A stretch of DNA of 24,053 nt from a virus (Duplodnaviria; Caudoviricetes): IMG/VR virus record IMGVR_UViG_3300027656_000048, positions 1 through 24,053 of that record; one strand, given 5' to 3'. Shown piece after piece: positions 1 through 24,053 of this stretch (position 1 is its first letter; each line of letters opens with the position of its first letter). The notes below the pieces were generated by a model. That model was given only the letters and a program-made list of their open reading frames with translations. It was not told where the DNA came from and made no database searches. A program made the translations under genes and the position numbers.

Positions 1-1
1 C

Positions 2-214
2 GCCTTGGTGCAGAACGGTGGCTTACATGCCCTTAGCGAAGTTAGTGCTACCATAAGTTTGGTGGCAGGAACATATTATCCTATACGCATACAGTTTGGC
101 AACGGACCAGATGGCCCAGGACAACTATTTGCCAGCTATGAACACGCAGGTCAAGCCAAAACCAGCACATGGACTGGCAAAGTCTTCTATAACACAGCCA
201 CTAACGGATTCTAA
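2..214 (+). CDS. 3' end of a PA14-domain protein (probable virion carbohydrate-binding protein), truncated by window start
   Basis: Frame open from the window edge; NGGLH...SATISLVAGTYYPIRIQFGN matches the C-terminal half of PA14 domains (L-x-AG-x-YY-x-I-x-I-x-F/Y). Confidence 0.7.
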   Translation, partial: ALVQNGGLHALSEVSATISLVAGTYYPIRIQFGNGPDGPGQLFASYEHAGQAKTSTWTGKVFYNTATNGF

Positions 215-615
215 TGTACAGAAAATATATCAACATCGTAGAAGCAGCCAACAAAGGCTGTCCCATCGCCACTCACGACCTAGAAGTCAATGTCAAGAAC
301 AGACAAGTTGCTATAGACAAACATCACTACGGTCCTGCCAATCCAGAAGAACCTGGCTCATATTGGAAAGATAGTGCCAAGCAGTGGAGCATTGATGAAA
401 AGACCGCCAAGACAATGCAGTGCGCTAACTGTGCGGCTTTCAACATCACCGATGCAATGTACAAGTGTATGCACGATGGAATGGGCAAAGAAGCATACGA
501 AGCAGAAAAGACTCGTGAAGCAGCAGACCTAGGCTACTGCAATCTACTACACTTCAAATGTGCTGGAACACGCAGTTGTGAATTATGGGTCACTGGTGGA
601 CCTATTGTAAAATAA
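214..615 (+). CDS. Cys-rich hypothetical protein, HiPIP-like Fe-S/metal-binding pattern
   Basis: TAATG coupling to previous gene; CANC...GYC-x6-C-x5-CELW pattern resembles HiPIP cysteine spacing. Confidence 0.5.
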   Translation: MYRKYINIVEAANKGCPIATHDLEVNVKNRQVAIDKHHYGPANPEEPGSYWKDSAKQWSIDEKTAKTMQCANCAAFNITDAMYKCMHDGMGKEAYEAEKTREAADLGYCNLLHFKCAGTRSCELWVTGGPIVK

Positions 616-616
616 T

Positions 617-1252
617 ATGATTACACTGACCAGCAATCAGTTTGATTCAAACGGTTACTGGGATCATCCCATAGAGAAATTGTTGTACCAACCCACTGTA
701 GAAGACCTTGACTTGTTTGATCAGAATGGTTACGACCTTACTCCATTGGAACAGCACTTTGCCTACGGTAATAAAGTAAAACCCAAGAAGCACAGAGAAC
801 ATCTGCGAGCCATCAAACAAGAGTGGTTTACTCAGTTGCCCACTATAGAAGGCTCACACCTTAATCACAGCCTATTGTTTGAACGCAAAGGCTACACTGG
901 TGCTGCTTTAGAAGAACTTAAGTTTTGGGCTCGTACACTGCCTTTAATCAACAAGGTCATAGCACTACGTCCTAAATGGGGTTTGGACTTTTCTATGGAC
1001 TATGCTGATTGCGAGGGCAACGCCTTTGAAGTCTTACACTGGGAATGGGACAGCTTTGTCTACGAAGAAACAGAATGTATTCGTAAAATAGTAGAGCCCG
1101 TGCTGTTAAACATTGACTGGTGTGATGCCGCCCATCAAATACTAGCACAAAAGGACAAGTGGCATCACTTAGATTTTTTTGCTCAGAGCCAATGGAAATG
1201 CAGATATTTTGGCATCCCAGAGGAGCGATTCAAAATGGTTGCCTGGGTATAA
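617..1252 (+). CDS. hypothetical protein (211 aa, aromatic-rich)
   Basis: Long ORF tightly packed between neighbours; no recognisable motif. Confidence 0.8.
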   Translation: MITLTSNQFDSNGYWDHPIEKLLYQPTVEDLDLFDQNGYDLTPLEQHFAYGNKVKPKKHREHLRAIKQEWFTQLPTIEGSHLNHSLLFERKGYTGAALEELKFWARTLPLINKVIALRPKWGLDFSMDYADCEGNAFEVLHWEWDSFVYEETECIRKIVEPVLLNIDWCDAAHQILAQKDKWHHLDFFAQSQWKCRYFGIPEERFKMVAWV

Positions 1253-1255
1253 ATA
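1248..1255 (+). promoter_or_regulatory. T4-type late promoter TATAAATA
   Basis: Exact T4 gp55 consensus overlapping the upstream stop, 21 nt before the SNase ATG (GGAG SD follows). Confidence 0.75.
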
Positions 1256-1276
1256 ATAGCACTTATTGGAGTTAGT

Positions 1277-1717
1277 ATGAAGAAGTTTTTATTATTGTTG
1301 TTGTCAGTTCCGGTACTGGCCTTTGCACAAGGCAAGATGCCCGCAAAGTCAGCAACATACGATGCACAAATTATCCGTGTAAGTGATGGCGATACTATTG
1401 TAATCGCTGCCCCCTTTCTCCCTGCTCCTCTCAAGCCAGAACTTGCTGTTAGAATCTACGGAGTCGACACACCAGAAAAAAGCCACAGAGCCCAGTGTCC
1501 ACAAGAAGACCAGCGAGCACAATTGGCAAGTAAATTCACCACACAGGCCATTCAATCTCATCCAAAGCACCAAGTTATCATCTACGGTTGGGACAAGTTT
1601 GGTGGTCGTATACTGGGAGACATCCTAGTCAATGGACAGAGCATTCGTCAAGGATTAATTACCAACGGTTTAGCACGTGAATACTACGGCGATGCTAAAC
1701 AGAGTTGGTGCAACTAA
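1277..1717 (+). CDS. Staphylococcal-nuclease (SNase/thermonuclease) family protein with N-terminal signal peptide
   Basis: RVSDGDTI, VRIYGVDTPE, DKFGGRILG, LITNGLA motifs; MKKFLLLLLSVPVLAFA signal peptide ending A-F-A. Confidence 0.9.
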   Translation: MKKFLLLLLSVPVLAFAQGKMPAKSATYDAQIIRVSDGDTIVIAAPFLPAPLKPELAVRIYGVDTPEKSHRAQCPQEDQRAQLASKFTTQAIQSHPKHQVIIYGWDKFGGRILGDILVNGQSIRQGLITNGLAREYYGDAKQSWCN

Positions 1718-1804
1718 CACCCTTAGGACCGGTACTAGTTACCGTGGTGGGGCGGCTGCTGCCTCGAATCATCCAACTCGCTATTGGACCTCGTAAGTGA
1801 GCAC
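1718..1804 (+). ncRNA. candidate structured RNA of unknown family
   Basis: GC-rich 87-nt island with stems CACC/GGTG, CGGTA/TACCG, GGGGC/GCCTC, TCCAA/TTGGA between a stop codon and a terminator. Confidence 0.5.
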
Positions 1805-1810
1805 TAATTA

Positions 1811-1836
1811 AAAAAGGACCCCGAAGGGTCCTTTTT
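1811..1836. terminator. bidirectional intrinsic terminator
   Basis: AAAAAGGACCC-CGAA-GGGTCCTTTTT perfect inverted repeat between convergent genes. Confidence 0.9.
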
Positions 1837-1881
1837 GTTTATAATATAATAATTTAAGTATTCGCTATGCGAGTATATAAT

Positions 1882-2151
1882 TTATTTCTTTACGCCGTTG
1901 TTTACAAAACTGTACATCTTCTCGGCAGTTTCAAGAACCTTGTCAAGTCCTGGAAAAGTTGGCATTTCAACCTTAGTAAGGAATTGTCCAGTCTTTTCAT
2001 CGCGAGCAGTGGTCAGTTCCCAACCACGGAACTTAGCGTGAAAATCTTCACTAACCAAGCCTTTGGCCATGTCCAAGATGTCTGTGCGGATTTCGTATCC
2101 GTTCTTGTTGAATTTAACTTCTGGTAGTTTTGGTGTTTCGAATTGTGACAT
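1882..2151 (-). CDS. hypothetical phage protein (89 aa)
   Basis: AGGAG SD upstream, own sigma70-like promoter, ends near the terminator. Confidence 0.8.
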   Translation of the reverse strand: MSQFETPKLPEVKFNKNGYEIRTDILDMAKGLVSEDFHAKFRGWELTTARDEKTGQFLTKVEMPTFPGLDKVLETAEKMYSFVNNGVKK

Positions 2152-2208
2152 ATTAATCTCCTGTGTGTAATGTCTGTTTACATAGATACTTCTTTTTCTC
2201 TATGTGCT

Positions 2209-2237
2209 ATTATATATGCTTTGTGATCTAAAAGCAA
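2209..2237 (-). promoter_or_regulatory. sigma70-type promoter TTGCTT-N17-TATAAT
   Basis: Reverse complement of AAGCAA (2232-2237) and ATTATA (2209-2214), 17-nt spacer. Confidence 0.6.
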
Positions 2238-2238
2238 C

Positions 2239-2814
2239 TTATTTCTTGAACGTGTTTACTCGTTCCTTGATAAGTTCAACCACTTGATCACTCAGCACAA
2301 CTTCATAGTGATTGTATTCTACTTCTACTAGTTCCATATCTGCATGATGCCGTTGACTGGCAATGGTTACCACTCCGTCATTGGGCTCATGCATAAAGGC
2401 ACTTTGCCCTTTTACAGTTACTATATTAGTCCAGGGATGCTGTATTTTAATACGACTAGCCTGCTTCATTACCCACGAACTGGGACCAATGTCACGCATC
2501 AGTCGACTAAATGGCAAGAAGTATTGAGCATAGTCTGCTACTTCAGCACCACCATAGGGTGTGCTTAGAGTTACAGCACCTTTAACTGCTGTGGGCATTG
2601 AGTTGGCCAAATGCAAACTATAGATACCGCCCAGACTGTGTGCAACAAACACTAGATCAGTTTGCCCGTCTAGTGTTGCCTGCATGTCTTTTAGGTTGTT
2701 TTCAAACCCGTTGCGGCTATCATAATTAATATCAATACCGTTGCCTAATTTGCTTCTAATATAGTTGAAGCTCTCGCTAGTGGCATTGGCACCGTGTACG
2801 TACACTAATTTCAT
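2239..2814 (-). CDS. alpha/beta hydrolase (esterase/lipase family)
   Basis: VYVHG oxyanion motif, AHSLG nucleophile elbow, LSTPYGG, NDGVV acid and NHY histidine. Confidence 0.85.
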   Translation of the reverse strand: MKLVYVHGANATSESFNYIRSKLGNGIDINYDSRNGFENNLKDMQATLDGQTDLVFVAHSLGGIYSLHLANSMPTAVKGAVTLSTPYGGAEVADYAQYFLPFSRLMRDIGPSSWVMKQASRIKIQHPWTNIVTVKGQSAFMHEPNDGVVTIASQRHHADMELVEVEYNHYEVVLSDQVVELIKERVNTFKK

Positions 2815-2829
2815 GCCAATATTTAGCGG

Positions 2830-2928
2830 TTAGAACCAGCCGTGAAAATCGTCAGTGATGATAGGATGTACTTCCCAACCATCTCGATGCCAGCGTAGCA
2901 ACATTACTACTGTATCTAGAAAGTTCAT
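2830..2928 (-). CDS. small protein, 32 aa (MNFLDTVVMLLRWHRDGWEVHPIITDDFHGWF), not in ORF track
   Basis: ATG 1 nt after the stop of the preceding small ORF; fills the gap in a tightly packed operon. Confidence 0.55.
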   Translation of the reverse strand: MNFLDTVVMLLRWHRDGWEVHPIITDDFHGWF

Positions 2929-2929
2929 T

Positions 2930-3028
2930 TTAATAGTAGTGTCTACTTGCATTGCTTTTGCGATACTCAGCAAGCGTTTCGGCCCAACGGATTAGACCTT
3001 GGTATAGTGCGTTGATAAAGTTTTTCAT
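2930..3028 (-). CDS. small protein, 32 aa (MKNFINALYQGLIRWAETLAEYRKSNASRHYY), not in ORF track
   Basis: ATGA overlap with upstream stop; AAGGA SD upstream; amphipathic helix. Confidence 0.6.
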   Translation of the reverse strand: MKNFINALYQGLIRWAETLAEYRKSNASRHYY

Positions 3029-3204
3029 AGATAATTTTCCTTTTGAGAATAGTGATATTGTTGGATGTAGTTTTCCAACTGGGCGGCATCGGTAATGCCT
3101 TTGGTGCTTAGATAAGCGTCTAAGCGGCTTTGATAACCAGATCCTGGAAACATTTCTGATAAACGTTCCATAATCCTAATCATTTGCTCTGATATGAATT
3201 TCAT
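3025..3204 (-). CDS. small protein resembling DUF3563 family
   Basis: Likely start MKFISEQ with AAGGA SD; RLDAYL...DAAQLE resembles the DUF3563 R-x-x-AYL...D-x-x-x-LE pattern (from memory, unverified). Confidence 0.55.
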   Translation of the reverse strand: MKFISEQMIRIMERLSEMFPGSGYQSRLDAYLSTKGITDAAQLENYIQQYHYSQKENYL

Positions 3205-3262
3205 GCTATAATCCTTGTGTAAGTGTATGCAGATACTAGTGGTTTCTACTAATATACTTAGC

Positions 3263-3291
3263 ATTATATACTGCATTGCAACAATTATCAA
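3263..3291 (-). promoter_or_regulatory. sigma70-type promoter TTGATA-N17-TATAAT containing a PhaR-like CTGC-N3-GCA box in the spacer
   Basis: TATCAA 3286-3291 and ATTATA 3263-3268 on + strand; CTGCATTGCAAC at 3271-3282. Confidence 0.6.
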
Positions 3292-3338
3292 ATCTTATTC
3301 TGTCAAAAGAAAAGGTTAAATATATTATAGAGAATTAT

Positions 3339-3593
3339 ATGCGTAAAAGCACTAGATCAATACTGCAAGAACTCAGCGACTTGGGCATATCAAGAAATAC
3401 CGATTTGGTCGTAGAAAGCCGCGGCGCCAATATCATACAAAGTGCAGTGAATCTAATTTCATTGATGCGTGAACATTATGATGTTGAAACTGCCGCAGAG
3501 TTAGAACGCCGGTTTATCAACTCAATACGCACGGGCGACAGTGCCAAATTCACCCGCGGCATCAAAAAGATAATCGAGTCAAAAGACACCTGA
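3339..3593 (+). CDS. hypothetical phage protein (84 aa), late gene
   Basis: TAAATA at 3317-3322 precedes ATG 3339 (preferred over the 3276 start, which lies in the divergent promoter region). Confidence 0.75.
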   Translation: MRKSTRSILQELSDLGISRNTDLVVESRGANIIQSAVNLISLMREHYDVETAAELERRFINSIRTGDSAKFTRGIKKIIESKDT

Positions 3594-3671
3594 TCAAGGT
3601 AGTTTTTTTGCTTTTGGCTAAATAATTATACAGTCCCCGTGAGCCGGGGCAGGCAACAAGGAGAATATATT

Positions 3672-4196
3672 ATGCCAGCAATTTTAGTAAACAGCGCCGC
3701 AGGAACAGCGGCAAAATCGTTCAGTTTTGCACAACGTCAATTGCGTTTTTTCAAAATCGCAATTCAAAACACCAGCAACACAGCAATCAGCTTAGCCGCT
3801 GAATTTGGCAGTGACTCTGTCACTGCTTCAGGTGGCGATGATGACAATACACCGGGTCTAGTTCAGCAAGTGGTTCAAGTTCTACAGAACTACGGAACAG
3901 TTGAGCATGTAAGAGTTGGTAATGCAGCTGCTACAGATGGTTTGATCTTCGCAGCATTGGATGTAGGTGGTTCAGAAGAAGAAGACGGAGCAACATGGGT
4001 TCCACGTCTAGCAGGTGGTTCAGCAACGACATTGCCAGCAGCGATTGAAGCCGATGTCAGAGTAATCCGTAGCACTAGTTACAGTGCAGGTGTTCTACAA
4101 GCATTAGGCGCAGCAGGTACTACAGCAGGTAAAGACGGCGCCACTGACGTAACTGGTAGTGACGTTACAGAAACAGGTTTAGTTTTAACAGCTTAA
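3672..4196 (+). CDS. Ala/Gly/Thr-rich protein, probable abundant virion structural protein
   Basis: TAAATA 3619-3624, 5' hairpin 3635-3649, AAGGAG SD, own terminator: monocistronic high-expression layout. Function inferred. Confidence 0.65.
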   Translation: MPAILVNSAAGTAAKSFSFAQRQLRFFKIAIQNTSNTAISLAAEFGSDSVTASGGDDDNTPGLVQQVVQVLQNYGTVEHVRVGNAAATDGLIFAALDVGGSEEEDGATWVPRLAGGSATTLPAAIEADVRVIRSTSYSAGVLQALGAAGTTAGKDGATDVTGSDVTETGLVLTA

Positions 4197-4222
4197 TCAA
4201 ACTTTCCAAAGGGATGGGAAGA

Positions 4223-4250
4223 GGCCTCGGATTTATTCCGGGGCTTTTTT
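4223..4250 (+). terminator. intrinsic terminator
   Basis: GGCCTCGGA-TTTAT-TCCGGGGCT stem followed by T run. Confidence 0.85.
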
Positions 4251-4270
4251 ACGGCTGTTAAATACTAGCC

Positions 4271-4678
4271 ATGGAATACAAGTTGATCACACTGATAGAT
4301 ATCACTGCCACCGGACAGTATAGACAAGAATCGGGCCGGCAGCAACAGTTTGATCAACAACAGAATTTTAACACTGTGTTGCAGACCTTGGGCATAAGGG
4401 GCAATGTCTATTACACAGTGAAACCCACAGTGATAGAAGACACGGGCAAGAGTCAGGGGTTTTCCATAAACAAAACTGTAAACATGTGGCAGTTTGAGTG
4501 GCAAATGGAAATTGAAGATCTGTTTGAAAAGAGTGGTGATCCCATACATTGGCTCCGACACGATTTTGATCTGGTACCCATCATACCCAACTTGAATGAA
4601 ACTGCTGTGTTGAAACGTCCTATGTTTATGACCAGCGGTCCAGACGCTAATGTTATTTTCAGTTACAGCGATAAATAA
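4271..4678 (+). CDS. hypothetical phage protein (135 aa)
   Basis: ORF directly after TAAATA 4259-4264. Confidence 0.8.
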   Translation: MEYKLITLIDITATGQYRQESGRQQQFDQQQNFNTVLQTLGIRGNVYYTVKPTVIEDTGKSQGFSINKTVNMWQFEWQMEIEDLFEKSGDPIHWLRHDFDLVPIIPNLNETAVLKRPMFMTSGPDANVIFSYSDK

Positions 4679-4764
4679 CTCATCAAAGGCACATTAGGCA
4701 TTTCAATCATACGATAGGCACATGACTCGGAGCGAGTCCCTGACTTATAACATTGGAGAGCCAA

Positions 4765-5187
4765 ATGGCCACAAAAGAAGCAATAGCACAAATGGCCACG
4801 TTGCCAGAGCGTGTAGCAGTAGTAGAAACTAAAATAAATGCCATGATTGACTGCATTGAGTCAATCAAAGAGTCTCAAAAAGACATTCGAAGCGATGTCA
4901 AAGATGTGCATGACTGTTTGGATAACACTCGCGAGATGCTGGCAGACAAACTGGAAAAAATGCAGGATGAATATCGTGCCAACAGCGTAAAGTATTTTGA
5001 ACACGCTGAAAAACTACATGCCGCAGATGGAGTAATCCATGATGTAATGGATACCAGACTCAACAGTTTAGAAAAACTCAAAAACAAGTGGACCATGTAT
5101 GCAATGGTTGTGTTGGCATTTGCCGCGGGCACAGGTTGGCTCAACTCAGTGAGTTTCCCACATATATTAAAGTTCCTAGGCTTGTAA
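4765..5187 (+). CDS. coiled-coil protein with single C-terminal TM helix (XhlA/holin-like architecture)
   Basis: GGAG SD before ATG 4765; ERVAVVETKI heptads, then WTMYAMVVLAFAAGTGW hydrophobic segment. Confidence 0.55.
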   Translation: MATKEAIAQMATLPERVAVVETKINAMIDCIESIKESQKDIRSDVKDVHDCLDNTREMLADKLEKMQDEYRANSVKYFEHAEKLHAADGVIHDVMDTRLNSLEKLKNKWTMYAMVVLAFAAGTGWLNSVSFPHILKFLGL

Positions 5188-5206
5188 TTCAGTTAAATAA
5201 TGTTTA

Positions 5207-5920
5207 ATGATACTAGAAGAATTCCAAGAAGGCATAGTTGATCAAGCCATCGTATTTCACAACACTTTAAATCCACTGCTGTGGAACAATCAACAACTGA
5301 AACCTTTAATTAAATTAGCATTGCTGAAAATTGCCAAAGACTTTGTGACTTTTATTGGCATAGATTTTAAAATTATAGACATCACCATATCGGGCAGCAA
5401 CGCAGCCTATACCTATACACCCAACAGTGATCTTGATCTGCATATTATTGCAGACATTCCCCAAGCACAAGTCAAACTGTACAAACAACTGTTTGATGCT
5501 AAGAAAAATCAATACAACTATCTACACAATTTCACTGTGAAAGGCATAGATGTTGAACTCTATGTGCAAGACAGTCGAGACACACATCACAGTGCTGGAA
5601 TTTACAGCGTTAAAAACAGTCGTTGGATCAGCGAGCCCAAGGTGATCAAAGTGAGAATCAGTGATCAGGATGTGCGCCGCAAGGTCAACAACTATCTAGG
5701 CAAAATCTCATCAGCATTGAACACTGACGACCTAGACTACATAGAGTCAGTGCAGACCAGTATTAAAAAATTACGCCAAACAGGCCTAGACCGTGAAGGT
5801 GAGTTCAGTGTGGAAAATCTAGCCTTCAAAGTGCTACGTGCAAATGGCTGGATAGATCGGTTGCGTGAGCATAAGTACAACGTGCAGAGTGAAATACTCT
5901 CTGTGGAGAACATGAAATGA
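5207..5920 (+). CDS. Pol-beta superfamily nucleotidyltransferase
   Basis: ITISGSNA...SDLDLHI (hG[GS]-x-DxD) and third carboxylate in DVELYVQ. Confidence 0.75.
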   Translation: MILEEFQEGIVDQAIVFHNTLNPLLWNNQQLKPLIKLALLKIAKDFVTFIGIDFKIIDITISGSNAAYTYTPNSDLDLHIIADIPQAQVKLYKQLFDAKKNQYNYLHNFTVKGIDVELYVQDSRDTHHSAGIYSVKNSRWISEPKVIKVRISDQDVRRKVNNYLGKISSALNTDDLDYIESVQTSIKKLRQTGLDREGEFSVENLAFKVLRANGWIDRLREHKYNVQSEILSVENMK

Positions 5921-7374
5921 AAATTAACCAAATAGTAGGAGAAGCCACCGGTGATCCGTTGGGCACGGTATCAGCCGCACCAGATGCCAGTGGCAAGATC
6001 AAGATCAAAACACCTACCGGCACTGAAATAGAAACAACCAAAGATGCATTGTTGCCAGGCGCCAAACCAGGAACAGTGCAAATGAAACCAGATGCTGCGG
6101 GCGATCAATTGAAACCTGGAACACAGGTAGTCAGTGCAGAAGCCATGGGCGACATATCAACAATGCCAACTACTGAATTTGTTAAAGGCATCTATGCTGC
6201 TGCTGCCGAAAATGGTATGGATGCTCCGGATGTTGAAGCAGTTAAAAAACAAATGGTACTAGCACCGAATGGTGAAGTAGATATCATAGCAACAATGCAG
6301 AAAGCTGTACAAGTTTTTCAAAGCCCTGAGTGGAAACAAATGTTAGCAGACTTAGACGCATTAGTCAAACGGGCAGAAGCACAACAACCTAATGCAGAAC
6401 TGTCACGTATTCAAGAACTGGCCGGCATTAGTGAAGCATCAAATGATACCAACGATGCAATTCATGCATGGAACGACAAATATAGCAAATATAGCGGTAC
6501 TAATGGTCCTGATCTAGTCAACGGATGGATTGATGGGATGACAAGTTCCGGAATTATTTCAGATGGTTGGGAAGAAAATGAAGTATATGAGTTAGAACAA
6601 CGTCTTGGAAAAGAAATGGGTGAATGGGAACCAGAAGACTACGACTATGTATCCGATAATGAAGATACCCTGTTGCCTATTTCCACAGCAATGGTAGAAG
6701 AGTTAGCATCTATCCTTGGTGTAGATGCAGTTGGCGAGGAGGAGGCAAATCAAGTTGCTAATATTCTTTATGGTTCTACAGACGAAAGCACAGGCGAATT
6801 AACACGTATTCAAGAACTGGCTGGTATAAAAGAAAACACAGCATCGCAGCCACCGGTCAAGGTTCCGCCTGTACCAAAATTGCCTGCACAAGATGGCGAT
6901 CAAGGTGACGGTTCTAAATTAACAACAAATCCAGATGGTACTAAAACTTATGCTGGAGCATTTGGCAGATTCACTTTTGATAAATCTGGAAAAGCTATTA
7001 AGTATGCAGCACCACAATTTACTGGTGTGGCCCGCGAAGTTGATCTAACATCCGGTGATCAAACAACTAATTACAGTACTGGCCCAATGAACAGTACACA
7101 AACTACTGATGCCAAAGGTAATGTTGTATCATCCAATACCGAATATGACTTGGGCGTAGGTAAGATGGCAATGGGTCAAGATGCTAAAGGTATTAAATCT
7201 AAAACATATACTCCAGCCGATGGCGCACAAAGCATAGCATCAAAAGACATGTACGCACTAGGTAACAAAGATAAAGAATCTACTTATAATCGTGCAATGG
7301 CGCAAGTTAGCGGTACACCAGTAAAGGAAAGCCCAGAATTAACAGCCATGTTGAGTATTGCAGGCCTAAGATGA
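5917..7374 (+). CDS. modular low-complexity protein (485 aa), probable internal head/virion protein
   Basis: ATGA coupling; three EL-x-(R/A)-x-x-x-(L/I)AG(I/L) motifs; acidic modules. Confidence 0.6.
   Translation: MKINQIVGEATGDPLGTVSAAPDASGKIKIKTPTGTEIETTKDALLPGAKPGTVQMKPDAAGDQLKPGTQVVSAEAMGDISTMPTTEFVKGIYAAAAENGMDAPDVEAVKKQMVLAPNGEVDIIATMQKAVQVFQSPEWKQMLADLDALVKRAEAQQPNAELSRIQELAGISEASNDTNDAIHAWNDKYSKYSGTNGPDLVNGWIDGMTSSGIISDGWEENEVYELEQRLGKEMGEWEPEDYDYVSDNEDTLLPISTAMVEELASILGVDAVGEEEANQVANILYGSTDESTGELTRIQELAGIKENTASQPPVKVPPVPKLPAQDGDQGDGSKLTTNPDGTKTYAGAFGRFTFDKSGKAIKYAAPQFTGVAREVDLTSGDQTTNYSTGPMNSTQTTDAKGNVVSSNTEYDLGVGKMAMGQDAKGIKSKTYTPADGAQSIASKDMYALGNKDKESTYNRAMAQVSGTPVKESPELTAMLSIAGLR
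6404..6821 (+). repeat. 19-bp exact direct repeat CACGTATTCAAGAACTGGC at 6404-6422 and 6803-6821
   Basis: Seen directly; 399 bp (133 codons) apart, both encoding RIQELA. Confidence 0.9.
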
Positions 7375-7796
7375 AAATATCTAATAAACAGCGAAACATA
7401 ATAGAACAGCAGTTGCTGAAAGAACTGCCTATTAAGATCGTAGACAATGTCATTACTTACAATGACTATGTGATCAAACAAGACCATAATGGATACTGGA
7501 ATCTGTATGCCAACTTCAATGGCTTAGATCTAGTCGACCGGTTCTATCTAAAAATATCTGCGCTGATGGCTGCAAAAAAATATGAAAAATGCATGATAAG
7601 AGACTTTAAATTCATTTTGAGTATGGATCAACATTATGCTAAATTGGATAACGACATAACGCATTTTAGGTATCAGATGAAAAAAACCAACGACACAGTG
7701 AAAAAAGATAACTATTTGTTTAGATTGCAAGAATGTTACATAACAATATCTAACATAAAAGAACAAATACAACAGATGTATAGAACGTCATTTTAA
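7371..7796 (+). CDS. hypothetical protein (141 aa)
   Basis: ATGA coupling to upstream gene. Confidence 0.75.
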   Translation: MKISNKQRNIIEQQLLKELPIKIVDNVITYNDYVIKQDHNGYWNLYANFNGLDLVDRFYLKISALMAAKKYEKCMIRDFKFILSMDQHYAKLDNDITHFRYQMKKTNDTVKKDNYLFRLQECYITISNIKEQIQQMYRTSF

Positions 7797-7826
7797 TAAA
7801 TATATCATATTGGTTAGGATAGAAAC

Positions 7827-8780
7827 ATGCAGGTCAAAGAATTCGGAAAATCATTAAACAGCAAAGTTTTGAATGAACACATGGCTAAAACATTTGGCTA
7901 TAAAGTCAATTTGGAAACTTTTACTTTAGAACAACTAGAAGATGCTCGCAATCGACTACGAACTTCTATTAACACCATTGAAACTAACGAAAGTTATGAT
8001 TCCATGCTGGAGTCTAATGCGTATCACAAGACTCGCAGTTTGTTAGATGTCATAAATCGCGCTATTCAAGAACGTAACGAACTAGGAGAGGCTGTACAAA
8101 TGGAAAGTAAAAAATTGCACAAAGATCCAGACAAGATGGCCAAGAGATTCACTGCTATGGAAAATGTCAGCGACGAATGGTTGAAAGTTGCTGTGTGGCG
8201 CTTGAGTCAACAGCAAGACACTGCAAGAGATTTGATCGATGAATTGGTCATTCGTAATGAATTGAATGAAGATCAAGCCCAGTATGTGGTAGCAAGACTA
8301 ATGGCAGAGATGTCGGGCAACAAAGAGGCACAGCGCATTTTAACAGAAGGCGAAGAAGAACGTGCAGAGTTGATAATGGCCAGTAAAGATATGGTTGACA
8401 AACTCACAGGCTGGTTAGAAGACACTGCTTCTATGCAAGCAGAAAACATGTTAGAATTACTAGACTCTATAAGAGATGAAATGGGCTCAGAGATCAGTGA
8501 AAAATATGCAGCCATTGTGAAACCAGCATTGGCTGAAATTTACACCACATTAGAAAAAAATCGTCAAGCATTATCTGGTGCTGTTGGAATTTTAACCGGC
8601 GATGAAAATGTTCAAGGCACGGGGATGACTCCTCCCGAAACTCCTGAAATAGAACCTGGCACTGAAGAACCTCCAGCAATTGGAGGCACAGCAGGCGAAT
8701 CCCCAGCTGGTAGAGAACAACGTGAAAGCATTGATCTTAGCCGTAGACTGGGATTGATGTTAGGCTCAAAAAAAAAGTAA
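7827..8780 (+). CDS. acidic alpha-helical late protein (possible prohead core/scaffold-like), ends at a slippery site
   Basis: TAAATA 7797-7802, AGGA SD; Glu-rich helical sequence with L-x-E motifs. Confidence 0.65.
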   Translation: MQVKEFGKSLNSKVLNEHMAKTFGYKVNLETFTLEQLEDARNRLRTSINTIETNESYDSMLESNAYHKTRSLLDVINRAIQERNELGEAVQMESKKLHKDPDKMAKRFTAMENVSDEWLKVAVWRLSQQQDTARDLIDELVIRNELNEDQAQYVVARLMAEMSGNKEAQRILTEGEEERAELIMASKDMVDKLTGWLEDTASMQAENMLELLDSIRDEMGSEISEKYAAIVKPALAEIYTTLEKNRQALSGAVGILTGDENVQGTGMTPPETPEIEPGTEEPPAIGGTAGESPAGREQRESIDLSRRLGLMLGSKKK

Positions 8781-8823
8781 TGAAAGAGGGAACCAATGAT
8801 ATTTTAGATATCATTGGTTCTTT
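8766..8823 (+). other. candidate -1 programmed frameshift signal (A AAA AAG + 9-nt spacer + 16-bp hairpin)
   Basis: In-frame TCA AAA AAA AAG TAA; hairpin core GAACCAATGATAT 8790-8802 / ATATCATTGGTTC 8808-8820; -1 frame open into ORF 8780..9100. Confidence 0.65.
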
Positions 8824-9100
8824 GGAAGCCATTCAAAAACAAGCCAATGCAGCAGATCAATCGGCTGAGTATAACTGGGCAGAAAACACCTTTACAGATT
8901 TCACCGGATTGACATTAGACGGATTGAAAAGACTGTGGGACTCCCCCCAAGGGTCAGTATTGAAACAGTATATCAAACGATACGATGACAACACTGTGGA
9001 AATAAAAACCAAAAAAGATTCAACTGACACTGGCCAAAGCGGTGGCAAGAGCAAAGTAGCACAAATGGCCAAGTCTGCTACATCTCGCCGACAAGGTTGA
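8780..9100 (+). CDS. hypothetical protein (106 aa), possibly frameshift extension of upstream gene
   Basis: TAATG overlap, -1 frame relative to 7827..8780, no SD. Confidence 0.7.
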   Translation: MKEGTNDILDIIGSLEAIQKQANAADQSAEYNWAENTFTDFTGLTLDGLKRLWDSPQGSVLKQYIKRYDDNTVEIKTKKDSTDTGQSGGKSKVAQMAKSATSRRQG

Positions 9101-9125
9101 CATAACTAATGTGACATAGTATAAT
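9097..9125 (+). promoter_or_regulatory. perfect sigma70 promoter TTGACA-N17-TATAAT
   Basis: TTGACA 9097-9102, TATAAT 9120-9125. Confidence 0.9.
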
Positions 9126-9132
9126 ATAAGTT

Positions 9133-9852
9133 ATGTCATTATTAATAGAAAAATACAACTACACAAAATTAGCCAGAGACGAAAGCACAGGCAAACGCCT
9201 CTATGCTACACCTGATGGACACAAAGTGCCTTCAGTCACCACAATCCTAGACAAGACCAAACCTGCCGAATCACGAATTGCTCTAGCCAATTGGCGAAAA
9301 GCAGTGGGTGAAAAGAAAGCACAAGAGATCACTACCGAAGCGGCCAATCGTGGTACTAGGATGCACAAGTACCTTGAAGACTATGTTGCGCAAGGATTCT
9401 TGTCTACTCCGGGCACTAATCCTTTTAGTCAACAGAGCCACAAGATGGCCGACTGCATTATCAAGCAAGGATTTGGACCAGTTAGTGAAGTATGGGGCAA
9501 TGAAGTACCCTTGTACTTTCCCGAACTATATGCGGGCACTACTGACTGTGTGGGCGTACACAACGGCGAGCAGAGTATTCTAGATTACAAGCAGACCAAC
9601 AAGCCCAAAAAACTAGAGTATATTGACGATTACTTTATTCAACTTACTGCATACGCACTAGCACACAACGAAGTACACGGAACTAATATCCGCAAAGGTG
9701 TTATTCTAATGTGTGTTAAACCGCCCGAAGTCACTCCTATGGTCTGGGGAGAACCGCAATATCAGGAGTTTATCCTGGAACCCAAGGACTTTGACTACTG
9801 GACTGAGCGTTGGTGCAAACGAATAGAAGAATACTACGCAAAATACGGCTAA
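9133..9852 (+). CDS. PD-(D/E)XK exonuclease (Cas4/MGME1-like phage exonuclease)
   Basis: PSVTTIL, RGTRMH, E...YAGTTD...ILDYK, QLTAYA motifs. Confidence 0.85.
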   Translation: MSLLIEKYNYTKLARDESTGKRLYATPDGHKVPSVTTILDKTKPAESRIALANWRKAVGEKKAQEITTEAANRGTRMHKYLEDYVAQGFLSTPGTNPFSQQSHKMADCIIKQGFGPVSEVWGNEVPLYFPELYAGTTDCVGVHNGEQSILDYKQTNKPKKLEYIDDYFIQLTAYALAHNEVHGTNIRKGVILMCVKPPEVTPMVWGEPQYQEFILEPKDFDYWTERWCKRIEEYYAKYG

Positions 9853-9875
9853 ATATCCCATAAGAGGATATTTTT

Positions 9876-11507
9876 ATGGCTGTTGTCCAAATTTCAAGAA
9901 TACAGGTCCGTAGAGGACAAAAGAATCAAGGTTCAGGGTTACCACAGTTGGCCAGCGGCGAGATGGCATGGGCTGTTGACACACAAGAGATGTTTGTGGG
10001 CAACGGTGCAGTGGCAGAAGGTGCTCCCTATGTGGGCAATACCAAGATATTAACTGAACATGACAATCTGTTGGACTTTGTTGAACAGTATGTGTACAAA
10101 AACTTTTTGGGCAGCAGCGTACAGACAGGCAGCGACCCCAACTTTCCGGTCGAACGCAGTATAAATCAAAGACTAGACGATTCTGTGTCTGCGTTGAGTT
10201 TTGGTGCAATGGGCGACGGCAGCACTGACAACACTGTTGCAATACAACGTGCAATTGATCAATTGTTTTTAAACCCAGCAACTATCAACACCACAGACAG
10301 CCGTGTTACCCTGGATGTGCCCGCTGGCACGTACATTTTATCTGCTCCGGTGTATATTCCCAGCAACTGTAACATCAAAGGCGCTGGCATTGGCAAAACT
10401 GTATTTTTACATGCACATAATCAACCGGCTTTTATTTTCATTAACGACACATCCACTACAGCATTGCGCAGCACATTGAACAGTACCACCTACAACAATC
10501 AACCTAAAAATATTTCAATGGTTGGGTTCAGCGTAAACAGCACTGTGGCAACAGAAACCATGATGCAGTTAGACGCAGTACGTGACAGTGTGTTTCATCA
10601 AATAGCATTTAGCGGAATGTGGTCTAGTCTAAGTGGCAGTAACACTGACAATGTGGGATTTGCATTGAGAGCAGTGAGTGACATTGTCACTTGCGAACGT
10701 TTGTATTTTACTCAGTGTAAGGTCAGCGGGTTTAGTTATGGAATCTATAGCGATTACGATATCAATTACTGCATATGGGACCACAGTGAATTTGACACCT
10801 GTTATCGAGGTATAAGTTTTGGGCAAAACAGTAACCTGTTTGGTTCCGGTCAATTGGTAGGACCAAGACTCTGCATGGTCAGCAACAGCAGATTTAACAA
10901 TATCGATCGTGAAGGATTTTTGATTACCAACGGGGATAGCAATACATCAAAAAGCAATAGATTTACATTTGTTGGTAATGATGGATCAACCAATCTCAAT
11001 GCGGTCACTGCTCACATATCATTTTTATCCAGCGGCAACGCCACTGTTCAAGATTGGTCAGATAGAATAGATACCATGGCCGAGGGAAATTTTGGCAGTA
11101 AATATTTCACTGCTCATAATGGCACTGTGGCCTTTGCAAATAATTTTGCCACACGCCTTAGCATCGTGCAAAAAACTGTTGCGTTTACTTTGTTCAGATT
11201 GCCCTACTATTCCAGTGCTGCCTATGCAGTGAACTACATGTATCAAAGCATCAGCAATGGCGCTGCTCAAACAATGATGCGAAAAGGCACATTGAACATT
11301 GCAGTGGATTCAATCAACGGCGGGTTGCGGATCACAGACGAATATGAATTCACAGGCACTGTTGGTGCAGATTCCAATTTGCAGTTTTTTGCAGCCATTG
11401 TGGATTCTGACGGTGTGGGTGGCGTGGACACAGTGGCGGTGAGTTACACCAACAGCACAGTCAGCGACAATGGTAAGTTTGTCTACACGTATTCAGCACT
11501 TTCTTAA
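9876..11507 (+). CDS. tail fibre/tailspike-like protein with pectate-lyase-type beta-helix
   Basis: TAAATA 9850-9855 and GAGGA SD; N-terminal RIQVRRG...LASGE...D...FVGNG anchor motif; FGAMGDGSTDNTVAIQRAI and VPAGTY beta-helix cap motifs. Confidence 0.75.
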   Translation: MAVVQISRIQVRRGQKNQGSGLPQLASGEMAWAVDTQEMFVGNGAVAEGAPYVGNTKILTEHDNLLDFVEQYVYKNFLGSSVQTGSDPNFPVERSINQRLDDSVSALSFGAMGDGSTDNTVAIQRAIDQLFLNPATINTTDSRVTLDVPAGTYILSAPVYIPSNCNIKGAGIGKTVFLHAHNQPAFIFINDTSTTALRSTLNSTTYNNQPKNISMVGFSVNSTVATETMMQLDAVRDSVFHQIAFSGMWSSLSGSNTDNVGFALRAVSDIVTCERLYFTQCKVSGFSYGIYSDYDINYCIWDHSEFDTCYRGISFGQNSNLFGSGQLVGPRLCMVSNSRFNNIDREGFLITNGDSNTSKSNRFTFVGNDGSTNLNAVTAHISFLSSGNATVQDWSDRIDTMAEGNFGSKYFTAHNGTVAFANNFATRLSIVQKTVAFTLFRLPYYSSAAYAVNYMYQSISNGAAQTMMRKGTLNIAVDSINGGLRITDEYEFTGTVGADSNLQFFAAIVDSDGVGGVDTVAVSYTNSTVSDNGKFVYTYSALS

Positions 11508-11516
11508 TCAGATCGG

Positions 11517-11545
11517 TTGCAATAATTATAGTAATGTATTAAAAT
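11517..11545 (+). promoter_or_regulatory. sigma70-type promoter TTGCAA-N17-TAAAAT upstream of nrdA
   Basis: Hexamers at 11517-11522 and 11540-11545; a TATAAATA late box also lies at 11652-11659. Confidence 0.55.
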
Positions 11546-11680
11546 GTACATCTACAGTATAGTACATAACCCAATTTTGATAAATTTATAACCATTTGAT
11601 TTTGAACAATATTTTTCAACCGCAACTAATTAATTTAGTAATGTCAATGGGTATAAATATTTTCCTTATCAAGAAAACAG

Positions 11681-14002
11681 ATGAATAATATAACAGTAAT
11701 AAAAAGAAATGGTCAACGTGAGCATTTGACCATTGAAAAATGGCAAACTCAGATAGCGAAAGTATGTAAAAACATTGCCGATGTCAGTCAAAGTATGATT
11801 GAAATCAAAGCGCAACCCCATTTCTATGACGGTATCACCACTAGAGAAATAGATGAAATAACACTGCGTGCCATTGTGGATCTTATTGATGTGGAATCTA
11901 ATCCAGATGTTGGGCATACCAACTATCAGTATGTGGCTGGCAAACAACGTCTCAGCATGTTACGCAAAGATATCTACGGCAGTTACACAGTGCCGGATCT
12001 TTATTCCATTGTCAAGACCAATGTGGCAACAGGTCTTTATACCAGTGAACTTCTTGACTGGTACAGTGAAGAAGATTGGAACAAGATGAATGACATGTTA
12101 GATCATTCTAAAGATGAAGAATATAGTTATGCTGCCATTGAACAACTTATCGAAAAATATCTAGTTAAAAATCGTTCAACAAAACAAACTTATGAAACTC
12201 CGCAGATTAGATATATGATTGCGGCCGCAACTGTGTTCCACACAGAAGAACCCAATTCGGCTCGTATGCGTTACATTAAGGAATATTACAATGCAGCATC
12301 AGATGGACTTTTTACGTTGGCCACGCCAGTGTTGGCAGGGCTTGGTACTCCTACTAAACAATTTAGTAGTTGCGTTCTCATTCGTTCGGATGATGATCTG
12401 GACAGTATTTTCGCGTCCGGAGAAATGATGGCCAAATATGCCAGCAAACGTGCTGGCATTGGTTTAGAAATTGGTCGTCTACGATCACTGGGTAGTCCCA
12501 TCAGAGGTGGCGAGATCATGCACACTGGCATGATTCCTTTCTTGAAGAAATGGTTTGGAGATTTGCGCTCATGCTCACAAGGAGGTATTCGTAATGCTAG
12601 TGCTACTGTATTCTATCCTATTTGGCATCATCAGTTTGATGACCTTATTGTGCTTAAGAACAACCAAGGAACAGAAGAAACCCGAGTCCGTCATATGGAT
12701 TATGGGGTTGTGCTTAGTGCTTTCTTCTGGAGACGATTCCGAAACAAACAAGACATAACATTCTTTGATCCCAATGAAGTGCCAGACCTGTACGAAGCAT
12801 TTTATAAAGATACGGCACTGTTCGAAGAACTTTATGTCAAATATGAAAAGCAAAAAGGTCTACGTAAAAAGACCATGAGTGCTGAAGAAGTTTTCAAGGG
12901 TGGTATACTGAAAGAACGCACAGACACAGGTCGAATCTATTTGGTGTTCATTGACAATGTAATGAGTCAAGGACCCTTTGATCCTGAATATCATACGATA
13001 TATCAGAGTAACTTGTGCTGTGAGATCCTATTACCCACACGTCCATTCAAAAGATTAGACGACGATAGTGGCCGCATAGCGTTATGTACACTGGGATCTA
13101 TCAACTGGGGATCGTTCCGAAATCCAGAGGATATGCGTAGAGCCTGTAGGATTCTACAGCGTAGCCTGTGTAACATCCTTGACTACCAAGACTTCTTGTC
13201 AATACAAAGTAAATTAAGTAATGACGAGATACAACCGTTGGGCATTGGTATTACCAATTTGGCCTACTGGCATGCCAAGCGCGGCCTAAAGTATGGCGAC
13301 AAAGATGCACTGCAAGAAGTTAAAACATGGATGGAGCATCAGGCTTACTATCTAACAGAAGCCACAGTGGAGTTGGCCAAGGAACGTGGTCCATGTTTAG
13401 ATAGTCATAAGACAAGATATGGCCAGGGCGTCTTTCCTTGGGAATTACGAGCCAAGGGTGTTAACGAACTGACCGACTTTACGCCTGAACTGGATTGGGA
13501 AACACTGCGTACAAATATGAAACAGCATGGCGTAAGAAATGCAACACTTATGGCCATTGCCCCTGTAGAAAGTTCCAGCGTGGTTATTAATTCAACCAAC
13601 GGCATTGAGATGCCTATGAGTTTGATCAGTACCAAGGAATCAAAAGCAGGGTCATTCACTCAAGTTGTCCCCGAATATGCCAAACTAAAAAACAAATATC
13701 AAATGATGTGGGAACAACGGGACTGTGCTGGTTATCTAAAGACAGCAGCGGTTCTTGCTGCCTATGTTGATCAAAGTATCTCAACCAATACATTCTACAA
13801 TCCAGCACATTTTGCAGATCGTAAAGTACCAACTACATTGATTGCTAAAAACTTGATGCAGGCACATGTATGGGGATTGAAAACATTCTATTATAGTTTG
13901 ATCAACAAAGCAGGCAGCAAGGCTGTGGCAGAAGATGCTCCTACTATGTTTGAACCTATTGACTTTGATGATGAAGAAGATTGTGAAGCGTGTAAGTTAT
14001 AA
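11681..14002 (+). CDS. nrdA: class Ia ribonucleotide reductase alpha subunit with ATP cone
   Basis: VIKRNG ATP cone, FSSCVLI, QGGIR, SNLCCEI, ALCTL, KTFYY, C-terminal CEACKL. Confidence 0.97.
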   Translation: MNNITVIKRNGQREHLTIEKWQTQIAKVCKNIADVSQSMIEIKAQPHFYDGITTREIDEITLRAIVDLIDVESNPDVGHTNYQYVAGKQRLSMLRKDIYGSYTVPDLYSIVKTNVATGLYTSELLDWYSEEDWNKMNDMLDHSKDEEYSYAAIEQLIEKYLVKNRSTKQTYETPQIRYMIAAATVFHTEEPNSARMRYIKEYYNAASDGLFTLATPVLAGLGTPTKQFSSCVLIRSDDDLDSIFASGEMMAKYASKRAGIGLEIGRLRSLGSPIRGGEIMHTGMIPFLKKWFGDLRSCSQGGIRNASATVFYPIWHHQFDDLIVLKNNQGTEETRVRHMDYGVVLSAFFWRRFRNKQDITFFDPNEVPDLYEAFYKDTALFEELYVKYEKQKGLRKKTMSAEEVFKGGILKERTDTGRIYLVFIDNVMSQGPFDPEYHTIYQSNLCCEILLPTRPFKRLDDDSGRIALCTLGSINWGSFRNPEDMRRACRILQRSLCNILDYQDFLSIQSKLSNDEIQPLGIGITNLAYWHAKRGLKYGDKDALQEVKTWMEHQAYYLTEATVELAKERGPCLDSHKTRYGQGVFPWELRAKGVNELTDFTPELDWETLRTNMKQHGVRNATLMAIAPVESSSVVINSTNGIEMPMSLISTKESKAGSFTQVVPEYAKLKNKYQMMWEQRDCAGYLKTAAVLAAYVDQSISTNTFYNPAHFADRKVPTTLIAKNLMQAHVWGLKTFYYSLINKAGSKAVAEDAPTMFEPIDFDDEEDCEACKL

Positions 14003-14011
14003 GGAATTGAT

Positions 14012-14209
14012 ATGTTAAAAGATAGAAGAGTATTATTAGAACACGATCTTAAAGCAGCACACGATCAGGCTGCACACATGTATTTGGATATCGTATTGTA
14101 TGATAGCAAAGGCCACGACGAAGAGTATCAACAGTTGAGAGATAAAATTTCTAAACTGGAATTTGACCTCAACATGGTAAACCAATTGATTCACAAAGGT
14201 CATGCATAA
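14012..14209 (+). CDS. small coiled-coil hypothetical protein (65 aa)
   Basis: AAGGA SD; TAATG coupling to desaturase. Confidence 0.7.
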   Translation: MLKDRRVLLEHDLKAAHDQAAHMYLDIVLYDSKGHDEEYQQLRDKISKLEFDLNMVNQLIHKGHA

Positions 14210-14997
14210 TGACTTTCAGTGACAAGTACCGAATTCTTTATATTTTTATTCTGCTTAGTGTTCCTGCAAGTATAATAGTGGCTGCTGAAACCAGCTGGTG
14301 GTATTTAATTTTTAGTCTTATTTGGTTTCGATTTGTCAACACTACCTGGGCTCAGATTGGATTACACAGATACTTTGCACATAGAAATTTTAAGACAGGT
14401 ACTTGGCGTCATCGATTTCTTGCTGTTGGAACTGTGTTAACAGGCAGCGGCAGTATTCTTTCCTGGGCCTCACATCATGCACATCATCACATTCATTCGG
14501 ATACACCAATGGATGTGCATAGTCCAATTGACGGGTGGCACCACACTGCATTTTTGTGGGCCATGTCTAGTGGAGAATATTTCACCAAAGAAAAGAAAAT
14601 CACTGTACCTAGATATCTGTTAAAAGACAAACTGATAGTTTGGCTACACAATAATTATTTTATGATATGGTTTTTTAGCATCGTGGTGTTAGTGTTAATT
14701 GATTGGAAGTTTGCATTATTTGGATTACTTGCGCCTGCAGGATGGAATTTATTAGCAGGAAATATCTTGGCTAATCTGTCTACGCACATAAAGTTACCCG
14801 GTTCTTATAAAAACTTTGATACAGGTGATAATAGTTATAACAACAGGTTTATACAGATATTTGCGTTTGGTGAAGGGTTGCACAACAATCATCACCATGA
14901 TGCTAGCAAATATGATCAAGCAATGATGCCTGGAGAATTTGATCCAGCAGGATGGATTGTTAGAAAATTCTTTGAAACTAAGAGTGTACATGCCTAA
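14209..14997 (+). CDS. membrane fatty-acid desaturase (delta-9 type)
   Basis: Three His boxes HRYFAH, HAHHH, GEGLHNNHH; DVHSP and FDPAGW motifs; TM segments. Confidence 0.92.
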   Translation: MTFSDKYRILYIFILLSVPASIIVAAETSWWYLIFSLIWFRFVNTTWAQIGLHRYFAHRNFKTGTWRHRFLAVGTVLTGSGSILSWASHHAHHHIHSDTPMDVHSPIDGWHHTAFLWAMSSGEYFTKEKKITVPRYLLKDKLIVWLHNNYFMIWFFSIVVLVLIDWKFALFGLLAPAGWNLLAGNILANLSTHIKLPGSYKNFDTGDNSYNNRFIQIFAFGEGLHNNHHHDASKYDQAMMPGEFDPAGWIVRKFFETKSVHA

Positions 14998-15012
14998 AAG
15001 AGAGAAAAAATA

Positions 15013-16113
15013 ATGTCAAAACAACAATACAATTTAACAACAAAAACAGACTACCTTGGTCGCAAGATGTTTCTAGATCCAGCAGGGCCAGTTACTATTC
15101 AACGCTTCGAAGAAGTCAAATATAAAAAGATTGCAGACTTTGATAGTACCGCCCGAGGATTCTTTTGGCAACCAGAAGAGATCAGTCTCAGCAAAGACGC
15201 TAACGATTTTAAAGATGCTAGTGATGCTGTCAAACATATCTTTACCAGCAACCTACTACGTCAGACAGCACTTGATAGTTTGCAAGGTCGTGGACCAACA
15301 CAGGTATTCACTCCTGTTTGTAGTCTCCCAGAAGTTGAAGCATTGATGTACAACTGGGGCTTCTTTGAAACCAACATTCACTCAAAGAGTTACAGTCACA
15401 TCATCCGTAACATCTACAATGTGCCTAAAGATGTGTTCAACACTATTCACGACACTCGAGAAATTGTAGACATGGCCAGCAGTGTGGGCAAATATTATGA
15501 TGCACTGCATTTGATCAACTGCCGTAAAGAAGTTGGCGAAATTATCGACGAACATGAACACGTCAAGGCTGTTTGGTTAGCACTACACGCAAGTTATGCG
15601 TTAGAAGCGTTCCGCTTTATGGTTTCATTTGCCACAAGTTTGGCCATGGTAGAGAACAAGATCTTCATTGGCAACGGCAACATCATCAGCCTAATCCTAC
15701 AAGACGAACTGCTACACAAGGGGTGGACTGCCTATTTGATCAATCAGGTAGTAAAAGAAGATCCTCGATTTGTGGTGGCTGCTCGCGAGTGCGAACAAGA
15801 AGTGATTGAACTGTACAAAGGCGTTATACAAGAAGAAAAAGCGTGGGCAGACTATCTATTCCAAAAAGGACCAGTGATTGGTCTAAATGCCAACATACTA
15901 AAAGACTTTGTAGATTATACAGCAGTGACAGCGTTGAAAGACATCGGTATTAAATATTGGAACGCTGCGCCCAAGACCACACCAATCCCATGGTTCAATA
16001 AACATGTGGACACCAGCAAGAAACAAACTGCACTGCAAGAAAACGAATCCACAAACTATGTTATTGGCGTTATGAGTGACAGTGTGAACTACGAAGAATT
16101 ACCCGCATTATAA
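15013..16113 (+). CDS. nrdB: class Ia ribonucleotide reductase beta subunit
   Basis: FFWQPEE, LDSLQGR, HSKSY, LEAFRF, DELLH, C-terminal QENESTNY. Confidence 0.96.
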   Translation: MSKQQYNLTTKTDYLGRKMFLDPAGPVTIQRFEEVKYKKIADFDSTARGFFWQPEEISLSKDANDFKDASDAVKHIFTSNLLRQTALDSLQGRGPTQVFTPVCSLPEVEALMYNWGFFETNIHSKSYSHIIRNIYNVPKDVFNTIHDTREIVDMASSVGKYYDALHLINCRKEVGEIIDEHEHVKAVWLALHASYALEAFRFMVSFATSLAMVENKIFIGNGNIISLILQDELLHKGWTAYLINQVVKEDPRFVVAARECEQEVIELYKGVIQEEKAWADYLFQKGPVIGLNANILKDFVDYTAVTALKDIGIKYWNAAPKTTPIPWFNKHVDTSKKQTALQENESTNYVIGVMSDSVNYEELPAL

Positions 16114-16123
16114 GGAAAAGAAG

Positions 16124-16294
16124 ATGGCAAAACTAAATGAAGAAATCATAATAATTAAAATCAGTACATTGTTGCCTGACAATGCTGACATGACTGCAAT
16201 TATGGACAATGACAACATATCTGCACTACAGCAAGTTGTTGAACAACTGGCAGGCGACACTAGAACATTAGTTGAAATTGAAAGAGGAAATTAA
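16124..16294 (+). CDS. small hypothetical protein, 56 aa (MAKLNEEIIIIKISTLLPD...VEIERGN), not in ORF track
   Basis: AAGGA SD, exactly fills the nrdB-glutaredoxin gap. Confidence 0.75.
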   Translation: MAKLNEEIIIIKISTLLPDNADMTAIMDNDNISALQQVVEQLAGDTRTLVEIERGN

Positions 16295-16552
16295 ATGAAA
16301 GTTGTTGTTTGGAGCAAATATCATTGCCCATATTGTGATCAAGCCAAATCGGCGTTGCAACAAAAAAATATTACCTTTGAAGAGCGCAAAATAGGTGATG
16401 GATGGACTAAAGAAGAGTTATTAGAACACATTCCTGCTGCTAGAACATTACCGCAAATTGTGATCAACGGTGATGTCATTGGGGGATTTAATGATCTTAA
16501 AAAATTATTAGAGCGTGACAATATAATAGGATATGGAGACGGAGAAATTTAA
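16295..16552 (+). CDS. grx: glutaredoxin
   Basis: CPYC, RTLPQI, IGGFNDL. Confidence 0.95.
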   Translation: MKVVVWSKYHCPYCDQAKSALQQKNITFEERKIGDGWTKEELLEHIPAARTLPQIVINGDVIGGFNDLKKLLERDNIIGYGDGEI

Positions 16553-16869
16553 TGTTATTTGAAAAATCAAAATTTGCAGTTGGTGATATCATATCACTCA
16601 AGATCACATCAGGTGAAGAAATAATTGGAAAATATGTCAGTGAAGACATGTCAGAATTGGTATTGGGCAGACCTTTAATGTTGGCCATGACTGCCAAGGG
16701 GCCTGCGTTTGCACCCCTGATGATGACCACGGATCCGGATAAGAACTACGGTATCAACAAACAACTGGTCATGACCAAAGGCGAAACAGCCAAGGAAGTA
16801 GCAGATCAATATACATTTCAAACCACTGGTATACAACCTGTATCAGCGGGCAGTATTGTAACAGGATAA
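16552..16869 (+). CDS. hypothetical protein, possible Sm-like/SH3-like beta barrel
   Basis: GDIISLKITSGEEIIGK...LVLGRP resembles Sm1 motif. Confidence 0.5.
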   Translation: MLFEKSKFAVGDIISLKITSGEEIIGKYVSEDMSELVLGRPLMLAMTAKGPAFAPLMMTTDPDKNYGINKQLVMTKGETAKEVADQYTFQTTGIQPVSAGSIVTG

Positions 16870-16873
16870 TATC

Positions 16874-17170
16874 ATGCCAGCAATAGCAAGAATCGGAGAT
16901 TCAATCTCCACAGGTCACGGATGTGACGGAACCACTACGCTTACAGGGCCATCTGGTGATGTGTTTGTTAATGGATTAGGCGTTGAGCGCCAAGGCGATC
17001 CCACTGTGGTTCACAGATTGACTGGTACGGGCTGTTCAGTTTCTCATACTGCTGCGGTTAACTCGGGATCAGGCAGTGTATTTGTTAATGGTAAACCTAT
17101 TGCTCGAGTTGGCGACTCGGCTGATGCCGGTGCCATAACTTCAGGATCGGGTAGTGTATTTGCAGGTTAA
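16874..17170 (+). CDS. PAAR-domain spike-tip protein (T4 gp5.4-like)
   Basis: PAIARIGD, VFVNG...RQGD, VNGKPIARVGD, GSGSVF. Confidence 0.92.
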   Translation: MPAIARIGDSISTGHGCDGTTTLTGPSGDVFVNGLGVERQGDPTVVHRLTGTGCSVSHTAAVNSGSGSVFVNGKPIARVGDSADAGAITSGSGSVFAG

Positions 17171-17183
17171 CTACACAGTACAA

Positions 17184-17684
17184 ATGAACATTTATTTAGA
17201 CATGGATGAGGTTGTTGCAGATTGGCATGCTCATGCACAACAGGCTCTTAAAAAACGCTGGGATAAAAACGGTGACCGCATTCCACAGCACGAATGGAAC
17301 ATTGTCAAGAATGACATGCACTTCTATCGCAACTTGCCGGTAATGGAGGGCGCTCACGAATTGGTATCTATGTGCCAAGACTATATCAGACGTAATCCTC
17401 AATACACATTGCGATTCCTCACAGCATTGCCACATGACTACTCAATGCCTTTGGCTGTGAGTGACAAAATATGGTGGGCCAACGATCACTTCCCCGGAGT
17501 GCCAGTTACCATCGGACCTTATAGTTACGACAAATGGCGACATTGCAAAACGCCTGGTGACATCCTTATCGACGACAGACACAGCAACTGTCGTGAATGG
17601 GAATCTGCCGGTGGGTTAGCACACATTTTCACAACATGGGCTAACTGTAAGCCCTGGTTAGAGCAACAACTCAATCTACTATGA
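17184..17684 (+). CDS. HAD-family 5'(3')-deoxyribonucleotidase
   Basis: IYLDMDEVVAD, FLTA, K, ILIDDR...W...GG motifs. Confidence 0.85.
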   Translation: MNIYLDMDEVVADWHAHAQQALKKRWDKNGDRIPQHEWNIVKNDMHFYRNLPVMEGAHELVSMCQDYIRRNPQYTLRFLTALPHDYSMPLAVSDKIWWANDHFPGVPVTIGPYSYDKWRHCKTPGDILIDDRHSNCREWESAGGLAHIFTTWANCKPWLEQQLNLL

Positions 17685-17872
17685 ACAGTTTAGAAAAAGT
17701 TTGGGCAAGAGCCACCGGCCATTTGATGGGCCAAACAGACGAAGATCGTCCTGATACACCTATACTTACTTTAAAAGAAGCACGTACAGCGTTGTTTTTA
17801 AAGACGTTCTGGGTAATCATACACGTGATAACATGTTGTTTCATTATTGCAAACACAATACGTCATTGGTAA
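17681..17872 (+). CDS. small membrane protein (63 aa)
   Basis: ATGA coupling; hydrophobic C-terminus. Confidence 0.7.
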   Translation: MNSLEKVWARATGHLMGQTDEDRPDTPILTLKEARTALFLKTFWVIIHVITCCFIIANTIRHW

Positions 17873-17903
17873 TAACTAATATAACAAACAAGGAGACCAT
17901 AAC

Positions 17904-18107
17904 ATGGCTACAAACAAACACGCAGAATTCACAACAATCGTAGAAGCAATGACAGCAGACTTTGAAAAGTTTTATGACAAAGAAGTTGGCGCTGCCGGAA
18001 CTCGCGTTCGCAAGCATTGTCAAGATTTAGCAAAACTTTGCAAAGAAACTCGTAACGATGTTACCGCAGTTAAGAACGCAAGAGCCGAAGCAAAAGAAGC
18101 AAAATAA
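17904..18107 (+). CDS. Hc1-like (histone H1-like) nucleoid protein
   Basis: AAGGAG SD; DFEKF...AAGTRVRK...LAKLCKE-x-R core typical of short Hc1 homologues. Confidence 0.7.
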   Translation: MATNKHAEFTTIVEAMTADFEKFYDKEVGAAGTRVRKHCQDLAKLCKETRNDVTAVKNARAEAKEAK

Positions 18108-18122
18108 TAGCATAAATATCAT

Positions 18123-18509
18123 ATGGCATACAGCGACAAGGTCATTGACCATTACGAAAATCCACGCAATGTGGGATCATTTGCTAAAGACGATCCTACT
18201 GTGGGAACCGGTATGGTTGGTGCCCCGGCCTGCGGTGACGTGATGAAACTTCAAATTAAGGTTGATCATGATACAGGTATTATTACAGATGCGAAATTTA
18301 AAACGTATGGCTGCGGATCGGCTATCGCAAGTTCGAGTCTCATTACAGAATGGGTCAAAGGCATGCACATCGACCAAGCCGGAGCAATCAAAAACTCCGA
18401 CATTGCCGAAGAATTAGCATTGCCTCCTGTAAAGATACACTGTTCCATTTTAGCAGAAGATGCTATCAAGGCGGCTGTGGATGATTACCGTAACCGACAC
18501 AGCGGCTAA
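18123..18509 (+). CDS. iscU: Fe-S cluster scaffold IscU
   Basis: YSDKVIDHYENPRNVG, GAPACGD, YGCGSAIASSS, LPPVKIHCS. Confidence 0.97.
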   Translation: MAYSDKVIDHYENPRNVGSFAKDDPTVGTGMVGAPACGDVMKLQIKVDHDTGIITDAKFKTYGCGSAIASSSLITEWVKGMHIDQAGAIKNSDIAEELALPPVKIHCSILAEDAIKAAVDDYRNRHSG

Positions 18510-18807
18510 AAAAATCAAACAACAGTTGGCCAAACGTGGGCATGGCGTGGGTATCCGAATAGGTGTAAAAACCACTGGTTGCTCAGGTCTAGCCTATGTG
18601 TTGGAATACGTTGATGAATATGTAGCAGAAGTAGGTGTTACTAATTTTGCCCAAAAAGATTTTGTCTTGTTAGTAGATGCCAAAAGTCTAGCCTATTTGA
18701 ATGGATTAACAATGGATTGGGTTCGCAATGGACTCAATGAAGGCTTTGATTTTATCAATCCTAATGAACGTGATCGTTGCGGATGCGGCGAAAGTTTTAG
18801 AGTATGA
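18481..18807 (+). CDS. iscA: A-type Fe-S carrier IscA
   Basis: MITVTD start, TTGCSGLAY, GLNEGF, CGCGESF. Confidence 0.95.
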   Translation: MITVTDTAAKKIKQQLAKRGHGVGIRIGVKTTGCSGLAYVLEYVDEYVAEVGVTNFAQKDFVLLVDAKSLAYLNGLTMDWVRNGLNEGFDFINPNERDRCGCGESFRV

Positions 18808-19133
18808 AACACCATTGGTCAAGAGATGATACTCAATCTTGGATAGCACAGATGGAAAATCGTTTGGAAGATTTGAACTATTATCTTAATCGAACTATTG
18901 ACTGGGCCGAGCACCACGACGTGATTGACCAGGAAACAATTTTCACTTTGGGATTTGTCACAGTGCTTTGGGTGTGTCATATGCGCTCAGAAGAAGTATC
19001 TAAACGCGAAGTTTATGAACTTTTGGGCATATCGGGCTGGGAAACAGCAGAAGATCATGTGATGGAGTTGGGAGATCAACTCAGTGACCTGGATTATGAA
19101 GACATGTTGACCCTAGTAGCCAATCGATCATAA
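18804..19133 (+). CDS. hypothetical protein (109 aa)
   Basis: ATGA coupling to iscA. Confidence 0.75.
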   Translation: MKHHWSRDDTQSWIAQMENRLEDLNYYLNRTIDWAEHHDVIDQETIFTLGFVTVLWVCHMRSEEVSKREVYELLGISGWETAEDHVMELGDQLSDLDYEDMLTLVANRS

Positions 19134-19153
19134 TCTAAATATAGTCAAAACTA

Positions 19154-19182
19154 TTGACTGGTATGAGTATTTGTGTTACAAT
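19154..19182 (+). promoter_or_regulatory. sigma70-type promoter TTGACT-N17-TACAAT with extended -10 TG
   Basis: Hexamers at 19154-19159 and 19177-19182, TG at 19174-19175. Confidence 0.7.
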
Positions 19183-19211
19183 ACTCACATACTAACAACA
19201 GTTGGCGTATT

Positions 19212-19607
19212 ATGACTATGCATTTAGAAGGCCCGTGGCTGAGTACCATCGGCAAAAAGAAAGGCAAACAAAAATTTGCCTCTGCAGATCATGCTAGAAA
19301 GTCTAGAGAATTGGACGAATCTTGGAAAGAACTCCAAAAGAAATGGTCTGTGGAAATTGAAGATAGGAAACGTAAGCGAGCCATGAATGCCGCACCGTTG
19401 AAAGACTCTTACAGTCTTGCTATTCCAGAAGGCCGTAATACCACTGCTCATATTCCTAGTAGAGACACCGGCGGTAATGCTTTGTTAAAACCTAATCCTG
19501 TTTATACAGGAACCAAAGTCAAAGGCATTGCCACTATGCATAAAAGTAATGCAGTACCGGTATTCAGTGATGAAGAAGCAGTTGACATTTCAAAAATGCG
19601 TCGATAA
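19212..19607 (+). CDS. basic hypothetical phage protein
   Basis: Start at 19212 or 19218 (downstream of the promoter); C-terminal YTG...GIATMHKSNAVPVF motif familiar from T4-like phage hypotheticals. Confidence 0.75.
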   Translation: MTMHLEGPWLSTIGKKKGKQKFASADHARKSRELDESWKELQKKWSVEIEDRKRKRAMNAAPLKDSYSLAIPEGRNTTAHIPSRDTGGNALLKPNPVYTGTKVKGIATMHKSNAVPVFSDEEAVDISKMRR

Positions 19608-19654
19608 TCATCAGTTCTATGGTATATTTTGGATTTATATGGTATATATTAGAC

Positions 19655-19896
19655 GTTTCGCAAAGAAACTAAGATAGTTGACATGATGAAGATATCATCA
19701 AAATCATGTCCGCGGGTCTTGGCCAATGAGAAACCCGTATTTTCGGGAAGCCAAGGGTCGCCAAAGGTACTGAGTGTTATGAACTCAGTGGCTAATGGAG
19801 ACAACTACACGAAAGTAGGGTTCTTTCAGAGCCTCGTGAAGTTAACTCCCTTTATGTAATGTTGTAGTAATACAACACCAAGTCAAAGGAGGACTT
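19655..19896 (+). ncRNA. candidate structured cis-regulatory leader RNA upstream of cell-wall hydrolase
   Basis: Seven successive stems in the longest intergenic gap of the window, including a GNRA-capped 7-bp hairpin and an SD-containing hairpin. Confidence 0.6.
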
Positions 19897-20451
19897 ATGG
19901 AAAAATTATTTAGATTTACAGCCTATGTTATGGGCTTGGTTTTAGTAGTCATGTTGGTTCAAAATGTTACTCAAACCAAAATGGAAAAACTACGTGAGGG
20001 TCAGATGTTATTATCGCCTGATATTGTTTCGATCAAGACCAGAGAACGACAACTCGATTGTCTAGCAATGAATATCTATCGTGAAGCAGGACATGAAAAC
20101 TTTGAAGGCAAAGTAGCAGTAGCACAAGTCACTATGAACAGGGCGTCTCATCCCTCGTTCCCAAAAGATGTCTGTGCAGTTGTTTTTCAAAAATCAGTAT
20201 TTGTAGACAGGGTCATTTGCCAATTCTCATGGTACTGTGACACTGCTCATAAATCTAGACCAGTTAACCAGAGCGCATACAATGAAAGCATGGCTGTGGC
20301 TAAAAAGGTACTATTGGAAGGCTTTCGACTTGACGTAATGAAAGAAGCATTGTATTATCATGCTAACTACGTCAATCCTCAATGGAACTTAGAAAAAATT
20401 GGATCAATCGGTAATCACATCTTCTACAAAGGAAAGAAAACAAATGGTTAA
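19897..20451 (+). CDS. cell-wall hydrolase, SleB/Hydrolase_2 family, N-terminal signal anchor
   Basis: CLAMNIYREA, AVAQVTMNR, CQFSW, ALYYHANYVNPQW, IGNHIFY. Confidence 0.92.
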   Translation: MEKLFRFTAYVMGLVLVVMLVQNVTQTKMEKLREGQMLLSPDIVSIKTRERQLDCLAMNIYREAGHENFEGKVAVAQVTMNRASHPSFPKDVCAVVFQKSVFVDRVICQFSWYCDTAHKSRPVNQSAYNESMAVAKKVLLEGFRLDVMKEALYYHANYVNPQWNLEKIGSIGNHIFYKGKKTNG

Positions 20452-20779
20452 TTTAGATAAATTTAATCCGTTGCCTCATTTTGAAAATCTTCAAGAATTC
20501 AAAACTTGGGCTACGGCCAAGGTTAGTCATATCTCAGCAGAAACATTTGGTTGGCTAGCAGTCATCGTTTTACACGCTGCCACTGTTCCTAGCCTGCTAG
20601 CAGTAATGAGCGGGTTGACTGACAAAATGCCCGCAGTGGATCTTGTGCTGTTATGCTGGGGCGGTCTGACCCTGTTATTTGTCAAGGCCACAGTGCAAAA
20701 AGACATGCTCAACGTGGTTACTATCGGATTAGGGTTCATTATTCAAGCAGTAATGATGGCTTTGATCTTCTTTAAGTGA
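20444..20779 (+). CDS. small multi-pass membrane protein (3 TM; possible holin)
   Basis: AAAGGA SD before ATG 20444; three hydrophobic segments; overlaps hydrolase stop. Confidence 0.55.
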   Translation: MVNLDKFNPLPHFENLQEFKTWATAKVSHISAETFGWLAVIVLHAATVPSLLAVMSGLTDKMPAVDLVLLCWGGLTLLFVKATVQKDMLNVVTIGLGFIIQAVMMALIFFK

Positions 20780-20807
20780 CTAAATATTATATAAAGAGGA
20801 CCAGAAT

Positions 20808-21470
20808 ATGGCATCAGGATTTCAAAACACACAAGACCAACTAACACCAAATTTTTATCGCGTTTCTATTGATGCTAGCGGTTACAGCACCACCGCTGCC
20901 GATAACGATAGTGGCGGTGTAGAAGTTGATGATTTTAATTTTTTCAGCACACTGCCTACAACACTGAATATCAGTCGCCGTAGAGCACGTGGAAATTTAC
21001 GTTGGCAAGCAATTATAGACGAATTGAGCAGATTCAGTCAACCTATGATTTTAGATATTACCAGTTTAGAATCAGGACCTAGTGCATTAGACGTAGCGGA
21101 TGATGTCACTACCAGTTTAGCCTTTACCGTTGGTTATGCACAAGAAGAGTATGTGCTAGGTGGTTGGCAAAAAATCATTGGCGCTGGCACATTTAGCGAC
21201 GGTTCTACTACATTAACAACCAGCACATACGAAGCATTATCTGCAGCCAATTTGGCCACTGCTATGCAACACTGTATCGAAGAAGCAGTGACCAGAGGCA
21301 TTACTCGTGGTGGTTCCAGTGGTTACACTAAAACTTATAGAACTATGGATCCAACTGGCAATGACTCGTCATTTCAAGAAGCCATCACAATTACTCAACC
21401 GGACACACCGGCTAACGTTTGGGCTGATGTCTCAGTAGCGATTGAGGCTAATTTGACTCAGACTGCATAA
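20808..21470 (+). CDS. hypothetical late protein, possible virion component
   Basis: TAAATA 20781-20786, GAGGA SD; Ser/Thr/Asp-rich. Confidence 0.7.
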   Translation: MASGFQNTQDQLTPNFYRVSIDASGYSTTAADNDSGGVEVDDFNFFSTLPTTLNISRRRARGNLRWQAIIDELSRFSQPMILDITSLESGPSALDVADDVTTSLAFTVGYAQEEYVLGGWQKIIGAGTFSDGSTTLTTSTYEALSAANLATAMQHCIEEAVTRGITRGGSSGYTKTYRTMDPTGNDSSFQEAITITQPDTPANVWADVSVAIEANLTQTA

Positions 21471-21476
21471 CCAATA

Positions 21477-22655
21477 ATGATTTTAGCAGTGCTTTTGTTG
21501 GCCACTGGCCTGATTATATCAGCAGTGGCCATTTATTATTCTGTCATCGGACTTGCCGCCATTTTTGCCGCGGCCACGATTCCTATTTACATTATGGGCG
21601 GCAGTTTAGAAGTGGCCAAGTTAGTGTGTGCGGCATGGCTAAAAGCCAATTGGGATCGTGCTCCTGCGTTCATGAAAGTGTATATGACCACTGCGGTGTT
21701 GATATTGATGATCATCACTTCAATGGGCATCTTTGGATTTTTGAGTCAAGCCCACAGTGATCAAAGCCTTGTGTCAGGTGATGTGCAGAGTAAGATTGCA
21801 GTCTACGACGAAAAGATTAAAACAGCCAAGGACAATATAGATGCCAATCGCAAGGCGCTTAAACAGATGGATGAGGCTGTGGACCAAGTCATGGGTCGAA
21901 GTGCAGACGAAAAAGGTGCCGACAAAGCAGTCGCACTACGACGAACACAACAAAAAGAACGTGCTCGCCTTCAATCCGAGATTGTTGCCGAACAGAAAAC
22001 AGTTAGCACTCTTGCTGAACAGCGAGCGCCGATTGCCGCAGAAGTCCGTAAAGTAGAAGCCGAGGTAGGCCCTATCAAATATATTGCCGCCTTCATCTAC
22101 GGCAACAATCCAGATGCCAATGTGTTAGAAAAAGCAGTGACTTGGGTCATCATATTAATTGTGGCAGTGTTTGATCCATTAGCAGTTATTATGTTGTTGG
22201 CCGCACAAATGACTTTTGTTTGGATACGAGAACAAAAGCAACAAGAAGATGACGGTCTACTGCACAACACCGTCCCGTTGTTTGTTGCTGATGTTGGGAG
22301 ACCACCTGCTACAGAAGAAAAGAAACCAGATTACGAACCTGATGATGGCCCGTTAACTGAAGATCAAATCAAACAAATAAAAGAAACAGCCCCAGTGCCT
22401 ACAGAGCCAGTGGTTGAAAAATCTATTCTAGAAAACCATCCTTACCTAAGTAAGCCTTTTAATCATTTTACTGATACTACACCCATAGTTGCTAAATCTG
22501 AACCGATGTTAGAAACAGACTTTCCAAAGACAGAAGACAATGAGGCAGCGGAAGAAGCAGCCAAGTGGGCACAAGAACAAATCGACGATTCAAAAAAAAA
22601 GAGCAAATATATAATCAAGCACCAGAATCAGCAAGTCAAGAAAACCAAAGAGTAG
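21477..22655 (+). CDS. membrane protein: N-terminal TMs, coiled coil, further TM, Pro/Glu-rich tail
   Basis: Hydrophobic segments at N-terminus and VTWVIILIVAVFDPLAVIMLLAA; heptad region between. Confidence 0.8.
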   Translation: MILAVLLLATGLIISAVAIYYSVIGLAAIFAAATIPIYIMGGSLEVAKLVCAAWLKANWDRAPAFMKVYMTTAVLILMIITSMGIFGFLSQAHSDQSLVSGDVQSKIAVYDEKIKTAKDNIDANRKALKQMDEAVDQVMGRSADEKGADKAVALRRTQQKERARLQSEIVAEQKTVSTLAEQRAPIAAEVRKVEAEVGPIKYIAAFIYGNNPDANVLEKAVTWVIILIVAVFDPLAVIMLLAAQMTFVWIREQKQQEDDGLLHNTVPLFVADVGRPPATEEKKPDYEPDDGPLTEDQIKQIKETAPVPTEPVVEKSILENHPYLSKPFNHFTDTTPIVAKSEPMLETDFPKTEDNEAAEEAAKWAQEQIDDSKKKSKYIIKHQNQQVKKTKE

Positions 22656-22930
22656 AATATGTGCAAAATGCTGAACAACAAAATACCACTCTATGGAATC
22701 GCATAAAACGACACGATATATTTTTAGCCAGAGATAGAATAACACGTGAGTTTTCTTTAGATAAGTTTGATGGTATCATAAATATTGTCACCGACGAGAA
22801 AACTCAACAGTTTATGAAAGATTTTAGAATAGACAAAACTAGAATTTCCACATACTCTGAAGACGAATTAGAACACTTTGCATATTACATTTATGAATCT
22901 AGGAAAACTCAATCTAATAACACCGCCTGA
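22565..22930 (+). CDS. ORF overlapping upstream gene in -1 frame; probable frameshift extension from 22595
   Basis: No SD-led start; entered at TCA AAA AAA AAG (22590-22601); fills otherwise empty 22656-22892. Confidence 0.55.
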   Translation: MGTRTNRRFKKKEQIYNQAPESASQENQRVEYVQNAEQQNTTLWNRIKRHDIFLARDRITREFSLDKFDGIINIVTDEKTQQFMKDFRIDKTRISTYSEDELEHFAYYIYESRKTQSNNTA

Positions 22931-23300
22931 TAAATTGTTCAATCAAAATATCAACTACTTGTTAATCAAACCCAGTACTGAGACTAAGATTCAGTTTCAA
23001 CAGATATTATCACAATTGGTAGATGATATAAACGTTTTTATATTTGACGAAAACGAAACTGACTTAGATTGGATGTTGAGTGTGTCGCATCAATGCGATG
23101 CAGTGATTATTGACATTGACAATTGTGACCTGATCACAAAAAGTTTTGTGAGTTATCTGTTGTCCTTCCCATATGTTCATTATCTAACCAATGACGAAAC
23201 CACGCCGTGGAAATTTATCAGCAAAAATAGAATTTACAATTTGGACATTTTGATTCAAGCAGAAGAAGAAGATGACGAGGAAGAAATCGATGAAGAATAA
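22893..23300 (+). CDS. hypothetical protein with acidic C-terminal tail
   Basis: ORF from first ATG; alternating beta/alpha pattern. Confidence 0.7.
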   Translation: MNLGKLNLITPPDKLFNQNINYLLIKPSTETKIQFQQILSQLVDDINVFIFDENETDLDWMLSVSHQCDAVIIDIDNCDLITKSFVSYLLSFPYVHYLTNDETTPWKFISKNRIYNLDILIQAEEEDDEEEIDEE

Positions 23301-23523
23301 TCATCTCAAAGGCACTGTTGTAGTTGTAAAGGATGGCGAGGATTTTAATCGTGCTCTGCGCCGTTTTAAAAATAAAGTAGAAGACAGCGGTAAATTGAAA
23401 GATATTCAAAAGAAAGAATTCTACGAAAAACCCACCACAGAGCGTAAGCGTAAAAAAGGTGCCGCACGAGCACGTTGGCGCAAGCAGATGGAAAAAGAGC
23501 AATTACCTAAAAAAATGTATTGA
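23290..23523 (+). CDS. rpsU: ribosomal protein bS21
   Basis: GAGGA SD; VKDGEDFNRALRRFK...G...EFYEKPTTERKRKK. Confidence 0.92.
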   Translation: MKNNHLKGTVVVVKDGEDFNRALRRFKNKVEDSGKLKDIQKKEFYEKPTTERKRKKGAARARWRKQMEKEQLPKKMY

Positions 23524-23548
23524 CATATTGCCCTATACTGTGTATAAT
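23520..23548 (+). promoter_or_regulatory. perfect sigma70 promoter TTGACA-N17-TATAAT
   Basis: TTGACA 23520-23525, TATAAT 23543-23548. Confidence 0.9.
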
Positions 23549-23565
23549 CTAGTATAGGAGGCGTA

Positions 23566-24053
23566 ATGGCAAGACATTTAATGGTAGACTTAGAAACACT
23601 GGCCACATCACCCGATGCGGTGATACTTACAATCGGTGCAGTGACTTTTGATCCAGCAAGCAACAAGATATTTGACAAACTTTACTACAGAGTAGATATC
23701 GAAAGTTGTGATCGATTGGGAATGACGGTAAATGATGACACCGTCGAATGGTGGAGTAAACAAGCCGCTGACGTTCAAACTGAAGCATTTGCCGAAGACA
23801 ATCGTGTGCCAATTGAAGAAGTTATCGAAAAGTTTCACAAGTTTGCTTGGAACTGTGATGCATTTTGGAGCCATGGCGCTACTTTTGACTTGGTAATTTT
23901 AGACTGTTACTACAGAAAATTAAATAAAGTTCCTCCGTGGAACTTCTGGCAGATCCGAGATACTAGAACACTGTTTGATCTAGGCTACGATCCAGAAATG
24001 CCTAAAGAAGGACTGCACAATGCACTGGAAGACGCAAGTCGACAGGCCATGGG
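23566..24053 (+). CDS. DEDDh 3'-5' exonuclease (Rv2179c/DexA-like), truncated by window end; not in ORF track
   Basis: AGGAGG SD; translates MARHLMVDLETL...ILTIGAV...TVEWWSKQ...WSHGATFD...RDTRTL...HNALEDA. Confidence 0.9.
   Translation, partial: MARHLMVDLETLATSPDAVILTIGAVTFDPASNKIFDKLYYRVDIESCDRLGMTVNDDTVEWWSKQAADVQTEAFAEDNRVPIEEVIEKFHKFAWNCDAFWSHGATFDLVILDCYYRKLNKVPPWNFWQIRDTRTLFDLGYDPEMPKEGLHNALEDASRQAM

Follow-up and report, generated by a model that had tools for sequence, protein, structure and literature searches.

The window analysed here, a stretch of 24,053 nt, was taken from IMG/VR and represents a 24-kb piece of a large tailed phage; its exonuclease is 45-49% identical to the exonucleases of GAP32/Rak2-like jumbo phages. 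On the plus strand, a 290-nt gap (19608-19896) precedes a gene (19897..20451) coding for a SleB-type cell wall hydrolase of 184 aa, a predicted lytic transglycosylase with an N-terminal hydrophobic segment. Its assignment to the SleB/Hydrolase_2 family is predicted from the PF07486 domain (E 5.5e-25) and the catalytic Glu: the protein matches the SleB structures 4f55 and 4fet in an alignment spanning this residue, and among the matches listed Glu63 is conserved in 97/97 full-length homologues and the hydrophobic N-terminus is present in 112 of 113. The gap harbors a structured leader (19655-19896), and the genomes of leader-bearing relatives reach up to 364-372 kb. A separate GH19 lysozyme is encoded in three of five genomes (G001-G003), which makes a role of the leader in lysis timing uncertain, and G003 additionally encodes a 3-TM holin. 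Given these genes, the leader-controlled enzyme may serve in wall remodelling or as a helper in lysis and not be the main endolysin. Genes for a histone H1-like Hc1 protein (17904-18107) and for ribosomal protein bS21 (23272-23523) are located near the leader in the window; PMC9723584 deals with bS21 phages, and no link to the leader emerged from the sections of that paper that were available. The leader-bearing phage G003 also carries CsgG and CsgF curli secretion genes and a heme oxygenase with bilin reductase (L608:4282-8227).

Copies of the leader were sought in viral contigs by one protein-based scan and five pattern scans, and by one scan each in metagenomes and GTDB; together these yielded at least 446 parsed leader instances, at least 143 of them distinct at full length. 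Contig-end fragments, chance pattern matches, internally deleted copies, one copy with a TnpB insertion and one with a deleted gene start were left out before counting, and the divergent copy L468 was put into the alignments by hand. The copies diverge to about 48% identity and are carried by large, mostly freshwater phages. Among the matches listed, 118 full-length copies precede a SleB-type gene, 19 precede an RlpA-type gene (PF03330) and six are too truncated to classify, so that 137 of the 137 classifiable copies stand before a lytic transglycosylase gene of one of two unrelated families (PF07486 or PF03330). The GTDB scan returned one match, on a 4.3-kb MAG contig, which was not taken as evidence for a host. 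Named phage records contained no DNA match to the leader, and four cultured GAP32/Rak2-like phages possessed neither the leader nor a Hydrolase_2 gene; thus, no cultured host system was found.

Complete or near-complete genomes encode either SleB or RlpA and never both (RlpA without SleB in G001 and G002, SleB without RlpA in G003-G005), and a single leader copy was present in each of four leader-bearing genomes searched, with none in G006. The gene found upstream of the leader in the window (the conserved ORF 19212-19607) accompanies 93 of 95 SleB copies and none of 19 RlpA copies among the matches listed. The RlpA copies therefore reside in other neighborhoods, which argues that the leader moved with the enzyme gene and not with the locus. 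On the tree of leaders, those of RlpA genes cluster together in a single group (support 72/93), so the gene swap may have been a single event. Presence of the leader is not a constant of the SleB locus: it was found at 10 of the best 80 SleB loci, and eight loci with the same upstream gene are devoid of it. The leaders of L221, L235, L271, L284, L496 and L162 either have internal deletions affecting the 5' or core region or lack the SD and the gene start, which would reflect natural decay or assembly error. In L098, and also in L119, an element with a TnpB-like ORF, which we take from its N-terminal sequence to be IS200/IS605-like, sits in the P9 region of the leader.

The leader folds with a minimum free energy of -79.7 kcal/mol, compared to -55.5 +/- 4.7 kcal/mol for shuffled sequences (z -5.11), and none of 200 shuffles was as low. 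A mostly coding stretch of the minus strand (2149-2420), which extends into the leader of ORF 2151-1882, folds equally well (z -5.04), so the z-score alone is no proof of a functional RNA and the case rests on comparison. RNAalifold applied to a plain MAFFT alignment of 47 representatives revealed 43 pairs, 18 of them with two-sided changes. In a 60-row alignment fitted to the proposed model, 35 of 68 pairs showed two-sided changes and 90% of cells paired, a level reached by none of 500 shuffles and far above the slid-alignment controls; this alignment leans towards the model to which it was fitted, and its rows are related and not independent. The comparison of homologous leaders proposed in the preliminary description thus uncovered covariation, and the central claim made there, an undescribed conserved structured cis leader of a phage peptidoglycan hydrolase, holds with respect to the PF07486 domain, the covariation and the Rfam searches. 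The covarying helix groups are P2, P5, P6, P7 and P9; P1 and P4 are nearly invariant and P3 varies on one side only. Altogether, 45 leader positions are invariant, some of which are unpaired in both of the states described below.

The leader begins with P1 (19655..19669), an invariant 5-bp hairpin with a GNRA-like loop that is paired in 100% of cases and shows no two-sided change. It is followed by the invariant segment J1/2 (19670..19679) and by the variable hairpin P2 (19680..19710), in which six of seven pairs carry two-sided changes. P3 (19712..19761) joins 19712-23 to 19750-61 around a purine-rich internal loop (19724-33) and P4 (19734-47); it is 91% paired and its 5' strand is nearly invariant. 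RNAalifold also found a competing arrangement in which J1/2 is predicted to pair with 19712-20 and to extend P2. This extended P2 is 100% paired, six of its seven pairs never vary, its junction mismatch is replaced by a standard pair in 8 of 60 rows, and U-to-C changes are absent from the G-U pairs of J1/2. Loop L4 (19738..19743) is predicted to form a pseudoknot with the bulge 19812-17; this contact is moderately supported by the alignment, with 6/6 pairs in the window, 63.5% of cells pairing across rows and a covariation of 0.231 against 0.121 in shuffles and 0.174 at slide +1. Next comes P5 (19758..19801), a hairpin at 19766-93 on top of a switchable base in which 19758-63 pairs with 19796-801. 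Two-sided changes occur in seven of nine pairs of the P5 group, the base is 93% paired, and a variant with a 1-nt deletion, represented by 10 rows, has a perfect 5-bp base in all 10. The irregular stem P6/P7 (19797..19849), in which both P6 and P7 show two-sided changes, is closed by 19797-800 with 19846-49, and the closing pairs are invariant and 99% paired.

The 3' strand of this closure has a second partner. The anti-SD:SD helix (19846-55 with 19882-91; whole element 19846..19891) carries the covarying hairpin P9 (19860-77) and is 98% paired; it contains a non-standard pair at 19853/19884 (A.G in 44/60 rows, U.C in 11/60). The helix shows a co-insertion in L128/L473 and a compensation in L468, and the divergent leaders L468 and L470 retain the pairing with altered letters. 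The internal loop 19856-59/19878-81 is near-invariant. An alternative pairing of the anti-SD had already been proposed from the single sequence, and the comparison bears it out: strand 19846-49 can pair with either 19797-800 or the SD. The individual motifs on which that proposal drew were located correctly, namely the P1 arms (19655/19665), the P2 arms (19680/19703), the complementary segments 19712/19733, 19718/19750, 19734/19744, 19768/19783, 19797/19846, 19860/19871 and 19880/19892, the anti-SD (19846-53), the SD (19885-92) and GCCAA at 19722, 19750 and 19760. Several readings attached to these motifs did not survive the alignment. In the mutually exclusive 5' helix 19712-17/19733-38, the central pair is disrupted in 53 of the 60 rows; the complete set of three GCCAA copies is present in six rows only and the five-pair hairpin enclosing the SD in only eight. 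Judging from these rows, all three are chance features of one sequence.

Folding computations suggest that two overall states lie close in energy and that their parts are coupled. In the ensemble, P3 (0.78) coexists with extended P2 (0.18), and P6 closure (0.58) with the anti-SD helix (0.31). The computed energy of the state with the SD blocked (OFF) minus that with the SD open (ON) had a median of +2.2 kcal/mol, and the two states lay within 5 kcal/mol of each other in 50 of 60 rows; the computation leaves out the pseudoknot and overstates the ON energies of the 10 rows that carry the deletion. Forcing extended P2 raised predicted anti-SD pairing to 0.65, compared with 0.27 when P3 was imposed, with an increase in 51 and a decrease in two of the 60 rows. 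When extended P2 was forced and the relay strand blocked, anti-SD pairing fell to 0.36, whereas it stayed at 0.65 upon blocking of a neighboring control strand. Weak coupling was computed for L365 and L470. Removing or unpairing the 5' segment barely altered predicted blocking of the SD (0.31 to 0.35 in one computation and 0.31 in another). In simulated elongation, the helices that prime the OFF state came back in about half of the rows, with extended P2 dominant in 30 of the 60 shortly before emergence of the anti-SD; in the growing chain of the window's leader, the favored helix changed from extended P2 to P3, back to extended P2 and again to P3, and at equilibrium this leader is predicted to be ON (anti-SD 0.06). 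Two-sided changes were found in two of 20 pairs of the OFF helices, a value equalled or exceeded in 14 of 500 shuffles; as these helices are nearly invariant, covariation cannot confirm them.

A promoter-like TATATA (19643..19648, plus strand) stands before P1 and is likely a variant of TAAATA, which we take to be the T4 late promoter type. Among the matches listed, 134 of 141 leaders have TAWATA 6-9 nt upstream of P1. Of the other seven, three (L128, L501 and L513) possess a tandemly duplicated P1 hairpin, and here the promoter-like motif stands before the first of the repeats. In G003, TAAATA ranks first among directional intergenic motifs, with 24 tandem-gene cases compared to two for its complement, and in G001 it is also among the top ones. 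These motifs suggest that transcription would be late and would start at about 19652-55. By inspection, the leader contains no conserved TAWATA copy, a predicted sigma70-like site (19678-707) falls in the variable P2, and no terminator was called between the leader and the gene. All eight metatranscriptome runs examined, of 18 listed, contain contigs over parts of the leader, and in X1 and X8 contigs run from the upstream gene through the leader; such contigs are uninformative on strand, start and level. A different motif, TACTTA, possibly a third promoter class, is overrepresented in the intergenic regions of G001 (L613-L631) at a distance of about 25 nt from the tandem genes that follow it (22 cases), and also precedes SleB in L011, L012 and L023.

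Riboswitches of the c-di-AMP (ydaO) and c-di-GMP classes control wall enzymes, and the leader resembles these and other translational riboswitches in having a structured 5' part, an anti-SD platform and an association with peptidoglycan enzymes. In contrast to them, it is confined to phages and has no counterpart in Rfam 15: the window gave no match at gathering score, c-di-GMP and c-di-AMP families gave none at E<=10 in 19500-20000, and 20 diverse loci, 18 of which carry the leader, gave none at E<=1. The connection with cyclic-dinucleotide riboswitches envisaged in the preliminary description thus found no support. As in riboswitches generally, the conserved structure stands 5' of genes with related functions (137/137 classifiable copies among the matches listed, with apparently one swap event). 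Mutually exclusive folds of an expression platform are predicted by folding and computed to be coupled, but are not confirmable by covariation. FMN and cobalamin riboswitches contain a T-loop/pseudoknot module, and in many leader homologues L4 is a T-loop-like loop of 7 nt, the two final bases of which are able to pair with a distant strand. The likeness is limited to this module: the order of helices differs, the FMN and cobalamin family models gave no match, and the loop in the window is a 6-nt variant. In the MS2 maturation-gene leader and hok mRNA, metastable long-range alternative folds time the translation of a structural or toxic protein. The leader shares with them the alternative long-range folds, without homology and without an antisense partner having been found for it.

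The nearest analogue is the leader of T4 gene e, where, according to the account in PMC3014915, a simple hairpin inhibits translation of the lysozyme until late promoters give transcripts lacking the 5' strand of the hairpin, so that the SD of a wall-degrading enzyme is hidden in RNA structure and early expression avoided. Sequestration of the SD in a helix is common to both, in our case in the predicted anti-SD helix. Unlike in gene e as described there, the late-like promoter precedes the 245-nt leader in its entirety, with no conserved copy inside the structure, and in place of a simple hairpin there are some nine helices, together with a decoy SD and alternatives that are predicted to be chained. 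PMC10690425 describes two candidates that share downstream domains and an aquatic tailed-phage origin with the leader: DNAVirus_262 (45 nt, 31/31 before Hydrolase_2, 30 of them freshwater) and DNAVirus_786 (74 nt, 24 before DPBB_1). In the portions available, both are far shorter and are presented without a mechanism, and one of them, compared by description and not by sequence, could be a fragment of the leader and might overlap its 3' end. The Streptococcus yjbJ motif of PMC11109978 appears unrelated in the part of that source consulted. The leader RNA was not found described in the literature compared; the supplement of PMC5737381 and the alignments of PMC10690425 lie outside that comparison and may bear on its novelty. 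The leader is a real and apparently undescribed phage RNA family and a likely translational switch. Resemblances to TPP, SAM and glmS RNAs were rejected. A permuted group I intron core (J1/2 with 19802-07, P7-like) was discarded as well, since 67 of 142 copies have A at position 19679, the partner segment varies and no Rfam match exists, and so was a leader-peptide attenuator, its ORF (19683-19859) beginning inside P2, a hairpin variable in sequence and length.

Taken over all conceivable triggers, the leader probably switches, as the folding models suggest. In the ON state, J1/2 would be free, P3 would be formed, the decoy GGAG would close P6 and the SD would be open. In the OFF state, J1/2 (19671-78) would pair with 19712-20 and extend P2; strand 19758-63, released from P3, would then capture the decoy GGAG at 19796-801; and 19846-49, thereby set free, would pair with the SD and block translation. 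Our preferred though tentative reading is that the leader of these lytic transglycosylase genes is a two-state translational switch gated by a protein that binds the invariant 5' module, acting on P1-J1/2. We infer a protein because the invariance of P1 and J1/2 exceeds what pairing by itself demands and because phages seldom carry known ligand riboswitches. The likely purpose would be to withhold a membrane-targeted wall-cutting enzyme until late infection. Phage RegB, RegA and CsrA were found in none of five genomes (for RegB and RegA, the search lacked a positive control), and a Pfam scan of 300 of the 417 ORFs of G003 returned no cyclic-dinucleotide enzyme and no known translational repressor. 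Other sites perfectly complementary to J1/2, as expected for an antisense partner, occurred at chance level and in unrelated places, with none in G002, G004 and G005.

The same chained switch might instead be a true riboswitch, with a P1-P4 core that is locked in one state by binding a small molecule or ion, such as a nucleotide signal or a product of wall turnover. The complex fold with its predicted tertiary contact, the 45 invariant positions including those unpaired in both states, the retention before two unrelated enzymes of one activity and the decision window of simulated elongation would all fit such an RNA. We nevertheless regard this as unlikely, as Rfam riboswitch families do not match, two pairing partners account for most of the invariant positions, bacterial genomes are devoid of the leader except for the 4.3-kb MAG contig, and phage genomes rarely contain known riboswitches according to the available part of PMC5473149. 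A switch without any partner, trapped OFF during transcription and relaxing to ON as a folding timer, or responding to temperature, seems doubtful. States within a few kcal/mol of each other, the alternation of the favored helix in the growing chain of the window and a full-length equilibrium that is mostly ON speak for it. It leaves unexplained, however, the invariant sequence of P1, the missing U-to-C changes in J1/2 and the near-invariant internal loop 19856-59/19878-81, and the toehold 19721-23 should presumably speed the exchange of helices.

There may also be one working fold and no switch, the leader being a static damper or stabiliser of translation or a stand-alone phage RNA co-transcribed by chance. 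Covariation is indeed confined to scaffold helices, the OFF helices may be chance complementarity of invariant segments (a chance estimated at roughly 1-2% for extended P2), and some copies tolerate internal deletions or the TnpB insertion. Against a static RNA stand the lack of a called terminator before the gene, the anti-SD helix, which links the leader to the start site and has compensations, and the movement of the leader with the enzyme gene, and we consider it improbable, on a par with the riboswitch. That the leader is a chance structure of an intergenic region, as the equal z-score of another stretch of the window might hint, is refuted by the two-sided covariation of five helix groups in copies down to about 48% identity and has almost no probability left. 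In our ranking, the protein-gated switch thus comes first, ahead of the riboswitch and the static RNA, with the timer behind them.

To our knowledge, hardly any large cis-regulatory RNAs have been described from lytic phages. The present data define a well-bounded RNA family with a concrete three-step switch model, and the leader stayed before a wall-cutting enzyme even after this enzyme was replaced by an unrelated one. Finding the trigger of the putative switch would reveal the signal that a jumbo phage reads before attacking or remodelling the host wall and could yield a new RNA-binding regulator or, alternatively, a new riboswitch. A riboswitch class native to lytic jumbo phages, which senses a host metabolite or wall-turnover signal and times the wall-cutting enzyme through three chained swaps and a decoy SD, would be the more far-reaching outcome, and an unlikely one.

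Leaders of other types were observed before SleB. In G006 (L009:2245-2503 and L010), a different structured leader of about 250 nt (z -2.7) with its own anti-SD-like stretch precedes SleB at the same locus, and the model of the 245-base leader does not match it. A third type, seen in L023, L025, L035 and L040 at about 2355-2503, is shorter, combines two small hairpins with a conserved 3' block and precedes SleB behind the same upstream gene. The SleB gene seems to attract structured leaders repeatedly. In other phages (L041, L058, L059, L060, L066 and L071), SleB lies directly 3' of a tmRNA-like gene and its hairpin, as read by eye.
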